DNA from: Candidatus Rokuibacteriota bacterium
Lineage (GTDB): Bacteria; Methylomirabilota; Methylomirabilia; Rokubacteriales; CSP1-6
Direction of reading: 5' to 3'
Length of the DNA: 64,000 nucleotides
NCBI GenBank assembly: GCA_003220265.1
Contig: QHRW01000019.1
Span: 1,043-65,042, forward strand
Position 1 is the stretch's first letter. The number at the start of each line of letters is the position of its first letter. The notes beneath the pieces were generated by a model. That model saw nothing but the letters and a program-made list of their open reading frames with translations, made no database searches and had not been told where the DNA came from. Shown here in pieces: positions 1 through 64,000 of this stretch. The translations under genes were made by a program, and so were the position numbers.

Positions 1-354
1 CGAGCACCCGCTGGAAGCGCCGGTTGTCGTCTTCACCGCGCGCTGGCGTCCCTACAGATTGTGCGTCGGGCCGTCACGCCGACCTCGGCGGATCGGACAC
101 GACGGGATGCCCGAACAACTCCCGCGCACACTTCCAGGACATTGGTCTGTCCACAGAGGAGCGAAACAATCGCCGTCATCTCTGCGGACAATCCGGCATG
201 AGATGTCCCAAACCGGCGCGCACATTCTCCCGCCTGCCGCGCGAGGTGGCCTGGGCGCGCCTGTTCACCGGAGGCGTTCGCCATCCCCGGCGAAGAGGGC
301 TGGCAGGACCATCCGCATGGGTCGAGCCGAACGCGAAGAAGGCGCGGGTAATGT

Positions 355-384
355 TTGACGCGTCGCAGGGGGCCGTGCGACACT
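355..384 (+). promoter_or_regulatory. candidate sigma70-type promoter of the cold-shock gene
   Basis: TTGACG (355-360), 18-nt spacer, GACACT (379-384), in a non-coding stretch about 130 nt upstream of the csp ATG. The same TTGACx-N17/18-(G/C)ACACT layout recurs at 6351 and 60500. Confidence 0.35.
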
Positions 385-443
385 GTCCGGCGATCTGGTT
401 TGGACTTGGTTCGGTAGCTCGGTCGATAACACGCCGAGGAACG

Positions 444-480
444 CGCCGCGCGAGACCCAGTTCGCGCGGCGTTTTTGTTT
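444..480 (+). terminator. intrinsic-terminator-like hairpin inside the csp leader
   Basis: Perfect 10-bp stem CGCCGCGCGA/TCGCGCGGCG (444-453/462-471) with an 8-nt loop, followed by TTTTTGTTT (472-480). It ends 31 nt before the csp ATG. Confidence 0.55.
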
Positions 481-511
481 CCGGCTCACACCAAAGGAAG
501 GTCTACGCATC

Positions 512-715
512 ATGGCTCAGGGACGAGTGAAGTGGTTCAACGACGCGAAGGGGTTCGGCTTCATCACGCAGGAGAGCGGTGACGACGTGTTCGTGCACTT
601 CAGCGCCATCGCCGCGCAGGGCTTCAAGAGCCTGGCGGAGGGTGATCAGGTCGAGTTCGACGTCACCCGCGGCCCCAAGGGGCTGCAGGCCGCGAACGTC
701 CGCAAGATCGGCTGA
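512..715 (+). CDS. cspA: cold-shock protein, CspA family
   Basis: 67 aa. RNP1-like KGFGFI and RNP2-like VFVHF motifs ([20 protein letters not shown]...DVFVHFS). AAGGAAGG RBS upstream. Confidence 0.95.
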
Positions 716-729
716 GCCGCCTCAGCCGT

Positions 730-942
730 TCACGCGGGCTGCATCAGCCAGTACACGGTCCCGACCGTTCCGCACATGCGGCAGCGGTCACCGTGACTGC
801 GCCGGAGATGCAGCACGGTACGGATTCGCTGCAAGTAGGCCTCCGTCTCGTGTCGATCCATGCCGGTCTTGGTCTCCATGCAGTCCAGGCACATGGGGCG
901 TTCCAGGATCAGGACGGCCATCAGCGCCGCGCGCTCGGGCAT
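730..942 (-). CDS. small hypothetical protein, zinc-ribbon-like (two CxxC pairs)
   Basis: 70 aa. ATG preceded by GGGGGAGAAG. Contains CLDC and CRMC pairs. Last gene downstream of the phosphorelay operon on the same strand. No family recognised. Confidence 0.5.
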   Translation of the reverse strand: MPERAALMAVLILERPMCLDCMETKTGMDRHETEAYLQRIRTVLHLRRSHGDRCRMCGTVGTVYWLMQPA

Positions 943-1034
943 GTGCTTCTCCCCCGCTGACGATGAAGATCTTCACGACCGCAGTTCCATCGCGGGCAGT
1001 GTAAGCCCGGGCCGGCGGTGCGCAAGGTCTGGGA

Positions 1035-1448
1035 TCAGGTCGGGCGGAGCGACGGCGTGACGCCGCAGAACGCGTCCAGGGCGGCGATGATGCGCTCGGC
1101 GGTGGCGCGCTCCGCCGGCGACGCCTCCGTCTGGTTGCGGGAGCGGCCCACGAGCGCGTGCAGGACGTCGGCCGACGCCAGCAGCGTGTCGACGATGGCG
1201 GGCGTGACGGGACGCCGGCCGCTGCGGAGGTGATCGAGCACCGCTTCCAGGGAGTGCGTGAAGCGGGTGAGCTCGGCGAAGCCCATCATGGCGCTGCCGC
1301 CCTTGAGGCTGTGGGCGCACCGGAAGCTGAGGTTCAGCACCTCGGCGTCGCCGGGCGTGCGGCGCAGTCGCGGCAGCGACGCCTGCAGCTCGCGGACGCG
1401 GTCGTCGCTTTCCTCGAAGAAGAGGTCGAGGAAATCCGCGCGGTCCAT
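1035..1448 (-). CDS. Hpt (histidine phosphotransfer) domain protein
   Basis: 137 aa, taken from an internal ATG of ORF 1035..1811. The ATG overlaps the stop of the upstream receiver gene (ATGA). Hpt signature FRCAHSLKGGSAMMGF. Confidence 0.85.
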   Translation of the reverse strand: MDRADFLDLFFEESDDRVRELQASLPRLRRTPGDAEVLNLSFRCAHSLKGGSAMMGFAELTRFTHSLEAVLDHLRSGRRPVTPAIVDTLLASADVLHALVGRSRNQTEASPAERATAERIIAALDAFCGVTPSLRPT

Positions 1449-1843
1449 CAGTGCCGCAGGGCCTTGTCGAGCTCGTTCGCCAAGTGCTGGAGGTAGCGCT
1501 CGGCCTTCACGAGGTAGCCGGCCGCGCCGGCGGCGAGCGCCCGCCGCACGTCGTCTTCCTGGCCCAGGCTGCTCAGCACGATCACCGGCACCGACGCCGT
1601 CTTCGGATTCTGCTTCAGCCGGCGCAGCACCTCGAAGCCCTGCACCTTCGGCATGATCAGGTCCAGGAGCACGACGTCGGGCGCCGAGGTAAGCACCTGC
1701 TGGAGCGCAGCCTCGCCGTCTTCGGCGGTGAGCACGGTGAACCCCTGGCGCTTGAGCGCGATCTCGGCGGTCCGCCGGATGAAGCGGTCGTCCTCGGCGA
1801 TCAGCACGCACGGCTGCCGACGCTCGGGGGGCACGGCGCTCAC
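1448..1843 (-). CDS. single-domain response regulator (CheY-like receiver)
   Basis: 131 aa. VLIAEDD, DVVLLDLIMP (phospho-Asp) and a conserved Lys in GYLVK. The GTG start overlaps the upstream stop (GTGA). Confidence 0.9.
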   Translation of the reverse strand: MSAVPPERRQPCVLIAEDDRFIRRTAEIALKRQGFTVLTAEDGEAALQQVLTSAPDVVLLDLIMPKVQGFEVLRRLKQNPKTASVPVIVLSSLGQEDDVRRALAAGAAGYLVKAERYLQHLANELDKALRH

Positions 1844-2658
1844 GCTTGCACCCGCCGGACGGCCAGGGCCGTTTCGAGCGTCTGCTGCAGGCGCACGAAG
1901 TCGATCGGCTTGGTGACGTAGTCGAAGGCGCCGTGGGCCCTGGCCAGCGCGGCCAGGGACGTATCGGCGCTGCCGCTGATGATCACGATGGCGGCCTCCG
2001 GTGCCAGGGCGCGCACGCTCGGCAGCGCGGCGATTCCGCTCAGCCCCGGCATCTCCAGGTCGAGCAACACGAGGTCGACGGTCGCCTGCCCCAGGCGGCG
2101 CAGGCCCGTGACGGCGTCCGGGGCGGTCTGCACGTCGTAGCCCAGCGGCTGCAGGAAATCCAGGAGGAGCTGACGGACACTGTCCTCGTCGTCGACGATC
2201 AGCACCGACGCCCGCTCGGCGGCGACCGCCACCGGCGCCGGCGCCCGCGTTTCCGGTGGCGGCGGGGCCTGCACCGGCGCCACCGTTCCGCCGGCCGCCA
2301 CGAGCGTCAGCGCGGCGGCGAGCGCCGGCAGCGCCACCGGCTTCATGAACACCGCCGCCGCGCCGTGCTCGACGATACGCCGGTGCAGCTCGATGTCCTC
2401 GTCACCGGTGACGACGGCGATCACGATCGAGGGATCGAAGGACCGGATGCGCCGCAGGGCGTCCACGCCGCCCAGCCGCGGCATGTGGACGTCCAGCACG
2501 ACCGCGGCCGGACGCGCGCGCTTGACGTGCAGCAGGGCCTCGAGGCCGTTCTGCGCCTCGAGGACGGCGAAGCCGCAGCCCTCGAGGTACTCGTGCAGCA
2601 GCCGTCGCACCTCCGGATCGTCGTCGGCGACGACGACGCTACGTGACTCGCCAGCCAT
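1840..2658 (-). CDS. response regulator with two tandem receiver domains (REC-REC)
   Basis: 272 aa. Two receiver modules (VVVADDD...VVLDVHMP and VLIVDDE...LVLLDLEMP...YVTKP) joined by an Ala/Pro linker. Confidence 0.9.
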   Translation of the reverse strand: MAGESRSVVVADDDPEVRRLLHEYLEGCGFAVLEAQNGLEALLHVKRARPAAVVLDVHMPRLGGVDALRRIRSFDPSIVIAVVTGDEDIELHRRIVEHGAAAVFMKPVALPALAAALTLVAAGGTVAPVQAPPPPETRAPAPVAVAAERASVLIVDDEDSVRQLLLDFLQPLGYDVQTAPDAVTGLRRLGQATVDLVLLDLEMPGLSGIAALPSVRALAPEAAIVIISGSADTSLAALARAHGAFDYVTKPIDFVRLQQTLETALAVRRVQA

Positions 2659-3232
2659 GCTGTCGTTGCTCCTCGAGAGCGCGCTGGACGGCCGGCCGCG
2701 CCACGGTCTCGTAGCAGTGCTGGCAGATTCCGTGGGTGAGCTGGCGCGACGTCTCTCGCTTGAGGAATTCCTCGACGCGCACCCAATCCTGGGCGCCGTC
2801 GCGGATCTTCTTGCAGTACATGCAGATGGGCAGCAGCTGCTCGAGATGCTGCACGTGGCGCCGCAGCCCCACGATGCGCTCGGCCACGCGCAGCCGCGCC
2901 GCGATCAGGTCGGGCTCGAACGGCTTCGTGAGGAAGTCGTCCACGCCGGCGTCGATCGCCATCAGGTAGTGCGAGCGTTGGTCCAGCGCGGTGAGCAGGA
3001 TGACGTAGGTGTACTCGCGCGAGGCCTCGGCGCGGATACGGCGACAGAGCTCGAGGCCGTCCACGTCCGGCATGATCCAATCGCTCACGACCACGTGCAC
3101 CGGCGAGCCGGTCAGGTGGGCCCACGCCTCGACGCCGCTGCTCGCCACGCTGACGTCGTGGCCGAGCTCCTGCACCATCGTCTTCACGAGCAGGCGCACC
3201 ACGGCGTCGTCGTCCACCACGAGGACGTTCAT
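2639..3232 (-). CDS. response regulator: receiver domain plus C-terminal four-Cys module
   Basis: 197 aa. Receiver (VLVVDDD...VVVSDWIMP...FLTKP) followed by LPICMYCKKIRDGAQDWVRVEEFLKRETSRQLTHGICQHCYE. ATGA overlap with the kinase gene. Confidence 0.88.
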   Translation of the reverse strand: MNVLVVDDDAVVRLLVKTMVQELGHDVSVASSGVEAWAHLTGSPVHVVVSDWIMPDVDGLELCRRIRAEASREYTYVILLTALDQRSHYLMAIDAGVDDFLTKPFEPDLIAARLRVAERIVGLRRHVQHLEQLLPICMYCKKIRDGAQDWVRVEEFLKRETSRQLTHGICQHCYETVARPAVQRALEEQRQHGWRVT

Positions 3233-4332
3233 GCCACGTGTCCGTTCACGGGCAGGCTGAACACGAAGCGGCAGCCCTCCTCGGTGTCGTCGAGCCAGAT
3301 CCGGCCCTGGTGGGCCTCCACCAGGCGGCGACAGATCACGAGGCCCAGGCCGGTGCCGGGCGTGCTGGCGTGCCGGCCCGAGGTCGTCTGGCTGAAGGGC
3401 TCGAAGAGGAACTGGCGCTCCTCGGGCGGCACCCCCGGCCCGCTGTCGCGGACGGCGATGGTGACGGCCTCGGCGTCGCCGTCGAGCTCGACCCGGATGG
3501 CGCCCTCGGGCGGGGTGAACTTCAGCGCGTTCGTCAGCAGGTTCATGATGACCTGCTCGAGCCGCGCGGCATCGCCGAGGACGGTGCGCGGCGCGTCCAC
3601 GCCCCGGGCCGTCAGCTCGATGGAGCGCTGGCGCGCGGCCGGCTGGAACGCCTCCACCACGTCGGTCACCATCCGGCGGAGATCGACCGGCACCCGCTCG
3701 ATCGTCAGCTTGCCCACCTCGAACTTCGACACGTCGAGGATCTGGCGGATGAGCCCCAGCATGCGCTTGGCCGAGTCGTCGATGGCGGTGGCGTAGCGCA
3801 TCAGCGTGGCGTCGGCCTGCGACCCCAGGCGGCCCTTGAGGAGCTGCGTATAGCCGTCGATGACGGTGAGCGGCGCCCGCAGGTCGTGCACGAGCATCGA
3901 GGTGAAGTTGGCGCGCAGCGTCTGCAGCTCTCGCAGCAGGCGGTTGCGCTCGATGGCCCCGCGGACGCGGATGCTGACGCGATGGGCGTCGATCGGCTTG
4001 GTGAGATAGTCCACCGCGCCGGCGCGCAGCGCGCGGTCCATCGCCCCCAGGTTGTCCTCCGTCGCCGTGAGGATGATGACGGGGATCTCGCGCGTGCGGG
4101 GATTGCTCTCCAGGCGCTCGAGCACCTCGAAGCCGGTCATGCCCGGCATCGAGATGTCGAGCAGGATGCAGTCGGGGCGGGCGGCGCTGGCCAGCGCGAG
4201 GCCGCTCTCGCCGTCGTCGGCCTCCAGCACCCGGTGCTCGGCGTCGAACAGATAGCGGATGAGCAGACGATTTTCCGAGCGGTCGTCGATGACCAGAATG
4301 GTGCTGCGAGGCTCACCCGACTCGCTCGACAC
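3229..4332 (-). CDS. hybrid sensor histidine kinase (N-terminal receiver, HisKA, HATPase_c)
   Basis: Receiver (ILVIDD...ILLDISMP...YLTKP), H-box SMLVHDLRAPL, and ATPase N/G boxes (LLTNALKF, DSGPGVP, GTGLGL). Start set at GTG 4332, which follows GGAG. The open frame extends to 4485, so the start is uncertain. Confidence 0.85.
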   Translation of the reverse strand: MSSESGEPRSTILVIDDRSENRLLIRYLFDAEHRVLEADDGESGLALASAARPDCILLDISMPGMTGFEVLERLESNPRTREIPVIILTATEDNLGAMDRALRAGAVDYLTKPIDAHRVSIRVRGAIERNRLLRELQTLRANFTSMLVHDLRAPLTVIDGYTQLLKGRLGSQADATLMRYATAIDDSAKRMLGLIRQILDVSKFEVGKLTIERVPVDLRRMVTDVVEAFQPAARQRSIELTARGVDAPRTVLGDAARLEQVIMNLLTNALKFTPPEGAIRVELDGDAEAVTIAVRDSGPGVPPEERQFLFEPFSQTTSGRHASTPGTGLGLVICRRLVEAHQGRIWLDDTEEGCRFVFSLPVNGHVA

Positions 4333-4647
4333 GTTCGCACTCCAGGGGGTTGGCGAGGCGCACCGGTCCGAAGTGGACCGATGCCAATGTAACAATCCGC
4401 GGGGCGCGTTCTCGACGAAAAAACACGCTCCGCCGATCACTTGCAGCACGCGCGCGTGCTCCCTGACACGACGACCGCCGCCCATTGTGGGGGCGCGCGA
4501 CGTCGCGCTCTAGCGCTGGCGCGCGCGCCTCTGCCGCGCTTGTGTGCATCGGGGTTCTCCCCACACGCTGCGACGAGCACCTAATCGCCGCGCGACCTCC
4601 TCGTCAAGCGTCGTCGACGAATGCGCACCATGTTGCAGGACGGCCGG

Positions 4648-4663
4648 CGGCACGGAAGATGCT
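4648..4663 (+). promoter_or_regulatory. sigma54-type promoter motif upstream of the receiver gene at 4759
   Basis: cGGCACGgaagaTGCt. GG (4649-4650) and GC (4661-4662) have exact -24/-12 spacing. Intergenic, correct orientation, about 95 nt before the GTG start. Confidence 0.4.
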
Positions 4664-4758
4664 AGTCGTCCCTCGGGGCTCGCATTCTGCCTTCAGGGGA
4701 GGGCACCGTTATCGCACAGGCCGATAAGCGCCACGACACGCGGCCACGCGGCCGGATA

Positions 4759-5193
4759 GTGCGCCCTCCTGCACGACCGCGGCGCGCCGCCAAGTCCCAG
4801 GAGCGGCCGCACGCCCGCGCCCACGGTCTCGTCCTGATCGTGGATGACACCGCGGACACGCGCGAGATGTACTCGCAGTACCTGACGAGCCGGGGGTTCA
4901 CGGTCCTGACCGCGCGCGACGGGGCGTTCGGCGTGGACGCGGCGCGGCGGCACCGGCCCGACGTGATCGTCATGGACCTGGCGATGCCCAACGTGGACGG
5001 CATCACCGCGACCCTGCAGCTCAAGGGCGACACGGAAACCCGCCGCATGCCGATCCTGATCTTGACCGGCTATCCCATGCAGGCCATCGACCAGGGCGCG
5101 CTGGAGGCGGGCGCCGATGTCTTCCTCACGAAGCCCTGCCTTCCCGAGGACCTCGAACAGCACGTTCAGCGGCTGATGGAGCGCGCCGCCTAG
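4759..5193 (+). CDS. single-domain response regulator (CheY-like receiver)
   Basis: 144 aa. LVLIVDD, DVIVMDLAMP, FLTKP. GTG is the only canonical start in the open frame and the RBS is weak. Confidence 0.85.
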   Translation: MRPPARPRRAAKSQERPHARAHGLVLIVDDTADTREMYSQYLTSRGFTVLTARDGAFGVDAARRHRPDVIVMDLAMPNVDGITATLQLKGDTETRRMPILILTGYPMQAIDQGALEAGADVFLTKPCLPEDLEQHVQRLMERAA

Positions 5194-5224
5194 CACCACG
5201 AATCAGGCGAAACGGAGTGCCGGT

Positions 5225-5542
5225 CTACTCTCCGTAGACGATGGTCGTGTACTTGGCGTAGATGCCGAGGAAGCTATCCGTCTCGTGGTCGACATGGTGG
5301 ATCCGCGTGATCCCGCCATTCTTCATCGCCGCCGATATGCTGGCGTCGCCTGTCGCGTACGCGAGGATGCCCCACGCCTCTGCCCTGCCGACCTTGGAGC
5401 TACCGGCCGCCGGGCCGGCGGAGATCGGGCCCTTCATGTCGACCGTCACGCGCGCGGTGACCGGGCCGTGACCTACGGCGGTGCAGCCCGTGAAGGCCAT
5501 GCAAACGAGTGCAATCACCAGTGGGCGTGCGAATGTCGTCAT
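5225..5542 (-). CDS. TRL-like lipoprotein
   Basis: 105 aa from an internal ATG with a GGGAGGA RBS. Lipobox-like AFTGC. C-terminal GDASISAAMKNGGITRIHHVDHETDSFLGIYAKYTTIVYGE resembles the TRL domain family (recalled). Confidence 0.7.
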   Translation of the reverse strand: MTTFARPLVIALVCMAFTGCTAVGHGPVTARVTVDMKGPISAGPAAGSSKVGRAEAWGILAYATGDASISAAMKNGGITRIHHVDHETDSFLGIYAKYTTIVYGE

Positions 5543-5641
5543 CGTTCCTCCCTTTCTTTCTCTCATGTCGATCCGCAGACGCCCCGTTTCGCCTGATCCT
5601 TCGTCTGGTTCTACCGTACCAGCGCCGGGGCATAACCTCGC

Positions 5642-5657
5642 TGGCATTTCGATTGCC
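5642..5657 (+). promoter_or_regulatory. sigma54-type promoter (-24/-12) for the secreted repeat protein gene
   Basis: TGGCATttcgaTTGCc, a near-consensus match to TGGCAC-N5-TTGCW. It lies 32 nt upstream of the ATG at 5689, with an AAGGAGG RBS in between. Confidence 0.55.
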
Positions 5658-5688
5658 CCGCAGCGACCCGACCCAAAGGAGGTGCCCG

Positions 5689-6273
5689 ATGCAGAAGATC
5701 CTCGTCGCAATCGTCGCGATCGCCCTCGGCCTGGCCCTGGCCGGCCCCGCCGCCGCGCAATCGCAGAACGTTCACGGGCAGGTGCAATCCGTTCAGGGCA
5801 CGCAACTGACCTTCAGGTCGGACGATGGCCGCGTGCTGACCGTGGACATGACCGCCGTCGGCCAGGAGATCCAGCAAGCCCTGGCGCCCGGCATGGGTGT
5901 GACCATTACCGGCTCGGCGGGAGCCAGCCCCACGCAGATGACGGCGCAGTACATCCAGCAGGACTCGAGCGATCCGTCGCGAGGCGGCACGATCGTCGGT
6001 CAGCCGACCGCCCAGCCCTCGGCAGACTGGCAGAAGGTGCATGGCACCGTGCAATCCGTCTCCGGCACCACGCTGATGATGAAGGCCGACGACGGCCGCG
6101 AGCTCACCGTGGACATGAGCGCGGTCGGTCAGAACATCCAGCAGGCGTTGCAGCAGGGCATGGGCGTCACGCTGGCCGGCTTCGCCGGCGCGGCGGCCAA
6201 TCAGTTCACGGCGCAGTTCATCCAGCAGGACTCGAGCGCGGGCGCACCCGCGGCCTCACCGACCACGAAGTAG
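5689..6273 (+). CDS. secreted protein made of two tandem ~67-aa beta-rich modules
   Basis: 194 aa from an internal ATG with an AAGGAGG RBS. Signal peptide MQKILVAIVAIALGLALAGPAAA. Two near-identical modules run VHGxVQSV...DDGRxLTVDM.AVGQ.IQQAL..GMGVT..G...A.Q.TAQ(Y/F)IQQDSS. Confidence 0.8.
   Translation: MQKILVAIVAIALGLALAGPAAAQSQNVHGQVQSVQGTQLTFRSDDGRVLTVDMTAVGQEIQQALAPGMGVTITGSAGASPTQMTAQYIQQDSSDPSRGGTIVGQPTAQPSADWQKVHGTVQSVSGTTLMMKADDGRELTVDMSAVGQNIQQALQQGMGVTLAGFAGAAANQFTAQFIQQDSSAGAPAASPTTK
5770..6237 (+). repeat. internal gene duplication (two ~201-nt coding modules separated by a 66-nt linker)
   Basis: Modules at about 5770-5970 and 6037-6237 encode colinear sequences of 67 aa each (see CDS 5689..6273). 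Confidence 0.8.
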
Positions 6274-6292
6274 TCGCAACGCATCCGAACGC

Positions 6293-6324
6293 GACGGCGC
6301 GACCCCTCGGTGGGTCGCGCCGTC
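6293..6324 (+). terminator. GC-rich hairpin after the secreted repeat protein gene
   Basis: Perfect 13-bp stem GACGGCGCGACCC/GGGTCGCGCCGTC with a 6-nt loop, 20 nt after the stop. There is no U-tract. Confidence 0.5.
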
Positions 6325-6350
6325 CACGTCCCGGCCCGTCAAGCGCCTAG

Positions 6351-6379
6351 TTGACAAGGCCCCCGCGGCCCCCGACACT
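6351..6379 (+). promoter_or_regulatory. candidate sigma70-type promoter for the ABC substrate-binding protein gene
   Basis: TTGACA (6351-6356), 17 nt, GACACT (6374-6379). The ATG at 6413 is preceded by GGGAGG. Confidence 0.4.
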
Positions 6380-6412
6380 GTCGCCGCCCTGCAGGGCGAC
6401 GGGAGGCCTAGC

Positions 6413-8095
6413 ATGCGGAACGCCGACGAGCACGTCCTCATCCCCACCCTCAAGCGCCAGCTCGTGGATCGGCAGATCGACCGCCGCGAGTTCCTCCGCT
6501 ACGCCGCCCTGCTCGGCATGTCGGTGCCGGTCGCCGACGCGTTCGTGCGCAAGGTCACCGGGCAGTCGCTGGTGGCGCCGGCGGCGGCGCAGAGCCTGCC
6601 CAAGGGCGGCACCCTTCGCCTCGGCATGCGCTGCCAGGACCTCAAGAGCCCGCACACGTACTCCTGGATCGAATCCGCGAACACTGCGCGGCAGGTGCTC
6701 GACTACCTGGCGGTCACCGGCGTGGACAACGTCACCCGGCCCGGTCTCCTCGAGAAGTGGGAAGCAAGTCCCGACCTCAAGACATGGACGCTGCGGCTGC
6801 GCCGCAACGTGAAGTGGCACAACGGCCGGCAGTTCACGGCCGACGACGTGGTCTGGAATCTCAAGCGCGTGCTGGACCCCAAGACCGGCTCCTCCACCGT
6901 CGGCTTGATGAAGGGCTTCCTGCTCGAGGAATTCGAGACGGGCGACAAGGACGACAAGGGCAACGCCAAGAAGTCGGTGCGGCTCTGGGACGCCAACGCC
7001 ATCCAGAAGGTCGACGCCTACACGGTGCGCCTCAACGGCAAGACGGCCCAGCTCGCCGTGCCCGAGCAGCTCTTCCACTATCCCCTGCTGATCATGGATC
7101 CCGCCGAGAACGGCGAGTTCAAGGTCGGCTCGAACGGCACCGGCGCCTTCACGCTGGTGGAGAGCGAGGTCGGCCGGCGCAACGTGCTCAAGGCGCGCAA
7201 GGAACCGTACTGGGGCGGCGGGCCCTACCTGGACGAGCTGCAGTTCATCGACCTCGGCGACGACCCGGCGGCGGCCGTGGCCGCCCTCGCCGGCAAGCAG
7301 GTGGACGGCCTCTACGCCGCCGACATCGTCCAGCTCGACGCGCTCCAGAAGATTCCGCACGTGCAGATGTACCAGGTGGCCACCGCCTACACGGCCACCG
7401 CGCGCGTGCAACCGGTGAAGCCGTTCGACGACAAGCGCGTGCGCCAGGCGCTGCGCTACGCGATCGACTCGAACACCATCCTCCAGATCGCGCACAAGGG
7501 CCTCGGGCAGGCGGGCGAGCACCACCACGTGAGCCCGGTGCATCCGGAGTACGCGAAGCTGCCCGCCTTCCCGCGCGACGTCGCGAAGGCCAAGCGCTTG
7601 CTGGCCGAGGCCGGCTATCCCGGCGGCATCGACGTGGAGATCGCCTGCAAGCCGTCGCCGCCGTGGGAGCTGATCGCCGTGCAGGCCATGGTGGAGCAAT
7701 GGAAGGAGGCCGGCATCCGCGTGAAGATGAACGTGATGCCGTCCACGCAGTACTGGGAGGTGTGGACCAAGACGCCGTTCGGCTTCACGACGTGGGCGCA
7801 TCGCCCGCTCGGCGTGATGAGCCTCGCCCTCGCCTATCGCACGGGCGTGCCCTGGAACGAGTCGAAGTATTCCAATCCCGAGTTCGATCGCCTGCTCACG
7901 CTGGCGGAGGGCACCATCGACGTGGTCGCGCGGCGCGAGATCATGGGGCAGCTCGAGCGGATCCTCCAGGACGACGGCCCGATCGTGCAGCCGGTGTGGC
8001 GCGCCGTCTTCACCTTCCACGACAAGCGCGTGCAGGGCTTCAAGGCGCACCCCGCGCTCTACATCTTCGCCCACCAGCTCGCGATCAGCACGTAG
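6413..8095 (+). CDS. ABC transporter substrate-binding protein, family 5 (DppA/OppA-like), Tat-exported
   Basis: 560 aa. Twin-arginine signal DRREFLRYAALLGM. Overall peptide/opine-type SBP architecture. Confidence 0.88.
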   Translation: MRNADEHVLIPTLKRQLVDRQIDRREFLRYAALLGMSVPVADAFVRKVTGQSLVAPAAAQSLPKGGTLRLGMRCQDLKSPHTYSWIESANTARQVLDYLAVTGVDNVTRPGLLEKWEASPDLKTWTLRLRRNVKWHNGRQFTADDVVWNLKRVLDPKTGSSTVGLMKGFLLEEFETGDKDDKGNAKKSVRLWDANAIQKVDAYTVRLNGKTAQLAVPEQLFHYPLLIMDPAENGEFKVGSNGTGAFTLVESEVGRRNVLKARKEPYWGGGPYLDELQFIDLGDDPAAAVAALAGKQVDGLYAADIVQLDALQKIPHVQMYQVATAYTATARVQPVKPFDDKRVRQALRYAIDSNTILQIAHKGLGQAGEHHHVSPVHPEYAKLPAFPRDVAKAKRLLAEAGYPGGIDVEIACKPSPPWELIAVQAMVEQWKEAGIRVKMNVMPSTQYWEVWTKTPFGFTTWAHRPLGVMSLALAYRTGVPWNESKYSNPEFDRLLTLAEGTIDVVARREIMGQLERILQDDGPIVQPVWRAVFTFHDKRVQGFKAHPALYIFAHQLAIST

Positions 8096-8118
8096 GCGGC
8101 TCGGGCGCCGCCGCGCCC

Positions 8119-9315
8119 TCAGAGGCGGTGCTTCGGGTGCGGGTCGGCGGCCCAGCGGGCGCTGGGCACGAGGTCGTTCTCGCGGAAGCGGGTCCAGCGG
8201 AACGGCGTCAGGTCGAAGTCCTTCGCCTTGCCGTGCAGGATCAGGTCGGACATCAGGTCGCCGGTGAACGGCGAGTGCTTGAAGCCGTGGCCGCTCCAGC
8301 CGAAGTCGGCGTAGAGCCCGGCGTACTCCGGGATGGCGCCCAGCACCGGGTGGTGATCGGGCGTGGCGTCGTACAGGCCTGAGTAGCCGCCCATCGCGAG
8401 GCCGTGCTCCATCACCGGAAAGCGTTCGGCGATCAGCTCCGCGTTTCTCACGATCTGGTCGGCATCGGCGCCCTCGTTGTACGCGTCGGGATCGACGATC
8501 TCGTCGTACGAGAGCTTGCCGTGGATCGTCAGGTCGCCGTGCTCCGGCCGCATGTAGGTCATCAGCAGGCTGTCGGCCACGGCCGGATGCACGCCGAAGC
8601 CGGCCGGCCGGCGGAAGAAGCACATCTGGTGGCGCTCGGGCTTGATCGCGACCTCGATGCCGAGCGGCGCCAGCAGCCGGTTGGCGTAGAGCCCGGCGCA
8701 GTTGAGGACGACCGGCGCGTCGACGTCCACGCCTTCCGACGTGACGCCGACGACCTTCCCGCCCGCCGCGCGGATGCGGTCCACGCCGCGGTACTGCACG
8801 ATCGTCGCGCCCAGCTCGCGCGCGCGGTTGACGAGCGCGTTGGCGGTGGACGAGGGATCGGCGTAGCCGGAGTCGGCTTCGTAGGACGCCAGCGCCAGAT
8901 CGTCCACGTTCATCGCCGGGACCAGGGCCCTCACCTCGGCCGGCGAGATCAGCTCGACGCCGGCCCCCAGCTCGGCTGCGCGCAGGGCGTTGCGCCGCAG
9001 GTGCTCGGCCCGCTCCGGCCCGGCCAGCGCCAGCAGCCCGACCTTCTGGAAGCCGGGATCGCCGTCGCCGCCCACCACATCCTTCCAGTTCCGGAAGATC
9101 GTGTGGGCGGCGCAGGCGGAGCGCGTGAAGAAGTCCATGGCGTAGAACTGACGCACCAGCGCCGTCGAGCGCCCCGTCGGGCCCGAGGCGATGAACTTCT
9201 TCTCGATCAGCAGGATCCGCCCGGCCTTCTTGCGCGCGAAGTGGAAGGCGGCGCTGGCGCCGTGCACGCCGCCGCCGATGATCACGACGTCCGCGCTCTT
9301 TGGAAGGTCGGCCAT
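8119..9315 (-). CDS. FAD-dependent oxidoreductase (DAO / sarcosine-oxidase-beta-like)
   Basis: 398 aa from an internal ATG (MADLPKSADVVIIGGGVHGASAAFHF dinucleotide fold). ATGA overlap with the upstream gene. The 542-aa ORF in the track is over-extended. Confidence 0.85.
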   Translation of the reverse strand: MADLPKSADVVIIGGGVHGASAAFHFARKKAGRILLIEKKFIASGPTGRSTALVRQFYAMDFFTRSACAAHTIFRNWKDVVGGDGDPGFQKVGLLALAGPERAEHLRRNALRAAELGAGVELISPAEVRALVPAMNVDDLALASYEADSGYADPSSTANALVNRARELGATIVQYRGVDRIRAAGGKVVGVTSEGVDVDAPVVLNCAGLYANRLLAPLGIEVAIKPERHQMCFFRRPAGFGVHPAVADSLLMTYMRPEHGDLTIHGKLSYDEIVDPDAYNEGADADQIVRNAELIAERFPVMEHGLAMGGYSGLYDATPDHHPVLGAIPEYAGLYADFGWSGHGFKHSPFTGDLMSDLILHGKAKDFDLTPFRWTRFRENDLVPSARWAADPHPKHRL

Positions 9316-11198
9316 CACTCGTCGCTCACGATGAGGCGGGTGTGGGCGGTGGGCTCGTCGAGCACCATGCCGGGCTCCCAGTGCGGGCTGAACTGGGTCG
9401 GGATGCCGAACCAGCTCACCCAGTGCTCGCGCATGGCCGCCGGCTCGTCGTCCGGCCACAGCACGTTGAGAGGCAACGGGCGGATCGGCGGCCGGAAGGT
9501 CGGCAGCGGGATGCGATCGAGCGTGGTGCCGGCCGCCTGCGCCAGCAGCAGGCCGACCTGCTCGCGGCAGCGCCGGCTCTGGCACGGTCCCATGCCGGCG
9601 CGCGTCAGCCGCTTGATCTGGTCCTGGTTGACCGGGCCGTCGCGCAGGAGCGTGCCGACGCTCCGCGCGCTCATCTGCGGCGAGTCCCACTCGAGATAGC
9701 GCGGCGGCTTCGTCTCCACCAGCTCGCGCCGCGTGACCTCCTCGCACTGGCAGACGTTGACCTCCCAGCCGCCCGCGGCAATCAGCGACGCCAGCCAGCG
9801 CTGCCAGTAATCGGGGGGCCCCGACATGGCCCCCCGAACCCCCCCGTCCGTTCGGCGCGCCCCGGCGGAGCCGGGGCGCGCCTCGTTAATCGGGCCCAGC
9901 GACTCGGCGCCCGCAACACCGGGGCGCGCCTCGTTCACCGGGTCCAGCGACTCGGCGCGGGCAAACCCGGGGCGCGCCTCGTTCACCGGGCCGTGCGACT
10001 CGGCGCCCGCAAAGCCGGGGCGCGCTTCGTTCACCGGGCCCAGCGACTCGCCGCCGGCAAAGCTGTGGCGCGCCTCGTTGACCGGGCCGCGCGACTCGGC
10101 GGCGGCGCCGCGGCGCGTCCTGTCAACCCGGTCGAGGGACTCGGCGGCGGCGGCGCCGGCGATCCGGCCCTGGTCGCGGGCGATGTCCGGCGCGGCGAGC
10201 ATCGCGTCGTGAACGCCGGCGCAGTCGCCGGCGGCGAACACGGTGGGCACGGTCGTGCGCATCGAGCCGTCGAGCTCGGGCACCCAGCCGCCGAGCGGCG
10301 AGGCGAAGCGCAGGCGGGCGCCGACGAGGTGCAGCAGCTCGACGCTCGGCGTCTGACCGATGGCCATGACCACCGCGTCGCAGGCGATCTGCGTCTCGCG
10401 ACCGGCGATCGGCTCGCCGGCGCCATCGACGGCGACGATCACCAGCGACTCGATCTCGCCCGTGCGCCCGCGCCCCGCACGGATCGTGTGCCCCGTGAAG
10501 AACGGCACGCCGCGCGCGGCCAGCGCCCTGGCCGCGGCGGCATCGCCGCGCACGTGCGCGTCCACCTCGACGATGCCTGCCACCTCCACGCCGTGGTCGA
10601 GCGCGAGGGCCGCCGTGTGAAGGCCGAGCGCGCCGGAGCCGATCACGACGATGCGCCGTGCAGCCAGCGCGCGATACCGCGTGAGCAGCGCCGCGGCGCC
10701 GGCGGCCCCCAGCGTGCCGGCGCGCTCCCAGCCCGGGAAGCCCAGCAGCACGTCGCGGGCGCCCGCGGCGACGATCAGCCGGTCCCAGCCGACGAGCCAC
10801 GAGCGGCGATCGTCGGCGACGCCGAGCATCGGCGAGGGCAGCTCCTGCACCGTCGGCCCGTTGACGAACGCGCCCCATACGTAGGCGCCGAGCTGGACGT
10901 CCACGCCGGCCTCGTCGGCGGCGGCCAGCGCCGGATTCGTCTCCACGACCCGCTCGAGCATCGCCCCGCGGTTGCGGACGGTGGCGTCCATGCGCTGGCC
11001 GAAGCAGAGCGGCACGTCCATCGCCATCATGTCGTTGTCGACGGGGTGCTCGTCGAGCAGGAGCACCTCGACCCCGGCGCGTGCCGCCTCCACCGCCGCG
11101 GCGACGCCGGCCGCGCCGGCGCCGACGACCACCAGCGGCACGTGGCGCTCGGGCGTCGGCGCCTTGCCCGCGTACGAGCGGCGATCGAGCTCGGGCAT
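9315..11198 (-). CDS. FAD/NAD(P)-binding oxidoreductase with BFD-like [2Fe-2S] C-terminal domain (opine-oxidase-A-like)
   Basis: 627 aa. Two GxGxxG folds (VVVGAGAAGVAAA, VVIGSGALGLHTA). Cys motifs CQCEEV and GMGPCQSRRC. ATGA overlaps at both ends. Carries a ~95-aa in-frame repeat insertion between the domains. Confidence 0.8.
   Translation of the reverse strand: MPELDRRSYAGKAPTPERHVPLVVVGAGAAGVAAAVEAARAGVEVLLLDEHPVDNDMMAMDVPLCFGQRMDATVRNRGAMLERVVETNPALAAADEAGVDVQLGAYVWGAFVNGPTVQELPSPMLGVADDRRSWLVGWDRLIVAAGARDVLLGFPGWERAGTLGAAGAAALLTRYRALAARRIVVIGSGALGLHTAALALDHGVEVAGIVEVDAHVRGDAAAARALAARGVPFFTGHTIRAGRGRTGEIESLVIVAVDGAGEPIAGRETQIACDAVVMAIGQTPSVELLHLVGARLRFASPLGGWVPELDGSMRTTVPTVFAAGDCAGVHDAMLAAPDIARDQGRIAGAAAAESLDRVDRTRRGAAAESRGPVNEARHSFAGGESLGPVNEARPGFAGAESHGPVNEARPGFARAESLDPVNEARPGVAGAESLGPINEARPGSAGARRTDGGVRGAMSGPPDYWQRWLASLIAAGGWEVNVCQCEEVTRRELVETKPPRYLEWDSPQMSARSVGTLLRDGPVNQDQIKRLTRAGMGPCQSRRCREQVGLLLAQAAGTTLDRIPLPTFRPPIRPLPLNVLWPDDEPAAMREHWVSWFGIPTQFSPHWEPGMVLDEPTAHTRLIVSDE
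9813..9900 (+). repeat. dispersed palindromic element, copy A (two hairpins), embedded in a CDS
   Basis: Hairpin 1 is CGGGGGGCC-CCGACAT-GGCCCCCCG. Hairpin 2 is CGCGCCCCGGC-GGA-GCCGGGGCGCG. About 80 percent identical by eye over ~85 nt to 35045-35130. Confidence 0.75.
9873..10160 (+). repeat. tandem array of six 48-bp units (in frame on the minus-strand CDS)
   Basis: Units start at 9873, 9921, 9969, 10017, 10065 and 10113, with core GGGGCGCGCCTCGTTCACCGGGCC..GCGACTCGGCGC. They translate on the minus strand as ES.GPVNEARPGFAGA repeated. The last unit is degenerate. Confidence 0.9.
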
Positions 11199-12384
11199 CA
11201 GCCGTTGCCGCCGGCGACGGCCGCGACGGCCGGCGAGGCCGCCACCCAGCCCGCTCGCTCCCGCCAGTCGCGCGGTGTGTCGGCGAAGCGGCCGAGCGCC
11301 AGCGCGCCGAGGTCGGCGAAGAGGCAGCGGCCGTGCTGTACGAGCTCGCTGATGGCGCGGCCGGAGGCGGGCGAGAGACCGAAGCCCACGCTCGACATGG
11401 TCGCGATGACGACGTTGTCGGGCCGGGCCAGGCGCTCGACGACGGGCAGGCCGTCGGGCGTGTTCTCGACGAGGCCGCTCCACGCGCGGATCACGCGCAC
11501 GTGGGCGGCGCCCGGCAGCAGCTCGGCGAGCCGCCGGGCCAGGTTGCGCACGAGCGGCGTGTTCGTGTGCTCGGGCGTCGCCATGTCGGGCACGTTGATC
11601 CACTCGTGCGGCCCGCCGCCGTACACCAGGTTGCCCCGCAGCGTCTGCCGCCCGTAGAGGCCGTTGCCCGCCACGCCGCCGACGTGCATGAGCGGAATCG
11701 GCTCGGTGGCGATCATCTCGACGCGCGCCGGCGCGACTGGCAGCCACACGCCGAGCATCTCGGCGAACGCGCCCGTCTGCGGTCCGGCGGCGATCACGAC
11801 GACGTCGGCGCCGAGCGTGCCCGCCGTCGTCTCCACGGCGGTGACGCGCCCGCCGCGCTGGACGAGCCCGGTCACCGTCGTGTGCTGCAGGATCCGCCCG
11901 CCGTGGTCCTGCAGCGCCCACGCGTAGGCCTGCACGGTCCGCTGCGGGTTGGCGTGGCCGCCGAAGTGCAGGTACGTGCCGCCGATCGCGTTGTCGCCGA
12001 CGATGGGCACCAGCTCCTTGAGCTGGCGGCGATCGAGCGACTCCCAGCGGAAGCCGCGCATCTCGCCGATCTCGGCCCAGCGCCGGGCCAGCGCGAGCTG
12101 CGTGTCCGTCAGCGCGACGCCGATCCGGAACGGCTGATGCTCGGTGGGATAGCCGAGCAGCTCGTCCATCTGCGGCCAGAGCCGCTGCTCCTCGAGACCG
12201 AACGGGCTGTAGACGTGCGTGGCGCCGCCGCCGTTGCGGCCGGAGGCCTCCCAGCCCACGATGCTCTTGTCGAGCACGAGCACGTCCACGCCGGCGCGGG
12301 CCAGCCACCAGCCGGCGCTCAGTCCCGTCACGCCGCCGCCCACGATCACCACCGAGGCTCCGCGCGTCTGGGTCATGGCGCTCA

Positions 12385-12385
<1 letters not shown>
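11198..12385 (-). CDS. FAD-dependent oxidoreductase (DAO / opine-oxidase-B-like)
   Basis: About 395 aa. VVIVGGGVTGLSAGWWLA fold. Start candidates at 12388, 12385 or 12376; 12385 gives an ATGA overlap with the ATPase stop. Confidence 0.85.
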
Positions 12386-14452
<2,067 letters not shown>

Positions 14453-14460
<8 letters not shown>

Positions 14461-15355
14461 GCAGGCCCAGCTCCCGCAAGCCGACCGCGAGCAGGTTGAA
14501 GCCGACGACCAGCGAGGAGATGGCCGCGCACGGCACCAGCGCCATGTGCGGCCACACCATCATCATCCCGTAGGTGTCCTTGACCATGCCGCCCCAGTCG
14601 GGATCGGGCGGCGGCAGCCCGATGCCGAGGAAGCCGAGGGCGCCGATGATGATGACGTTGTAGCCGGTGCGCAGGCACATGTCGACGACGAGCGGGCCCC
14701 GCGCGTTGGGCAGGATCTCGACCAGCATGATGTAGAGCGAGGACTCGCCGCGCATCTTGGCCGCGGTGACGTACTCGCGCTCGCGCAGGTCCAGCGTCAT
14801 GCCGCGCACGATGCGCGCGATGATCGGCGCCTTGGTCAGCGTGAGGACGCCGATGATGTTCCAGGCCGAGGAGCCGAAGTGCGCCAGGATGATCATGTAG
14901 AGGATGATGACCGGGAAGGACAGCACGATGTCGCACGCGCGCGTGATGACGATACCGATCCAGCGGCCGTAGTAGCCGGCGGCCAGGCCCAGCAGCGAGC
15001 CGAGCGCCGCCGCCCCCAGCACCGCCAGCGGCGCGATCACCAGCACCGGCCGCGCGCCCCACAGGATGCGCGAGAGGAGGTCGCGCCCGAGGTGATCCGT
15101 GCCCAGCCAGTGCGCCTTCGACGGCGTGGTGTGCGCCAGCGCGGCCAGGTCGTTGGCGTTCGGGCGGTAGGGCGCGACGAGCGGCGCCAGCACCGCCAGC
15201 ACCACCCAGGCCAGGATGATCGAGAGGCCGATCGCCGCCGGCCGCGAGGCGCCGAGTGCGCGGAGCCGGCGCTGCCAGAGCGCGCGGCCGCGCACGCGCG
15301 TCGCCACCGGCGGCGAGACCGGCAGCGCCTCGACGGTTGTTACCGGCGTGCTCAT
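14453..15355 (-). CDS. ABC transporter permease (DppC/OppC-like)
   Basis: 300 aa, multi-TM, binding-protein-dependent transport inner-membrane component. 8-nt overlap with the ATPase gene. Confidence 0.9.
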
Positions 15356-15359
15356 GGCC

Positions 15360-16298
15360 TCACACGCGGATCCGCGGATCGAGCACGATGTAGGCGAGGT
15401 CGCCGAGGATGTTGGTGAGGACGGCCAGGAAGACGGCCACCAGCGCGCCGGCCTCGATCAGCGCGATGTCCTTGAACAGCGTGGCCTCCAGCATCATGCG
15501 GCCGAAGCCGGGATAGGCGAACACCGTCTCCACCACCACCACGCCGGCCACCAGGTAGTTGATCTGCAGCATGATCACCGTGATCGGCGTCAGCATGGCG
15601 TTGCGCAGGGCGTGGCGCACGATGACGCGGCGGAAGGGCATCCCCTTCAGCACGGCGGTGCGGATGTACGGCCGCTGCATCACCTCGACCATCGAGGCGC
15701 GGATCATGCTGACCACGTAGCCGGCGTCGAACAGCACGATCACCGCCACCGGCAGCACGAACTGCGAGGCCACCGACCAGCCGCCGCCGGCCATGAGCGT
15801 GGCGGTGCCGGGCAGCCAGCCCAGCCACACGACGAAGACGCTGGCCAGGAACACCCCGAGCGCGAACTCGGGGATCGAGGCCACCACCGTGCTGAACATC
15901 AGGATGGCGCGATCGAGGCGCGAGGCCTCGCGCATGCCGGCCGTGATGCCGAGCAGCATCGACAGCGGCACGATGCACGCGAAGGCGATGGCGGCCAGCA
16001 GCGCGGTGTTGGCGAGGTGCTTGAAGAGGACGTCCTTGACGGGGAGCTTGAAGCGCGTCGAGTAGCCGAGGTCGCCGGTGGCCGCCGCCCGCACGTAGTC
16101 GACGTAGCGCACGAGCACCGGCCGGTCGAGCCCCATCTGCTTCGTGAGGTGATCGACCTGCTCCTGCGTGGCGTAGGCGCCGAGGATCTTGCGCGCGACC
16201 GCGCCGGGAGTGAACTCGTTGAGCGTGAAGACGAGAAGGGAGACGACGAGCAGCGTCAGCAGCAGGAACAGCAGGTGCTTCGTCAGGAAACGCGCCAT
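15360..16298 (-). CDS. ABC transporter permease (DppB/OppB-like)
   Basis: 312 aa. N-terminus MARFLTKHLLFLLLTLLVVSLLVF is typical of DppB-type permeases. Confidence 0.9.
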   Translation of the reverse strand: MARFLTKHLLFLLLTLLVVSLLVFTLNEFTPGAVARKILGAYATQEQVDHLTKQMGLDRPVLVRYVDYVRAAATGDLGYSTRFKLPVKDVLFKHLANTALLAAIAFACIVPLSMLLGITAGMREASRLDRAILMFSTVVASIPEFALGVFLASVFVVWLGWLPGTATLMAGGGWSVASQFVLPVAVIVLFDAGYVVSMIRASMVEVMQRPYIRTAVLKGMPFRRVIVRHALRNAMLTPITVIMLQINYLVAGVVVVETVFAYPGFGRMMLEATLFKDIALIEAGALVAVFLAVLTNILGDLAYIVLDPRIRV

Positions 16299-16313
16299 CG
16301 CGCGCTCCCGCGC

Positions 16314-17411
16314 TCAGCCGGACGCGGGCGCGGCCGGGCGGTAGTTGCGGCGGGCGTACTCGAGATAATCCTGGCGCAGCCGCTTGTCGCTGCCGAACAG
16401 GATGTGCTTGGACATGTCCGGCGAGTACCGGCTGGCCGGCGGCCGCCGGCCGAGCGCCTCGGCCAGGCTGCGGATGTGATGGGGGCCGGCGCCGCAGCAG
16501 ACGCCGAGGTAGCGGGCGCCGAGGTTGAATGCCTCCTTGCCGAACTCGGCGATCTCGTACCGGCTGCACAGGAACGGATCGAGCGCCGTCGGGAACGGCC
16601 GTCCGTCGGGGTTGCCGTGGGGATCGGTCAGGCTCTGGAACGTCGGCTCCGCCGGAGTCGTGCGATAGGGCACGGGCAGCGCGGCGACGTGGCAGGTGAC
16701 GGCCGACCGCACCTCGCGCACCAGCGGCAGCGTGGTGGCGGGCCCGCGCGCGCAGTTGAGCCCCACCACGTCGGCGCCGCCGTCCTGCAGCCGCTTGGCC
16801 GTCTCGGTCAGCGTCCAGCCGTCGCGCATGCGTCCCTCGCGCGGCACCGACAGCGTCATCACCGCCGGCTTGCCCGAGCGCTTGATGGCCGCCAGCGCCA
16901 GCAGCGCCTCGCTGCCCCACGAGTACGTCTCGCCCACGATGAAGTCCACGCCCGCGTCCACCGCCCAGCCGATCTGCTCGTCGAAGGTCCGGCGCGCCTG
17001 CTTGTGGGAGGCGGTGTCGTCAAGCGCGTAGATGCTGGTGTTGCAGATGTCGCCGGCCAGCAGCGTGCCAGTGGAGCGCGCCACCTTGCGCGCGATCGAC
17101 AGCGCCGCGCGATTGATCCGCGCCAGGTCCTTCTCGCGCCCGACCATCTTGAGCTTGGCGCGGTGCGCGTAGTAGGTGAAGGCCTCGACCACGTCCGAGC
17201 CGGCGTGGACGAAGTCCCGGTGCAGGCCCTCGACCAGCTCCGGATGCTCGAGCACGACTTCCGGCACGTAGGCGCCGGCCTGCAGATAGCCGCGACGCTC
17301 GAACTCGAACAGGTAGCCCTCCGCGCAGATGACGGGCCCCGCGGCCAGCCGCTCCAGCAGGCCGGCGGGCTTCGCTGCCGTCTTCGACGTCCGCGTCTTC
17401 TTCACTGGCAT
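16314..17411 (-). CDS. homocysteine S-methyltransferase family protein (BHMT-like)
   Basis: 365 aa from an internal ATG (MPVKK...). Hcy-binding domain with C-terminal Zn-ligand Cys pair YLGVCCGAGPHHI. The 529-aa track ORF is over-extended. Confidence 0.8.
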   Translation of the reverse strand: MPVKKTRTSKTAAKPAGLLERLAAGPVICAEGYLFEFERRGYLQAGAYVPEVVLEHPELVEGLHRDFVHAGSDVVEAFTYYAHRAKLKMVGREKDLARINRAALSIARKVARSTGTLLAGDICNTSIYALDDTASHKQARRTFDEQIGWAVDAGVDFIVGETYSWGSEALLALAAIKRSGKPAVMTLSVPREGRMRDGWTLTETAKRLQDGGADVVGLNCARGPATTLPLVREVRSAVTCHVAALPVPYRTTPAEPTFQSLTDPHGNPDGRPFPTALDPFLCSRYEIAEFGKEAFNLGARYLGVCCGAGPHHIRSLAEALGRRPPASRYSPDMSKHILFGSDKRLRQDYLEYARRNYRPAAPASG

Positions 17412-17451
17412 GGGGCATCCATATACCACAACGCCGGGCCCGACGCGCGAC

Positions 17452-18132
17452 TCAGGGTGCGGCGGGCGTGAGGCTCGCGTGGGTGGCCAGATCGCCGCGC
17501 CAGAGATAGAGCGCCAGCAGCGGCACGGCGCCCGCCCGCGTGGCGTGGCGGACGTCCGGCGGGTGATGGATGGCCGTGCCCGGCGGCTCGAGCCGCCACG
17601 GCCCGTCGTCGCGCCACCACTCGCCCGGGGTGAGCGTGTAGTACACCTCGACGGCGGGATGGGCGTGCAGCGGATAGTGCCTGCCCGGCCCGAGCAGCAG
17701 CGCGCCGAGCGCCAGGCGCGGATCGGTCGCCAGCGCGGGCGGGCCGTCGGCGGGCCCGGCGATGACCGCATAGCCGTAGTTGTCGAGGAACGCGGCGTCG
17801 GGCGGACGCCGCCGGTAATTCGGATTCTGCGTCCACGACAGCCACGGGGCGAGCGCGTCGAGCGCGCCGGCGAGCGGATCACCGGCTGATTCGAGCGCGG
17901 CATTCCAGTACCGGCACACGGGCAGGCGCGGCGGCGTCTCGCGCGGCGGCGCGTTGGCCTTCAGCGAGCGCACGAGCGTGGCGAGCTCGCGCAGCGTCGC
18001 CGCCGCCCCCGCGTCGGCCGCCGGCGCCGCGGCGCGGTCCAGCGCCGCGTCCAGCGCGACGAGGAACGCCGCGAGCGCCGCCGCCGGATCAGGATGCGCT
18101 ATGCTCCCGCCCATGCCGAACCGTCCCCGCAT
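17452..18132 (-). CDS. cupin-fold protein, DMSP-lyase (DddL-like) family candidate
   Basis: 226 aa. Cupin metal motif GRHYPLHAHPAVEVYY (HxHxxxE) and a second His motif GTAIHHPPDVRH. First gene of the long minus-strand operon. ATG 18132 has a GGAG RBS; 18114 is an alternative start. Confidence 0.6.
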   Translation of the reverse strand: MRGRFGMGGSIAHPDPAAALAAFLVALDAALDRAAAPAADAGAAATLRELATLVRSLKANAPPRETPPRLPVCRYWNAALESAGDPLAGALDALAPWLSWTQNPNYRRRPPDAAFLDNYGYAVIAGPADGPPALATDPRLALGALLLGPGRHYPLHAHPAVEVYYTLTPGEWWRDDGPWRLEPPGTAIHHPPDVRHATRAGAVPLLALYLWRGDLATHASLTPAAP

Positions 18133-19333
18133 CCATCAGCTCCGCGTGCCCAACTTCAGCGATCTCGACTACGGCAAGCTGCGCGCGGGCCGCCTGGCGC
18201 GGCTGCAGACGATGCTCAAGCGCCACGATTTCCCGGCCGCGCTCCTCTATAACACGGCCAACATCCGCTACGCGACGGGCGCCGACGTCATGGCCGTGTG
18301 GACGGCCGGCACCTTCGCGCGCTACTGCCTGGTGCCCGCCGAGGGCGCGCCGATCCTCTTCGAGTACAAGGGCTCGATCCACGTCTCGCAGAAGGTCGTC
18401 GCAGACGTGCGCCCCGCCTATACGTGGCAGTACGGCGGGGTCGCCGCGCGCGACAAGGCGCGCGAGTGGGCGGGCTCGCTCCGCGCCGCGCTCCGCGAGC
18501 GCGGCCTCGAGCGCGAGCGCCTCGCGGTGGACAAGCTCGACACCGTCGGCTTTCTGGCGCTGCAGGAGGAAGGCATCCCGATCGTCGACGTCGGCCCCGC
18601 CACCGTGGACGCGCGCGAGGTGAAGACGCCCGAGGAGGTCGAGGTCTTCGCGATCAACGGCGGCATCGGCGACGCCATGCTGGCCGAGTTCGAGGCGGCC
18701 ATCCGCCCCGGCATCCGCGAGTACGAGCTGTGGGCCGTGCTGAGCGACGCACTGCTGCGCCGCCACGGCGAGGGCCTCTTCACGCGGCTGGTGGCCTCGG
18801 GCACCAACACGAACCCGTGGCTCACCGAGGCGCACGACAAGGCCGTCATGCCCGGTGACCTCGTCGGCGTCGACACCGATGCCAGCGGCTACGAGGGCTA
18901 CGTGATCGACGTCTCCCGCACATTCCTCTGCGGCGACACGCCGTCGCCCGAGCAGAAGGAGGCCTACCGCGTCGCCTACGACTGCGTGATGGGCATGCTC
19001 GATCTCGTCCGCCCCGGCATGAGCTTCGAGGAGTTCGCGCACAAGGCGCCGCCGCTGCCCGAGGCCTACCTGGCCCAGCGCTATCCCTCGATGGCCCACC
19101 AGGCCGGCCTCGAGGACGAGGGTCCCAGCATCCCCTACCCCGACGACAATCGCGGCCCGCGCCGCATCATGCCCAAGCGCGAGATCAAGGAGAACATGGT
19201 CCTCTGCCTGGAGTGCTATGCGGGCAAGGCCGGCGCGCCCTTCGGCGTCAAGCTGGAGGACCAGGTGCTCGTGACCGCCGACGGCGCCCGGCTGATCTGC
19301 ACGTATCCGTACGACGCCAAGCTGCTGGGCTGA
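18101..19333 (+). CDS. M24 metallopeptidase-fold enzyme (DddP / creatinase-like)
   Basis: About 410 aa. Blocks LLYNTANIRYATG, RLVASGTNTNPW, GVDTDASGYEGYVIDVSRTF and VKLEDQVLVTADGARLICTYPYDAKLLG match my recollection of DddP-type M24 proteins. Start uncertain (18101, 18113 or 18146). Confidence 0.7.
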   Translation: MLPPMPNRPRIHQLRVPNFSDLDYGKLRAGRLARLQTMLKRHDFPAALLYNTANIRYATGADVMAVWTAGTFARYCLVPAEGAPILFEYKGSIHVSQKVVADVRPAYTWQYGGVAARDKAREWAGSLRAALRERGLERERLAVDKLDTVGFLALQEEGIPIVDVGPATVDAREVKTPEEVEVFAINGGIGDAMLAEFEAAIRPGIREYELWAVLSDALLRRHGEGLFTRLVASGTNTNPWLTEAHDKAVMPGDLVGVDTDASGYEGYVIDVSRTFLCGDTPSPEQKEAYRVAYDCVMGMLDLVRPGMSFEEFAHKAPPLPEAYLAQRYPSMAHQAGLEDEGPSIPYPDDNRGPRRIMPKREIKENMVLCLECYAGKAGAPFGVKLEDQVLVTADGARLICTYPYDAKLLG

Positions 19334-19379
19334 GACTCCTCGACGCGTGCAATCCCCTGCGCCGAACGCGGCTACGGGG

Positions 19380-20312
19380 CCGCCGCGGGCGGCGATCAGC
19401 GCGCACGCCGCGCTGACGAGCGCCAGCCCGACCGTGAGGCCGACGACCTCGGCGACGGCGCCGATGAGCGGCGGGCCGGCGAGGAATCCCAGATAGCCCG
19501 TCGTCGCCACCGCCGACAGCGCCCGGCCCGCCGCGATGCCGGGAGTTCGCGCGGCGGCTCCGAACAACACCGGGACGATGTTCGCGATCCCGAGGCCGAC
19601 CAGTCCGAAGCCGACGACCCCGGAGAGTGAGCCGCCGATTGCGAGCGCGCTGCCGAGACCGACGGCCGCCAGGGCGCCCGACGCGCGCAGCAGCAGCCGC
19701 GCGCCGAATCGATCGACCAGCCCGTCGCCGGCGAACCGGCCGGCGGCCATCACGAGGGAGAACGCTCCGAATCCCGCCGCCGCCACGTGCTGCGCATCGT
19801 TCGCGCCCGCGAGCATCGCGCCGCCGGCCAGCACGGCGCCCACGACGCCGCCCAGGCTGAAGAGCCCATGAAACGACGACATGACCGCCCGGCCCATGCC
19901 GTGCTCGACCGCCGCCGCCTGGGCGTTCATGGAGACGTCGAGCAAGCCGTTACATGCGCCCAGGACCCCTAGCGCCAGCGCCACCCCTTGGAAGACTGGG
20001 GCTCAGCACGGGCAGCGGCATCGCCACGCAGAAGGCAAGAGCCGCCACCGACGTCATGACGCGGCTGCCAAACCGATCGACGAGCCGGCCCGCGGCGAGG
20101 AGGGCAACCACGGCCCTCGCCGCCATGGCGAGGAGCACGAGACCCAGCCGAGCGTCGCCGTGCCGGGCCTGCACGGCTGGAATGTGCGGCACCCAGCTCG
20201 CCAGGACGGCTCCCTTGATGAAGAAGACCGTGCGACGGCGATGCGCGCTCGGTGCATGGACCTCTCGATGCTTGGACACGCCGAGGGCGAGCGACGGTTC
20301 CTGAACCCTCAC
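19380..20312 (-). pseudogene. MFS transporter, apparently decayed (frameshift, internal deletion, lost stop)
   Basis: N-terminal TM1-3 lie in frame 19950..20312 and the rest in frame ..19984. The two frames overlap at 19950-19984. Only about 10 TM segments are recognisable. The second frame has no stop until 18089, which is antisense to the M24 gene. Confidence 0.55.
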
Positions 20313-20533
20313 GCCACGGCGGGCGCCCCGATCTCCTCCGGCATGACGTGCAGCGGGAACCGCGGGCCCGTGAGATCGCCCGGGGCGACGATGCCGCGGT
20401 GGATGAAATCACACATGATCCGGTTGCCCGTCGCCCAGTCGTCATGGTCGGTCAGGCTGGTGTGGTCGCACATTTGGCCGGGCCCAATCGGTCGGCGAGC
20501 GCAGTACGGGCAGCGCCTCTCGCGCCAGGTCAT
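20309..20533 (-). CDS. small hypothetical Cys/His-containing protein (74 aa)
   Basis: Internal ATG of ORF 20309..20842 with a GGAGG RBS. Very high GC3 in this frame. Its stop overlaps the GTG start of the MFS frame (GTGA). Sequence MTWRERRCPYCARRPIGPGQMCDH...; family not recognised. Confidence 0.6.
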   Translation of the reverse strand: MTWRERRCPYCARRPIGPGQMCDHTSLTDHDDWATGNRIMCDFIHRGIVAPGDLTGPRFPLHVMPEEIGAPAVA

Positions 20534-20635
20534 TGGGGTTCCTGCCTCCATCCTTGCGATGCGCGGCGGCCGTCCGGCGTTGCGCGCGAATCCGGCGTCA
20601 CCGGGGACCGTCCCAAACAACGGGAGGGGATCATC

Positions 20636-20986
20636 ATGGAGGAGTTTCTCCGACGGACGAGAACGATGTTCATGGTCGTTGCTGCGCTGGCGATGGTGCT
20701 CGCGGGCAGCGCGTCCGGCCAGGCGGCAGGCGGCGGTCACGCGGACGGCGGTGGTCACGGGGAAGGCATGTCGCACGGTGGACACGACTTCGACCGACAC
20801 CGCTCCGAGGACCACCACTTCGATGGGCGCGACCACGACCATTTCCGGTTTGCCCCGGTCTTTCCCTACGCCTACGAGCCTTACCCGTACGCGCCGTCCT
20901 ACTGGTACTACTGCCCCAGCTACGGAGCGTACTACCCGTATGTGACGAGCTGCCCGGATGCGTGGGCGCCGGTACCAGCCTCGTGA
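20636..20986 (+). CDS. secreted His-rich protein with Tyr/Pro-rich Cys-containing C-terminus
   Basis: 116 aa. GGGAGGGG RBS and a signal peptide. Run GGGHADGGGHGEGMSHGGHDFDRHRSEDHHFDGRDHDH. C-terminal SYWYYCPSYGAYYPYVTSCPDAWAPVPA. Confidence 0.7.
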   Translation: MEEFLRRTRTMFMVVAALAMVLAGSASGQAAGGGHADGGGHGEGMSHGGHDFDRHRSEDHHFDGRDHDHFRFAPVFPYAYEPYPYAPSYWYYCPSYGAYYPYVTSCPDAWAPVPAS

Positions 20987-21007
20987 GGCGGGAGGCCGCT
21001 CGCCCGT

Positions 21008-21256
21008 CTACTGGGTGATCGTTCCGGTCAGCCGCGACAGGGCCAGGCACTTGTCCGCGACGTCGCCGAGGCTGCCCATGAAGGCGTGGCGGGCTCTCAC
21101 CACGTCGAGCCTGGCGGCGCACAGCGCCTCACGGTCCCGGCGCACCTCGTGCATGACGGAGACGTGATGGACGTTGCAGGCCACGGCGGCCATGGCCACG
21201 GCGACGCCGACGGCCACGTTCACGGCGGGAACGAAGAACCGCGTCACTCGTAACAT
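21008..21256 (-). CDS. small membrane-anchored hypothetical protein
   Basis: 82 aa. Strong RBS GGGGAGGAAGG. One N-terminal TM segment. No family recognised. Confidence 0.5.
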   Translation of the reverse strand: MLRVTRFFVPAVNVAVGVAVAMAAVACNVHHVSVMHEVRRDREALCAARLDVVRARHAFMGSLGDVADKCLALSRLTGTITQ

Positions 21257-21399
21257 CGCCGCCTTCCTCCCCGCGCCTTCGGACGCGCTGACGGGCGCGA
21301 GCGTTGCGCCTCCCTTGAAAAAAACACCGCGGCTTCCGGCAACCGTTGGCGCGGCCCCGACATCTCAAGCGACGACCGAACCCAGGAGGGACAGCCACG

Positions 21400-21744
21400 A
21401 TGACGACAGCAACGAACGGCCGGCTCCGTCGCCTGATCGAGACCGAGCTGGCGGGCGTCACTGCGCGCCTGCCGAGGGGCGCCGAGACGCCGGAAACCCC
21501 GTCGAGCGGCGCGGACTTCTTCGACGTCGCCCAGGGCGTCGAGCACCAGGAGCTGGCGACGCTGAGCGCCTCACGCCTGTTCGAGCGGGCCCGGCGCCTG
21601 CGCCTGGCGCTGGAGCGCGTGGACGATGGCGACTACGGCGTGTGCTCGGAATGCGGCAGACCGATCCCGCCGCGGCGGCTTCTTGCCGTTCCCGACGCGA
21701 CCGCGTGCGTGGAGTGTCAGGAGCGGCTGGAGGTCGGCGTCTGA
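21400..21744 (+). CDS. TraR/DksA family C4-type zinc-finger protein
   Basis: 114 aa from an internal ATG with an AGGAGGG RBS. CSECGRPIPPRRLLAVPDATACVECQ zinc finger. Confidence 0.85.
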   Translation: MTTATNGRLRRLIETELAGVTARLPRGAETPETPSSGADFFDVAQGVEHQELATLSASRLFERARRLRLALERVDDGDYGVCSECGRPIPPRRLLAVPDATACVECQERLEVGV

Positions 21745-22394
21745 CGTTCGGGGGCGGGGGCGGCCATCGTGGTCGCCAGCCGCTGCCGGAGAAACAGCCG
21801 GGCGCGGTGCACGCGAGACTTCACGGTCCCGAGCGTGACACCCAGCACCTCCGCCACCTCCGCGTTGGACAGGCCTTCCACGTCGTGCAGCGTCAGCACC
21901 GTGCGGTAATCGGCGGGCAGCTCCTCGATGGCGGCATTCAGCACGAGGCGCAGCTCGGTGCCCCGCGAGGGGTCGTCGAGATCGGAGGACCAATCGACGC
22001 TCGACGCGCCTGGACCCTCCTCGTGGAAGGCGGGCAGCACGTCCTCGAGCGCGATCTCTGCGCGCCGCGACGACCGCGCCCGCAGCTTTTGATACGCCGC
22101 GTTGGCGACGATGCGATAGAGCCAGGAGCCGAACGCGGACTCCCCGCGGAACGTGTCGATCTTCCGGATCACGCTCCAGAGCGCGTCCTGCACCACCTCC
22201 TCGGCATCCCGGCTGCTGCCCGTGATGCCGATGGCCAGGCGATACGCGCGGTCGCCGAAGGTGGCGACGAGGCGCTCCGCGGCGTCCGGCCCCCCGTGGC
22301 GGAGCGCGTCCAGCAGCGCTTCGTCGCGATCGACGCGACGCGCCGCGTCCACGTTCGCGGATGTCATCGGGGTCTCGATGGCCATCGCCCTCAT
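21717..22394 (-). CDS. ECF-type RNA polymerase sigma-70 factor
   Basis: 225 aa. Region 2 (AEEVVQDALWSVIRKIDTFRGESAFGSWLYRIVANAA) and region 4 (LPADYRTVLTLHDVEGLSNAEVAEVLGVTLGTVKSRVHRAR). ATGA overlap with the upstream mini-gene. Confidence 0.92.
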   Translation of the reverse strand: MRAMAIETPMTSANVDAARRVDRDEALLDALRHGGPDAAERLVATFGDRAYRLAIGITGSSRDAEEVVQDALWSVIRKIDTFRGESAFGSWLYRIVANAAYQKLRARSSRRAEIALEDVLPAFHEEGPGASSVDWSSDLDDPSRGTELRLVLNAAIEELPADYRTVLTLHDVEGLSNAEVAEVLGVTLGTVKSRVHRARLFLRQRLATTMAAPAPERQTPTSSRS

Positions 22395-22633
22395 GACGGC
22401 AGCCCGCAGCTCGTCGCCACGAACCCCACGAGGCGCCGGATGGAATCGTCCACGCCGTCGGCGAAGCGCCGGAGAGCCTCGTCCGAGATGCGGGTGAGCG
22501 CCGACAGCTCCGTGGCCGAGAGCGGCAGCCCGGCTTCGAGGCTCGCGCGTGCCGGGTCGGCGCAGAACCGCGCCCGGAACGACTCGTCCGTGACCAGCTT
22601 CCCGATTGCTCGCTCGACCGCGTGCTGACTCAT
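22391..22633 (-). CDS. 80-aa cytoplasmic mini-protein resembling Nif11/NHLP-type RiPP leader domains
   Basis: Internal ATG with a GGAGGGG RBS. MSQHAVERAIGKLVTDESFRARFCADPARASLEAGLPLSATELSALTRISDEALRRFADGVDDSIRRLVGFVATSCGLPS. Its stop overlaps the ECF sigma start. Confidence 0.7.
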   Translation of the reverse strand: MSQHAVERAIGKLVTDESFRARFCADPARASLEAGLPLSATELSALTRISDEALRRFADGVDDSIRRLVGFVATSCGLPS

Positions 22634-22661
22634 CACTGTCCCCTCCAGAAGTCGGCTGGAA

Positions 22662-22677
22662 TGCATCACCCTTGCCG
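22662..22677 (-). promoter_or_regulatory. sigma54-type promoter (-24/-12) for the mini-protein and ECF sigma operon
   Basis: The minus strand reads cGGCAAGggtgaTGCAt, with exact GG-N10-GC spacing. The GC lies 29 nt upstream of the ATG at 22633, with the GGAGGGG RBS in between. The motif is about 115 nt downstream of the sigma54-activator gene stop. Confidence 0.5.
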
Positions 22678-22791
22678 AAATCCGAGGACGCAGCGAAATC
22701 GCGCGCTTCGCGCCGTCACGACGGCGCACCGTCGCGGAAGGGCCGTGGAAAGCTGTATCGATTCAGCCAGCCTGTACGGAAATGAGCAGTC

Positions 22792-24885
<2,094 letters not shown>

Positions 24886-25005
24886 CGGTCGCTCTCGGCG
24901 TGTCCCCCACATTGAGACGCGGGAGCGGACCGAATCGTTTCGGGGGGGGAATGCTTTCAGCGGCACCGCCGGGGCCGCGCACGCCCCGGCAGCGCCGCGG
25001 GCCGA

Positions 25006-25311
25006 TCAGTTGCCCGGATCTTGCACGTACTGCCCGTCGCGGGAGATCACCGGCCGCGCGCCGCTGATCGTGATGTAGTCGCCCGGCCGCAGAGCGCCGA
25101 GCGGGGTGGGATATCCCTTGAAGACGAGCTCGGTGCCCGCCTCCACACGATACATCCGCCCGTCCTGGAGCTTGACGACGCCGGCCTGGGTGTCGACCTG
25201 GGCCACCACCCCGTCCTGCATGCCCGGGTTCGGCACGCTCGACTGGGCCATCGCCCCCGTCGCCACGGCCAGCGTCAGCGCCCATGCCATCGCCACTGAA
25301 CGCAGTTTCAT
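25006..25311 (-). CDS. small secreted beta-rich protein (DUF1344-like by eye)
   Basis: 101 aa from an internal ATG with an AAGGAGG RBS. Signal peptide MKLRSVAMAWALTLAVATGAMA. Mature part GVVAQVDTQAGVVKLQDGRMYRVEAG... Confidence 0.7.
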   Translation of the reverse strand: MKLRSVAMAWALTLAVATGAMAQSSVPNPGMQDGVVAQVDTQAGVVKLQDGRMYRVEAGTELVFKGYPTPLGALRPGDYITISGARPVISRDGQYVQDPGN

Positions 25312-25479
25312 ACCTGCTGCCTCCTTCGTCTCGGCTCGGGCCTCGATTGGACCCGTCACTTGAGAGCACCGGCGCAAGGCCGGCGATCCGCCGCGCCAAT
25401 TTTTTTTCGCAAGAATCCGCAACAGGCTTCCACGGCGGCGCGCCCGAAACCGTGCGGCGTGGAATTGCATCGGTAGGGC

Positions 25480-28400
25480 ATGTGGATCGTCCGCGTCGCG
25501 CTGCAGCGCCCTTACACCTTCGTCGTGCTGGCCCTGCTGATCCTCCTCGCGAGTCCCGTGCTCATCCTCCGCACGCCGACCGACATCTTTCCGAACATCG
25601 ACATCCCGGTGATCGCGGTGGCGTGGCAGTTCACCGGCCTGAACCCGGAGGAGATGGAGGGGCGGATCACCACGCAGTTCGAGCGGGTGCTCACCACCAC
25701 GGTGGACAACATCGAGCACATCGAGTCGACGACCGTGAACGGCCAGTCGATGGTGAAGATCTTCCTGCAGCCGAACGCCCGGCTCGACACGGCCAACGCG
25801 CAGGTGACGGCGGTGTCGCAGACCATCCTGCGCCAGCTGCCGCCCGGCACGCAGCCGCCGCTCATCATCAACTACAGCGCGTCGACGGTGCCGATCCTCC
25901 AGCTCGCGCTGTCCGGCCTGTCCGAGTCCGAGCTGAACGACGTGGGCCTCAACTTCCTACGGACCCAGCTCGTGACGGTACCCGGCGCCTCCATCCCCTA
26001 TCCGTTCGGCGGCAAGCAGCGCCAGGTCATGGTCGACCTGGACCAGCGACTGCTCCAGTCGAAGGGACTCTCACCCGCCGACGTGGTGACCGCCCTCGGC
26101 CAGCAGAACATCGTGCTGCCGTCCGGCACCGCCAAGATCGGCCAGTTCGAGTACGACGTGGCCGTCAACGGCAGCCCGCGCACCGTGGCCGAGCTGAACG
26201 ATCTGCCGGTCAAGGTCGTCGGCGCCTCGACGATCTACCTGCGCGACGTCGCCCACGTGCGGGACGGCTTCGCGCCCCAGACGAACGTGGTTCGCCGGGA
26301 CGGCAGTCGCGGCACGCTCATCACCATCCTCAAGACGGGCACCGCGTCGACGCTCGACGTCGTGGCCGGCATCCGCGCGTTGCTGCCCCGCGTGCTCCCG
26401 ACGCTGCCGCCGCAGGTCACCGTGCAGCCGCTGGCCGACCAGTCCATCTTCGTGCGGGCGGCGGTGAACGGCGTGATCCGGGAGGCCGTGATCGCCGCCT
26501 GCCTGACCGCGGTGATGATCCTCCTCTTCCTCGGGAGCTGGCGCAGCACGGTCATCATCGCGGTCTCCATCCCGCTCTCGATCCTGACCTCGGTGATCAC
26601 GCTGAGCCTGCTCGGCCAGACCATCAACATCATGACGCTCGGCGGGCTGGCACTCGCCGTCGGCATCCTGGTGGACGACGCCACCGTGGAGATCGAGAAC
26701 ATCAACCGCAACCTCGACATGGGCAAACCGGTCCGGCAAGCCATCCTGGACGGCGCCCAGCAGATCGCGGTGCCGGCGCTGGTCTCCACGCTCTGCATCT
26801 GCATCGTGTTCCTGCCGATGTTCCTGCTGGGCGGGACCGCCCGCTACCTCTTCGTGCCGCTCGCGGAGGCGGTGATTTTCGCGATGCTCGCCTCGTACCT
26901 GCTGTCGCGCACGCTGGTGCCGACGCTGGCCATGTACCTGCTGGCCGCGCCCGTCGAGGGCGAGGCGCCCTCGCGCAATCCGCTCGCGCGCGGCCAGCAG
27001 GCGTTCGACCGGGGGTTCGAGCGGGTGCGGCTCGCCTACCGCGGGTTGCTCGCGCGGCTGGTGGAGCGGCGGATCGTCTTCATCCCGGTGTTCCTCGTCG
27101 CCTGCCTGGCCGCCTTCCTGCTGGTGCCGCGGCTCGGCGAGAACTTCTTTCCGGACACCGACAGCGGCCAGCTCACTCTGCACCTGCGGGCGCCGACCGG
27201 CACGCGGATCGAGGAGACGGCCCGGCTGACCGACCTCGTCGAGGCCGCCATCCGGCGCGAGATCCCCGCCGGCGAGCTCGACGTGATCCTCGACAACATC
27301 GGGCTGCCCTACAGCGCCATCAACTGGATGCACGGCGCCTCCGGCGTCATCGGCGCCGCCGACGCCGACGTCCTGGTGTCGCTGAAGGCCCGCCACCGGC
27401 CCACCGCCGACTACGTCCGCGCGCTCCGGGAAAGGCTGCCGGCGGAGTTCCCCGGCGTGACGTTCTATTTCCTGCCGGCCGACATCGTCACGCAGATCAT
27501 CAACTTCGGCCTGCCGGCGCCGATCGACGTGCAGGTCGAGGGCGCGGACGTCCAGGGCAACCGCCGCGTGGCGAACAAGATGCTGAACGAGCTGCGCGAG
27601 GTGCCGGGGCTGGTGGACCTCCGGATCCAGCAGCGCTTCGACTATCCGAAGTTCGACGTCACCGTCGACCGCACGAAGGCCGCCCAGGGCGGCTTCACGC
27701 CCCGCGACCTCGCCGGCAGCCTGCTGGTGTCGCTGAGCGGCAGCTTCCAGACGACGCCGACCTTCTTCCTGAACTGGCAGAACGGCGTCAACTACAACCT
27801 CGCCACCCAGACGCCGCAGTACCGCATCCAGTCCCTGCACGACCTGCAGAACATCCCGGTCACCAGCCCCGCCACGGCCACCCGGCCCGGCATCCTGGCC
27901 GACGTGGCCTCCATCACGCGGTCGAGCGAGATGGCGGTGCTGTCGCACTACAACATCCGGCGGGTCGTGGACATCCACGGCGCCGTGCAGGACCGCGATC
28001 TCGGCGCGGTGGGGCGCGACGTGGCGCGCCTCGTCGAGGCGAACCGGCCGCTGCTCCCGCGGGGCAGCTTCCTCACCGTGCGCGGCCAGCTCGCCACGAT
28101 GCGGACCGCGTACGTCGGGCTGCTCACGGGGCTCGGGTTCTCGATCGTGCTCGTCTACCTGCTGATCGTCGTGAACTTCCAGTCGTGGCTCGATCCCTTC
28201 ATCATCGTTACCGCGCTGCCGGCTGCGCTGGCGGGCATCGTGGTCTTTCTGTTCCTCACCGGCACCACGCTCAGCGTGCCGGCGCTGATGGGCGCCATCA
28301 TGAGCATCGGCGTCGCCACCGCCAACAGCATCCTGGTCGTGGCCTTCGCCAAGGAGCGGCTGGCCGAGCACGGCGACGTGGTGCGGGCCGCCGTCGAGGC

Positions 28401-28620
28401 CGGCTTCACCCGCTTCCGCCCCGTCCTCATGACCGCGCTGGCCATGATCATCGGCATGGTACCGATGGCGCTCGGGCTCGGTGAGGGCGGCGAGCAGAAC
28501 GCGCCGCTCGGGCGGGCCGTGATCGGCGGTCTGCTCTGCGCCACCGTCGCCACGCTCGTCTTCGTGCCCTCGGTGTTCGCGCTGCTGCACGGGCGGCGCG
28601 CGACCGGTGGACCGCGATGA
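25480..28620 (+). CDS. efflux RND transporter permease subunit (HAE1-like)
   Basis: 1046 aa, 12-TM AcrB-type architecture. TM4 motif GILVDDATVEIENI. Confidence 0.95.
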   Translation: MWIVRVALQRPYTFVVLALLILLASPVLILRTPTDIFPNIDIPVIAVAWQFTGLNPEEMEGRITTQFERVLTTTVDNIEHIESTTVNGQSMVKIFLQPNARLDTANAQVTAVSQTILRQLPPGTQPPLIINYSASTVPILQLALSGLSESELNDVGLNFLRTQLVTVPGASIPYPFGGKQRQVMVDLDQRLLQSKGLSPADVVTALGQQNIVLPSGTAKIGQFEYDVAVNGSPRTVAELNDLPVKVVGASTIYLRDVAHVRDGFAPQTNVVRRDGSRGTLITILKTGTASTLDVVAGIRALLPRVLPTLPPQVTVQPLADQSIFVRAAVNGVIREAVIAACLTAVMILLFLGSWRSTVIIAVSIPLSILTSVITLSLLGQTINIMTLGGLALAVGILVDDATVEIENINRNLDMGKPVRQAILDGAQQIAVPALVSTLCICIVFLPMFLLGGTARYLFVPLAEAVIFAMLASYLLSRTLVPTLAMYLLAAPVEGEAPSRNPLARGQQAFDRGFERVRLAYRGLLARLVERRIVFIPVFLVACLAAFLLVPRLGENFFPDTDSGQLTLHLRAPTGTRIEETARLTDLVEAAIRREIPAGELDVILDNIGLPYSAINWMHGASGVIGAADADVLVSLKARHRPTADYVRALRERLPAEFPGVTFYFLPADIVTQIINFGLPAPIDVQVEGADVQGNRRVANKMLNELREVPGLVDLRIQQRFDYPKFDVTVDRTKAAQGGFTPRDLAGSLLVSLSGSFQTTPTFFLNWQNGVNYNLATQTPQYRIQSLHDLQNIPVTSPATATRPGILADVASITRSSEMAVLSHYNIRRVVDIHGAVQDRDLGAVGRDVARLVEANRPLLPRGSFLTVRGQLATMRTAYVGLLTGLGFSIVLVYLLIVVNFQSWLDPFIIVTALPAALAGIVVFLFLTGTTLSVPALMGAIMSIGVATANSILVVAFAKERLAEHGDVVRAAVEAGFTRFRPVLMTALAMIIGMVPMALGLGEGGEQNAPLGRAVIGGLLCATVATLVFVPSVFALLHGRRATGGPR

Positions 28621-29759
28621 CGGCCTCGCGCCGCCGGCACGTCGCGCTCGTCGCCGTCGGGGTGGTGGTGGGCGCCCTCGCGCTCGGCATCGTCTCCGGC
28701 CTCCGCGCGCGCAGCGCCGCCAGCACCGCGCTCAGGCAGACCACCACCGAGGCGGCCGTCGCGCGCGTGCGGGTCGTGTCGCCGAAGGCGGGCGCGCCGA
28801 CGCAGGAGATCCTGCTGCCGGGCACGACGCAGGCCTTCTCGGACGCGCCGATCTTCGCGCGCACCAGCGGCTACGTGAAGGCCTGGCACGCGGACATCGG
28901 CGCGCACGTCAAGCAGGGACAGCTCCTCGCCGACATCGAGAGCCCCGAGGTCGACCAGCAGCTCCAGCAGGCGCGGGCCGATCTCGAGACGGCGCAGGCC
29001 AACCTCCGGCAGGCGCAGATCACCGCGGAGCGCTGGGAGGCGCTGCTGAAGACCGACTCGGTCTCCAAGCAGGAGACGGACCAGGCGCTCAGCGCGTTCC
29101 ACGCCATGAAGGCCACGGTGGATTCGAACGCCGCCAACGTCCGGCGGCTCGAGCAGCTTCAGGGCTTCGAGAAGATCTCCGCGCCGTTCGACGGCGTCGT
29201 CACCGCGCGCAACGTGGACATCGGCGTCCTCATCAACGCGGGGGCGAACACGGCGGGGCGCGAGCTCTTCCACATGGCGGCCATCCAGACGCTGCGCGTG
29301 TTCGTGGCCATGCCGGAGATCTACTCGCGGGCCGCGCGGCCGGGCAGCGCGGCGACGCTCACGCTCGAGGAGTTTCCCGGCCGCTCGTTCGCGGGCAAGC
29401 TGGTGCGGACCGCCAACGCGATCGACCTCACCTCCCGCACGCTGCTGGTCGAGGTCGACGTCGACAATCCGGGCGGAGAGCTGCTGCCGGGCGCCTACGT
29501 TTTCGTCCACCTCAAGCTACCCGGGCAGATCGCGTCCGTCACCGTGCCCGCCAGCACGCTGCTCTTCAGGGCCGAGGGACTCCAGGTGGCCGTGGTCCGG
29601 AACGGGCAGGCGCAGCTCGTGCCCGTGGCGATCGGACGTGACTATGGCGAGAGCGTGGAGATCCTCTCCGGGCTGCAGCCGACCGACCAGGTCATCGTCT
29701 CGCCATCGGACTCGCTCACCAGCGGCACGCAGGTGCGAATCGCCGGGGCGACGCCATGA
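28617..29759 (+). CDS. efflux RND transporter periplasmic adaptor subunit
   Basis: 380 aa. N-terminal anchor, coiled-coil hairpin and beta-barrel regions typical of the MFP/HlyD family. ATGA overlaps on both sides. Confidence 0.9.
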   Translation: MTASRRRHVALVAVGVVVGALALGIVSGLRARSAASTALRQTTTEAAVARVRVVSPKAGAPTQEILLPGTTQAFSDAPIFARTSGYVKAWHADIGAHVKQGQLLADIESPEVDQQLQQARADLETAQANLRQAQITAERWEALLKTDSVSKQETDQALSAFHAMKATVDSNAANVRRLEQLQGFEKISAPFDGVVTARNVDIGVLINAGANTAGRELFHMAAIQTLRVFVAMPEIYSRAARPGSAATLTLEEFPGRSFAGKLVRTANAIDLTSRTLLVEVDVDNPGGELLPGAYVFVHLKLPGQIASVTVPASTLLFRAEGLQVAVVRNGQAQLVPVAIGRDYGESVEILSGLQPTDQVIVSPSDSLTSGTQVRIAGATP

Positions 29760-31171
29760 GCCTGCGACGGGCGGGCCTCGTCGCGCTCGCCGCGCTCGTC
29801 GTCGGCGGCTGCATGGTGGGCCCCGAGTACACGAAGCCCTCGGTGCCCATGACGCCGGCGTACAAGGAGGCCGACGGCTGGAAGACCGCGACGCCCAGCG
29901 ACCATCTGCCGCGGGGCCAGTGGTGGACGATCTTCGGCGATCCCGACCTCGACGGACTGGAGGTCGAGATCGCCACGGCCAACCAGAATCTGAAGATCGC
30001 GGAGGCCCGGCTGCGCGAGGCCCGGGCGCTGGTCCGGTTCAACCGGGCCGCGCTGTTTCCCACGATCTCGGCCGGGGCCGGCGCCAGCTCCATCCGCGAC
30101 TCCGCGAACCGGCCCTTCCTGTCCCCCAGCGTGAGCACGGGCAGCAGCGGCGATCTGCTGCTCTCGCTCGACATGTCCTACGAGATCGATCTGTGGGGCC
30201 GCGTCCGCCGGACGGTGGCTGCCGCCCGGCGCGAGGCCGAAGCCACCGCGGCCGACCTCGAGACCGCGCGGCTCAGCCTGCAGGCCGAGCTGGCGATGGA
30301 CTACTTCGAGCTGCGCGCCGCCGACGCCCAGAAGCAGCTCCTGGACGAGACGGTCGACGCCTTCCGGGCGGCGCTGCGGCTCACGACGAATCGCTTCGAG
30401 GGCGGCGCCGCCCCCAGGTCCGACGTGGCCCAGGCGCAGACCCAGCTCGACACCACGCAGGCCCAGGCGACCGACGTCACCGTGCAACGGGCGCAGCTCG
30501 AGCACGCCATCGCCACGCTGATCGGTCGCCCGCCGGCGACCTTCAGCCTACCGCCGCGCCCGCTGTCGAGCTCGCCGCCGGACATCCCGCCCGGCCTGCC
30601 GTCGCAGCTCCTGGAGCGGCGGCCGGACATCGCCGCCGCCGAGCGCCGCGTGGCTGAAGCCAACGAGCAGATCGGCATCGCCAAGGCCGCGTACTACCCG
30701 ACCGTCATGCTCAACGCGTCGGTCGGATTCGAGGGCAGCTCCTTCGGCAACGTGCTGAACGCCGGCAGCCTCCTGTGGGCGGTGGGGGCGTCGATCACGC
30801 AGACGATCTTCGATGGCGGGCGCCGCCGTGCCACTTCGGACGCGGCCCGCGCCGCCTACGACGCGACGGTGGCCGGCTACCGTCAGACCACGCTGACGGC
30901 GTTCCAGCAGGTCGAGGACAACCTGGCCGCGCTCCGCGTCCTCGAGCAGGAGGGCCAGCAGCAGCGTCGCGCCGTGGTGTCCGCGCAGCAATCGCTCCAG
31001 CTCTTCACGAACCGGTACCGCGGCGGCGTCGACAACTACCTTCAGGTGATCACCGCGCAGACCGTGACGCTCACGAACCAGCGTACCGACATCGACATCC
31101 TCCGGCGGCGGATGGATGCCAGCGTGCTGCTGGTCAAGGCCCTCGGCGGCGGCTGGGAGGTCGACCGGTGA
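29756..31171 (+). CDS. efflux outer-membrane factor lipoprotein, NodT family
   Basis: 471 aa. Lipobox LVVGGC followed by MVGPEYTKP, and two OEP repeats. Confidence 0.9.
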   Translation: MSLRRAGLVALAALVVGGCMVGPEYTKPSVPMTPAYKEADGWKTATPSDHLPRGQWWTIFGDPDLDGLEVEIATANQNLKIAEARLREARALVRFNRAALFPTISAGAGASSIRDSANRPFLSPSVSTGSSGDLLLSLDMSYEIDLWGRVRRTVAAARREAEATAADLETARLSLQAELAMDYFELRAADAQKQLLDETVDAFRAALRLTTNRFEGGAAPRSDVAQAQTQLDTTQAQATDVTVQRAQLEHAIATLIGRPPATFSLPPRPLSSSPPDIPPGLPSQLLERRPDIAAAERRVAEANEQIGIAKAAYYPTVMLNASVGFEGSSFGNVLNAGSLLWAVGASITQTIFDGGRRRATSDAARAAYDATVAGYRQTTLTAFQQVEDNLAALRVLEQEGQQQRRAVVSAQQSLQLFTNRYRGGVDNYLQVITAQTVTLTNQRTDIDILRRRMDASVLLVKALGGGWEVDR

Positions 31172-31473
31172 CCGGTCTTCGCAGGATCGCCCGCATCGTG
31201 GTCGCGGCGCTGGCGTTCGCGGGCGTGCTCCCTGCCGCATCCGGCGCCGGCGACGAGACCACCGTGCGGTTCAGCGCCCGGGTCTCGTGGATCGCCGCCA
31301 ACACCATGGTCGTCTCGACGGCGGACAGCCCCGCGCTCAGCATCGATCTCACGCAGGTGCCCCAGGACGAGTACCAGCGTCTGGTCACCGGCGCGTACGT
31401 GATCGTGACGGGCACGCTCGGATGGCGTCAGATCATGGCCACGTCCATCGAATCCCTGGAGCCAGAGACATGA
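31168..31473 (+). CDS. small secreted protein, OB-fold-like, coupled to the OMF gene
   Basis: 101 aa. The GTG start overlaps the OMF stop (GTGA). Has a signal peptide. Mature part ...VVSTADSPALSIDLTQVPQDEYQRLVTGAYVIVTGTL. Confidence 0.6.
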   Translation: MTGLRRIARIVVAALAFAGVLPAASGAGDETTVRFSARVSWIAANTMVVSTADSPALSIDLTQVPQDEYQRLVTGAYVIVTGTLGWRQIMATSIESLEPET

Positions 31474-31787
31474 GCAAGAGCCTCATCGCGGTCCTCCTCG
31501 CGTCCGGCCTCGCCGCCTTCGCCCAGCCGGCGCACGCCTTCATCGCGGAGGTGGCGACGTCCATCTCCGCCACCACGCTCGCCGACGACGCCCAGCTGGC
31601 GCAGGCCGTCGAGCAGGCCTTTCGCGACGTCCTCGAGCGGGCGATCGCCTTCACGCCCAGCATGGTCGAGCTGCAGGACGTCAAGCGCGTCGGCGACCGG
31701 GTCTACCTCCTCTTCCTCGTCGCCGACGCCGAGGGGGAAGAGACGCTGAAGGCGTTCGTCGACTCCCAAACGTCCCCGGCGGATTGA
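31470..31787 (+). CDS. small secreted hypothetical protein
   Basis: 105 aa. The ATG overlaps the previous stop (ATGA). Signal peptide MSKSLIAVLLASGLAAFAQPAHA. Confidence 0.6.
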   Translation: MSKSLIAVLLASGLAAFAQPAHAFIAEVATSISATTLADDAQLAQAVEQAFRDVLERAIAFTPSMVELQDVKRVGDRVYLLFLVADAEGEETLKAFVDSQTSPAD

Positions 31788-31809
31788 ACGCGCGCATCCA
31801 GCGGGTTCG

Positions 31810-32220
31810 TCAGGCGACCGGGCGGAACACGAGGTCGATGGCGAGCCACAGGGCCTTCGCGAACGGATAGAAGAGGATGGGCGTGACACACATCTGGACC
31901 ACGCCGATCCAGACCGCCGTCATCCACGCCGGCTCGGGCCACGTGATGACGATCACCACGGCCAGGATCAGCGCGAAGAGGACCTCGGTGACGATGAAGT
32001 TGAGCAGGTAGGCGCCGAGCCAGTAGTCCTCCTCCTCGTCCCGCTCGAAGCGCAGCCCGCATTGGGCGCAGGCCTCCCGGAGCTTGAACCACGACTGCAT
32101 CACCCGGCCGACGCCACACCGGGGACACCGCAGCCGCAGCGCGCGTGTGAGTGCTCGAGTCACGGGCCACCGAGGCCCCCCCGGTTCCTCATGGCGGCTG
32201 CCATGATACGATCCATCCAT
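31810..32220 (-). CDS. DUF983-like membrane protein with N-terminal zinc ribbon
   Basis: 136 aa. CPRCG...CAQCG followed by two TM helices. Start may be internal. Confidence 0.7.
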   Translation of the reverse strand: MDGSYHGSRHEEPGGPRWPVTRALTRALRLRCPRCGVGRVMQSWFKLREACAQCGLRFERDEEEDYWLGAYLLNFIVTEVLFALILAVVIVITWPEPAWMTAVWIGVVQMCVTPILFYPFAKALWLAIDLVFRPVA

Positions 32221-32264
32221 TTCCGGGGCGACGTGTCGTTCCAGGGGACGAGAGGAGAGAGGTC

Positions 32265-33719
32265 ATGCACAGGCCCGTCCGGTTTTCCGCTGACATCGAG
32301 CCGCTGGTGCAGTTCGTCGAGGAGACCGATCCGAAGCAGATCCTCGAGGCGACCCTGGGCAAGCTGCGGGACGGCCTGTCGGTCAAGAGGCTGCTGACCG
32401 CCTCCGCGCTGGCCGTCACCCGGTCCTCGGACCTTCCGCCCGGCCACCATGGCGGGCCCCTGCACCCGCTGGTCGGGATCCACGCGCTCCATCACACGGT
32501 CGCGCGCGTGTCGGGCGAGCAGCGCTTCCTGCCGATCCTTCAGCACGTGGCGCTGTCGAACAAGCACATCAACCACCCGAACATGGGCCCCTACATCCTG
32601 GCCGATGCCGAGCCCGCCGACGCCGGCGGCGTCGAGGCCACGAAGAAGGCGTTCTTCGCCTGCGTGGACCGCGGCCTGTACAACGGCGCGGATCGTCACT
32701 TCCTGTGGCTCTGGGACAACATCCCCCACGGCGAGGCGCTCGACCTCCTGCTGACGGTGGCGATCCCCAAGAACACGCTCGACGATCACTACTTCATCTT
32801 CCCGATGTTCACCTGGCGCGCCCTCGACTGGCTGGGACGCGAGCACACGAAGTTCCTGATGCGCCCGGCCGTCCGCTACGTCAGCCGCTTCCCGACGCCC
32901 CCCAAGCTCGCCGACATCGAGCCGCTGCTCGACGAGTACGAGCTGCTGAAGCGCCCGCTCGGGTTCCACACGAGCCCGGACGAGACGGTCGCGATCGGCC
33001 GCCTGGGTGAGGCGATCACCCGCTGCGATACGTACGCGGAGATCCCGCGGATGCTCGCGCGGGCGCTGGCGGATGGTCTGTCGCTGCAGGGCACCGGCGA
33101 AGCGCTGTCGGTCGGCGCCGCCGGCCTGTTCATGCGCTCGCTCACGGGCAATCCGATGGACGTGCACCTGCACACCGGCGCCAACCTGCGCCGCTACCTC
33201 CTGGAGCTCGACGGCGTCAGCCTCAAGAACAAGCTGCTGGCGCTGCTGACGTGGCACACCGGCCCCGAGGTGCGCTCGACGCAGAACCGCATGGAGCCAC
33301 CGCCCCAGCCGGATCCCGCGGCCGTCGCCGCGCTACCGCATCGCACCCAGACCGAGCTGCTCGATGCGCTGGCCGAGAGCATCTTCACGCAGCCGCCCAC
33401 CGACTGGTCGAAGGTGACCAATCTCGGGCTGATGCGCGCGGTGCCCGAGGTGAAGAACACCGTGAACCTCGCCCAGCAGTACGCCGACCTCGGCTACGAC
33501 CCGGACGTGCTGATCAGCCGGCTGGCCGAGATCGTCGTGCACGACAACTTCACCGAGATGCACGCCTTCAAGCACCACCAGGCGACCTTCGAGGAGTTCC
33601 ACGCCACCCGGCTGCCGTGGCGCTGGCGGCATCTCGTCAGCGCGGCCCAGGCCTCGGCGATCTCCTACGGCAAGAACATGGAGGTCTACGAGGAGGCCAT
33701 CGAGCTCCTGCACGCATAG
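32265..33719 (+). CDS. conserved-looking hypothetical protein (484 aa), His-rich motifs, no family recognised
   Basis: Internal ATG with a GAGGAGAGAGG RBS. High GC3. Motifs PPGHHGGPLHPLVGIHALHH, DDHYFIFPMF, MDVHLHTG and EMHAFKHHQ. No signal peptide or TM segment. Confidence 0.75.
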   Translation: MHRPVRFSADIEPLVQFVEETDPKQILEATLGKLRDGLSVKRLLTASALAVTRSSDLPPGHHGGPLHPLVGIHALHHTVARVSGEQRFLPILQHVALSNKHINHPNMGPYILADAEPADAGGVEATKKAFFACVDRGLYNGADRHFLWLWDNIPHGEALDLLLTVAIPKNTLDDHYFIFPMFTWRALDWLGREHTKFLMRPAVRYVSRFPTPPKLADIEPLLDEYELLKRPLGFHTSPDETVAIGRLGEAITRCDTYAEIPRMLARALADGLSLQGTGEALSVGAAGLFMRSLTGNPMDVHLHTGANLRRYLLELDGVSLKNKLLALLTWHTGPEVRSTQNRMEPPPQPDPAAVAALPHRTQTELLDALAESIFTQPPTDWSKVTNLGLMRAVPEVKNTVNLAQQYADLGYDPDVLISRLAEIVVHDNFTEMHAFKHHQATFEEFHATRLPWRWRHLVSAAQASAISYGKNMEVYEEAIELLHA

Positions 33720-33758
33720 GCCGCGCGGCGACTCGCGCGACGCATCCGGGTCGGCGCC

Positions 33759-34044
33759 TCACCGCGCCGATCCGGAGCCCTGCTGATCGCGCCCGCTCGC
33801 GCGGCTGCGCTGCCCGTCGAGGTACGACAGCACGGCGGTGATCTCCTCGTGATCCAGGCGCAGGTTCGGCATCGCGATGTTCCTGTATTTCGTCGTCACC
33901 GCTCCCGCCACGTCTCGAGCACCCGAGGAAAGCGGCCGAGCCCGGCGCTGTCGGGCATTCCCCGACACGGTGCGCGAAATCGCAGAACGTCGAAGGGTCA
34001 CCGTGTAATGTGATGGCCGCGGCGACGGGTTCCCGTGCCGACAA
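33759..34044 (-). pseudogene. remnant of a c-type cytochrome gene
   Basis: One frame gives ...GDPSTFCDFAHRVGE (degenerate CxxCH). A second frame gives ...VTTKYRNIAMPNLRLDHEEITAVLSYLDGQ, a typical class I cytochrome c C-terminus. There is no intact ORF with a signal peptide. Confidence 0.4.
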
Positions 34045-34055
34045 GGAGTGACGCG

Positions 34056-35132
34056 ATGCGATTCGGGCTCTTCGGCAGCGCGCAGGCGCGGCGGGGCGGC
34101 CCCGACGTCGACAGCGGCGTCGGGTTCCGCGAGTTCGTCGACTACAACGTGGAGGCGGAGTCGCTCGGCTTCGTCAGCACGTTCCTCGTCGAGCACCACT
34201 TCACCGGCTTGGGCCAGGTCTCGGCCACGCTGAATCTCCTCACCTTCATCGCCGCGCGCACCACGACGCTGCGGCTGGGCACGGCGGTGCTGGTCCTGCC
34301 CTGGCACAACCCCGTGCTCCTGGCCGAGCAGGTCGCCACGCTCGACTTGCTCTCACGCGGCCGGGTCGATTTCGGCGTCGGCATGGGCTATCGCCACAAG
34401 GAGTTCGCCGGCTTCTGCATGCCGATGGAGGAAGCCGAGGCGCGCTTCCACGAGTCGCTCGTCGTCATGCTCAGGGCCTGGACCTCCGACGAGCCGTGGT
34501 CGCACCACGGCAAGTACTGGCAGTTCGACGAGGTGGTCGTCGAGCCGCCGACGCACCAGAAGCCTCACCCGCCGCTCTGGATGGGCGCCGGCAGCCGCGA
34601 GTCCATCAAGACGGTGGCGGCGCTCGGCTGCAACCTGCTGCTCGACCAGTACTCGACGGTCGAGGAGATCGCCGAGCGCATCGCCGTCTTCAAGACCGAG
34701 ATCGGGCGGCGCGGGCGCCCGTTCGACCCCATGAGCGTCGCCGTCACCCGCTCGATCAACGTGCTGACCACGCCGGCCGAGCTCCAGAAGGCGCAGGAGA
34801 ACCGCATCGCCGCGAAGCGGCGCATCGACCGGCTGACCGTGCGTCCGGACGGACAGAACGCCAGGCGTGTGTCCTCCGACGAGACGATCGCGGCCAGCGC
34901 GCTCTACGGCACGCCGGAGGCCATCGCGCACAAGCTCGAGACCCTGCGCGCCGGCGGCGCCGCCTACATCCTGGTCAACTGCCCGGGCGGCGCCGCCGGT
35001 CTCCGCCGCTTCGCGCACGAGGTGCGCCCGTCGTTCGATGACATGGGGGGCCCAGACATGGCCCCCCATACCCCCCAGCGTTCGGACCGCCCCGGCGAAG
35101 CCGGATCGGCCCTCGTTAACCCGCCCGCCTGA
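34056..35132 (+). CDS. LLM-class (luciferase-like) flavin/F420-dependent oxidoreductase
   Basis: 358 aa from an internal ATG with an AAGGAG RBS. MRFGLF..., FLVEHHFTGLG and LLSRGRVDFGVGMGY. The last ~28 codons and the stop lie inside repeat copy B. Confidence 0.88.
   Translation: MRFGLFGSAQARRGGPDVDSGVGFREFVDYNVEAESLGFVSTFLVEHHFTGLGQVSATLNLLTFIAARTTTLRLGTAVLVLPWHNPVLLAEQVATLDLLSRGRVDFGVGMGYRHKEFAGFCMPMEEAEARFHESLVVMLRAWTSDEPWSHHGKYWQFDEVVVEPPTHQKPHPPLWMGAGSRESIKTVAALGCNLLLDQYSTVEEIAERIAVFKTEIGRRGRPFDPMSVAVTRSINVLTTPAELQKAQENRIAAKRRIDRLTVRPDGQNARRVSSDETIAASALYGTPEAIAHKLETLRAGGAAYILVNCPGGAAGLRRFAHEVRPSFDDMGGPDMAPHTPQRSDRPGEAGSALVNPPA
35045..35130 (+). repeat. dispersed palindromic element, copy B
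   Basis: Hairpin ATGGGGGGCC-CAGACAT-GGCCCCCCAT, then ...CGTTCGGACCGCCCCGGCGAAGCCGGATCGGCCCTCGTTAAC. Colinear with 9813-9900 in the same orientation. Confidence 0.75.
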
Positions 35133-35142
35133 CGACGAACGC

Positions 35143-35604
35143 TCAGGCTGGCAGCCGGAACCCCTGGCGCGCCAGGAGCTTCCACCCGCCGTCCTGCTTC
35201 TGCCAGACCTGGAGGGCGCCGATGCGGGTGGTCGTCGCCTTGCCGTCGAGCTCGGATTCGGCCAGGTAGATGTGGCGCGCGATGGCCGCCGGGCCGACCA
35301 CCGACACCTTGAGGTCGGGGAAGGCGAGCGACTTGACCACCTGCTTGCGGGTCAGCACACCCTTGATGAACTCTTCCTTGGTCTCGACGCGCCCGTCGGA
35401 GTGGCCGTAGCTGATCCGGTCGGACGTCACCTGCTCGAGCCCCGCCTTGTCAGCCTGGAGAATCGCCTTTCGCAGCGTCTCGACTCCCTCGGTCACCGCC
35501 GCCTCGTCCGAGGCCTGCGCGCTCGCGGAGCCGCCCAGCAACAGGCCAGAGGCGCCGAGCGCCAGCGCACCGGCCGCTACCACGTCACGACGTGATACGT
35601 TCAT
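35143..35604 (-). CDS. NTF2/SnoaL-like (DUF4440-type) protein, Tat signal
   Basis: 153 aa from an internal ATG with an AAGGAGGAG RBS. Signal SRRDVVAAGALALG. ATGA overlap with the upstream dehydrogenase stop. Confidence 0.7.
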   Translation of the reverse strand: MNVSRRDVVAAGALALGASGLLLGGSASAQASDEAAVTEGVETLRKAILQADKAGLEQVTSDRISYGHSDGRVETKEEFIKGVLTRKQVVKSLAFPDLKVSVVGPAAIARHIYLAESELDGKATTTRIGALQVWQKQDGGWKLLARQGFRLPA

Positions 35605-36605
35605 GGTCTCCTCCTTGAGGGTTGATCGTCCTCGAGCAGGCTCTTCAACTCTGGCACCATCCAGAGCGGCGCCTGCCCGGACTCCACGCGCTGGATGTTG
35701 TCGAAGCCGTTGCGGTACGCCCGCTCGTAGTTGTCCCAGGTCGGCCCGGCGCTGTGCGGCGTCAGCGTGACGTTCGGCAGCGAGAAGAGCGGGTGGTTCT
35801 TCTTGGGCGGCTCCTCCAGCATCACGTCGAGGCCGGCGCCGGCGATGGTGCCGGAGGTGAGCGCCTGGTGCAGCGCGTTCTCGTCGACCACGGGCCCCCG
35901 GCACGTGTTGACGAGGATCGCCGTGCGCTTCATCCGCGCGAACTGCGCGGTCGACATCATGTTGCGGGTGACGTCGTTCAGCGGCACGTGCAGCGTCACG
36001 ACGTCGGAGGTGCGCAGCAGCTCGTTGAAGAGCGCGAAGCGGACACCGAGCGCGTCCTCCTGGTCCGCGGTCAGCCGCACGACGTCGTAGTAGCGCACGT
36101 CCATCTCGAAGCCCTGCACGCGGCGCGCGACCTTCTTGCCGATGTTGCCGAGCCCGACGATGCCGAGCCGCTTGCCCTCCAGCTCGTAGGTACGAACGGA
36201 GGCGAAGTCGCTGGCGCGCCAGGTGCCGGACACGACGTTGAGGTGGTGATAGACGAGCCTCTTGAGCACGGCCAGCATCAGCATGACGGCGTGCTCGGCC
36301 ACGGCGATGGAGTTGGCGCCGCCGTTGTTGGCGACCGGCACCTTGGCCTTGCGGGCGGCCTCGAGGTCGACCCGGTCGTAGCCGGCGCTGGTGAGCTGCA
36401 CGAGCTTCAGCCGGGACGCCGCGCGGAAGAACTCGTTGCCGATGCCGGTGCGCGGCGAGCCCAGGTAGTACTCGGCGTCGCCGGCCTTGTCGTAGAACTC
36501 GGGCTTGCCGGGATCGACGACGACCAGCTCCATGCCGGGCGGCAGCAGCTCGCGGGCGATCTCCATGATGGGCTCGGTTTGCGGGGGCGTGATGATCTTG
36601 GCCAC
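35601..36605 (-). CDS. D-isomer-specific 2-hydroxyacid dehydrogenase family protein
   Basis: 334 aa from GTG 36605, which follows GAGGAGG. NAD fold LGIVGLGNIGKKVA. Catalytic region TLHVPL...LVNTCRG...TPH. Confidence 0.88.
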   Translation of the reverse strand: MAKIITPPQTEPIMEIARELLPPGMELVVVDPGKPEFYDKAGDAEYYLGSPRTGIGNEFFRAASRLKLVQLTSAGYDRVDLEAARKAKVPVANNGGANSIAVAEHAVMLMLAVLKRLVYHHLNVVSGTWRASDFASVRTYELEGKRLGIVGLGNIGKKVARRVQGFEMDVRYYDVVRLTADQEDALGVRFALFNELLRTSDVVTLHVPLNDVTRNMMSTAQFARMKRTAILVNTCRGPVVDENALHQALTSGTIAGAGLDVMLEEPPKKNHPLFSLPNVTLTPHSAGPTWDNYERAYRNGFDNIQRVESGQAPLWMVPELKSLLEDDQPSRRRP

Positions 36606-36692
36606 GGTTGCCTCCTCGGACGGGATGGTGCGAGACATTGTAGTCGCTGGCGCCATGCTACGATCGCCCATCATCGAACCGGGAGACTGACC

Positions 36693-37574
36693 ATGGCCGA
36701 GCTGACCCAGAGCGACATCGACCAGCGCGTGCTCGACCTCTACGACGAGTACTGCCACGGGGGCATCGATCGGCGCGAGTTCCTGCAGCGGGCGAGCGTG
36801 ATCACGGTCGGCGGCCTCGCCATGGCGCAGGCGCTCCTGCCCCGCTATGCGCTCGCGCAGACGATCTCCTTCACCGATCAGCGGATCAAGGCCCGGTACG
36901 TCACCTACCCCTCGCCCGGCGGCACCTCCGGCACCATGCGCGGGTACCTCGTGCAGCCGAGCGCACCGGGGTCGTTCCCCGCCGTCCTGGTGATCCACGA
37001 GAACCGCGGGCTCAACCCGTACATCGAGGACGTGGCTCGCCGCGTCGCCACCGAGGGATTCCTCGCCCTGGCTCCCGACGGGCTCTCGCCGGTCGGCGGC
37101 TACCCCGGGAACGACGACGACGGCCGTACGCTCCAGACCGGCCTCGACCAGGGCAAGCTACGCACGGACATGGCCAACAGCGCGCGCGTCTTGAAATCGC
37201 ACGCGCTGTCCACCGGCAAGCTCGGCGTCACGGGCTTCTGCTGGGGCGGCGGGACGACCAACTTCCTGGCGGTCGAGCTCGGCGCGGACCTGGGCGCGGC
37301 CGTGCCGTTCTACGGCGCGGCGGCCGAAACGGCGCGCGTGCCGGCGATCAAGGCCCCGCTGCTGATCCAGTATGCCGAGAACGACGAGCGCATCAACGCG
37401 ATGTGGCCCGCCTTCGAGACCGCCCTGAAGGCCGGCGGCGTCCAGTACGAGATGCACATGTATCCCGGCACCCAGCACGGCTTTCACAACAACTCGACGC
37501 CGCGCTACCACGAGCCTTCGGCCAAGCTGGCCTGGGAACGCACGATCGCGTTCTTCAAGAAGCACCTCGCCTGA
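36693..37574 (+). CDS. dienelactone hydrolase family protein, Tat-exported
   Basis: 293 aa from an internal ATG. Signal DRREFLQRASVITVGG. VLVIHENRGL and GVTGFCWGG (nucleophile Cys). Confidence 0.88.
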   Translation: MAELTQSDIDQRVLDLYDEYCHGGIDRREFLQRASVITVGGLAMAQALLPRYALAQTISFTDQRIKARYVTYPSPGGTSGTMRGYLVQPSAPGSFPAVLVIHENRGLNPYIEDVARRVATEGFLALAPDGLSPVGGYPGNDDDGRTLQTGLDQGKLRTDMANSARVLKSHALSTGKLGVTGFCWGGGTTNFLAVELGADLGAAVPFYGAAAETARVPAIKAPLLIQYAENDERINAMWPAFETALKAGGVQYEMHMYPGTQHGFHNNSTPRYHEPSAKLAWERTIAFFKKHLA

Positions 37575-37593
37575 GGATCGCCAGGCCTCGCGG

Positions 37594-39900
37594 TCACGCC
37601 AGGGGGCCGAACGCCGGCGGCGGCACGCGCCGCCGCGACGCCGCCTCGTAGGCCGAGGCGATCTTCAGGAGCACGTCCTCCTTGCCGGGCTCGCAGCGGA
37701 AGACGAGCGCGAACGGCAGGCCCGGCTCCGGAATGGTCGTCGGAGTGCGGGACGGCGCGGGCACGTAGCGCGTGGCGTCGGGCGAGAGGACGAACACCGG
37801 GTCATACACGGTCGTCACGTAGCCCGCCGGCACCAGCACCTCGGTCAGGCCGGCGTTCGGACCGTAGAAGGACTCGCGGCTCAGATTGCTGGGGCCTCCG
37901 CGCGGCTGATGCGCGCCGCCGATCACGCCTGGCGGCCACGGCGTGTGCAGGCGGACCAGCGCGTCGAGGTTGTTTTCGAGAATCACCAGCATGTCGACGC
38001 GGCGGAGCAGCTCGCGCAGCATGATGCGCTCGTTCACGCCCTGGCGTCCGTCCAGCCGGTTGCGCGGGTCGGCAACCTCCTCCCAGTTCTCGAAGGCGGC
38101 GCGCCCGTCGTCGCCCCAGAACTTCGACCGCGCGTTGAGCTGCGCGAAGTCGACCAGGGTCTCCCGGAAGCCGCGAGCCTTCCAGTCCTCCGCCCGGCGC
38201 GTGAGGTACTGCGGCACCTGGAAGCGGAACGTCGGCGCCAGCTCCTGCTCCTGGATGGTGGCGATGTCGAGGTTGCTGGGCGGCTCGATCCGGCCCTCGG
38301 CCAGCTCGACGCAGTAGTCGATCGGCTTCAGCGGCCCGGTACCGAACACCCGGCCGGGCAGGAACTCGGTCGGCGCGATCGCGGCCGCGAACTCCTTGAA
38401 GACGGGCTGGCCGTCCGGCCCCAGCCGGAACAGGAGATCCGGCATGAACAGAGGGACGAGGCGGGCCAGCGCGCGCCGGAAGTCGACCTTCATGACCTCG
38501 AGATCGGGATCGGGGGTCCAGTTGGGATCGGTCGACTCGATCAGCGTCGCGGCCAGCCGGCCGCCGAGGATGGTTTTGATCTCGGCCGCGGCGGCGGTGA
38601 CGATGGGGACCTCGGTCAGGGAGTCGCGCGGGCGCACCATCGACTCGCGGATCACGCCGAGACGCATGCCGGCGAGCGCGCCGGGCGTGCCCGGCGTGGT
38701 GGCGTGGCTCGCGTAGCGCGTGGACAGGATCGAAGCGCGCGGCACGGTCGTGAACGGGTCGCGCGGATCGTAATAGCCCTGAACCGGATCCCGGAGCGCG
38801 TCGAGCACCTTGGCGCAATCCGCGAGGCCGCGGCAGAGGATGCCGGTGCGATCGCAGTAGATGTCGGCGCCGATCGCGCCGCCGACGAAGCCGAGCATGG
38901 CCTTGTGCGGCAGGATCAGCGCCACCGCGTTGTGGTTGGCGGGGCCGCGCGTGGAGGCGCGCGTTTCCTCGCCGAGGCTGGCCATGACGAGATTGGCGCT
39001 GACGGAGACCCCGGAGCCCGAGCTCGACCCGAGCGAGGCCGACCGGGTCGTGTCGTAGGGGTTGGCCGGATTGCCGGCCCAGCTGCTGCGCTGGTAGCCG
39101 AGCGTCGACGGCAGCACCGCGGTCGGCTGGTGCCGGCCGCCCGGGTTGCCGGCGCGGCCGTTGTACTCGGTGCTGACGGCCTTGGCGTAGACGATGGCGC
39201 CCTTGCTCCGGAGCTGCTCGACGAGGGCGTGATCGCGGGCGGGAAAGTCGATGTCGTAGGCGGCGTCGCCGCCGCTGGTGCTGCGCATGTCCTTCGTGTC
39301 GAACGGGTCCTTGAACGAGAACACGACGCCGTACATCGGCAGCTTCTCGAGATCGGGCTGGCGTCCGTAGGCCGCATCGAGCTCGGCGGCGCGCTCCAGC
39401 GCGTCCGGATAGTGGCGGAAGATGTCGCACACGGGCGGGGCGCCCTTCGGCAGCGGTCCTTTCGACGGGTGGAGATCGAAATCCCCGCGGCAGGTGACCG
39501 AGCGCTCGCCGCGGATGTTGAGCGTGGCCAGCGCGTTGAGCTGACGCCCGTTCGCGACGCCGACGATCATCCCGTACTGCTGCTGGACCGCCGGGTCCGA
39601 CGCAGTCGCCTCCATGCGACCGTACTCGAGCGGCTGGCCGCGGTAGCGGTCGAGATCGGGAAACAGCGTCGACGCGCGAACTGTCGCGGTCGGAAAGGAC
39701 AGCGGCGCGCCGGCCCGGACGGCGCCGGTCGCCGGCGCGACCGAGCGGCCGTCCGCGGTGACCAGCCGGCTGACCACCCCGTTATAGGCGCGCGCCCGCT
39801 CGAGATAGCGCTGGACGATCTGCACGCACGTGATCTGTCCCGACCTGATCGCCGCGTGCAGCTCGGCGATGGTCGCTTCCTCGAGACGGAACGGCCTCAC
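37594..39900 (-). CDS. amidase-signature family protein with long C-terminal extension
   Basis: 768 aa from GTG 39900 (GTGA overlap with the upstream stop). Amidase signature region SASLGSSSGSGVSVSANL. The 943-aa track ORF is over-extended. Confidence 0.8.
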   Translation of the reverse strand: MRPFRLEEATIAELHAAIRSGQITCVQIVQRYLERARAYNGVVSRLVTADGRSVAPATGAVRAGAPLSFPTATVRASTLFPDLDRYRGQPLEYGRMEATASDPAVQQQYGMIVGVANGRQLNALATLNIRGERSVTCRGDFDLHPSKGPLPKGAPPVCDIFRHYPDALERAAELDAAYGRQPDLEKLPMYGVVFSFKDPFDTKDMRSTSGGDAAYDIDFPARDHALVEQLRSKGAIVYAKAVSTEYNGRAGNPGGRHQPTAVLPSTLGYQRSSWAGNPANPYDTTRSASLGSSSGSGVSVSANLVMASLGEETRASTRGPANHNAVALILPHKAMLGFVGGAIGADIYCDRTGILCRGLADCAKVLDALRDPVQGYYDPRDPFTTVPRASILSTRYASHATTPGTPGALAGMRLGVIRESMVRPRDSLTEVPIVTAAAAEIKTILGGRLAATLIESTDPNWTPDPDLEVMKVDFRRALARLVPLFMPDLLFRLGPDGQPVFKEFAAAIAPTEFLPGRVFGTGPLKPIDYCVELAEGRIEPPSNLDIATIQEQELAPTFRFQVPQYLTRRAEDWKARGFRETLVDFAQLNARSKFWGDDGRAAFENWEEVADPRNRLDGRQGVNERIMLRELLRRVDMLVILENNLDALVRLHTPWPPGVIGGAHQPRGGPSNLSRESFYGPNAGLTEVLVPAGYVTTVYDPVFVLSPDATRYVPAPSRTPTTIPEPGLPFALVFRCEPGKEDVLLKIASAYEAASRRRVPPPAFGPLA

Positions 39901-40853
39901 GCCTTCAGCTGGCGCGCGATGAACGCCTTGACCATCTCCTGGGCGCGGGTCGTCTGCGGCCCGGGCTTGGCGACCCACTCGTGCTCGCTGTCCTCGAAGA
40001 TGGTCAGCTCGCACACGCCGCCGGCCGCCCGGTAGGTCGCGGCGAATTTCTCCTGCACGGCCGGCAGCACGTTGTCGTCGAGCGCGCCCTGCATGATCAG
40101 CATGGGCACCAGGGTGACCGGCTCGCGCCGCTCGAGAATCTCCTGCGGATTGCCCTCGTGGATCGTGGCCCACGGGTTGAAGTAGATCCGGTTGTTCTCG
40201 ATCATCGCCTCGCGCGTCATCTTCTCCGCCTGCTGGAAGCGCGCGTACGTGTCGCTGATCGGCGAGCGCGTCGCCACGTAGGCCACCGTCGCATCCAGGC
40301 TGGGCGCCGCGGCCAGCGGGATCGCGGCATAGCGCGGATCGCGCGGGCGCAGGGCGAGGAGCTGGGCGACGTGGCCGCCGCTGGAGCTGCCGTAGACGCC
40401 GAGCTTCGACGCATCGCCGTTCCACTCCGCGGCCCGGGATTTGAGCCAGCGCGCGCCGTAGTTCGCGTCCTGCACCGAGGCCGGGTACGGCGCCTCGTCG
40501 GAAAGTCTCAGATCGATGGCCACCACCAGCACGCCACTCGACGCGACCGCGCGGTCCATCGGCTCCTCGGCGAGCCGGTCCTTGCGGCGCCAGGCGCCGC
40601 CGTGCAGGTCGAGCACCGTCGGGAACGGCCCCGGACCTTGCGGTTGATAGATGCGGGCCATCAGCTGCCGCCCGGCCAGCGTGCGCCGGAAGTCCACCTC
40701 GCTGACCTTGAGCTCGAATTTCGCCGCGGGGTCGTACGACGTCTTCATTGCGGATCTCCCTTGCGCTTCGCCGGCCGCGATCGGTGAACCGACGGCGACC
40801 AGCGCGGTCAACTGCTTCAGAAATTCGCGGCGGTGAGTGCGCTCCGCGTCCAT
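39897..40853 (-). CDS. alpha/beta hydrolase (esterase/lipase fold-3 type), Tat-exported
   Basis: 318 aa. Signal HRREFLKQLTALVAVG. Oxyanion motif HGGAW. Nucleophile elbow GSSSGG. Confidence 0.85.
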   Translation of the reverse strand: MDAERTHRREFLKQLTALVAVGSPIAAGEAQGRSAMKTSYDPAAKFELKVSEVDFRRTLAGRQLMARIYQPQGPGPFPTVLDLHGGAWRRKDRLAEEPMDRAVASSGVLVVAIDLRLSDEAPYPASVQDANYGARWLKSRAAEWNGDASKLGVYGSSSGGHVAQLLALRPRDPRYAAIPLAAAPSLDATVAYVATRSPISDTYARFQQAEKMTREAMIENNRIYFNPWATIHEGNPQEILERREPVTLVPMLIMQGALDDNVLPAVQEKFAATYRAAGGVCELTIFEDSEHEWVAKPGPQTTRAQEMVKAFIARQLKA

Positions 40854-40863
40854 GCGAACCTCC

Positions 40864-41697
40864 TCAGCGAGCGGCGGGCCGCCTCCAGCCGAGCCAGTCC
40901 ACGATGGCGCCGCCCATCACACGCTCGAGGTCACGGCCCTTCAGCCACGGCAATTCTTCCGTGAACATCGTCACGCATTGCCGCCACGAGCACGGCATGC
41001 GGGTGATGTCGGTGCCCCAGAAGCAGCGGTCGGGCCCGAACGCCTCGAAGATCTGCCGCAGGTAGCCGTGGATGTTCTTGTACGGATAGGGCTGGCTCGA
41101 ATAGCTCGGCGCGCCCGACATCTTCACGCCCACGTTCGGAAATCTGGCGAGCGCCAGCATCTCCGGCAGGTCGGCGAAGGCCGCGTCGTCGGTGCCGCCG
41201 CGCCCGCCGCCCACGCGCCCGAGGTGATCGATGTGCAGCTTGAGGCCGGGATGGCGCTCGGCGATCGTCGCCAGCGCCGCCATGTGCCCGCCGGCCAGGA
41301 GCCCGACGGGCAGGCTCGCCTTCTCGCACGCCGCCCAGAACCAGTCGAGCGAGCCGTCGGTCCACCACGCCTGCTGATGCGGCTGGTTGAAGGTGAACCG
41401 GAATCCCAGCATGCCCGGCCGCTCGCGCCAGCGGGCCACGATCTTCTCGCGGTCCGGACTCTCGAGATCGAAGTGGCCGAGGATGCAGAACGTGTCGGGA
41501 TGCTGGCGCACCGCCTCGACGGCGAGCACGTTGACCGCCTCGCCGAGCGAGCTGGGCGGATGGATCACCGCGCCATCGACCCCGGCCGAGGCCATCTCGG
41601 CCAGCGCGTCGGCGGCCGAGTAGGTCGGGATCTGGCGGTGATGTGCGCTCATCTTGCCGTTCTGCCAGAGGTGGATCTGGGAATCGACGATCAGCAT
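40864..41697 (-). CDS. amidohydrolase-2 family protein
   Basis: 277 aa from an internal ATG with a GGGAGGAAG RBS. MLIVDSQIHLW metal-binding start. Confidence 0.85.
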   Translation of the reverse strand: MLIVDSQIHLWQNGKMSAHHRQIPTYSAADALAEMASAGVDGAVIHPPSSLGEAVNVLAVEAVRQHPDTFCILGHFDLESPDREKIVARWRERPGMLGFRFTFNQPHQQAWWTDGSLDWFWAACEKASLPVGLLAGGHMAALATIAERHPGLKLHIDHLGRVGGGRGGTDDAAFADLPEMLALARFPNVGVKMSGAPSYSSQPYPYKNIHGYLRQIFEAFGPDRCFWGTDITRMPCSWRQCVTMFTEELPWLKGRDLERVMGGAIVDWLGWRRPAAR

Positions 41698-42128
41698 GGC
41701 TTCCTCCCGTTGAGCGGGCGCATGAGCATCGCGATGGCGCGGGGCGCGTCGGCCGGCTGCAGCCCGTGGGCCGAGTCCGTCTGCACCAGGTGTGTCCGTA
41801 GCTCGCCCATGTCCACGTGATCGTCGATGATCACATAGCCGTCCACGGCATGCTCGGCGAGCCAGACGGCGATCTCCTCGCCCCTGGCCGCGCCCGGCGT
41901 GCCGGTCGGCGTCTTGTCCACGACGCGGCCGGTGAACCCCTGCGACTCCAGCATCACCTGCAGCTCGGCGACGGTCCTGCCGTAACGCAGGGTGGACGAG
42001 ACGACCACGTCGGCTCCGCCGCGCGTGACGATCTCGTTCAACACCTGCATGCACCCAGGGTCCAGATCGCCGTAGCGATCCCAGCGGCGGATCGGAGCCA
42101 GCACCCCGTCGATGTCGAGAAAGATCAC
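41691..42128 (-). CDS. stand-alone HAD-like hydrolase domain protein
   Basis: About 145 aa. Begins (V)IFLDIDGVL (DxD motif), then VVSSTLRY and YVIIDD. The GTG start is tentative. Confidence 0.6.
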   Translation of the reverse strand: MIFLDIDGVLAPIRRWDRYGDLDPGCMQVLNEIVTRGGADVVVSSTLRYGRTVAELQVMLESQGFTGRVVDKTPTGTPGAARGEEIAVWLAEHAVDGYVIIDDHVDMGELRTHLVQTDSAHGLQPADAPRAIAMLMRPLNGRKPC

Positions 42129-42145
42129 CCGTCGCGCGACGATCC

Positions 42146-43498
42146 TCAGCCTCCCAGGCCCTTGGCCACTCGCCGACGCCCGACAGTATAGTAGACGCCG
42201 ACCAGGAGCACGGCGGCCAGCGCGAGCGCGACCGACTGCATGAGCCACATGCCCGCGATGCCCCACGGAGGCCCCCAGAGCCCGCCGAAGGCGACGAGGT
42301 AGCCACCGGTCACCCCGAGGCCCCACAGCGCGGCGGCGTGGACCACGGTGGGCGCGATCGCCAGCCTGTAGGCCCGCAGCACGAAGCTCGCCACCGTTTG
42401 CAGGGCGTCGAAGAAGTGGAAGGCGGCGAGATAGGGGATGAGGGTCAGCGCCGTCGCGGCGACGGCGGGATCGCGCGTGTACAGGCGGACGATGCCGCCG
42501 CGCAGCGTCCACACCGCGAGCACCGTGACGGCGGCCACGAACGCGCCGATGCGCATTCCGGTCAGCGCGGTCTCGCGTGCCCGCCGGGGTTCACCGGCGC
42601 CGATGGCCTGGGCGGTGAGCGTGGCGGTGGCGACGGAGAGCGAGAGCGGGAGCATGAAGCAGAGCGCCGCCAGGTTGGCCACCACCTGATGGCCGCCCAT
42701 CACCGCGGTACCCAGGCGCGCGGCGAGCAGCGTGATGGCGGTGAACGAGGTCGCCTCGAGCGCGTAGGACACGCTCATGGGGACGCCGAGCTCGAGGATC
42801 TCGCGCAGCACCGGCCACCGTGGCCACGCCCGGTGGATGGCGAAGGCGTGATAGACCGGGCTGCGGTGCATGTAGCCGAAGCCCATCAGGAAGAGCGTCC
42901 AGAACACGATGGCCGATGCCACGGCGCCGCCCACCGCTCCCAGCCGGGGCAGGCCCAGGCCACCGAGAATGAGCAGGTAGCTGAGGCACACCTTGAGCCC
43001 GAGTCCGGCGAGCTGCAGCGTCATCACGACGTGCGGGCGCGACACGGCGGTGTTGACCGCGTAGATCGCGCGAAACATGAGCGCGCCGGGCAGCGCCAGG
43101 GCGAGGACACGGAGATAGCGCGCCACCTGCGCCTCGACCTCGGCCGGCGCGTGGAACCACGGGAGCCAGGAGCCCGCGAACAGCAGCGGGAGCATGCCGA
43201 GCGCGGCCAGGAACAGCGCCATCCACAGCCCTTGCACGTACGTCGCGCCGATCGCGGCGAGGCGGCCGCCGCCGAAGTGGTGGGCGACGATCGGGTTCAG
43301 CGCGCTGGTCGCGCCCATGAGGCCCACGAACACGGTCGAGTACACGCTCAGCCCGAGGCCCATCGTGGCCAGGTCCACGGACGAGGCGTGGCCACTGAGC
43401 ACGGTATCCACCACCGCAAACGCCATCCCGGCGAGCTGACCGATGAGGATCGGGCGCGCCTGACCCACGATGCCGCGGACGATGGACGCGCCTTGCAC
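42146..43498 (-). CDS. MATE family efflux transporter
   Basis: 450 aa, 12 TM. N-terminal ARPILIGQLAGMAFAVVDTVLSGH is typical of MATE/NorM proteins. Confidence 0.9.
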   Translation of the reverse strand: MQGASIVRGIVGQARPILIGQLAGMAFAVVDTVLSGHASSVDLATMGLGLSVYSTVFVGLMGATSALNPIVAHHFGGGRLAAIGATYVQGLWMALFLAALGMLPLLFAGSWLPWFHAPAEVEAQVARYLRVLALALPGALMFRAIYAVNTAVSRPHVVMTLQLAGLGLKVCLSYLLILGGLGLPRLGAVGGAVASAIVFWTLFLMGFGYMHRSPVYHAFAIHRAWPRWPVLREILELGVPMSVSYALEATSFTAITLLAARLGTAVMGGHQVVANLAALCFMLPLSLSVATATLTAQAIGAGEPRRARETALTGMRIGAFVAAVTVLAVWTLRGGIVRLYTRDPAVAATALTLIPYLAAFHFFDALQTVASFVLRAYRLAIAPTVVHAAALWGLGVTGGYLVAFGGLWGPPWGIAGMWLMQSVALALAAVLLVGVYYTVGRRRVAKGLGG

Positions 43499-43517
43499 CG
43501 TGCGCGACTATAGCGCG

Positions 43518-44324
43518 ATGACCCGCCGAGCCTGGAGGCCGCCGGCCGTGCTCGTGGCCATCGTCGCCCACCTGCTCGTGCTCGCGGACACTCCCCCCAC
43601 GCGCGCCGCGGAGATCGAGCCGGACCGTCCAGAGGTCACGGAGAGCGCGAGGCTCGTGCCCCGCGGGGCCGTGCAGCTCGAGTCGGGGCTGGTGTTCTCG
43701 CGCGAGCGCCGGGCCGGCCTCGCCGCGGAGAGGACCTTCGCGGCCGAGGCCGATCTGAGGATCGGCGTGGCGCGCCACGTCGAGCTGAACCTCGGCTGGC
43801 AACCGCTCGTCCGACTGCGGGGCTCCGAGAACGACACGGGAGCGGGCGACGTCGAGCTTGGTCTCCGCTATCGCTTCGTCGAGGGCTTCGAGGACGTGCC
43901 GTGGCCGCCCCACGTGGCGGTGAAGGTCTTCGCGAAGCTGCCGGTGGCCGACGAGCCGATCGGCAGCGGCCGCCCGGACTTCGGTGCGCTCCTGCTCGCC
44001 AGCTTCGAGCTCCCACTGGATCTCGAGCTGGAGGTCAACGTGGGCGGCGCGGCCCTCGGCCAGGCTCGAGGGGGCGGCTATCTCGCCCAGGCCATCGCCA
44101 CGGCCTCGCTCTCGCGCGATCTCGCGCCATCGCTGCTGGGGTTCCTCGAGCTCCTCTTCAACTCGCGCGACGAGCGCGCCGGCCGCGAGCAGCTGGCCGG
44201 CAACGTCGGCCTCGTCTACCGCCTCACCCGCTCGCTCGCGGTCGATGCCGGCGTTCAGACCTCGCTGCGCGGCCGGGGACCGGACTACGTCGTCCGCACG
44301 GGGCTGAGCGTGCTCTGGCGGTAG
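43518..44324 (+). CDS. outer-membrane beta-barrel protein (MetA-pathway/transporter-like)
   Basis: 268 aa from an internal ATG. Has a signal peptide and alternating beta-strand pattern. Begins IEPDRPEVTESARLVPRGAVQLESG. Confidence 0.6.
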   Translation: MTRRAWRPPAVLVAIVAHLLVLADTPPTRAAEIEPDRPEVTESARLVPRGAVQLESGLVFSRERRAGLAAERTFAAEADLRIGVARHVELNLGWQPLVRLRGSENDTGAGDVELGLRYRFVEGFEDVPWPPHVAVKVFAKLPVADEPIGSGRPDFGALLLASFELPLDLELEVNVGGAALGQARGGGYLAQAIATASLSRDLAPSLLGFLELLFNSRDERAGREQLAGNVGLVYRLTRSLAVDAGVQTSLRGRGPDYVVRTGLSVLWR

Positions 44325-44331
44325 GGCCGGC

Positions 44332-44796
44332 CTACTTGGCCACGGCCTCGCGCAGCTTCGCCAGCGCGGATCCGTAGACGTGCGCGGGCCGCACGACCAT
44401 CGCCACGCGCTGGTCGGCCGCCGCGATCCGATCGTACTGCGCCCAGTCCGCGCTGCGCCGCCGGGTGGTGGCGCTGAAGATGTGGCGGCGCGCCAGGCGG
44501 AGCGTCTCGGGGTCGCTGTTGCCGGAGTGGACGAGCTCGGCCCGGCCCTCGAAGACGAGGAATCCCGACCACCAGTCGGCGTGCGACACCAGCACGGAGC
44601 ACCGCGGGTCCCGCAAGAGGTTCTTGAACTTCGCCCGCGTCTCCGTGATGGAGATCCCGACGCCGCCGTCCCGCGGGTACACGGTGACGATGCTGAGCTG
44701 CGGCATGCCGTTGCGCCTGAACGAGGTCAGGACACCTTGCGGATTGTCGTGGAGGAACTGCTCGATCTGCGGCGGCAACGGGGTCGACGTCGGCAT
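44332..44796 (-). CDS. PPOX-class (pyridoxamine 5'-phosphate oxidase-like) probable F420-dependent enzyme
   Basis: 154 aa from an internal ATG. FLHDNPQGVLTSFRRNGMPQLSIV split-barrel N-terminus. Confidence 0.75.
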   Translation of the reverse strand: MPTSTPLPPQIEQFLHDNPQGVLTSFRRNGMPQLSIVTVYPRDGGVGISITETRAKFKNLLRDPRCSVLVSHADWWSGFLVFEGRAELVHSGNSDPETLRLARRHIFSATTRRRSADWAQYDRIAAADQRVAMVVRPAHVYGSALAKLREAVAK

Positions 44797-44803
44797 GGGC
44801 GGC

Positions 44804-46450
44804 CTACCGCAGCGCACCGCGATGAGAGAAGCGCGTCTCCTGGCTGGTGACGAACTCCAGCAGCGCCGCCTGCCCGCTGTCGGTCGCTTTGCGCGCTCGC
44901 GCGAAGGCGCCGGCGATGTCCTCGGGCTTCTCGACGCGCTCGCTCCAGCCGCCCATCGCGCGCCCCAGGTCCGCGTAGCGCCCGCCGATGTCGCGGGCGC
45001 CGTACTTGTCGTGCGAGACGACGAGGTGCGGGATCTCGATGGCCATGGCCGAGTTGTTGAGCACGACGGTGCAGATCGGAATCCCGCAGCGCACGGCCGT
45101 CTCGAAGTCGAGCCCGGTCATGCCGAAGGCGGCGTCGCCCATGAAGTTGACGCAGAACTTGTCGGGGGCGGCCAGCTTGGCGCCGATGGTGAGGCCGAGC
45201 CCGGTCCCGAGCGCGTGCGACTTGCCCCAGCCGAGATAGCTGCGCGGCGAGACGGCGCGGTAGAAGGGCAACAGCTGGTCGCGCGGGCTCCCCGAGTCGT
45301 GGGTGACGATGGCCTCGCGCGGGGCGACCGTGCGCATGAACTCGCTGATGACGCGATAGGGATTGATGGGGACCTCGGCCGAGCCGAGCGTCGCCTTCCA
45401 CTCGGCCAGCCAGGCCGCGCGCACGCTCTCGAGCTCGGCGCGCACGCTCTGCCGGCCGGCGGGGCGGCCGCCCTGGGCCTTGATGGCCTCGACGAACTGG
45501 CGCAGCACGAGTCGGGCGTCACCCAGCAGCGGGTAGTCGGCGGCGTAGTTCTTGTTGAGGTCGCGCTCGTCGTTGGTGGCGTGGATGAGCGTCTTGCCGG
45601 CCGGGATGCTCGCCGCCATGCCATGGCGCGTGAAGCTACAGCCGATGCCGAAGACGACGTCGGCCTCGCGCAGATACTGCAAGATCGGCCCGGAGACGGC
45701 CGGCCCGCCGGTGCCGAGCGCGAGCGGGTGATCCTCGGGGAACGCGCTCTTGGCTTCCATCGTCGTCATGACCGGCGCCTCGAGCAGATCGGCCAGCTCG
45801 AGCAGATCGCCCGACGCCTCGGCGTACAGCACGCCCTGCCCGGCGTGAATGACCGGCCGCCGCGCCTCGCGAAGTACCCGGGCGGCCGTCTCGACCTCGC
45901 GGGCGTTGGCGCCGGCCGCCGTCACCTTCACCGGCCGGTAGGCCTCGATCAGCGCGTCGGGGACCTCCTCGTTCACGAGGTCGGCGGGGATCTCGATCAT
46001 CACCGGGCCCGGGCGGCCCATGCGCATCAGGCTGATGGCCCGGCGCATGACGTCCGCGACCTGGCTGCCCACGGCGATGGTCTCGACGGCCTTGGTCACG
46101 GACGCGTACGTGCGCGCCGAGCTGAACAGCGGGAAGACCTGGGCGCGGTCGCGCGGATGCCCGAGCGGCAAGAGCAGCATCGGCGTGGAGTCGGAGTACG
46201 CGGTGGCCACGCCCGGGAAGGCGTTCTCGGCGCCGGGGCCGTATTGCATGCAGAAGACGGCGAGCGTCTTGCCGTTCTTCACCCGCGCATAGCCGTCGGC
46301 GATCCCCACGCCGACCCGTTCCTGGCGGCAGAGCACGGGCCGGATGTCGGCCTTGGCCGCGGCCTCGATCAGCGCGGTGGTGGGATAGGCGCTCAGGAAC
46401 TCCGTGCCTTCGATCTTCAGAATGCGCGCGAGGGCATCGACGACTTTCAC
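44804..46450 (-). CDS. thiamine-diphosphate-dependent enzyme (acetolactate-synthase-like)
   Basis: 548 aa from GTG 46450, which follows AAGGAG. ThDP motif GDAAFGMTGLDFETAVRCGIPICTVVLNN. Confidence 0.88.
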   Translation of the reverse strand: MKVVDALARILKIEGTEFLSAYPTTALIEAAAKADIRPVLCRQERVGVGIADGYARVKNGKTLAVFCMQYGPGAENAFPGVATAYSDSTPMLLLPLGHPRDRAQVFPLFSSARTYASVTKAVETIAVGSQVADVMRRAISLMRMGRPGPVMIEIPADLVNEEVPDALIEAYRPVKVTAAGANAREVETAARVLREARRPVIHAGQGVLYAEASGDLLELADLLEAPVMTTMEAKSAFPEDHPLALGTGGPAVSGPILQYLREADVVFGIGCSFTRHGMAASIPAGKTLIHATNDERDLNKNYAADYPLLGDARLVLRQFVEAIKAQGGRPAGRQSVRAELESVRAAWLAEWKATLGSAEVPINPYRVISEFMRTVAPREAIVTHDSGSPRDQLLPFYRAVSPRSYLGWGKSHALGTGLGLTIGAKLAAPDKFCVNFMGDAAFGMTGLDFETAVRCGIPICTVVLNNSAMAIEIPHLVVSHDKYGARDIGGRYADLGRAMGGWSERVEKPEDIAGAFARARKATDSGQAALLEFVTSQETRFSHRGALR

Positions 46451-46461
46451 GGCCGGCTCCT

Positions 46462-46899
46462 TTAGGGTTTGGGCTCCGCGATGAAGAGGGGGATCCGTCT
46501 CGTGGTCTTCGCTTGATACTCCTCGTACGGCGGATAGGCCGCGACGGCGAGCTTCCACAGCCGCGCCCGCCCGGCCGCGTCCTTGACCTCGCGGACATGC
46601 ATCGTCTGGACCGCCGCGTGGTCGCGGATCTCGACGGTGGGATTCACGCGCAGGTTATAGACCCACACGGGGTTGGTCGGCGCCCCTCCCATCGAGCCGA
46701 CGAGGACGTAGCTGGCGCCGTCCTTGACGCGCATCAGCGGCGTCTTGCGGACCGCGCCGGTCTTGTTGCCGGTGTGCGTGACGATGATCACCGGCAGCCC
46801 GGTGTCGCGGAGCGTCGTGCCTTCTCTTCCGCCGCTCCGCTCGTAGAGATCGACCTGGTCGCGCACCCATTGCCTGGGACTCGGAATGTAGTCGGACAT
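46462..46899 (-). CDS. deazaflavin (F420H2)-dependent nitroreductase family protein (DDN-like)
   Basis: 145 aa. GLPVIIVTHTGNKTGAVRKTPL and APTNPVWVYNLRVNP motifs. Confidence 0.8.
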   Translation of the reverse strand: MSDYIPSPRQWVRDQVDLYERSGGREGTTLRDTGLPVIIVTHTGNKTGAVRKTPLMRVKDGASYVLVGSMGGAPTNPVWVYNLRVNPTVEIRDHAAVQTMHVREVKDAAGRARLWKLAVAAYPPYEEYQAKTTRRIPLFIAEPKP

Positions 46900-46914
46900 C
46901 GTGATGGTCCTCCG

Positions 46915-47982
46915 TCAGCGACTCGTCCAGGGCGGCGTCGGAAACAGTGGCTTGCCCGCCGCGAGCTCGTCCGGCCACACGATCACCTTCTTCTCCTTCT
47001 GCCACTGGAAGGTCACCATCGTGTGGGCGATCTGCACGCCGTCCGCATCGACCTTGAAGTCCCCGAACGGCGTGCGCAGGTCGAGCTTCAGGATCTGCTC
47101 GCGGACCTTGTCGGGGTCGAGGCTGCCGGCCCGCCGGACGGCTTCCGCGAAGACCAGGCACCCGGCGTAGCCCGACGCCGCGAAGTACGACGGCTCGCGC
47201 TTGAACTCGGCCTTGTAGCTCTCGACGAACTCGCGGTTGCCCGGGTAGCCGAGCACCGGCTCCCACTGCGTGGCGCCATAGACGTACTCGGCGGTGGACT
47301 TCAGCGTGTCGTAGAACTCGGGCAGGTCGCCGCCGATCGTCACGCCGTACATCTTCGGGTTGACGTTGAGCTCCTTGAGCTGCCGGCTCAGCGCCACCGC
47401 GTCGTCGAAGTAGGTGGCGGCGGCGAGCACGTCGGGATTGGCGGCCTTGATCTTCGTCAGCAGCGCCGAGAAGTCGGTGCTGGCCTTCGGGTAGGCCTCG
47501 GCCTTGGAGAAGAGCGTGTCCTCGTTGATCACGGCGACGCTCTTCAACCCGCGCTTCACGGCCATGTCGAGGAGGCCCTCGAAGTAGCCCTCGGCGGACG
47601 TGGTCGCCGCCAGCGGCGAGACCATCACCTTCCGGTACTTCTCGGTGACGTTGGCCACCGCCTCGGTGACCGGCGACGAGTACGGCCCCATGACCACGTC
47701 GACCTTGTCATCGGTGAGGAGCTTCTCGTAGAGCCGGACCCCGGTGGGCGGCAACGATTGATCGTCGTACACGACGAACTCGACCGTGCGGCCGAGCAAT
47801 CCGCCCTTGGCGTTGAGGTCCTTCTGGCACAACCGATACCCCTCGTGCTGGTAGTTGCCGAGCTTCGCGTACGTCCCGGTGAGCGAGAGCGACGCGCCGA
47901 TGCGAATGGGGCCCTGGGCCTCGGCGCCATGGCACAGCAGCAGCGTCGCCGCCACGGCGACGACCGGCCCGATGGTTTTCAC
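46915..47982 (-). CDS. ABC transporter substrate-binding protein (LivJ/branched-chain amino-acid type)
   Basis: 355 aa from GTG 47982, which follows GGGGAGGAAG. Has a signal peptide. IRIGASLSLTGTYAKLG start is typical of type I PBPs. The 1132-aa track ORF is an artefact. Confidence 0.8.
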   Translation of the reverse strand: MKTIGPVVAVAATLLLCHGAEAQGPIRIGASLSLTGTYAKLGNYQHEGYRLCQKDLNAKGGLLGRTVEFVVYDDQSLPPTGVRLYEKLLTDDKVDVVMGPYSSPVTEAVANVTEKYRKVMVSPLAATTSAEGYFEGLLDMAVKRGLKSVAVINEDTLFSKAEAYPKASTDFSALLTKIKAANPDVLAAATYFDDAVALSRQLKELNVNPKMYGVTIGGDLPEFYDTLKSTAEYVYGATQWEPVLGYPGNREFVESYKAEFKREPSYFAASGYAGCLVFAEAVRRAGSLDPDKVREQILKLDLRTPFGDFKVDADGVQIAHTMVTFQWQKEKKVIVWPDELAAGKPLFPTPPWTSR

Positions 47983-48024
47983 TGCGCTTCCTCCCCGTGA
48001 ATTGGTGACGTAGCATAACCGACC

Positions 48025-49023
48025 GTGACCTCCGCCGATACTGCCGGGCGCGTCCACCTGGGCGTCGCCGAGGCCCGCGCGCTCTCCGAGCGCGCGATGC
48101 GCGGGATCGGGTACGCCCCCGAGGAGGCCCGCATCCTCGCCGATCACGTGCTCGACGCGGCGCTCTGCGGTTACGAGTACTCGGGCCTGCCGAAGCTGCT
48201 CAACGTGGCCGAGTATCCGCGCTTCACGGCGCCGCGCGCCCCGATGCGGGTCGTCAAGGAGACGAGCGTGTCGGTGCTCTTCGACGGCGGCAACCAGAGC
48301 GGCATGCTGGGGATGTACCACGCGACGCGCGCCGCGATCGAGCGGGCGAGCGCGCACGGCCTGGCGCTCGTCGGCGTCAACAACATCTGGATGAGCGGCC
48401 GCAGCGCCTATTACGTCGAGATGGCGGCGCGCGCCGGCCTGATCGGCATCCACACGGTGGCGGCGCCGCCGTCGGTCGCGCCGCTCGGTGGCGCCAAACC
48501 GGCGCTCGGCACCAACCCCATCGCCTTCGGCTTCCCGCTGGACGGCGACCCGCTGGTGATCGATCTCGGCACCTCCGCCTTCATGGGCACCGACCTGCAG
48601 TTCCGCCAGCGGCTCGGCATGCCCCTGCCCGAGGGCGTCGCCCTCGACGCGAACGGCCGTCCCACGACCGACGCGCGGGCGGCCCGGCGCGGCGCCATCC
48701 TGCCCTTCGGCGGCCACAAGGGCTACGCGCTGGCGCTCGCGACGCACGCGCTCGGCGTGCTGTGCGGCGATCAGCAAGAGCACGCCGGCTACATCTTCAT
48801 CGCGTTCAAGCCCGATCTGTTCATGCCGCTCGACGACTATCGCCGCGCGCTGGCCGGCGAGATCAGGCGGATCAAGGCGATACCGCGGCAGGATGGCGTC
48901 GACGAGATCCGCATCCCCGGCGAGCGCGCGTATCGCGAGCGCGCGCGCCTCACGCGCGAGGGCATCGAGATCGACCGGCGCATCCACGACGCGCTCGTCC
49001 GGCTCGCGGAAGGCCCATCCTAG
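48025..49023 (+). CDS. Ldh_2 family oxidoreductase (malate/L-lactate dehydrogenase type 2)
   Basis: 332 aa. GTNPIAFGFP and LPFGGHKGYALAL motifs. Confidence 0.85.
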   Translation: MTSADTAGRVHLGVAEARALSERAMRGIGYAPEEARILADHVLDAALCGYEYSGLPKLLNVAEYPRFTAPRAPMRVVKETSVSVLFDGGNQSGMLGMYHATRAAIERASAHGLALVGVNNIWMSGRSAYYVEMAARAGLIGIHTVAAPPSVAPLGGAKPALGTNPIAFGFPLDGDPLVIDLGTSAFMGTDLQFRQRLGMPLPEGVALDANGRPTTDARAARRGAILPFGGHKGYALALATHALGVLCGDQQEHAGYIFIAFKPDLFMPLDDYRRALAGEIRRIKAIPRQDGVDEIRIPGERAYRERARLTREGIEIDRRIHDALVRLAEGPS

Positions 49024-49733
49024 GGCGAGGCGTCGGCCGGCAGCTCGGCGAGGAGACGGCCGAAGGCCGGCAGGCGATCGGCGCTCTCGAACGCGCGCAG
49101 CATCGCCCAGAGCGAGGCCTGATTTGTGGTGACCACCGGCTTGCCGAATTCCCGCTCCCAGGCCGCGACCGACGTCATCGTCGGGAAATTGCCCCCGGGC
49201 ACCACGAACGCCTCGATCTCCGGCCGATCGATCCGGGCGAAGGCGTCGCGCGCGTGCTGCGGGCCGAGCTGCCCGATGGCATAGGCGTCGGTCGCGCCGA
49301 ATCCCTCGAGCGCGATGGTGTCGAGCCTGTGCTTGTCCTCGAAATAGCGGGCGGCCCGCGCGTTGACGGCCTCCGAATAGGGCGACACGATCGCGATGCG
49401 GCGCGCGCCGAGGGCCCGCACGGCGCGGCCCACCGCCTGCGCCGACGTGATCGCCGGAACGCCGGCGCCGGCGCTCATCCGCTTGGTGACGACGTCGTCG
49501 TAGTCCTCGCTGAAGAGACTGGCCGACGTCTGGGCCAGGATCACCAGCTCGACCTTCGCCGTCCCCAGCAGGCGCGACTGATAGTCGATGTCCTCGTCCC
49601 GGCTCGGCGAGAAGCTCCCGCCACTCGACTTGAGGCGCCCGACGTGGGCCTGGTAGGTGGCCGGCACCAGCCGGCACTCGATCTCGACCGTGGTGTTCGT
49701 CGAGGGGATCAGCACGCCGAAGTGTCGGGTCAT
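49020..49733 (-). CDS. Asp/Glu racemase superfamily protein (maleate isomerase / arylmalonate decarboxylase-like)
   Basis: 237 aa. GVLIPSTNTTVE start and C-terminal VVTTNQASLW. Confidence 0.75.
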   Translation of the reverse strand: MTRHFGVLIPSTNTTVEIECRLVPATYQAHVGRLKSSGGSFSPSRDEDIDYQSRLLGTAKVELVILAQTSASLFSEDYDDVVTKRMSAGAGVPAITSAQAVGRAVRALGARRIAIVSPYSEAVNARAARYFEDKHRLDTIALEGFGATDAYAIGQLGPQHARDAFARIDRPEIEAFVVPGGNFPTMTSVAAWEREFGKPVVTTNQASLWAMLRAFESADRLPAFGRLLAELPADASP

Positions 49734-49779
49734 GGTCAGCGAGTATAATCGCGCGATCCGTCACCTCGCAGGAGGTTCC

Positions 49780-50337
49780 ATGGCCCGCATACCGCTCGTC
49801 ACCAGCCGCGACCAGATCCTCGAGAAGGACAAGCCCGCGTACGATGCCTTCATGCAGAGTCGAGGGGGCCGGCCGAACGTCGGTCCGTATTCCCTCCTCG
49901 CGCACATGCCGGAGATGGCGCAACGGCTGGAGGCGCTGCGACTCTACCTGCGTGACGAGGCCAGCCTGCCGCAGAAGCTGCAGGAGCTGGTCATGATCTC
50001 CGTGGCGGCGGAGATGGGCTGCGCGTTCATCTGGTACGCTCACGCCGCCCCGGCCCGGAAAGCCGGAGTCCGTGACGACGTCGTGGACAACATTCGCGAG
50101 AAGCGCGTGCCGACCAACCTCGATCCGGTCGAGCAAACCGTGGTGGACTTCACCCGCGAGCTTCTCCAGACGCGCAAGGTCAGCCGGGCGACGTTCGAGG
50201 CGGCCACGGCGCGATTCGGGCAGCGGGGAACCATGACGCTGACGAATCTCATCGCCTGCTACGCGGTGCTGGCGTACAACATGAACACCTACGAGCTGGA
50301 AGCTCCGGCGCACCCGACGGAAAAGGCCTTGCCATGA
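49780..50337 (+). CDS. carboxymuconolactone decarboxylase (AhpD-like) family protein
   Basis: 185 aa from an internal ATG with a GGAGG RBS. A perfect TATAAT lies at 49744-49749 upstream. Confidence 0.75.
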   Translation: MARIPLVTSRDQILEKDKPAYDAFMQSRGGRPNVGPYSLLAHMPEMAQRLEALRLYLRDEASLPQKLQELVMISVAAEMGCAFIWYAHAAPARKAGVRDDVVDNIREKRVPTNLDPVEQTVVDFTRELLQTRKVSRATFEAATARFGQRGTMTLTNLIACYAVLAYNMNTYELEAPAHPTEKALP

Positions 50338-51476
50338 GAGACACCACGCACTGGGTGGGCACCTGGACGGCCGCGCCGGCGCCGGCCGAAGGCGCCGCCT
50401 TCAGCAACCACACGCTGCGAATGATCCCGCGCGTCAGCATCGGTGGCAGCCGGTTGCGCGTCCGCATCTCCAACGCCTGCGGCACCCGCCCGCTGGCCAT
50501 CGGGGCGGCGCGCGTCGGCCTGCGCAGCGCCGGCCCGGCGCTCGTGCCGGGCTCGAACCGACGGCTGACCTTCGGCGGTGAGACGAGCGCGACGATCGCC
50601 GCCGGGGCGCTCATCGTCAGCGATCCGGTCGAGCTGTCCTTCGCGCCCCTGTCGGACCTGGCCGTGAGCCTCCACCTGCCCGAGGATCTCCCGGCGAGCT
50701 TCGGCATCACCGGGCGCTACGCGCGCCAGACGAACTACATCTCGCCGCCGGGAGATTTCGCCGCCGAGGACGTCATGCCGGTCGGCCGTCTCACCGACGA
50801 CTGGTACTTCGCGTGCGGTATCGACGTCGTCGCGCCGCCGGCCACGGGCGCCGTCGTCGCGCTCGGCGACTCGCTGACCGACGCCAACATCTCGACCCAC
50901 GACGGCCATCACAGCTGGCCCTCGCAGCTCGCGCGCCGGCTCCTGGCGCGGCCGAGCGGGCGGCCGATGGCAGTGATGAACCAGGGGCTCGGCGGCAACC
51001 GTATCCTGCACGACATCCGGGGCGACAGCGGCCTGCGCCGCTTCGACCGCGACGTGCTGGCCCAGCCCGGCGTGACCCACGCCATCATCATGCTCGGCAC
51101 GAACGATCTGCGGAACCGCTGGCGCAAGCCCGAGGAAGAAGTCACGGCCCCGCAGATGATCGCCGGGCTCCAGCAGCTCGCCGTGCGCGGCCAGGCGCAC
51201 GGGATCAACGTCATCGCCGCCACGCTGACGCCGTTCGAGAACGAGACATTTCTGCCCGGCGCCTGGAACCCGAAGCGCGAGGCGATCCGCCAGGCAGTCA
51301 ACGACTGGCTGCGCAAGAGCGACGCCTTCGACGCGATCGCCGATTTCGACCGGGCCTTGCGCGATCCCGACCATCCGACCCGGATGCTGCCGATCTACGA
51401 TTGCGGCGACCACCTTCACCCGAGTGATGCGGGCTATCGCGCGATGGGCGACGCGATCGATCTCTCGCTGTTCTAG
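50334..51476 (+). CDS. SGNH/GDSL hydrolase family protein
   Basis: 380 aa. Block I ALGDSLTD, block III GTND, block V GDHLHPS. ATGA overlap with the previous gene. Confidence 0.85.
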   Translation: MRDTTHWVGTWTAAPAPAEGAAFSNHTLRMIPRVSIGGSRLRVRISNACGTRPLAIGAARVGLRSAGPALVPGSNRRLTFGGETSATIAAGALIVSDPVELSFAPLSDLAVSLHLPEDLPASFGITGRYARQTNYISPPGDFAAEDVMPVGRLTDDWYFACGIDVVAPPATGAVVALGDSLTDANISTHDGHHSWPSQLARRLLARPSGRPMAVMNQGLGGNRILHDIRGDSGLRRFDRDVLAQPGVTHAIIMLGTNDLRNRWRKPEEEVTAPQMIAGLQQLAVRGQAHGINVIAATLTPFENETFLPGAWNPKREAIRQAVNDWLRKSDAFDAIADFDRALRDPDHPTRMLPIYDCGDHLHPSDAGYRAMGDAIDLSLF

Positions 51477-51485
51477 GGGGACAGG

Positions 51486-52586
51486 CTAGGGCATCCCCTT
51501 CATGTCGACGGGCGCGTAGTAGCGCCGCGCTCCGAGCGCATCGACGCGCGCCCAGAAATCCGGCTGGGCGGCGAGGCCGAGCTCGGTCACGCCGGCGCGT
51601 TGACGCCACATGGCCCAGGACTCCGGATGCAGGCGACTGGCCTCCGCGAGCCAGCGGTCGCCCTCGTCCGGCTGGCCGTGCCTGATCAGGTGCTGCCCCA
51701 GGCGAAAGAGGACGTGCGCCCGCGCTGCGTCCTCGGTGGGCCGCGGCGCGTGTGCCCGGGCGCGTTCCGCATCGAAGGCGTGCTCGCTGGCGTCCCCGCG
51801 CCGGACCCAGTCGCGGAGGGCGTCCAGATACGTGGCCTTGGCCTGGGCGGTGACCCGGGCGGCGTCGGCCGGCATCTCGCGCGTCACGCGATCCATGCGG
51901 CGAAATCCCTCGTATGCGCCGGCGGGCTCCGTGGGACGCACGATCGTGCCGCGCTCGTCGATCCACACTGCCTGTGGCACGTTGACCATGTCATAGAGGT
52001 CGGCCAGGCGATGGTCGCGATCGATCAGGCAGGGATAGGTCGGCGCGGCGGCTTCGATCCACGGCAGCGGATCCTCCTCGCGGCTATCCAGGGCGACGGC
52101 GATCACCACGAAGCCGTGATCCTTCAGTTCCTCGTAGAGCGCCTGCCACACGGGCAGGTCGCGGCGGCACCCTCACCACGAGGCCCAGGACACTAGCAGC
52201 ACTTTCTTGCCGCGATGCTCGGAGAGCGAATGCCGGCACCCGGTCCGGTCGGGGAGCGAGAAATCCGGCGCCTGCAGCGAGCGCAGCGCCGACTCGCGCT
52301 CGGCGGCGGCCGTCCCGAGCACCCAGGCGCCGCCGTCTGCGCTATGGGCGAGAGGCTGGCCCAGGTGCCGCCAGAGCGCGGCCACATCGATCTGCCCGCC
52401 GCGCATGAACTCGCGTTCACGTCCCGGGGGGACGGGCACGCAGATGTTCGCGCGGCAGAAGCCCTCCGGGCGGGACGACCACCCGATGGCGGCTTCGAGC
52501 TCTGCGGCGGACAGCCAGAGTCGATCGCCCTCGGCCCGGGTATCGGGCAGTACGGTCTCGGTCGTTTCGGTCAGGAGGATGGCCAT
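51486..52586 (-). CDS. ResA/TlpA-like thioredoxin-fold protein with in-frame UGA (probable selenocysteine) and TPR-like tail
   Basis: ORF 51486..52151 and the C-terminal part of ORF 52173..53669 share one frame, separated by a single TGA (52173-52175). Read-through gives KKVLLVSWASW-U-GCRRDLPVWQALYEEL. Confidence 0.65.
52139..52162 (-). promoter_or_regulatory. SECIS-like hairpin downstream of the in-frame UGA
   Basis: The mRNA reads GCG-A-CCUGCC[CGUGU]GGCAGG-CGC. It starts 10 nt after the UGA, pairs 9 bp with one bulged A, and has GU in the apical loop. Confidence 0.45.
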
Positions 52587-52631
52587 GCCACGAACTGTAT
52601 ACTGTCGCGGCCGGGGAGGGTGTAGAGGATC

Positions 52632-53414
52632 ATGCGCGAGAACACGCTCAAGCAGCGGCTCTACGCCGGAAAGGCCGCCTTCGGCGTCATGTGCACCTTC
52701 CCCTCGCCGCCCGTGGTGGAGATGCTGGGGCATCTCGGGTTCGACTGGATCCTCCTCGACAACGAGCACGGCTCCATCACGGTCGACACGGCGGAGGCGT
52801 GCATCGCGGCCGCCGAGCTGAGCGGCATCGCGCCCATCGTGCGCCCGGTCGGCAACAAGCCCGAGATCATCGCGCCCTTCCTGGATCGCGGCGCCTGGGG
52901 CGTGCAGGTGCCTCACGTCAACACGGCGGACGAAGCGCGGGCCGCCGTCGATGCGGTGAAGTACGCGCCGGACGGTCACCGCGGCATCTTCAGCGGCGGC
53001 CGGCCCGCGGGCTACGGCTTCAAGGGCTCGACGGCGGACTACGCGAAGGACGCCAACCGCCAGACGCTCGTGTGCCTGATGCTCGAAGAGGTGGAGGCGA
53101 TCGAGAATTTGCCGGACATGGTCAAGGTCCCGGGCGTCGACGTGTTCTTCATCGGCGCCGGCGATCTCTCGCAGTCGATGGGCCACACCGGCCAGATGAC
53201 ACATCCGGATGTCCAAGCGATGGTCGAGCGCGGCGTGAAAGCAATCACGGGCGCCGGGCGCATCGCCGGCTGCAGCTGTCCCGACAATCTCATCCCCAAG
53301 TTCCTGGGCCTCGGCGTGCAGTATTTCCACAGCGGCGTGAACCGGCTGCTCCAGCAGAGCAGCGAGGCCTATCTGAAGACGACGCGTCAGGCGGCGGCCG
53401 ACGCTGGAAAGTGA
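52632..53414 (+). CDS. HpcH/HpaI aldolase family protein
   Basis: 260 aa. GFDWILLDNEHG, VRP and MLEE motifs of class II aldolase/citrate-lyase-beta-like enzymes. Confidence 0.85.
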   Translation: MRENTLKQRLYAGKAAFGVMCTFPSPPVVEMLGHLGFDWILLDNEHGSITVDTAEACIAAAELSGIAPIVRPVGNKPEIIAPFLDRGAWGVQVPHVNTADEARAAVDAVKYAPDGHRGIFSGGRPAGYGFKGSTADYAKDANRQTLVCLMLEEVEAIENLPDMVKVPGVDVFFIGAGDLSQSMGHTGQMTHPDVQAMVERGVKAITGAGRIAGCSCPDNLIPKFLGLGVQYFHSGVNRLLQQSSEAYLKTTRQAAADAGK

Positions 53415-53420
53415 GTCCCC

Positions 53421-54781
53421 ATGAGCCACGACGCCCTGCGCACGATTCTTCCGGCGGCCGGCTGGAGCGAGGACCGCGCGCGCGCGGTCGAGATCACGGG
53501 CGAGGCCGATCCGATCCTGCCGACGTCCTTTCGCATCGGCGAGACCAGCGCCGCGGCGCTGGCGGCCGTCGGCCTCGCCGTCTGCGACCTGTGGGAGTTG
53601 CGCACCGGGCGTCGCCAGCAGATCGCGGTCGACACGCGCCGGGCAACGGCGTCGCTCCGCAGCGGGCACTACATGAAGTCTATCCGGCCAGGAACGGCCG
53701 CTGGAGCTACCTGCACTGCAACTTCCCGAATCATCGGGCCGCCGCCCTCGGCGTGCTCGGCGTGCCGGAGGATCGCGAGGCGGTGCGCAAGGCGGTGGCC
53801 AAGTGGGACGCGCTCGAGCTGGAAGAGGCCATCATCAACGCCAGGGGCGCCGGCGGCATGGTGCGCACGATGGAGGAGTGGGCCAAGCACCCGCAGGCCG
53901 CCGCGATCGCCTCGCTGCCGTTGATGGAGATCGTCAAGATCGGCGCCAGCGCGCCGGAGAAGCTCGCCGACGGCGATCGGCCGCTGTCGGGCATCCGCGT
54001 GCTCGACCTCACGCGCGTGCTGGCCGGGCCCACGTGCGCGCGCACGCTGGCCGAGCACGGCGCCGACGTCCTGAAGATCACGGCGGCGCACCTGCCGAGC
54101 CTCGGCCACCAGGAATACGACACCGGCCACGGCAAGCTCTCCGCGCATCTCGACCTGCGTGAGCCGAAGGCCGTCGAGACGTTGCGCGGGCTGGTCCGCG
54201 AGGGCGACGTGTTCTCGCAGGGCTACCGGCCGGGCACGCTCGGCGACCGCGGGTTCTCGCCCGAGACGCTGGCGACGCTGCGTCCGGGGATCGTCGTCGT
54301 GTCGCTGTGCGCGTTCGGTCACGTCGGGCCGTGGGCGTCGCGCCGCGGCTTCGACACGGTGGTGCAAACGGTCAGCGGCATCACGCATCGCCAGGGCCAG
54401 CTCTTCCCCGGCGCCACGCCGGGCCCGCAGTTCTATCCCGTGTCGGCCATCGACTACTTGACCGGCTATCTCATGGCGTTCGGCGCCATGGTGGCCCTCG
54501 GCCGTCGCGCGCGCGAGGGCGGGAGCTGGCTCGTGCGGATCTCGCTGGCGCAGACCGGCCGCTGGCTGGTCGGGCGCGGCGAAGTTCCGGAGGGCCGGCT
54601 GAAGGACATCCCGAAAGAATTCACGCCTTCAGAAATCGAGCGCTGGTCGATGACGACCGACACGCCGGTCGGCCGGCTTCATCATCTGGCGCCCGTGGTA
54701 CGCCTGTCCGAGACGCCGCCGCGCTGGGCCCGGCCGTCGGTCCCGCTCGGCTACAACGAGCCGGCGTGGCCAGCGAGGTGA
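53421..54781 (+). pseudogene. family III CoA-transferase (CaiB/BaiF-like) with a frameshift near 53675-53685
   Basis: The N-terminal ~87 aa lie in frame 53421 (...ASLRSGHYMK). The rest lies in the frame of ORF 52691..54781 (EVYPARNGRWSYLHCNFPNH...GIRVLDLTRVLAGP...). Total length is 1361 nt, which is not a multiple of 3. Confidence 0.6.
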
Positions 54782-54788
54782 CGCCGCC

Positions 54789-55934
54789 ATGCGATTGAGC
54801 CTTGCCTACGAGATGCAGCGGCCGGTCGTCGACGACCATCGGGTGATCGAGGAGACGCTCGAGCAGTGCGTGCTCGCCGACCGGATGGGCTTCGACACCG
54901 TCTGGTTCGTGGAGCACCACTTCCTCACGAGCTTCTCGATGTCGCCGTGCCCGGAAGTGATGTTCGGCGCGCTGAGCCAGATGACGAAGCGCATCCGCCT
55001 GGGCTTCGGCGTGGTGATCCTGCCCTACCATCACCCGGTTCGCGTGGCCGAGCGGGTGGCGATGGTGGATCACATGTCCGGCGGGCGCGTGGAGTTCGGA
55101 ACGGGGCGCTCGGCGCCCTACGAGCAGATGGGGATGGGCATCGATCCCCGGAACACGCGGGCGATGTGGGAAGAGTCGCTGCGGATGATCCCGCGGATCT
55201 GGGAAGACGGCCTCTTCTCGTGGGAGGGCAAGTTCTGGACCGTGCCACCGCGCGACGTCCGCCCCAAGCCGTACCAGCGCCCGCACCCGCGGATCTGGGT
55301 GGCGGCGCTGCAGCCGGCGACCTACGAGCTTGCGGCGGAGCTCGGCATCGGCGTGATGGCGCTCAGCGTCGCCTCACCGTCGTACCTGGCGCCCCACATC
55401 AAGCAGTACAAGGAGCGCGTGCGCCACGCGAGGCCCGTCGGCAAGGTCGTCAACGACCAGTGGCTGAGCGCGACCATGGGGCTGTGCGACGCGGACGACA
55501 AGGCCGCCCGCGAGCTCTCCGCGAAATCGCTGCGCACGTTCTTCGGACCGGATCGCCCCTATCTCAAGGACCAGACCCACCTCTACGAGCAGCTCGTCGA
55601 CTCGTGGGGCGGCGTGCCCGACCATCTCCGCGCCAACTTTGCGCGCTATCTCAAGACGGAAGGCGCCGAGGGCGCGCCCGCCGTGGATCTCTCGGGCGGC
55701 TCGGGGCAGATCGCCTCGGCGCTGTGGAACCAGATCGACGCCGACACGCTGGTCGACCGCGGCGTCCTGGTGGCCGGCAATCCGGACACCTGCCTGCGGA
55801 GCATCGCCATCCACGAGGAGGCCGGCGTCGACGAGCTGCAATTCCTCATGGCCACCGAGACCGTCCCCCACGAGCAGGTGATGTCCTCGATCGAAATGTT
55901 CGGCCGCCACGTGATCCCGAAGCTAAAGCGCTAG
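54789..55934 (+). CDS. LLM-class (luciferase-like) flavin/F420-dependent oxidoreductase
   Basis: 381 aa. VWFVEHHF and MSGGRVEFGTGRS motifs. Confidence 0.88.
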   Translation: MRLSLAYEMQRPVVDDHRVIEETLEQCVLADRMGFDTVWFVEHHFLTSFSMSPCPEVMFGALSQMTKRIRLGFGVVILPYHHPVRVAERVAMVDHMSGGRVEFGTGRSAPYEQMGMGIDPRNTRAMWEESLRMIPRIWEDGLFSWEGKFWTVPPRDVRPKPYQRPHPRIWVAALQPATYELAAELGIGVMALSVASPSYLAPHIKQYKERVRHARPVGKVVNDQWLSATMGLCDADDKAARELSAKSLRTFFGPDRPYLKDQTHLYEQLVDSWGGVPDHLRANFARYLKTEGAEGAPAVDLSGGSGQIASALWNQIDADTLVDRGVLVAGNPDTCLRSIAIHEEAGVDELQFLMATETVPHEQVMSSIEMFGRHVIPKLKR

Positions 55935-56007
55935 GAAAGCCGAGGCCTGACGGGTATCATGCCGCCACCGTAGGAGTCGAATCCGTCACAGAGAGGTAAG
56001 CGAGCCA

Positions 56008-56655
56008 ATGCGCAAGCTCATCTGGGCGGCTGTCTTCTCACTGCTGCTGGTCGCCCCCGGTCATGCCGGCGCCGAAGGGTTCTTCGATCTCTACGCCGGC
56101 GCTGCGTTCACCGACTCGAACGACGTCAAGATCAGTGCCTTCGGTGTCAGCACGACGTCGGAGTCCGATTTCAAGACGTCGTTCAGCGTCGGCGGCCGCT
56201 TCGGATACTGGTTCGGCTTCTTCGGTCTCAATCTCGACGTGGACTACTTCCGGCCCAACCTCGATCCCGACCGCGCCACGGTGGCCGGCATCACGGCCAA
56301 GACCGAGGTGGACGTCCTGGGCGTCGGGGTGAACGCGATGCTGCGCGCGCGGCTCGTCAACACGACGGCGGTGCCCGACGGCGCGCTGCAACCCTACATC
56401 TTCGCGGGGCCGACCGTCTTCATCACCAAGTTCGACTTCGACGTCACGGGCGCCGGCGGCAGCGACGTCAGCGTCGACGCCAACCTCGGCTTCACCGCCG
56501 GCACCGGCGTGACGTACATGTTCACCAAGAACTTCGGCGTCTTCGGCGAGTACCGCTTCACCTACAACCGTCCGAGCCTCACGATCACCGACGTCAAGAT
56601 CGAGCCCAAGCTGAACTCGCACCATCTGCTCGGGGGCGTGACGCTGCGCTTCTAG
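56008..56655 (+). CDS. outer-membrane beta-barrel protein (OmpA-barrel/OmpW-like)
   Basis: 215 aa. Signal peptide ...APGHAGAEG, alternating strands, C-terminal GGVTLRF. Confidence 0.8.
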   Translation: MRKLIWAAVFSLLLVAPGHAGAEGFFDLYAGAAFTDSNDVKISAFGVSTTSESDFKTSFSVGGRFGYWFGFFGLNLDVDYFRPNLDPDRATVAGITAKTEVDVLGVGVNAMLRARLVNTTAVPDGALQPYIFAGPTVFITKFDFDVTGAGGSDVSVDANLGFTAGTGVTYMFTKNFGVFGEYRFTYNRPSLTITDVKIEPKLNSHHLLGGVTLRF

Positions 56656-56672
56656 GTTTCCGGCAGGCACCG

Positions 56673-56695
56673 GCCGGGGACAGCCTGTCCCCGGC
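56673..56695. terminator. bidirectional GC hairpin between convergent genes
   Basis: GCCGGGGACA-GCC-TGTCCCCGGC (10-bp stem) lying between the stops at 56655 (+) and 56728 (-). There is no U-tract. Confidence 0.5.
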
Positions 56696-56727
56696 CCGCT
56701 TGCGAATCACCGATCTCACACGCCAGA

Positions 56728-56982
56728 TCAGCCGCCGTAGCCCCAGTTCCAGCAGGGCAGCCGTTCTTTCCAGAACCAGTCGTCGCACAGAGCCTCGTCG
56801 CAACGCCGGCGACAGTCGGGCTCGGTGAGATTGCTCGTGCACTTCAGCGTCTCGCCGGCGCGGCAGTAGCACGCGCCGAGGAACGTTCGGGGGGCCTGGG
56901 CACGCGCGATCACCGCGCCGCCACTGGCGACGGCGGCGATCAGCAGCAGGCTCAGTCCCGCGCGTCGTGCGATGGCCGTCAT
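56728..56982 (-). CDS. secreted cysteine-rich mini-protein (7 Cys in a ~55-aa mature part)
   Basis: 84 aa. Signal peptide MTAIARRAGLSLLLIAAVASGGAVIARAQA. Mature part ...GACYCRAGETLKCTSNLTEPDCRRRCDEALCDDWFWKERLPCWNWGYGG. The RBS is weak. Confidence 0.55.
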   Translation of the reverse strand: MTAIARRAGLSLLLIAAVASGGAVIARAQAPRTFLGACYCRAGETLKCTSNLTEPDCRRRCDEALCDDWFWKERLPCWNWGYGG

Positions 56983-57010
56983 TGCGAGACCGTACTCGTC
57001 TTCCTATACT
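56982..57010 (+). promoter_or_regulatory. sigma70-type promoter giving a leaderless mRNA for the repeat-protein gene
   Basis: TTGCGA (56982-56987), 17 nt, TATACT (57005-57010). The ATG at 57018 lies 8 nt after the -10 box and has no RBS. Confidence 0.5.
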
Positions 57011-57017
57011 CCCCGGC

Positions 57018-58280
57018 ATGCCGTGGCGCTCTCACCGGCGGGTCGTGTGCGCGCTGTCGGGGCTGCTCGCCCTGGGCACGCTCACGACGGCGGCCGACGA
57101 GCCGGCGCGTCTGCGCCGGGTCGTGGCGACCGGCGACGCCGCGCCGGGTGGCGGCATCTTCGACCGTTTCGGCGCGGAAGCGATGCCGATCGTAGCACCG
57201 GTCAATGCCCGGGGCGACGTCGCGTTCTTTTCCACGCTCGGGCGCGGCGGCGCCGACGAAGGTCTCTTCATGTGGTCGCGCGGCCGCATCACCGCGGTGG
57301 CGCGCGAGGGCGATCGCGTGCCAGGCGTCGGCCGCCTGTCCGGCTTCGGCAAGCACCCCGCCCCCGGGCTCGGCGACGACGGCACGGTGGTGTTCGCGGC
57401 GGCCATCAGCGGCGGGCGCGCGGTCGAAGGTATCTTCGCGGCGCAGGGTGGACGGGTCCGCCCGGTGGCGCTGAGCGGCTCCGCGGCGCCGGGCGTCGCG
57501 TCCGGAACGGTGGCGGGTCTCGACGCGCCCGCGATCAACGCGCGGGGCGACGTCGCCTTCCTGGCGACGGTGCGGCGGGGACGGGAGAGCACCGAAGCCC
57601 TGCTGCTCGCCACGCGAGGCCAGCTCCAGAAGATCGTTGCCCAGGGCGATCCCGCGCCGGCCGGCGGCACGTTTGCCGGCTTCGGCCCCCCGGCGATCAA
57701 CCGGGAGGGCGCCGTCGCCTTCGGCGCCGCGATCGAGGGCAAGGCCGTACCCGGGGGCATCTTCGTCTGGAAGGGCGGACAGCTCCGCATGGTCCTCGGC
57801 GCGGGCGACGAGACGCCGATCGGCGGGATCTTCGCGAAGTTCTCCGAGCGCCTGGGGCTCAGCGACGCGGGAGCGATCGCGTTTCACGGTCTCCTGAAGG
57901 CGGCGCCGGTCGCCGCCGCCATCTTCACGCTCGAGGACGGGCGGCCGCGCGTGATCGCGCGGCTCGGCGATCAGGCGCCGGGCGGCGGACGGTTCTCGAA
58001 CTTCGGTCTCTGGCCGGCGGTCGGCGCATCCGGCGCCATCGCGTTCGCCGCCTCGGTCGATGACGGGCCGAGCCCTGTCATCGTCGTCCGCACGGCCGCC
58101 GACGGGCTGCGTCGTGTGGTCGGCGTGGGCGACACCCTGCCCGGCGGCGCCCGCATCGCCACGCTGACGCTCCTGCCGGTCGTCAGCGTCAACGCGGGCG
58201 GGGCCGTCTCGTTTGCCGTGGCCCCCACGGCCACCGGCGAGGGCCCCGAGGGCGTCTTCCTGGCGACGCCGGAGCCCTGA
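57018..58280 (+). CDS. secreted NxxGxxAF-repeat (beta-propeller-like) protein
   Basis: 420 aa. Signal peptide and about seven ~50-aa repeats GD.APGG..F..FG.P.IN..G.VAF (NARGDVAF twice, NREGAVAF, SDAGAIAF, GASGAIAF, NAGGAVSF, GDDGTVVF). Confidence 0.8.
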   Translation: MPWRSHRRVVCALSGLLALGTLTTAADEPARLRRVVATGDAAPGGGIFDRFGAEAMPIVAPVNARGDVAFFSTLGRGGADEGLFMWSRGRITAVAREGDRVPGVGRLSGFGKHPAPGLGDDGTVVFAAAISGGRAVEGIFAAQGGRVRPVALSGSAAPGVASGTVAGLDAPAINARGDVAFLATVRRGRESTEALLLATRGQLQKIVAQGDPAPAGGTFAGFGPPAINREGAVAFGAAIEGKAVPGGIFVWKGGQLRMVLGAGDETPIGGIFAKFSERLGLSDAGAIAFHGLLKAAPVAAAIFTLEDGRPRVIARLGDQAPGGGRFSNFGLWPAVGASGAIAFAASVDDGPSPVIVVRTAADGLRRVVGVGDTLPGGARIATLTLLPVVSVNAGGAVSFAVAPTATGEGPEGVFLATPEP

Positions 58281-58287
58281 CGCGCCG

Positions 58288-59340
58288 TCAGTTCATGTCG
58301 TAGGGCGGGTACTCGATGAAGACGTTGGCGGCCGTGATGAGCTTGTGCGGCGTCAGCGTCCGCGGTGGCACCGGCTCGCCCCGTAGCATCCGCAGCGCCA
58401 GCGGCAAGACCTCGTAGCCCAGCCGGTCCAGGTAGAAGGCGACCGAGCCGATCACGATGCTGTTGCGATTGGTGGGGTCGATCTCCTTGCGGTCGTTCAT
58501 GCCGCCGTGGATGCTGCGATCCACTCCCTGCCCCACGATGGCCGCGTCGCGAACCCGTCCGGCCGATTCGACGGCGGCCTTGGCGGCCAGAGCGGTGGCG
58601 TCGTCGGTGGCGGCGATCAGGACCTTGCGTGACGCGTTCGCGGAGAGGAACGCCCCCAGGAGCGGCGCCACCTGCGCGGGGTTGCCCCTGGTGTCCAGCG
58701 TGTTCAACCGCGCCGCCGGCAGACGGGCGCGCAGGGCGTCGGTGACGCCGCGCACCCGCTCGGGCACGCGCTCGGCAGCGGCCGACACCCGGCCGATGAC
58801 CACGGCCACCGTCGGCTGCCCCGCCCACGCGCGTGCCGCGAACTGCGCCAAGGCCTCGCCGGCCAGGCGACCGGCGGCGGCGTTGTCGAGGGCGTAGAGC
58901 GGCGCGCCCGGCACCGGCTCGTTGACCGCCAGCACGGCAATCCCGGCGGCCTTCAGCTTCTGAGCCACGGTGGCGTTGGCGGCGGCGCCGCGATGGTACT
59001 GCACGTAGACATCGACCCGACGGGCGATCGCGGCTTCCGCGTTCGCCACCGCGCGCGCGTCGTCACGATGGTTGTCGTAGAAGACGATCTCGAGGGGGTA
59101 TGAGCGGGCGGCGAGTGCGAAGCTCTCTCGGACCTCGGGGCCGGTGAAGCCCGTGGCCTCCAGCGTCACCCCGGGCTCCTCGGTGAGGTTGGCAAAGGCC
59201 ACGACCCAGCGGCGTTGCGCCGACGCCATCAGGACGCCGGCAATCAGGGTGACCGCGACGGCCGCCAGGAGGATCCGGAGCGGCGCGTGAACGCGACGAC
59301 GCCGGCGTTCGCGACGAAACGCCGGCGTCGGCAGCATCAT
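58288..59340 (-). CDS. type I periplasmic binding protein (sugar-ABC/LacI-type fold), membrane-anchored
   Basis: 350 aa. N-terminal Arg-rich region plus a TM segment. PBP-like body with no adjacent permease or ATPase genes. Confidence 0.6.
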   Translation of the reverse strand: MMLPTPAFRRERRRRRVHAPLRILLAAVAVTLIAGVLMASAQRRWVVAFANLTEEPGVTLEATGFTGPEVRESFALAARSYPLEIVFYDNHRDDARAVANAEAAIARRVDVYVQYHRGAAANATVAQKLKAAGIAVLAVNEPVPGAPLYALDNAAAGRLAGEALAQFAARAWAGQPTVAVVIGRVSAAAERVPERVRGVTDALRARLPAARLNTLDTRGNPAQVAPLLGAFLSANASRKVLIAATDDATALAAKAAVESAGRVRDAAIVGQGVDRSIHGGMNDRKEIDPTNRNSIVIGSVAFYLDRLGYEVLPLALRMLRGEPVPPRTLTPHKLITAANVFIEYPPYDMN

Positions 59341-59359
59341 GCTCCCGTAACCGCGGCGG

Positions 59360-60376
59360 CTACTGGATGCCGTCGATGGCGACGAAGTTTCCCGTCATGC
59401 CGACGCCTTTCGGCACCGTCATGTTGAAGAAGAACGTCGCCCGCTTGGTGGCGGCGGCCTCGGCAGCGATCAGGTCCGTCCGCACATTCTCGATGATGTG
59501 GATGCCGTTGTCGGTGAGCAGGATGTTGTGGACGATGAAGGCTTCCTTCGGGTTCTCCCCGGGGATCACCTCCACGACCCAGGTGTCCGTCCCCACCGCC
59601 ACGACCTTCTGCGACACCAGCCAGTTGGCGGCGTCCTTGCCGATGCCCGGGGCGCCGCTGTTGAAGGTCGCGTTCTGGGCCGGGAACTGCTCGAAGAGAT
59701 CGCCCCAGCCCGTGTGGATGATGACGATGTCACCCTCTCGCAGCGTCACGTTGTACATCCTGAGGCCGGCCTGGAGATCGGCGCCGGTGATCACGGTGCC
59801 CTTGTCGAGGCAGGGTTTCTTGCAGGCGGGATTGCTCTTCAGCTTGCCGGCCGCCTGGAACACCTTGACGGCATCGATGAGCACGCCGCGGGTGGCGAAC
59901 GACTTCAAGTGCTCCAGGCCGAGCTTCGTCATGTTGTTCTGGTTGATGTACTTCCCCATCGGAGTCTGGTTGTAGTAGCAATCCTTCCGCCCGATGTGGC
60001 CCATGCCGTCCAGGTGCGTCCCGACGTGGCTCTGGCTGAGCCACGTGTCCTCCATATAGGTCAGCTCGTTCTCGCCGAACGAGGCGCCGGGCGCGAGGCT
60101 GACCGCGGTGAGGATGGTCTTCGTGAACCGGGAGCCGAAGAGCGGGACCCCATCCACCAGCGGGTATGACATCGTGATGACCTTGCCGGTCTGGATCTCG
60201 GCGGCCGCGGCCTTGGTCACCGCAGCGGTGACCCGGTTCGTGGCGCCGGTCTGATCGTTCGGGCCCCACGGCGAGGCCGGCACGATCTTGCTGCAATCGC
60301 TCTGCGCGAGCGCGACCGATCCGAACGACAGGATGACGAGCAGGACACCGGCCCCGACCAGCGCTGTGCGAACCAT
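59360..60376 (-). CDS. cyclase family protein (kynurenine-formamidase-like), secreted
   Basis: 338 aa from an internal ATG with an AAGGAG RBS. Has a signal peptide. HVGTHLDGMGH motif. An upstream in-frame ATG at 60523 (RBS GGAGGGG) is an alternative start. Confidence 0.8.
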   Translation of the reverse strand: MVRTALVGAGVLLVILSFGSVALAQSDCSKIVPASPWGPNDQTGATNRVTAAVTKAAAAEIQTGKVITMSYPLVDGVPLFGSRFTKTILTAVSLAPGASFGENELTYMEDTWLSQSHVGTHLDGMGHIGRKDCYYNQTPMGKYINQNNMTKLGLEHLKSFATRGVLIDAVKVFQAAGKLKSNPACKKPCLDKGTVITGADLQAGLRMYNVTLREGDIVIIHTGWGDLFEQFPAQNATFNSGAPGIGKDAANWLVSQKVVAVGTDTWVVEVIPGENPKEAFIVHNILLTDNGIHIIENVRTDLIAAEAAATKRATFFFNMTVPKGVGMTGNFVAIDGIQ

Positions 60377-60499
60377 GGGTCGAAACTCCTTTCCGGCGGT
60401 GAAAGGCAAGCCCCGAGCATCCGACGCGCGGCGGATCGTAAGCCCGCGGCGCCGCGTGGTCAAGACCCACTGGCTGCTGCGATGCGTCAGGCTGGGCGC

Positions 60500-60529
60500 T
60501 TGACGGCGTGCGAGAAGGTGCATCACACT
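60500..60529 (+). promoter_or_regulatory. candidate sigma70-type promoter giving a near-leaderless mRNA
   Basis: TTGACG (60500-60505), 18 nt, CACACT (60524-60529). The ATG at 60538 lies 9 nt after the -10 box and has no RBS. Confidence 0.4.
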
Positions 60530-60537
60530 CCCCTCCC

Positions 60538-60816
60538 ATGTCGTCGTCCCGTCGCGTGGTGGTGCTGCTCGTGGTTCTCGCGATGCTGATCGGCGTCGCC
60601 ACGCCGCCCGTGATCGAGGATCACGTGGAGGTCGGCTTCTGCAGCGCCGACTGTCCGGTCCAGCATCCCGGCAACACGAGCGCGCTCGCTCCACCGCCGG
60701 CTCCGAGCGCCGCCCGGCGCTGTCCGGCCATCGTGATCGCCGCCGTGCGTCTCGCCGCCGCCGAATCCGGCATCGTCGCGACGCCGGACGCCCCGCGCGC
60801 ACCGCCCTCCGCGTAA
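60538..60816 (+). CDS. small membrane-anchored hypothetical protein with CxxxC motif
   Basis: 92 aa. Very high GC3 in this frame. TM segment RRVVVLLVVLAMLIGVA. FCSADCPVQHPG motif. TAA stop. Confidence 0.5.
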   Translation: MSSSRRVVVLLVVLAMLIGVATPPVIEDHVEVGFCSADCPVQHPGNTSALAPPPAPSAARRCPAIVIAAVRLAAAESGIVATPDAPRAPPSA

Positions 60817-60893
60817 CCCGCTGCTCGCGTCGCTTCAGCTCCCTGCCGGCTCACGCCGGCGTCGTCGAGCCACGCCAGTCAACGGAGAACGCC

Positions 60894-62237
60894 ATGCGCA
60901 CGCACGGACGCCGTTCGATCGCGCTACTGGTTGTCCTTTCGTTCAGCATCCTCACGGGCCCCGCGCACGCGCAGGATGCCGACGTCCTGCGGCGAGAGCT
61001 GGAGGCGCTGCGCCAGCAGTTCGCCACCGTCACGCAGTCGTACGAGCAGCGGCTGAAGGCGCTGGGCGATCGCCTCCAGCAGCTCGAGGGCCGTGCCGCG
61101 CCCGCTGCGCCGGCACTCGCGCCGCCGGCGCCGCGCGCGCCCGCCGTCGATGCGCCGAGCCTCGCCGACCTGGCACGGCCGCGACAACCGTTCGCGCTGG
61201 CTCAGCCGGGCCGCGCGCTGCTGTTCGACATCGGAGTCAGCGGGGATTTCGTGGCGGACTTCACCTCGGCGACGCGCGAGCGCCGGCACGACGGCACCTT
61301 CGCCGGCCGCGAGAACCGTCTCTTCCCGCGCGAGGTCGAGCTGGGATTGTTCGGCCGGGTCGATCCCTACGCGAGCGCCGTGGTGCGGATCAGCGCCGGC
61401 GAGGAGCCGAGCGAGGGCGCGTCCTCGTCGCGCGAGGTGATCGTCCGCCTCGACGAGGCCAACGCAACGCTGCTGGACCTCCCGCTCGGCACCACCGCGC
61501 GGTTCGGGCTGATGCGGCCCCGGTTCGGCACGCTGAACACGATCCACCAGGACGATCTGCCCCAGGTCGATCGGCCCAACGTGCTCAGCCGCTTTTTCGG
61601 CGAGGAGCAGCTGGACGGCGAGCGCGGCGTCGAGGCTTTCTGGGTCCTGCCCGTGTCCATCTATCACGAGCTCTCCCTCGGCATCTTCGACGGGGACAAC
61701 GAGACGGCGTTCGGCCGCGGCTCGCTGCGCGATCCACTGCTCATCGGCCGCTGGCGCACGTTCTTCGAGCTCGAGGAGCGCGGCGGGCTGCAGCTCGACG
61801 CGTCGGCGGCCACCGGCATCACGGCCGACGGCCACCGCAACACCGTGGTCGGGCTGGGCGCCAAGTACAAGTGGATCGGCGCCGGTTCCGGGTTCCCGGT
61901 CCTCACCCTGGCTGCGGAGGGGTTGGGCAGCTTCCGCGTGGTCGATACGTCCGGCGGCGACCGGCACGTCGAGCGCTGGGGCGCCTACGCGTACACGCAG
62001 TACGACGTCGACCGCCGGTGGGCCGCCGGCCTGCGCGGCGACTGGACCGAGCTGCCCGTCGAGCGCGGCCGTGAGTGGGCGCTGTCACCGTACGTGCAGT
62101 TCAAGCCGTCCGAGTTCCTGCGCTTCCGTCTGCAGTACAAGCACACCGAGGGGCGCGGCGTCGTCGAGCGCTCCGCCGACGAGGTGTTCTTGCAGGGCAG
62201 CTTCATCCTGGGCGCGCATCCCACGGAGCGGTTCTAG
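60894..62237 (+). CDS. porin-like outer-membrane beta-barrel protein with N-terminal coiled coil
   Basis: 447 aa. Signal peptide, heptad-like LRRELEALRQQFATVTQSYEQRLKALGDRLQQLEGR, Ala/Pro linker, beta-barrel body, C-terminal ...HPTERF. Confidence 0.65.
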   Translation: MRTHGRRSIALLVVLSFSILTGPAHAQDADVLRRELEALRQQFATVTQSYEQRLKALGDRLQQLEGRAAPAAPALAPPAPRAPAVDAPSLADLARPRQPFALAQPGRALLFDIGVSGDFVADFTSATRERRHDGTFAGRENRLFPREVELGLFGRVDPYASAVVRISAGEEPSEGASSSREVIVRLDEANATLLDLPLGTTARFGLMRPRFGTLNTIHQDDLPQVDRPNVLSRFFGEEQLDGERGVEAFWVLPVSIYHELSLGIFDGDNETAFGRGSLRDPLLIGRWRTFFELEERGGLQLDASAATGITADGHRNTVVGLGAKYKWIGAGSGFPVLTLAAEGLGSFRVVDTSGGDRHVERWGAYAYTQYDVDRRWAAGLRGDWTELPVERGREWALSPYVQFKPSEFLRFRLQYKHTEGRGVVERSADEVFLQGSFILGAHPTERF

Positions 62238-62239
62238 CC

Positions 62240-63175
62240 ATGCGCCCCTTCGGCCGACCACTTCTCTGCGCGCTGGCGATTCTCGCGCTCGTCGCGACGG
62301 CGACAGCACCGCCGGGTGCGCCGGCCCAGTCGCGGCTGCGCGTGCTGGCCACCCTGCCCGACCTGTGGGCGATCAGCCGCGCGATCGTGGGCGACCTGGG
62401 CGAGGTCCAGGTGGCGACGCGCCCCGGGCAAAATCCGCACGATCTCGAGATCCGGCCGAGCCAGATCGTCCTGGTGAAGCGCGCCGAGATCCTGGTGCGC
62501 AACGGCCTCGACGAGGATTCGTGGATCGATCCCGTCATCGAGAGCAGCGGCAACCCGCGGCTGCTTCGTGGCGCGCCGGGCGTCGTCGAGGCGGTCCGGG
62601 GCCTTTCCATCTTGAAGGTGCGCACGGGCCTCATCGACCGCTCGCTGGGCGATGTCCACCCCTCGGGCAATCCGCACTTCACGCTCGATCCCGGCACGCT
62701 GCCGGTCGTGACCGCCAACATCGTGGCCGGGCTCGGCCGCCTTCGGCCCGACCTCGCCGAGCGGCTCGAAGCCAATCGTCGCGCGTTCCTCGACGAGGTC
62801 GCCGTGGCCGGGCGCCGATGGTCCGATGCACTCGCGCCGTATCGGGGCGCGTCCCTGGTGAGCTATCACGATAGCTGGCCCTACTTCTATCGCGCCTTCG
62901 GGCTCGAGGAGCTGGGCGTCATCGAGGACCGTCCCGGCGTGCCGCCCTCGCCGCAGCACCTGGTGACGCTCATCCGTCAGATGCGCGAGCAGCGCACGAA
63001 GGTCGTCCTCGTCGAGAGCTGGTACCCCACGGATACGGCGGCCGCCGTGGCTCGCGCGGCGGGTGCCCGGGTGCTGGTGCTGCCGCAAAGCCCGGGCGCG
63101 GTGAAGGGCACGGACACTTACATCGCGCACCTGGACTTTCTCGTCAGCGCCCTCGCGAAAGCGCTGGGGGACTGA
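62240..63175 (+). CDS. metal ABC transporter substrate-binding protein (ZnuA/TroA family)
   Basis: 311 aa from an internal ATG 2 nt after the previous stop. QNPHDLE, GNPHFTLDP and YHDSWPYF motifs. Confidence 0.8.
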   Translation: MRPFGRPLLCALAILALVATATAPPGAPAQSRLRVLATLPDLWAISRAIVGDLGEVQVATRPGQNPHDLEIRPSQIVLVKRAEILVRNGLDEDSWIDPVIESSGNPRLLRGAPGVVEAVRGLSILKVRTGLIDRSLGDVHPSGNPHFTLDPGTLPVVTANIVAGLGRLRPDLAERLEANRRAFLDEVAVAGRRWSDALAPYRGASLVSYHDSWPYFYRAFGLEELGVIEDRPGVPPSPQHLVTLIRQMREQRTKVVLVESWYPTDTAAAVARAAGARVLVLPQSPGAVKGTDTYIAHLDFLVSALAKALGD

Positions 63176-63770
63176 GCGGCTGGACCGTCCGACGGGCCAG
63201 GCGAAAGATCCGGATGGCCGAGCGCGTGAACAGCGCGGCGATGAGCAGGCCCACGACGATGTCCGGCCAGGCGGAGGCCGTGAGGGCGACCCCGAGGCCG
63301 CCGAGGAGCACGCCGCCGTTCGCGGCCACGTCATTCCGTGAGCACAGCCAGACGGACTGCATGTTGGCGTCGTCGGCACGATGTCGCCACAGCAGCGCCA
63401 GGCAGGCGACGTTGGCCACCAGCGCGACGACGCCGACGGTGGCGATCACGTCCGCCCGGGGCACGACGCCGCGGACCAGCTTGCTGCCGACCTCCGCGAG
63501 GACGACGACCCCGAACGCCGCCATGAGGCCGCCCTTGAGGAGTGCGCCCCGCGCCTGCCAGCGTGGCCCACGGCCCACGACGTAGAGGCTGAAGCCGTAG
63601 ACGACCGCGTCGCCCAGCATGTCGACGGAGTCCGCGAGCAGCCCCGTGGAGTGGGCCAGCAGGCCGGCGAGACACTCCGCCACGAACATCGCGGCGTTGA
63701 TGACGAGGACGAGGATCAGGACCCGGCGCTGCCGCGCCTCGACGACGTGGACCTCGCAGCACTCATCCAT
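63144..63770 (-). CDS. cation diffusion facilitator family transporter (short, membrane domain only)
   Basis: 208 aa. HSTGLLADSVDMLGD and WLCSRNDVAAN motifs. Its 3' end overlaps the convergent ZnuA-like gene by 32 nt. Confidence 0.8.
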   Translation of the reverse strand: MDECCEVHVVEARQRRVLILVLVINAAMFVAECLAGLLAHSTGLLADSVDMLGDAVVYGFSLYVVGRGPRWQARGALLKGGLMAAFGVVVLAEVGSKLVRGVVPRADVIATVGVVALVANVACLALLWRHRADDANMQSVWLCSRNDVAANGGVLLGGLGVALTASAWPDIVVGLLIAALFTRSAIRIFRLARRTVQPLSPPALSRGR

Positions 63771-63816
63771 GGGCTCGCCGACCAGTATGAGGCATGGCGT
63801 CACCGGGCGCATGGCG

Positions 63817-64000
63817 TCAGCGCGGTCCCGTTCGGGACTGCGCCAGGTATTGCGTGGTCTGCCGAGCGATCTGCGCCGCGGACTGCTTGACGTTGCGGTC
63901 GAGGTCGCCGCTGGAGATCACGAAGCGCGCGGCGGCCACGTAGGGATTGAGGGTGCTGTCCGCCTTCGTCTCGACCGAGTACAGGGGCTTCGGCGCGCCG
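63817..64000 (-). CDS. 3' end of a gene running off the window (product unknown)
   Basis: Open frame with high GC3, ending ...VISSGDLDRNVKQSAAQIARQTTQYLAQSRTGPR, with the stop at 63817-63819. Translated by hand; it is not in the ORF track because it is truncated. Confidence 0.45.
   Translation of the reverse strand, partial: GAPKPLYSVETKADSTLNPYVAAARFVISSGDLDRNVKQSAAQIARQTTQYLAQSRTGPR

Follow-up and report, generated by a model that had tools for sequence, protein, structure and literature searches.

The window, by which we mean the whole 64,000-nucleotide (64-kb) stretch of DNA analysed, contains a three-gene cluster on its minus strand, the middle gene of which carries a tandem repeat.

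8119–9315, minus strand: DAO-family FAD oxidoreductase, OoxB/SoxB-like partner, 398 aa (Pfam DAO, 1.6e-58)
9315–11198, minus strand: repeat-bearing coding sequence, 627 aa, stop-free translation
Residues 22–336 of the 627-aa protein: Pyr_redox_2 FAD/NAD domain (Pfam)
Residues 518–580, C-terminal: SO_alpha_A3/Fer2_BFD (BFD-like Cys-rich) domain (Pfam)
11198–12388, minus strand: upstream DAO-family FAD oxidoreductase, 396 aa (Pfam DAO, 3.9e-61)

Judged from its sequence, the repeat-bearing gene encodes a SoxA/OoxA/HcnB-like subunit of a heteromeric flavoprotein amine dehydrogenase/oxidase, as it combines Pyr_redox_2, an A3/BFD-like Cys motif and a DAO-family partner gene. The protein matches the NCBIfam soxA subfamily (2.1e-30), and Foldseek matched it over its full length to sarcosine oxidase alpha (2gag_A and 1vrq_A); the structure search gave a TrxR/DLDH-like fold and an overall SoxA-like match and did not inform the linker. 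Homologues of the gene number more than 600, and the Cys motifs CQC...CQSRRC are invariant among homologues of the protein. Domain order is shared with SoxA, OoxA, HcnB and Pyrococcus PDH1 alpha (PDB 2GAG, 1VRQ and 1Y56), which likewise have DAO-family partner subunits. The relationship to the solved SoxA/PDH1-type chains is distant (E 1e-7 to 1e-9), and the host protein has no counterpart of the long folate-binding half that SoxA carries at its C-terminus. We know of no repeat in the corresponding linker of SoxA, OoxA, HcnB or PDH1 alpha.

The start of the downstream DAO gene overlaps the stop of the repeat-bearing gene, and the stop of the upstream DAO gene overlaps its start, in both cases as ATGA. 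Gene order is conserved in two relatives, L001 and L002. A plus-strand ORF at 9826–10212 (128 aa) was rejected as a high-GC antisense artefact, given a GC3 of 0.92 in the minus frame and hundreds of homologues.

The tandem array

The repeat lies between the FAD/NAD and BFD-like domains, where the sequence-only reading had placed it.

9861–10145, minus strand: in-frame tandem array, 285 bp, 95 aa (residues 352–446), one 45-bp and five 48-bp units
10101–10145, minus strand: U1, 45 bp, AESLDRVDRTRRGAA, first in coding order
10053–10100, minus strand: U2, 48 bp
10005–10052, minus strand: U3, 48 bp
9957–10004, minus strand: U4, 48 bp
9909–9956, minus strand: U5, 48 bp
9861–9908, minus strand: U6, 48 bp, last in coding order

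The six head-to-tail units reported within the flavoprotein gene are real. Repeat finding recovered six in-register copies with spacings of 48, 48, 48, 48 and 45, and TRF reported a single array (9869–10101, period 48, 4.9 copies, 85% matches) with a score of 340; all other rows among the 81 that it returned for the window score 71 or less. With up to three mismatches allowed, a 26-nt core of the unit matches five times in the window, always within the array, and never in 100 shuffles. The exact 48-bp period that had been claimed holds for five units; U1, at 45 bp, falls one codon short and is the most diverged (73%). Translated, the 48-bp consensus reads AESLGPVNEARPGFAG, and units differ from each other at 5–9 of 48 nt (10–19%).

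The reading frame is kept, as had also been claimed: the array contains no stop and has a GC3 of 0.92, against 0.95 for the whole coding sequence. As RNA, the array shows no unusual structure (z = −0.87), and Rfam at gathering thresholds has no match in the window; a structured-RNA reading was rejected on these results. The array shares with coding VNTRs direct head-to-tail repeats with a unit of about 10–100 bp, and a unit length that is a multiple of three (45 or 48 bp) and is translated in frame in a real gene.

Copy-number alleles in relatives

Alleles were compared at the orthologous site in relatives of the Rokubacteria lineage, all of them from short-read metagenome assemblies.

1 unit: L002/L086 and L084 (95% nucleotide identity)
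2 units: L001 (92.5% nucleotide identity)
4 units: P0121 (138-aa fragment of unclear provenance)
5 units: L085 (99.45% nucleotide identity over 10,067 bp)
6 units: the window and L003 (an independent-looking assembly with an identical coding sequence)

In these short-read assemblies copy number varies among close relatives, as expected of a coding VNTR, and the earlier proposal that linker length could vary between strains is supported by alleles of 1, 2, 4, 5 and 6 units. The count of five in L085 could reflect assembly collapse, because the contig ends within U1 and a 32-nt exact stretch is common to two of its units. Ongoing instability is supported by the 4-, 5- and 6-unit alleles only. 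Most of the expansion is old, as pS between units (0.26) equals or exceeds that between lineages (0.18–0.25). Among 57 homologous loci, arrays with a TRF score above 100 are restricted to the clade of the window.

Unit orthology indicates where the array grew. U1 of the window matches U1 of L001, and the second unit of L001 is matched in its 5′ half by U2 and in its 3′ half by U6 of the window, which places the expansion inside the second unit. Length arithmetic is consistent with this placement (566 + 64 − 3 = 627 aa). The third unit of L085 resembles a hybrid of U3 and U4 of the window, as unequal exchange would give.

The linker and its hairpins

The linker is 22–55 aa long in 66 homologues (median 28), compared with 109 aa in the window protein. 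All homologues share ‘AAAESLG’, the start of the unit, and the sequence of U1 (‘SLDRVDRTRRGAAA’) is similar to the family consensus ‘SLGALDRREAExRRG’. On this family alignment, the first unit is the native linker of the gene, not a foreign insert. A one-unit linker in the lineage of the window is about 35 aa, which falls inside the family range and requires no inserted block. The figure of about 95 added amino acids in the sequence-only reading fits the array as a whole; compared with relatives, the protein has gained approximately 64–80 aa. Other lineages have small duplications of their own at the same linker, and some family members are nearly without a linker.

AlphaFold2, run on a 66-sequence alignment, gave a moderately confident model overall (mean pLDDT 60.5), in which residues 371–460 have a pLDDT of about 28–35 and no secondary structure and are flanked by helices at 337–369 and 461–476. 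Residues 371–460 are thus predicted to be disordered.

Downstream of the last unit in coding order, the linker continues into a tail that contains one hairpin and shares a second with the array.

9854–9882: hairpin 2, perfect 13-nt arms GGCGCGCCCCGGC/GCCGGGGCGCGCC at 9854–9866/9870–9882, 3-nt loop
9811–9837: hairpin 1, perfect 10-nt arms TCGGGGGGCC/GGCCCCCCGA at 9811–9820/9828–9837, 7-nt loop
9819–9860, minus strand: linker tail, non-repeated and lineage-specific, ARRTDGGVRGAMSG..., then the conserved helix YWQRWLASLIAAGGW

Both hairpins of the two-hairpin element described earlier are exact, and the element folds well: as single-stranded DNA, 9805–9900 reaches −37.3 kcal/mol (z = −5.06 versus shuffles). 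Hairpin 1 lies within the linker tail and encodes RGAMSGPP(D), whereas hairpin 2 straddles the junction of U6 and the tail and encodes ARPGSAGAR. Each unit contains the left arm of hairpin 2 only, and the perfect palindrome occurs once, at the junction of array and tail. Hairpin 2 has no mismatch in the window or L085 but two in each of L001 and L002; hairpin 1 has two mismatches in L001. A further tandem duplication, of 33 bp and separate from the array, begins within the left arm of hairpin 1 in L002, L084 and L086. A terminator reading was rejected for both hairpins, as no T/U run follows them on either strand.

Both GC-rich hairpins belong to the coding sequence of the linker tail, where they are built from Gly, Pro, Ala and Arg codons; they are not a mobile element, and they may locally promote misalignment. 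They illustrate a general caution, that GC-rich palindromes in a high-GC coding sequence can stem from codon content (Gly GGG against Pro CCC, or Ala-Arg GCGCGC) and not from mobile elements.

Origin of the array

We consider it likely that the array is a coding minisatellite (VNTR) that arose by tandem duplication of the gene’s own linker, was driven by slippage or unequal recombination and is tolerated in the tether. Tandem duplication of native linker-coding sequence would have produced the first repeat units, whose number could then have risen and fallen as 48-bp units slipped during replication or recombined unequally. Starting from one ancestral unit, the state of L002, or from two, the state of L001, the window’s lineage may in this way have reached 5–6 units, which lengthened a disordered tether of about 28 aa between the FAD/NAD and Cys-rich domains to 109 aa. 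The head-to-tail amplification with a frame-keeping period of 16 codons that had been proposed agrees with our results. Only in-frame variants would persist, since the period is a whole number of codons and a shift of frame would abolish both the conserved C-terminal domain and the downstream gene coupled to it through ATGA. The enzyme most likely tolerates the additional length and does not need it for its function.

Coding VNTRs include the in-frame VNTRs of Mycobacterium tuberculosis pe/ppe genes and the cagY repeats of Helicobacter pylori. As in the array, their head-to-tail units measure tens of base pairs in multiples of three, and copy number differs in close strains with the frame kept. 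The host differs: the array lies in the inter-domain tether of a cytoplasmic catabolic flavoenzyme and not in a surface or antigenic protein. Slippage or recombination among the repeats is the cause given for in-frame copy-number change between strains in bacterial coding VNTRs (PMC12817950). Instability of the array is probably modest, because its units are fairly diverged.

Another partial parallel is found in the 2-oxoacid dehydrogenase E2 chains, which have flexible, length-variable, Ala/Pro-rich inter-domain linkers. These resemble the array linker, as modelled, in being disordered low-complexity tethers of a redox multi-enzyme in which length changes appear to be tolerated. To our knowledge, E2 linkers are not recent tandem arrays at the DNA level whose copy number changes from strain to strain, and we do not attribute an E2-type swinging-arm role to the array linker.

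A more elaborate account, which we regard as unlikely, makes the high-GC Gly/Pro/Ala/Arg quasi-palindromes a mutational hot spot that repeatedly seeds in-frame duplications in one narrow Rokubacteria clade, with the resulting tether-length polymorphism kept because it tunes the enzyme complex. Such a hot spot would fit a clade with three duplications: the 45/48-bp duplication, its five-fold expansion ending in hairpin 2, and the independent 33-bp duplication from hairpin 1. The lineage of the window has two substitutions, CAC to CCC and CGA to CGC, by which hairpin 2 became perfect; this is the expected signature of template-switch quasi-palindrome correction.

Array length could instead be adaptive: tether length may set how far the C-terminal Fe-S/A3 domain reaches, or how it docks, within the hetero-oligomer, or the repeated peptide (ES.GPVNEARPGFAGA) may be a functional motif whose valency counts, so that copy number would act as a tuning knob. 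The core PVNEAR is near-invariant over U2–U6 and pN/pS in the units is 0.47, below 1, from which the unit peptide could be not entirely neutral; units have also been kept long enough to diverge by 10–19% without loss, and several alleles occur side by side in soils. Nevertheless, we think an adaptive length quite improbable. Homologues function with linkers of 22–55 aa or nearly none, the region is predicted to be disordered, and constraint on the units is clearly weaker than on the folded domains (pN/pS 0.03–0.18). The core may be conserved simply because the units share a recent ancestor or have undergone gene conversion. Nor does the motif occur in any other protein: a search of 5.8 billion proteins yielded nothing beyond one orthologous fragment, a negative that is weaker than it appears because the window’s own protein was not listed and sensitivity for a repetitive query is uncertain.

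The sequence-only reading had proposed a mobile palindromic element (REP-, MITE- or RPE-like) that was inserted in frame into the linker and then partly amplified. Two strong perfect hairpins do adjoin the array, and the tail shared by the window, L001 and L002 (ARR..GG.RGAMSGPPD) has no clear counterpart in homologues of 75–82% identity. In-frame palindromic insertions are documented in Rickettsia, where each genome has dispersed RPEs of about 150 bp in dozens of genes unrelated to one another, and the elements specify a conserved peptide (PMC10969869). RPEs and intragenic MITEs have in common with the array GC-rich palindromic DNA within a coding sequence, a preserved frame and a permissive protein site. 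The array differs from RPEs in its single locus, its native-derived unit and its palindromes, which are not in every unit.

The searches for dispersed copies make a mobile origin very doubtful. At up to three mismatches, neither the unit nor either hairpin has a second copy in the 64-kb window, and a whole-window scan found no dispersed repeat family of any kind. The unit pattern has no match in 185,579 species genomes and matches three contigs in 241 M metagenome records, all of them orthologous genes and one from a 99.45%-identical strain; among 86 fetched loci, the hairpin patterns are likewise confined to orthologous genes. Within the reach of these searches, the mobile-element claim therefore fails, as the lack of other copies had been set beforehand as refuting it. 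A dispersed family of low copy number could still lie in the source genome beyond these 64 kb. The unit itself begins with family-wide conserved residues and, as a single copy, gives a linker of ordinary length, and hairpin 2 is imperfect in relatives and was perfected only in the lineage of the window.

Comparison with each class of element leads to the same result. REPs are extragenic, occur in hundreds of copies and are mobilised by RAYT transposases. The array resembles REPs and BIMEs, which are short GC-rich imperfect palindromes sometimes clustered in tandem, in that it adjoins stem-loop-forming palindromes, both of which are coding sequence; it differs in being intragenic and confined to one locus, with no other copy in the 64 kb or in public collections. 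No pair of terminal inverted repeats or target-site duplications bounds the region, as a MITE would have, and relatives with fewer units differ by whole native units. The DNA pattern matches orthologous genes only, with no instance of the same element or peptide in unrelated genes as for RPEs, and no insert-free orthologue with clean boundaries was found among the homologues, all of which have a linker here.

An assembly artefact, either of the array or of its copy number, is scarcely credible: tandem repeats are known to cause assembly errors and L085 stops at the array, yet exact repeats within the array are no longer than 24 nt, which makes every unit distinguishable and the array unambiguous to an assembler, an identical coding sequence occurs on a 30.8-kb ENA scaffold, frame and GC3 are kept throughout, and other samples contain related, non-identical arrays.

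Tandem duplication of the native linker opens neither a new class of element nor a new mechanism. The array is an example of linker tolerance, in which real alleles show the disordered tether of a metabolic enzyme quadrupling by simple tandem duplication and yet being kept. It can also be used as a strain marker in this uncultured soil lineage.

The array and its host gene

Tandem Repeats Finder reports a single array at 9869-10101 (period 48, 4.9 copies, 85% matches, score 340), and the remaining rows in the window (81 in total) score <=71. A repeat search places six copies in register, with spacings of 48, 48, 48, 48 and 45; the tandem period, copies and hairpins described in the sequence-only reading are borne out. 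A 26-nt unit core, allowing <=3 mismatches, has five matches, all within the array, compared with none in 100 shuffles. The unit adjoining 10145 (U1) is one codon shorter and the most diverged; together the units encode residues 352-446.

Features of the array and its host gene
9315-11198, minus: repeat-bearing CDS, 627 aa, no stop (translation)
residues 22-336 of the 627-aa protein: Pyr_redox_2 domain (Pfam)
residues 518-580 of the 627-aa protein: SO_alpha_A3 / Fer2_BFD domain (Pfam)
10101-10145, minus: U1, 45 bp, codon register
10053-10100, minus: U2, codon register
10005-10052, minus: U3, codon register
9957-10004, minus: U4, codon register
9909-9956, minus: U5, codon register
9861-9908, minus: U6, codon register
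8119-9315: DAO-family gene flanking the CDS (Pfam)
11198-12388: DAO-family gene flanking the CDS (Pfam)

The best NCBIfam match of the protein is the soxA subfamily, and the nearest solved chains by sequence are thioredoxin reductases, sarcosine oxidase alpha (2GAG, 1VRQ) and Pyrococcus PH1363 (1Y56), with which a Foldseek search using the predicted model concurs. ATGA start/stop overlaps join the CDS to both DAO-family neighbours. The same strand encodes, upstream, a fused Opp-type ATPase, two permeases and a protein with a homocysteine S-methyltransferase domain; the gene for an SBP_bac_5 binding protein is divergent. From the domains, structural matches and neighbours, we conclude that the array lies in the linker of an A-like subunit, which belongs to a heteromeric flavoenzyme of the SoxAB/OoxAB type within an uptake-and-catabolism cluster.

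Successive cluster genes share stop/start bases at 9315-9317, 11196-11200 and 12385-12388, which suggests that the ATPase, DAO, SoxA-like and DAO genes are translationally coupled. The cluster is headed by the methyltransferase-domain protein (529 aa, 16314-17903, minus; domain at residues 215-484), which hints at a methylated amine or amino-acid derivative, not a classical opine, as the possible substrate.

Origin of the repeat unit

The closest genomes are soil metagenome-assembled genomes of Candidatus Rokuibacteriota / Methylomirabilota (75-84% amino-acid identity). We found 660 homologues, the majority of 540-555 aa. In a 66-homologue alignment, the distance from the invariant L355 to W465 is 22-55 aa (median, 28), versus 109 aa in the window. 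The unit start, AAAESLG, is conserved family-wide, and the consensus of the family, SLGALDRREAExRRG, is similar to U1 (SLDRVDRTRRGAAA); the unit is thus native to the linker. The linker is hypervariable across the whole enzyme family, and homologues from other lineages (P0095, P0114 and P0118/P0119) have small linker duplications or insertions of their own (SSAPHA/SSAPHV, IPLPH...IPLPH and a GPQFELSGAA.RRGLS block). Among 57 homologous loci compared, arrays with a TRF score >100 are confined to this small clade.

The sequence-only reading had proposed a REP/MITE-like palindromic element, inserted and then amplified, with Rickettsia palindromic elements (RPEs) as a conceptual parallel. The palindromes themselves are real: the arms of hairpin 1 (9811-9820/9828-9837) and hairpin 2 (9854-9866/9870-9882) are exact, and 9805-9900 folds as single-stranded DNA at -37.3 kcal/mol (z = -5.06); as mRNA, the array folds in an ordinary way (z = -0.87). 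They follow from codons: Ala-Arg (GCGCGC) is its own reverse complement, and pairing is possible between Pro-Gly (CCCGGC) and Ala-Gly (GCCGGG) and between Gly (GGG) and Pro (CCC). Within each unit, hairpin 2 is represented by its left arm alone; the perfect palindrome is found at one place, where U6 meets the non-repeated tail. Among relatives, L001 has two mismatches in each hairpin and L002 two in hairpin 2, with no sign of conserved structure.

Copies elsewhere were also sought. The 64-kb window holds no further copy of the unit or either hairpin at <=3 mismatches, and a whole-window repeat scan found no dispersed repeat family. No match to a degenerate unit pattern (24 specified bases) occurs in 185,579 species, one genome each; in 241 million metagenome records, which include a strain 99.45% identical to that of the window, the pattern matches only three contigs, each with the orthologous gene. 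The hairpin patterns occur only in orthologues among 86 loci. The 98-aa repeat peptide retrieved only an orthologous fragment (P0121) from 5.8 billion proteins; the sensitivity of this search is uncertain, as the window's own full-length protein (P0001/P0002) was unlisted, and negatives for repetitive queries need care. Because of the copy searches, which covered 64 kb of the source genome and the public collections, the single-arm units, and the codon-derived and unconserved hairpins, and with the unit itself native, we reject the inserted element: apart from palindromes able to form stem-loops, the locus lacks the tested hallmarks of REP, MITE and RPE. RPEs measure ~150 bp and, within one genome, occupy dozens of unrelated genes (PMC10969869).

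Copy number among relatives

The predicted variation in copy number was found, with 1, 2, 4, 5 and 6 units at the orthologous site. Every allele comes from a short-read metagenome assembly; L085 stops at the array and P0121 is only a fragment.

Alleles by number of units
1 unit: L002 (= L086) and L084 (two samples), 95% nt identity to the window
2 units: L001, 92.5% nt identity to the window
4 units: P0121, protein fragment
5 units: L085, 99.45% identity to the window over 10,067 bp
6 units: window and L003 (ENA scaffold), CDS identical

An assembly artefact is unlikely, because the longest exact repeat within the array is 24 nt, which makes the units resolvable by an assembler with k >=25, and because the ENA scaffold has an identical CDS.

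Unit by unit, U1 of the window pairs with U1 of L001, and U2 of L001 matches window U2 in its 5' half and U6 in its 3' half; expansion therefore took place inside the second unit. The lengths are consistent (566 + 64 - 3 = 627 aa). In L085, the third unit resembles a U3/U4 hybrid (window numbering), a product expected of unequal exchange. One-unit relatives have a different, 33-bp in-frame tandem duplication (L002 2160-2222, also L084 and L086; ~9811-9840 in the window; AMSGPPDQTIG / AMSGPPDQTDIS) that starts within the left arm of hairpin 1. At this site the window is without three codons (QTI) present in L001, so the linker tail is also indel-prone.

U2-U6 differ pairwise at 5-9 of 48 positions (pooled pS 0.26, pN 0.12, ratio 0.47), whereas the folded domains, window versus L001 or L002, have pS 0.17-0.23, pN 0.005-0.04 and ratio 0.03-0.18; from these tiny, non-independent samples, the repeat is under weaker constraint than the domains. 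Given the similar pS between units and between lineages, the bulk of the expansion dates approximately from the lineage split, and the alleles of 4, 5 and 6 units show later changes. In an AlphaFold2 model (66-sequence alignment) of moderate overall quality (mean pLDDT 60.5), residues 371-460 lack secondary structure (pLDDT about 28-35) and are bordered by helices 337-369 and 461-476. The array is native sequence in frame, located in a tether predicted to be disordered, and its copy number differs between relatives.

The first duplication would have arisen by misalignment at short homology, given GCCG at both unit ends, and subsequent gains and losses probably by slippage or unequal recombination between units. 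Selection would purge frameshifted products, as the frame is needed both for the C-terminal domain, which is invariant, and for the translationally coupled gene downstream; the added length is probably tolerated, not needed. More speculatively, replication may stall at the adjacent hairpins so that misalignment is favoured, a lead from few events: two independent duplications each have one end in a hairpin, and both of the substitutions by which window hairpin 2 differs from that of its relatives make the palindrome perfect, as expected of template-switch correction (for the general mechanism, PMC13100816).

Known counterparts and other repeats

The locus has the defining features of a coding VNTR (minisatellite), an already-known kind: in-frame tandem-repeat variation of the same sort is documented in Mycobacterium tuberculosis pe/ppe genes (PMC12817950) and is reported for Helicobacter pylori cagY in PMC2194252. 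The host is slightly unusual, being a catabolic flavoenzyme of the cytoplasm, in an uncultured phylum from soil, and having a tether four times as long as the family median.

The DAO-SBP junction is a strain-variable spot: the genes are ~25 bp apart in the window (8094-8119) versus ~960 bp with small ORFs in L084 (2169-3130) and L002 (3904-4865), and L001 has a ParE-like toxin gene and further small ORFs downstream (4272-5995). A small protein elsewhere in the window (5509-6273, plus), which begins like a signal peptide (MQKILVAIVAIALGLALAGPAAAQ...), seems to have arisen by duplication of an internal domain, as it consists of two tandem ~89-aa copies of the form Q.VHG.VQSV.GT.L....DDGR.LTVDM.AVGQ.IQQAL..GMGVT..G.AGA....TAQ.IQQDSS.; the repeats (5741-5971 and 6008-6238) have 71% DNA identity and 267-bp spacing.

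Follow-up and report, generated by a model that had tools for sequence, protein, structure and literature searches.

Two open reading frames on the minus strand of the window (the whole 64-kb stretch of DNA that was analysed) lie in one frame and are separated by a single TGA codon. The question raised by this locus is whether the TGA ends a gene or encodes selenocysteine (Sec). The first-pass annotation, made from the letters alone, had taken the two frames for one 366-aa selenoprotein, with the UGA at the redox-Cys position of a ResA/TlpA-like protein and a SECIS-like hairpin behind it. All that it described is present in the sequence at the coordinates it gave. The ORF listing gives 51486..52151 (221 aa, GTG start) and the tail of 52173..53669 as one frame, and translation from 52586 to 51486 meets one internal stop only, which lies between GKKVLLVSWASW and GCRRDLPVWQALYEELKDHGFVVIAV. 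The read-through product comprises 137 residues, Sec138 and a further 228 residues (Table 1). We conclude that this TGA genuinely encodes selenocysteine, within a redox protein of thioredoxin fold; the locus very probably encodes one cytoplasmic selenoprotein of 366 residues, in the ResA-like WAxxUGC or UGC-containing group of the TlpA family, with the UGA decoded as Sec. The proposal of a single selenoprotein is upheld by a match to a curated family, by Cys homologues, by conservation of the TGA and by a covarying hairpin that has no counterpart in the Cys forms.

Table 1. Features of the selenoprotein locus, in positions of the window.
Feature	Position	Strand	Remarks
Complete selenoprotein gene	51486..52586	minus	ATG 52586-52584, Sec-UGA 52175-52173, stop TAG 51488-51486; 366 codons
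Sec codon, U138 of W-A-S-W-U-G-C	52173..52175	minus	in-frame TGA
Conserved SECIS core, 17 nt	52142..52158	minus	6-bp stem CCUGCC/GGCAGG, 5-nt loop CGUGU
Extended hairpin, lower stem GCG/CGC and bulged A	52139..52162	minus	in the window and close relatives
N-terminal alpha/beta domain, residues 1 to ~105	52272..52586	minus	AlphaFold2 pLDDT 84.4
Thioredoxin-fold (TlpA/ResA-class) domain, residues ~105-217	51936..52274	minus	Pfam AhpC-TSA 74.5 bits, Redoxin 53.5 bits
C-terminal helical domain, residues ~218-366	51489..51935	minus	helices in model

TGA is the main ordinary stop codon in the window. The 41 ORFs compiled from Pfam scans have TGA as their stop in 29 cases, TAG in 11 and TAA in one, in agreement with the earlier remark that there is no global recoding. 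Four same-frame TGAs in the window have a coding signature on both sides (GC3 > 0.82), and 52173-52175 alone has no ATG start within a few codons. The other three were rejected as selenoprotein candidates, as an ATG follows within a few codons and the sites are ordinary junctions of adjacent genes.

If the TGA were a genuine stop, the locus would be a pseudogene, would carry a nonsense mutation or a sequencing error, or would hold two genes, one for a 137-aa N-terminal protein and one for a 221-aa protein starting from the GTG at 52151. TGA is after all a normal stop in this genome, a plain ORF listing yields exactly two ORFs, and many products of 221-222 aa are found in public gene calls. About 70 of the best 120 database homologues are such truncated calls, which shows that gene callers do split the gene, as had been foreseen. 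The TGA is, however, kept at the same codon in all eight genomic relatives, which come from three lineages (Methylomirabilota/Rokubacteria, Hyphomicrobiales and Alphaproteobacteria). Protein identity between these loci and the window is 54-82% upstream of the TGA, where the match of one locus (L005) is fragmentary, and 55-91% downstream. It is also kept in at least about 100 distinct metagenomic relatives with the protein conserved on either side; one metagenome scan gave at least 94 further family members, and among the collected loci at least 102 members, the window counted in, have the TGA. An error or a recent mutation cannot recur identically in independent assemblies. The eight codons from the TGA to the GTG (GCRRDLPV), which include the resolving Cys, are kept in frame, and a stop at this point would leave catalytic motif and thioredoxin fold each divided between two products.

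The homologues in which Cys replaces Sec point the same way. Cys stands at the UGA column in 40 of 40 full-length homologues aligned, and in 19 of 19 in a smaller alignment. These proteins of 360-375 aa are encoded by single ORFs and align end to end with the read-through protein. The locus thus has two of the general marks of a selenoprotein, a UGA conserved among orthologues with coding on both sides and Cys homologues aligned at the Sec position, and a genuine stop is extremely improbable.

In Escherichia coli the minimal SECIS element is an upper stem-loop of 17 nt, at a distance of about 11 nt from the UGA. In the window the stem of the conserved core starts 14 nt after the UGA and its loop 20 nt after it; the core overlaps codons L144-Q148 together with one base on either side, the last of D143 and the first of A149. 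The first-pass annotation had drawn a longer hairpin of 24 nt (52139-52162), which starts 10 nt after the UGA and does fold as drawn, (((.((((((.....))))))))), at -14.7 kcal/mol. Its z-score against dinucleotide shuffles is -2.64, with 6 of 200 shuffles folding equally well, and the core has an energy of -9.3 kcal/mol (z -3.1). In contexts of 48-66 nt the hairpin has no significant advantage over shuffles (z -0.8 and -1.6), and the GC-rich context of the window allows an alternative fold that is more stable (-22.3 kcal/mol) and disrupts the conserved hairpin. Folding of the single sequence is therefore insufficient as evidence, and the case for the hairpin rests on comparison.

RNAalifold applied to 100 sequences independently predicts exactly the 6-bp helix (columns 18-23/29-34), in which 98.8% of cells are paired. 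At stem pair 18-34 the combinations are CG 64, UA 23, GC 4, UG 4 and AU 1, and at pair 19-33 they are CG 84, UA 10 and UG 4. The covariation score of the hairpin is reached by none of 500 shuffles. The whole structure of nine pairs is 83% paired, compared with 31-61% in slid controls. The lower helix GCG/CGC is paired in 51% of cells and has one clean compensatory case, GUG/CAC, in one relative (L003). The upper 6-bp stem and the loop are conserved across the family and the lower stem with its bulged A is not, so that only the upper part of the hairpin first drawn is a family feature.

The hairpin fits the published model of bacterial SECIS elements (bSECIS), which calls for a stem of 4-16 bp, a loop of 3-9 nt with a G at position 1 or 2 and then G or U, a UGA-to-loop distance of 16-37 nt and an MFE <= -7.5 (PMC13188914). 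The window has a 5-nt loop with G at position 2 and then U, a 6-bp stem, a spacing of 20 nt and an energy of -9.3 kcal/mol. Across the family the loop consensus is N-G-[G/U]-N-U, with the G invariant. A search of the whole window against Rfam at gathering thresholds gave zero matches, and at E <= 10 the segment 51900-52400 gave chance-level sRNA and miRNA matches only, with no SECIS family.

Genes for the Cys forms serve as a control. All six stem pairs are kept in 94 of 100 Sec forms and in 0 of 7 Cys-form genes (Fisher p = 6.6e-8), in which CTA and CTT occur as Leu codons and I, L or P in the loop. All 102 Sec forms encode V or G in the loop; among 40 Cys forms the residue there is V in 24, L in 6, P in 4, I in 3, A in 2 and H in 1 (p = 1.2e-10). 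The covariation in the stem falls at synonymous or free sites: GAC/GAU changes with the opening base of the next codon that varies, and Leu CUG/UUG changes with Gln CAG/CAA in 10 double changes. This Leu codon ends in G in all 100 sequences, and the next codon at a mostly-Leu site (columns 37-39) is CTC in 26, CTG in 23, CTT in 8 and CTA in 3.

These results bear on the alternative that the UGA is read through as a residue other than Sec, either through near-cognate suppression (Trp, Cys or Arg) or because UGA is reassigned throughout the lineage. In that case the hairpin would follow from the conserved peptide D-L-P-V-W-Q or act as a generic stimulator of read-through. The stem does overlap strongly conserved codons (L, P, W and Q), and its conservation could be largely protein-driven. 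Covariation at synonymous or free sites is not accounted for in this way, and the hairpin is not kept in the Cys forms, although their peptide is the same or similar. Reassignment is excluded because 29 of the 41 genes end in TGA. The loop follows the SelB-type G-[G/U] rule, the recoded position is that of a redox Cys, the classic Sec/Cys signature, and the family is curated as a selenoprotein (PMC13188914). We consider read-through with a residue other than Sec very unlikely.

That alternative also draws on the putative state of the Sec machinery of this genome. The 64-kb window and about 660 kb of related loci yielded no selA, selB, selD or tRNA-Sec. ARAGORN finds no tRNA in the window, and the three tRNAs in the window and related loci together include no tRNA-Sec. 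Searches with E. coli SelA, SelB and SelD (NC_000913.3; tblastn) against the window and all loci gave nothing at E <= 1e-3, and Pfam annotation of 46 window ORF translations gave no sel genes. Their absence from 64 kb is expected if they are unlinked, and the machinery thus stays putative. Selenoprotein-rich metagenome-assembled genomes of Methylomirabilota have been reported (PMC13188914). The gene neighbourhood gives no operon clue to function: a divergent HpcH aldolase neighbour is common to the window and its closest relative (L001) only, and the neighbours of other Sec and Cys loci are unrelated.

With the UGA read as Sec, the protein is an ordinary member of NCBIfam NF041054, "ResA-like WAxxUGC motif-containing protein" (an equivalog). 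It scores 301.8 bits (E 7.4e-90) against NF041054.1 WAxxUGC_long, 1.8 bits above the cutoff of 300 and computed with U written as C, and residues 25-361 align with profile positions 8-353 of 354. The motif is present with its TGA-encoded U as W133-A-S-W-U138-G-C140, and the earlier suggestion that WASWUGC belongs to this curated family was correct. A survey of the GOS data in 2008 described a 'Prx-like (UGC-containing)' family (pfam00578, UGC motif) with 46 Sec sequences and 855 Cys homologues (PMC2398784). The 2008 family and NF041054 may not be exactly co-extensive. A catalogue of 2026 and NCBI place the family under cd02966, TlpA-like, and curate it as a selenoprotein (PMC13188914). In the literature searched, the string 'WAxxUGC' and a biochemically characterised member were not found, and the deep-Sep and BSepDB papers have no mention of the family under the names searched.

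The protein is composed of three domains. The N-terminal domain has no Pfam match, and a fold search of the PDB with this domain alone gave no significant match (best E 1.5). In alignments of 40-41 sequences it has an invariant pair of cysteines, C44 and C49 (Cx4C), as well as invariant W24, G35, W36 and G42. A hydrophobic segment is absent from the N-terminus (MAILLTETTETVLPDTRAEGD), which the model shows as beta-strands within a folded domain. Sequence and model therefore indicate a protein without signal peptide or membrane anchor, which is probably cytoplasmic. In the thioredoxin-fold domain the U138-G-C140 centre is found at the start of helix alpha-1, and Cys186 is nearly invariant. A model of a Cys homologue with 60% identity (P0001; pLDDT 92.5, pTM 0.90) places its CGC just before helix 139-157. 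Foldseek superposes this model on ResA (1st9/1su9) and on 4nmu with TM-scores of 0.77-0.79 (target-normalised) and an rmsd of 1.6 A over 116-118 residues. The C-terminal domain carries a conserved motif, HP(D/E)SW..WRQ. A profile search of PDB sequences matched consensus TPR proteins at profile positions 286-328 only, and Pfam TPR_14 gives weak marks in homologues. The N-terminal domain and thioredoxin fold first proposed are thus both present, and what was called a TPR-like tail is a helical domain in which one TPR-like repeat alone can be detected, at residues ~286-328.

The redox centre is UxC (CGC in the Cys forms), one residue shorter than the CxxC of ResA and TlpA. When the profile is aligned with a thioredoxin-family protein of solved structure, a gap of one residue has to be opened (WasWCG.Cr against WatWCPpCr). 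The UGA thus occupies the nucleophile site of a ResA/TlpA-like protein, as the first-pass annotation had stated, but not within a WCxxC motif: in place of the W-C-x-x-C of ResA, TlpA and DsbE the motif is W-U-G-C (W-C-G-C in the Cys forms). Scores against the models of these families are below their cutoffs, with 73.2 bits for ResA (NF002854, cutoff 170), 49.8 bits for TlpA (NF047696, cutoff 230) and 28.0 bits for DsbE (TIGR00385, cutoff 123). The TlpA-class thioredoxin fold is shared with them, and the anchor or signal peptide is, judged by sequence and model, missing. On the apparent lack of these N-terminal features, an orthologue of ResA or TlpA was ruled out.

The protein might also be a selenoprotein of another kind, a peroxiredoxin-type peroxidase and not a TlpA/ResA-type thiol-disulfide (selenenylsulfide) oxidoreductase. 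Its top Pfam match is AhpC-TSA (PF00578; 74.5 bits, cutoff 26), the original family name is 'Prx-like' (PMC2398784), there are weak matches to PrxQ/BCP and GPx models, and peroxidases typically have Sec as the nucleophile. The peroxidatic signature P-x-x-x-T/S-x-x-C(U) is absent, however. The local sequence K-V-L-L-V-S-W-A-S-W-U has no Pro at -7, and the pattern (F/L)LVxWASW-U-GC is the W-x-x-W-C of TlpA and ResA. In sequence searches ResA, TlpA, DsbE and Etrx (1e-17 to 1e-20) are far ahead of peroxiredoxins (1e-5 to 1e-7), the top 30 of Foldseek likewise put them first, and NCBI and the 2026 catalogue use the TlpA-like family cd02966. A peroxidase is therefore unlikely, and we favour the oxidoreductase.

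By analogy with characterised bacterial systems, the 17-nt hairpin inside the coding sequence, which presents G-U (elsewhere G-G) in its 5-nt loop, would recruit SelB with GTP and Sec-tRNA(Sec) to a ribosome paused at the UGA; decoding would then depend on SelB. The fold and motif suggest the chemistry. Sec138, which directly precedes helix alpha-1 and takes the place of the N-terminal nucleophilic Cys, would attack a disulfide, peroxide or other oxidised substrate as the selenolate, and Cys140, two residues on, would be the resolving residue. A strained intramolecular selenenylsulfide U138-C140 would close and then be reduced again. The N-terminal Cx4C pair is, speculatively, a candidate relay or substrate-binding site.

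It is possible, though we put it forward tentatively, that the 'long' UGC/CGC family is a distinct cytoplasmic redox enzyme, neither a maturation factor of the ResA type nor a peroxiredoxin. Its N-terminal domain, which has no relative of solved structure, would pass electrons or substrate from the Cx4C pair to the unusually strained U-x-C selenenylsulfide, and Sec and Cys versions would have been swapped repeatedly across phyla (Methylomirabilota, Alphaproteobacteria, Myxococcota and others). Such a reading is allowed by the lack of a conserved operon, of a characterised member and of a PDB match for the N-terminal domain.

The gene and at least about 70 close metagenomic relatives are called as truncated proteins of 221-222 aa, 'hypothetical' or 'AhpC/TSA', which are without the catalytic Sec and the whole N-terminal domain. 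Reading the UGA restores the 366-aa redox protein and marks the source organism, which is probably of the Methylomirabilota/Rokubacteria, as a Sec user. As the family is already curated and published, the locus is read correctly yet ordinary, its novelty is low and the scientific gain is modest. The additions made here are a family-wide SECIS consensus backed by covariation, a control from Cys forms and a model of three domains. The descriptor of the family SECIS (UGA, 14 nt, a 6-bp stem of YYUGYC/GGCARR type and an N-G-K-N-U loop) comes with a clean comparison of Sec and Cys forms. The locus is also an example of a SECIS element shaping the encoded protein, in that the loop residue is Val or Gly only, with Ser avoided after Gln.

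The E. coli fdhF SECIS, to whose layout the hairpin had been likened, and the bSECIS consensus share with it a position inside the ORF directly downstream of the UGA. The small apical loop with G then U/G, the spacing of 20 nt from UGA to loop, which is within the 16-37 nt allowed, the 6-bp upper stem and an MFE below -7.5 kcal/mol also agree with this type. The likeness to fdhF holds for the GU loop and the bSECIS features; there is no sequence similarity and no Rfam match, 14 nt separate the UGA from the conserved stem, and the A bulge adjoins a lower stem that the family does not conserve.

Other thioredoxin-fold selenoproteins, such as the UxxC-containing Prx-like, Trx-like and DsbA-like proteins and the CxxU-containing SelW-like proteins, have Sec at a redox Cys and are outnumbered by Cys orthologues (PMC2398784). 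The window protein likewise has Sec in place of a redox-active Cys, and differs in its U-x-C centre with one residue between Sec and the resolving Cys. With this spacing the selenenylsulfide ring should be smaller, and it is probably more strained. ResA of Bacillus subtilis and TlpA of Bradyrhizobium are extracytoplasmic thiol-disulfide oxidoreductases that act in cytochrome c and CuA maturation. Their thioredoxin-fold core superposes on that of the window protein, and in each the nucleophile, at the N-terminal end of helix alpha-1, comes after a conserved Trp. The window protein differs from them in its UxC/CxC centre and its two extra domains (N-terminal Cx4C and C-terminal helical), and its gene is without a cytochrome-maturation context. 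With the NF041054 family it shares WASW-U-GC, one Sec per protein, abundant Cys homologues and a fold of the AhpC-TSA/Redoxin/cd02966 type, and nothing essential sets the window gene apart from that family.

The minus strand from position 52586 to 51486 is a single frame of 366 codons in translation, with one break, a TGA at 52173-52175 (...GKKVLLVSWASW-[TGA]-GCRRDLPVWQALYEELKDHGFVVIAV...). The first-pass annotation, made from the sequence alone, had described two ORFs here (51486..52151 and the tail of 52173..53669); both are present in the ORF list, and its observation of a split frame, a TGA and a hairpin is confirmed. It had also taken TGA for a normal stop, as indeed it is: TGA ends 29 of 41 ORFs in a set compiled from Pfam scans of the window, and UGA is therefore not reassigned in this genome. 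Among same-frame TGAs with a strong coding signal on both sides in a scan of the window, the one at 52173-52175 is the only one without a start codon just downstream. The ATG at 52586 lacks an obvious Shine-Dalgarno sequence upstream and is separated by 45 bp (52587-52631) from the divergent ATG of an HpcH/HpaI aldolase gene at 52632 (+). This divergent pair is also found in the closest relative, genomic locus L001.

The relatives found among 5.8 billion proteins fall into two classes. The first are full-length proteins (360-386 aa, 51-60% identity) with the motif WASW-C-GC, and Cys stands at the UGA column in all 40 aligned full-length homologues. The second are fragments of 221-222 aa with 79-97% identity; they begin directly after the TGA and are thus shortened gene calls of forms with an in-frame TGA (Sec forms). 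The TGA is kept in 8/8 loci encoding relatives in a species-representative genome collection, from Methylomirabilota/Rokubacteria MAGs, two Hyphomicrobiales MAGs and one alphaproteobacterial chromosome, with protein conservation relative to the window of 54-82% upstream and 55-91% downstream. DNA encoding W-A-S-W-TGA-G-C matched at least 120 metagenome loci. Counting the metagenome matches listed, the genomic loci and the window, the family has at least 102 members in frame, and the 48 nt downstream take 100 distinct sequences among them. This pattern of TGA and Cys conservation is not explicable by a pseudogene, by a sequencing error or by a pair of separate genes.

About 70 of the best 120 database homologues (within P0003-P0120) are such shortened calls, which JGI/ENA list as 'hypothetical protein' or 'AhpC/TSA family', and the WAxxUGC family is systematically mis-annotated in metagenome gene sets. 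In two Rokubacteria MAG loci (L006:3209-3267 and L007:3200-3264) the tblastn segments are split and overlapping in the C-terminal half of the gene, which suggests frameshifting indels, probably MAG assembly errors.

The curated WAxxUGC family that the first-pass annotation had named exists, both in the literature and as the NCBIfam equivalog NF041054.1 ('ResA-like WAxxUGC motif-containing protein'). With Sec written as Cys, the selenoprotein matches this model nearly end to end at 301.8 bits (curated cutoff 300), and it scores far under the cutoffs of the ResA, TlpA, StoA and DsbE models. Pfam assigns AhpC-TSA/Redoxin to residues 105-216. The gene is a routine member of a predicted selenoprotein family that is already curated and published, so its novelty is low. 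Small corrections aside, the earlier interpretation is supported.

The proposed 24-nt hairpin (52139-52162) does fold as drawn, at -14.7 kcal/mol with a z-score of -2.6. Within 48-66 nt of context the z-score lies between -0.8 and -1.6, and an alternative fold has the lower energy; taken alone, in 70.5% G+C sequence, the hairpin is not remarkable. We aligned, without gaps, the 48 nt following the UGA in 100 distinct Sec forms. The RNAalifold consensus is one 6-bp helix (columns 18-23/29-34) with a 5-nt loop, corresponding to 52142-52158 in the window, and 98.8% of its cells are paired. Pair 18-34 is CG in 64 sequences, UA in 23, GC in 4, UG in 4 and AU in 1; pair 19-33 is CG in 84, UA in 10 and UG in 4. 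Covariation at pair 19-33 couples Leu CUG/UUG with Gln CAG/CAA, synonymous on both sides. The covariation score was matched by 0/500 shuffles, and pairing of the full nine-pair structure drops from 83% to 31-61% when the 3' partners are shifted by 1-3 columns. The Leu codon of the stem has G as its third base in 100/100 sequences; at columns 37-39, where Leu also predominates, CTC, CTG, CTT and CTA are used freely. The loop consensus is N-G-[G/U]-N-U with the G invariant, and the published bSECIS model (as quoted in PMC13188914) agrees in loop, stem length, 20-nt UGA-to-loop spacing and energy (-9.3 kcal/mol). Of the hairpin first drawn, only the upper stem-loop is conserved; the GCG/CGC stem flanking the bulged A has 51% of its cells paired and is clade-specific at best. 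In the alternative fold (52128-52175 (-), -22.3 kcal/mol), which the window shares with its closest relatives, GGGUGCCGCCGC directly behind the UGA is base-paired to GGCAGGCGCUCU further downstream, and the conserved hairpin is broken up. Columns 10-15 vary within the family, and the alternative fold is accordingly not a conserved one.

Homologous genes with Cys at the UGA column (Cys forms) provide a control. All six stem pairs are kept in 0/7 distinct Cys-form genes and 94/100 Sec forms (p = 6.6e-8); the Leu codon is CTA or CTT in 2/7 Cys-form genes, and their loops include CATAT, TTTGT and GCCAT. Selection on the hairpin thus acts solely where the UGA is present. At the position that columns 25-27 of the loop encode, 102/102 Sec forms listed have Val or Gly, whereas 40 Cys forms have V 24, L 6, P 4, I 3, A 2 and H 1 (p = 1.2e-10). 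After Gln, most Cys forms have Ser. Sec forms almost never have Ser there; Ala, Thr, Glu and Lys prevail, and the first base of their codons pairs with column 18. The SECIS shapes the encoded protein in Sec forms. Stem covariation, synonymous constraint, the Cys-form control and the mark on the protein together show that the hairpin is selected as RNA.

Neither the 64-kb window nor some 660 kb of related loci contained a selA, selB, selD or tRNA-Sec gene. The closest relatives of the window are Methylomirabilota/Rokubacteria MAGs; according to a review, one Methylomirabilota MAG has 63 predicted selenoprotein genes (PMC13188914), which offers indirect support for such machinery. There is no conserved gene neighbourhood across the window, Sec loci and Cys loci compared. 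Four redox genes near the selenoprotein gene encode one F420H2-dependent quinone reductase, two luciferase-like monooxygenases and one carboxymuconolactone-decarboxylase (AhpD-like); they hint at F420 use, and none contains an in-frame TGA. Downstream of the aldolase, a CoA-transferase family III gene (53421-54781 (+)) has an apparent frame change near 53,670-53,690. Translation from ATG 53421 deteriorates after ...ASLRSGHYMK, and another frame runs on (...VYPARNGRWSYLHCNF...) until its stop at 54781. The Pfam match covers profile positions 1-203 of 366 only, and the roughly 190 residues ahead of it look like the central portion of these enzymes. Possible explanations are an indel error, a pseudogene or a permuted or fused form. 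The two long ORFs in the table have no Pfam match at E <= 0.001.

Features of the selenoprotein and of the surrounding window
Feature	Residues	Window position	Strand	Basis or signature
N-terminal alpha/beta domain	~1-105	52272-52586	-	AlphaFold2 model
Thioredoxin fold	~105-217		-	superposition on solved structures
Helical tail, one TPR-like repeat	repeat at ~286-328		-	profile search
Redox genes near selenoprotein gene		46462-46914 (-), 34014-35132 (+), 54654-55934 (+), 49657-50337 (+)		Pfam
Long ORF	522 aa	32151-33719	+	GC3 0.92, strong coding signature
Long ORF	577 aa	60504-62237	+	GC3 0.86, fair coding signature

An AlphaFold2 model of the Cys homologue P0001 (60% identical, 40-sequence alignment) is confident, with pLDDT 92.5 and pTM 0.90, and has three domains. 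The tail, first described as TPR-like, is helical and has just one TPR-like repeat. The N-terminal domain is family-specific, without a Pfam match, and a Foldseek search of the PDB gave nothing significant for its fold (best E 1.5); the window sequence of this domain modelled alone has pLDDT 84.4. In family alignments C44 and C49 (Cx4C), W24, G35, W36 and G42 are invariant; assigning a function to the Cx4C pair is speculative. Neither the translation nor the model has a signal peptide or membrane anchor at the N-terminus. The U/C138-G-C140 pair directly precedes helix 139-157 of the P0001 model, the canonical nucleophile position of thioredoxin-fold enzymes. We infer a cytoplasmic selenol/thiol oxidoreductase, which would form a U138-C140 selenenylsulfide in its cycle. 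The protein lacks the PxxxTxxC motif, which makes a peroxidase-type function the weaker reading. The thioredoxin fold of the P0001 model superposes on the structures of ResA, DsbE and Etrx at about 1.6 A over 116-118 residues. The WCxxC-type (UxxC) motif proposed at first has to be replaced, since the actual motif is UxC, and the WCxxC of ResA is one residue longer than the U/C138-G-C140 centre.
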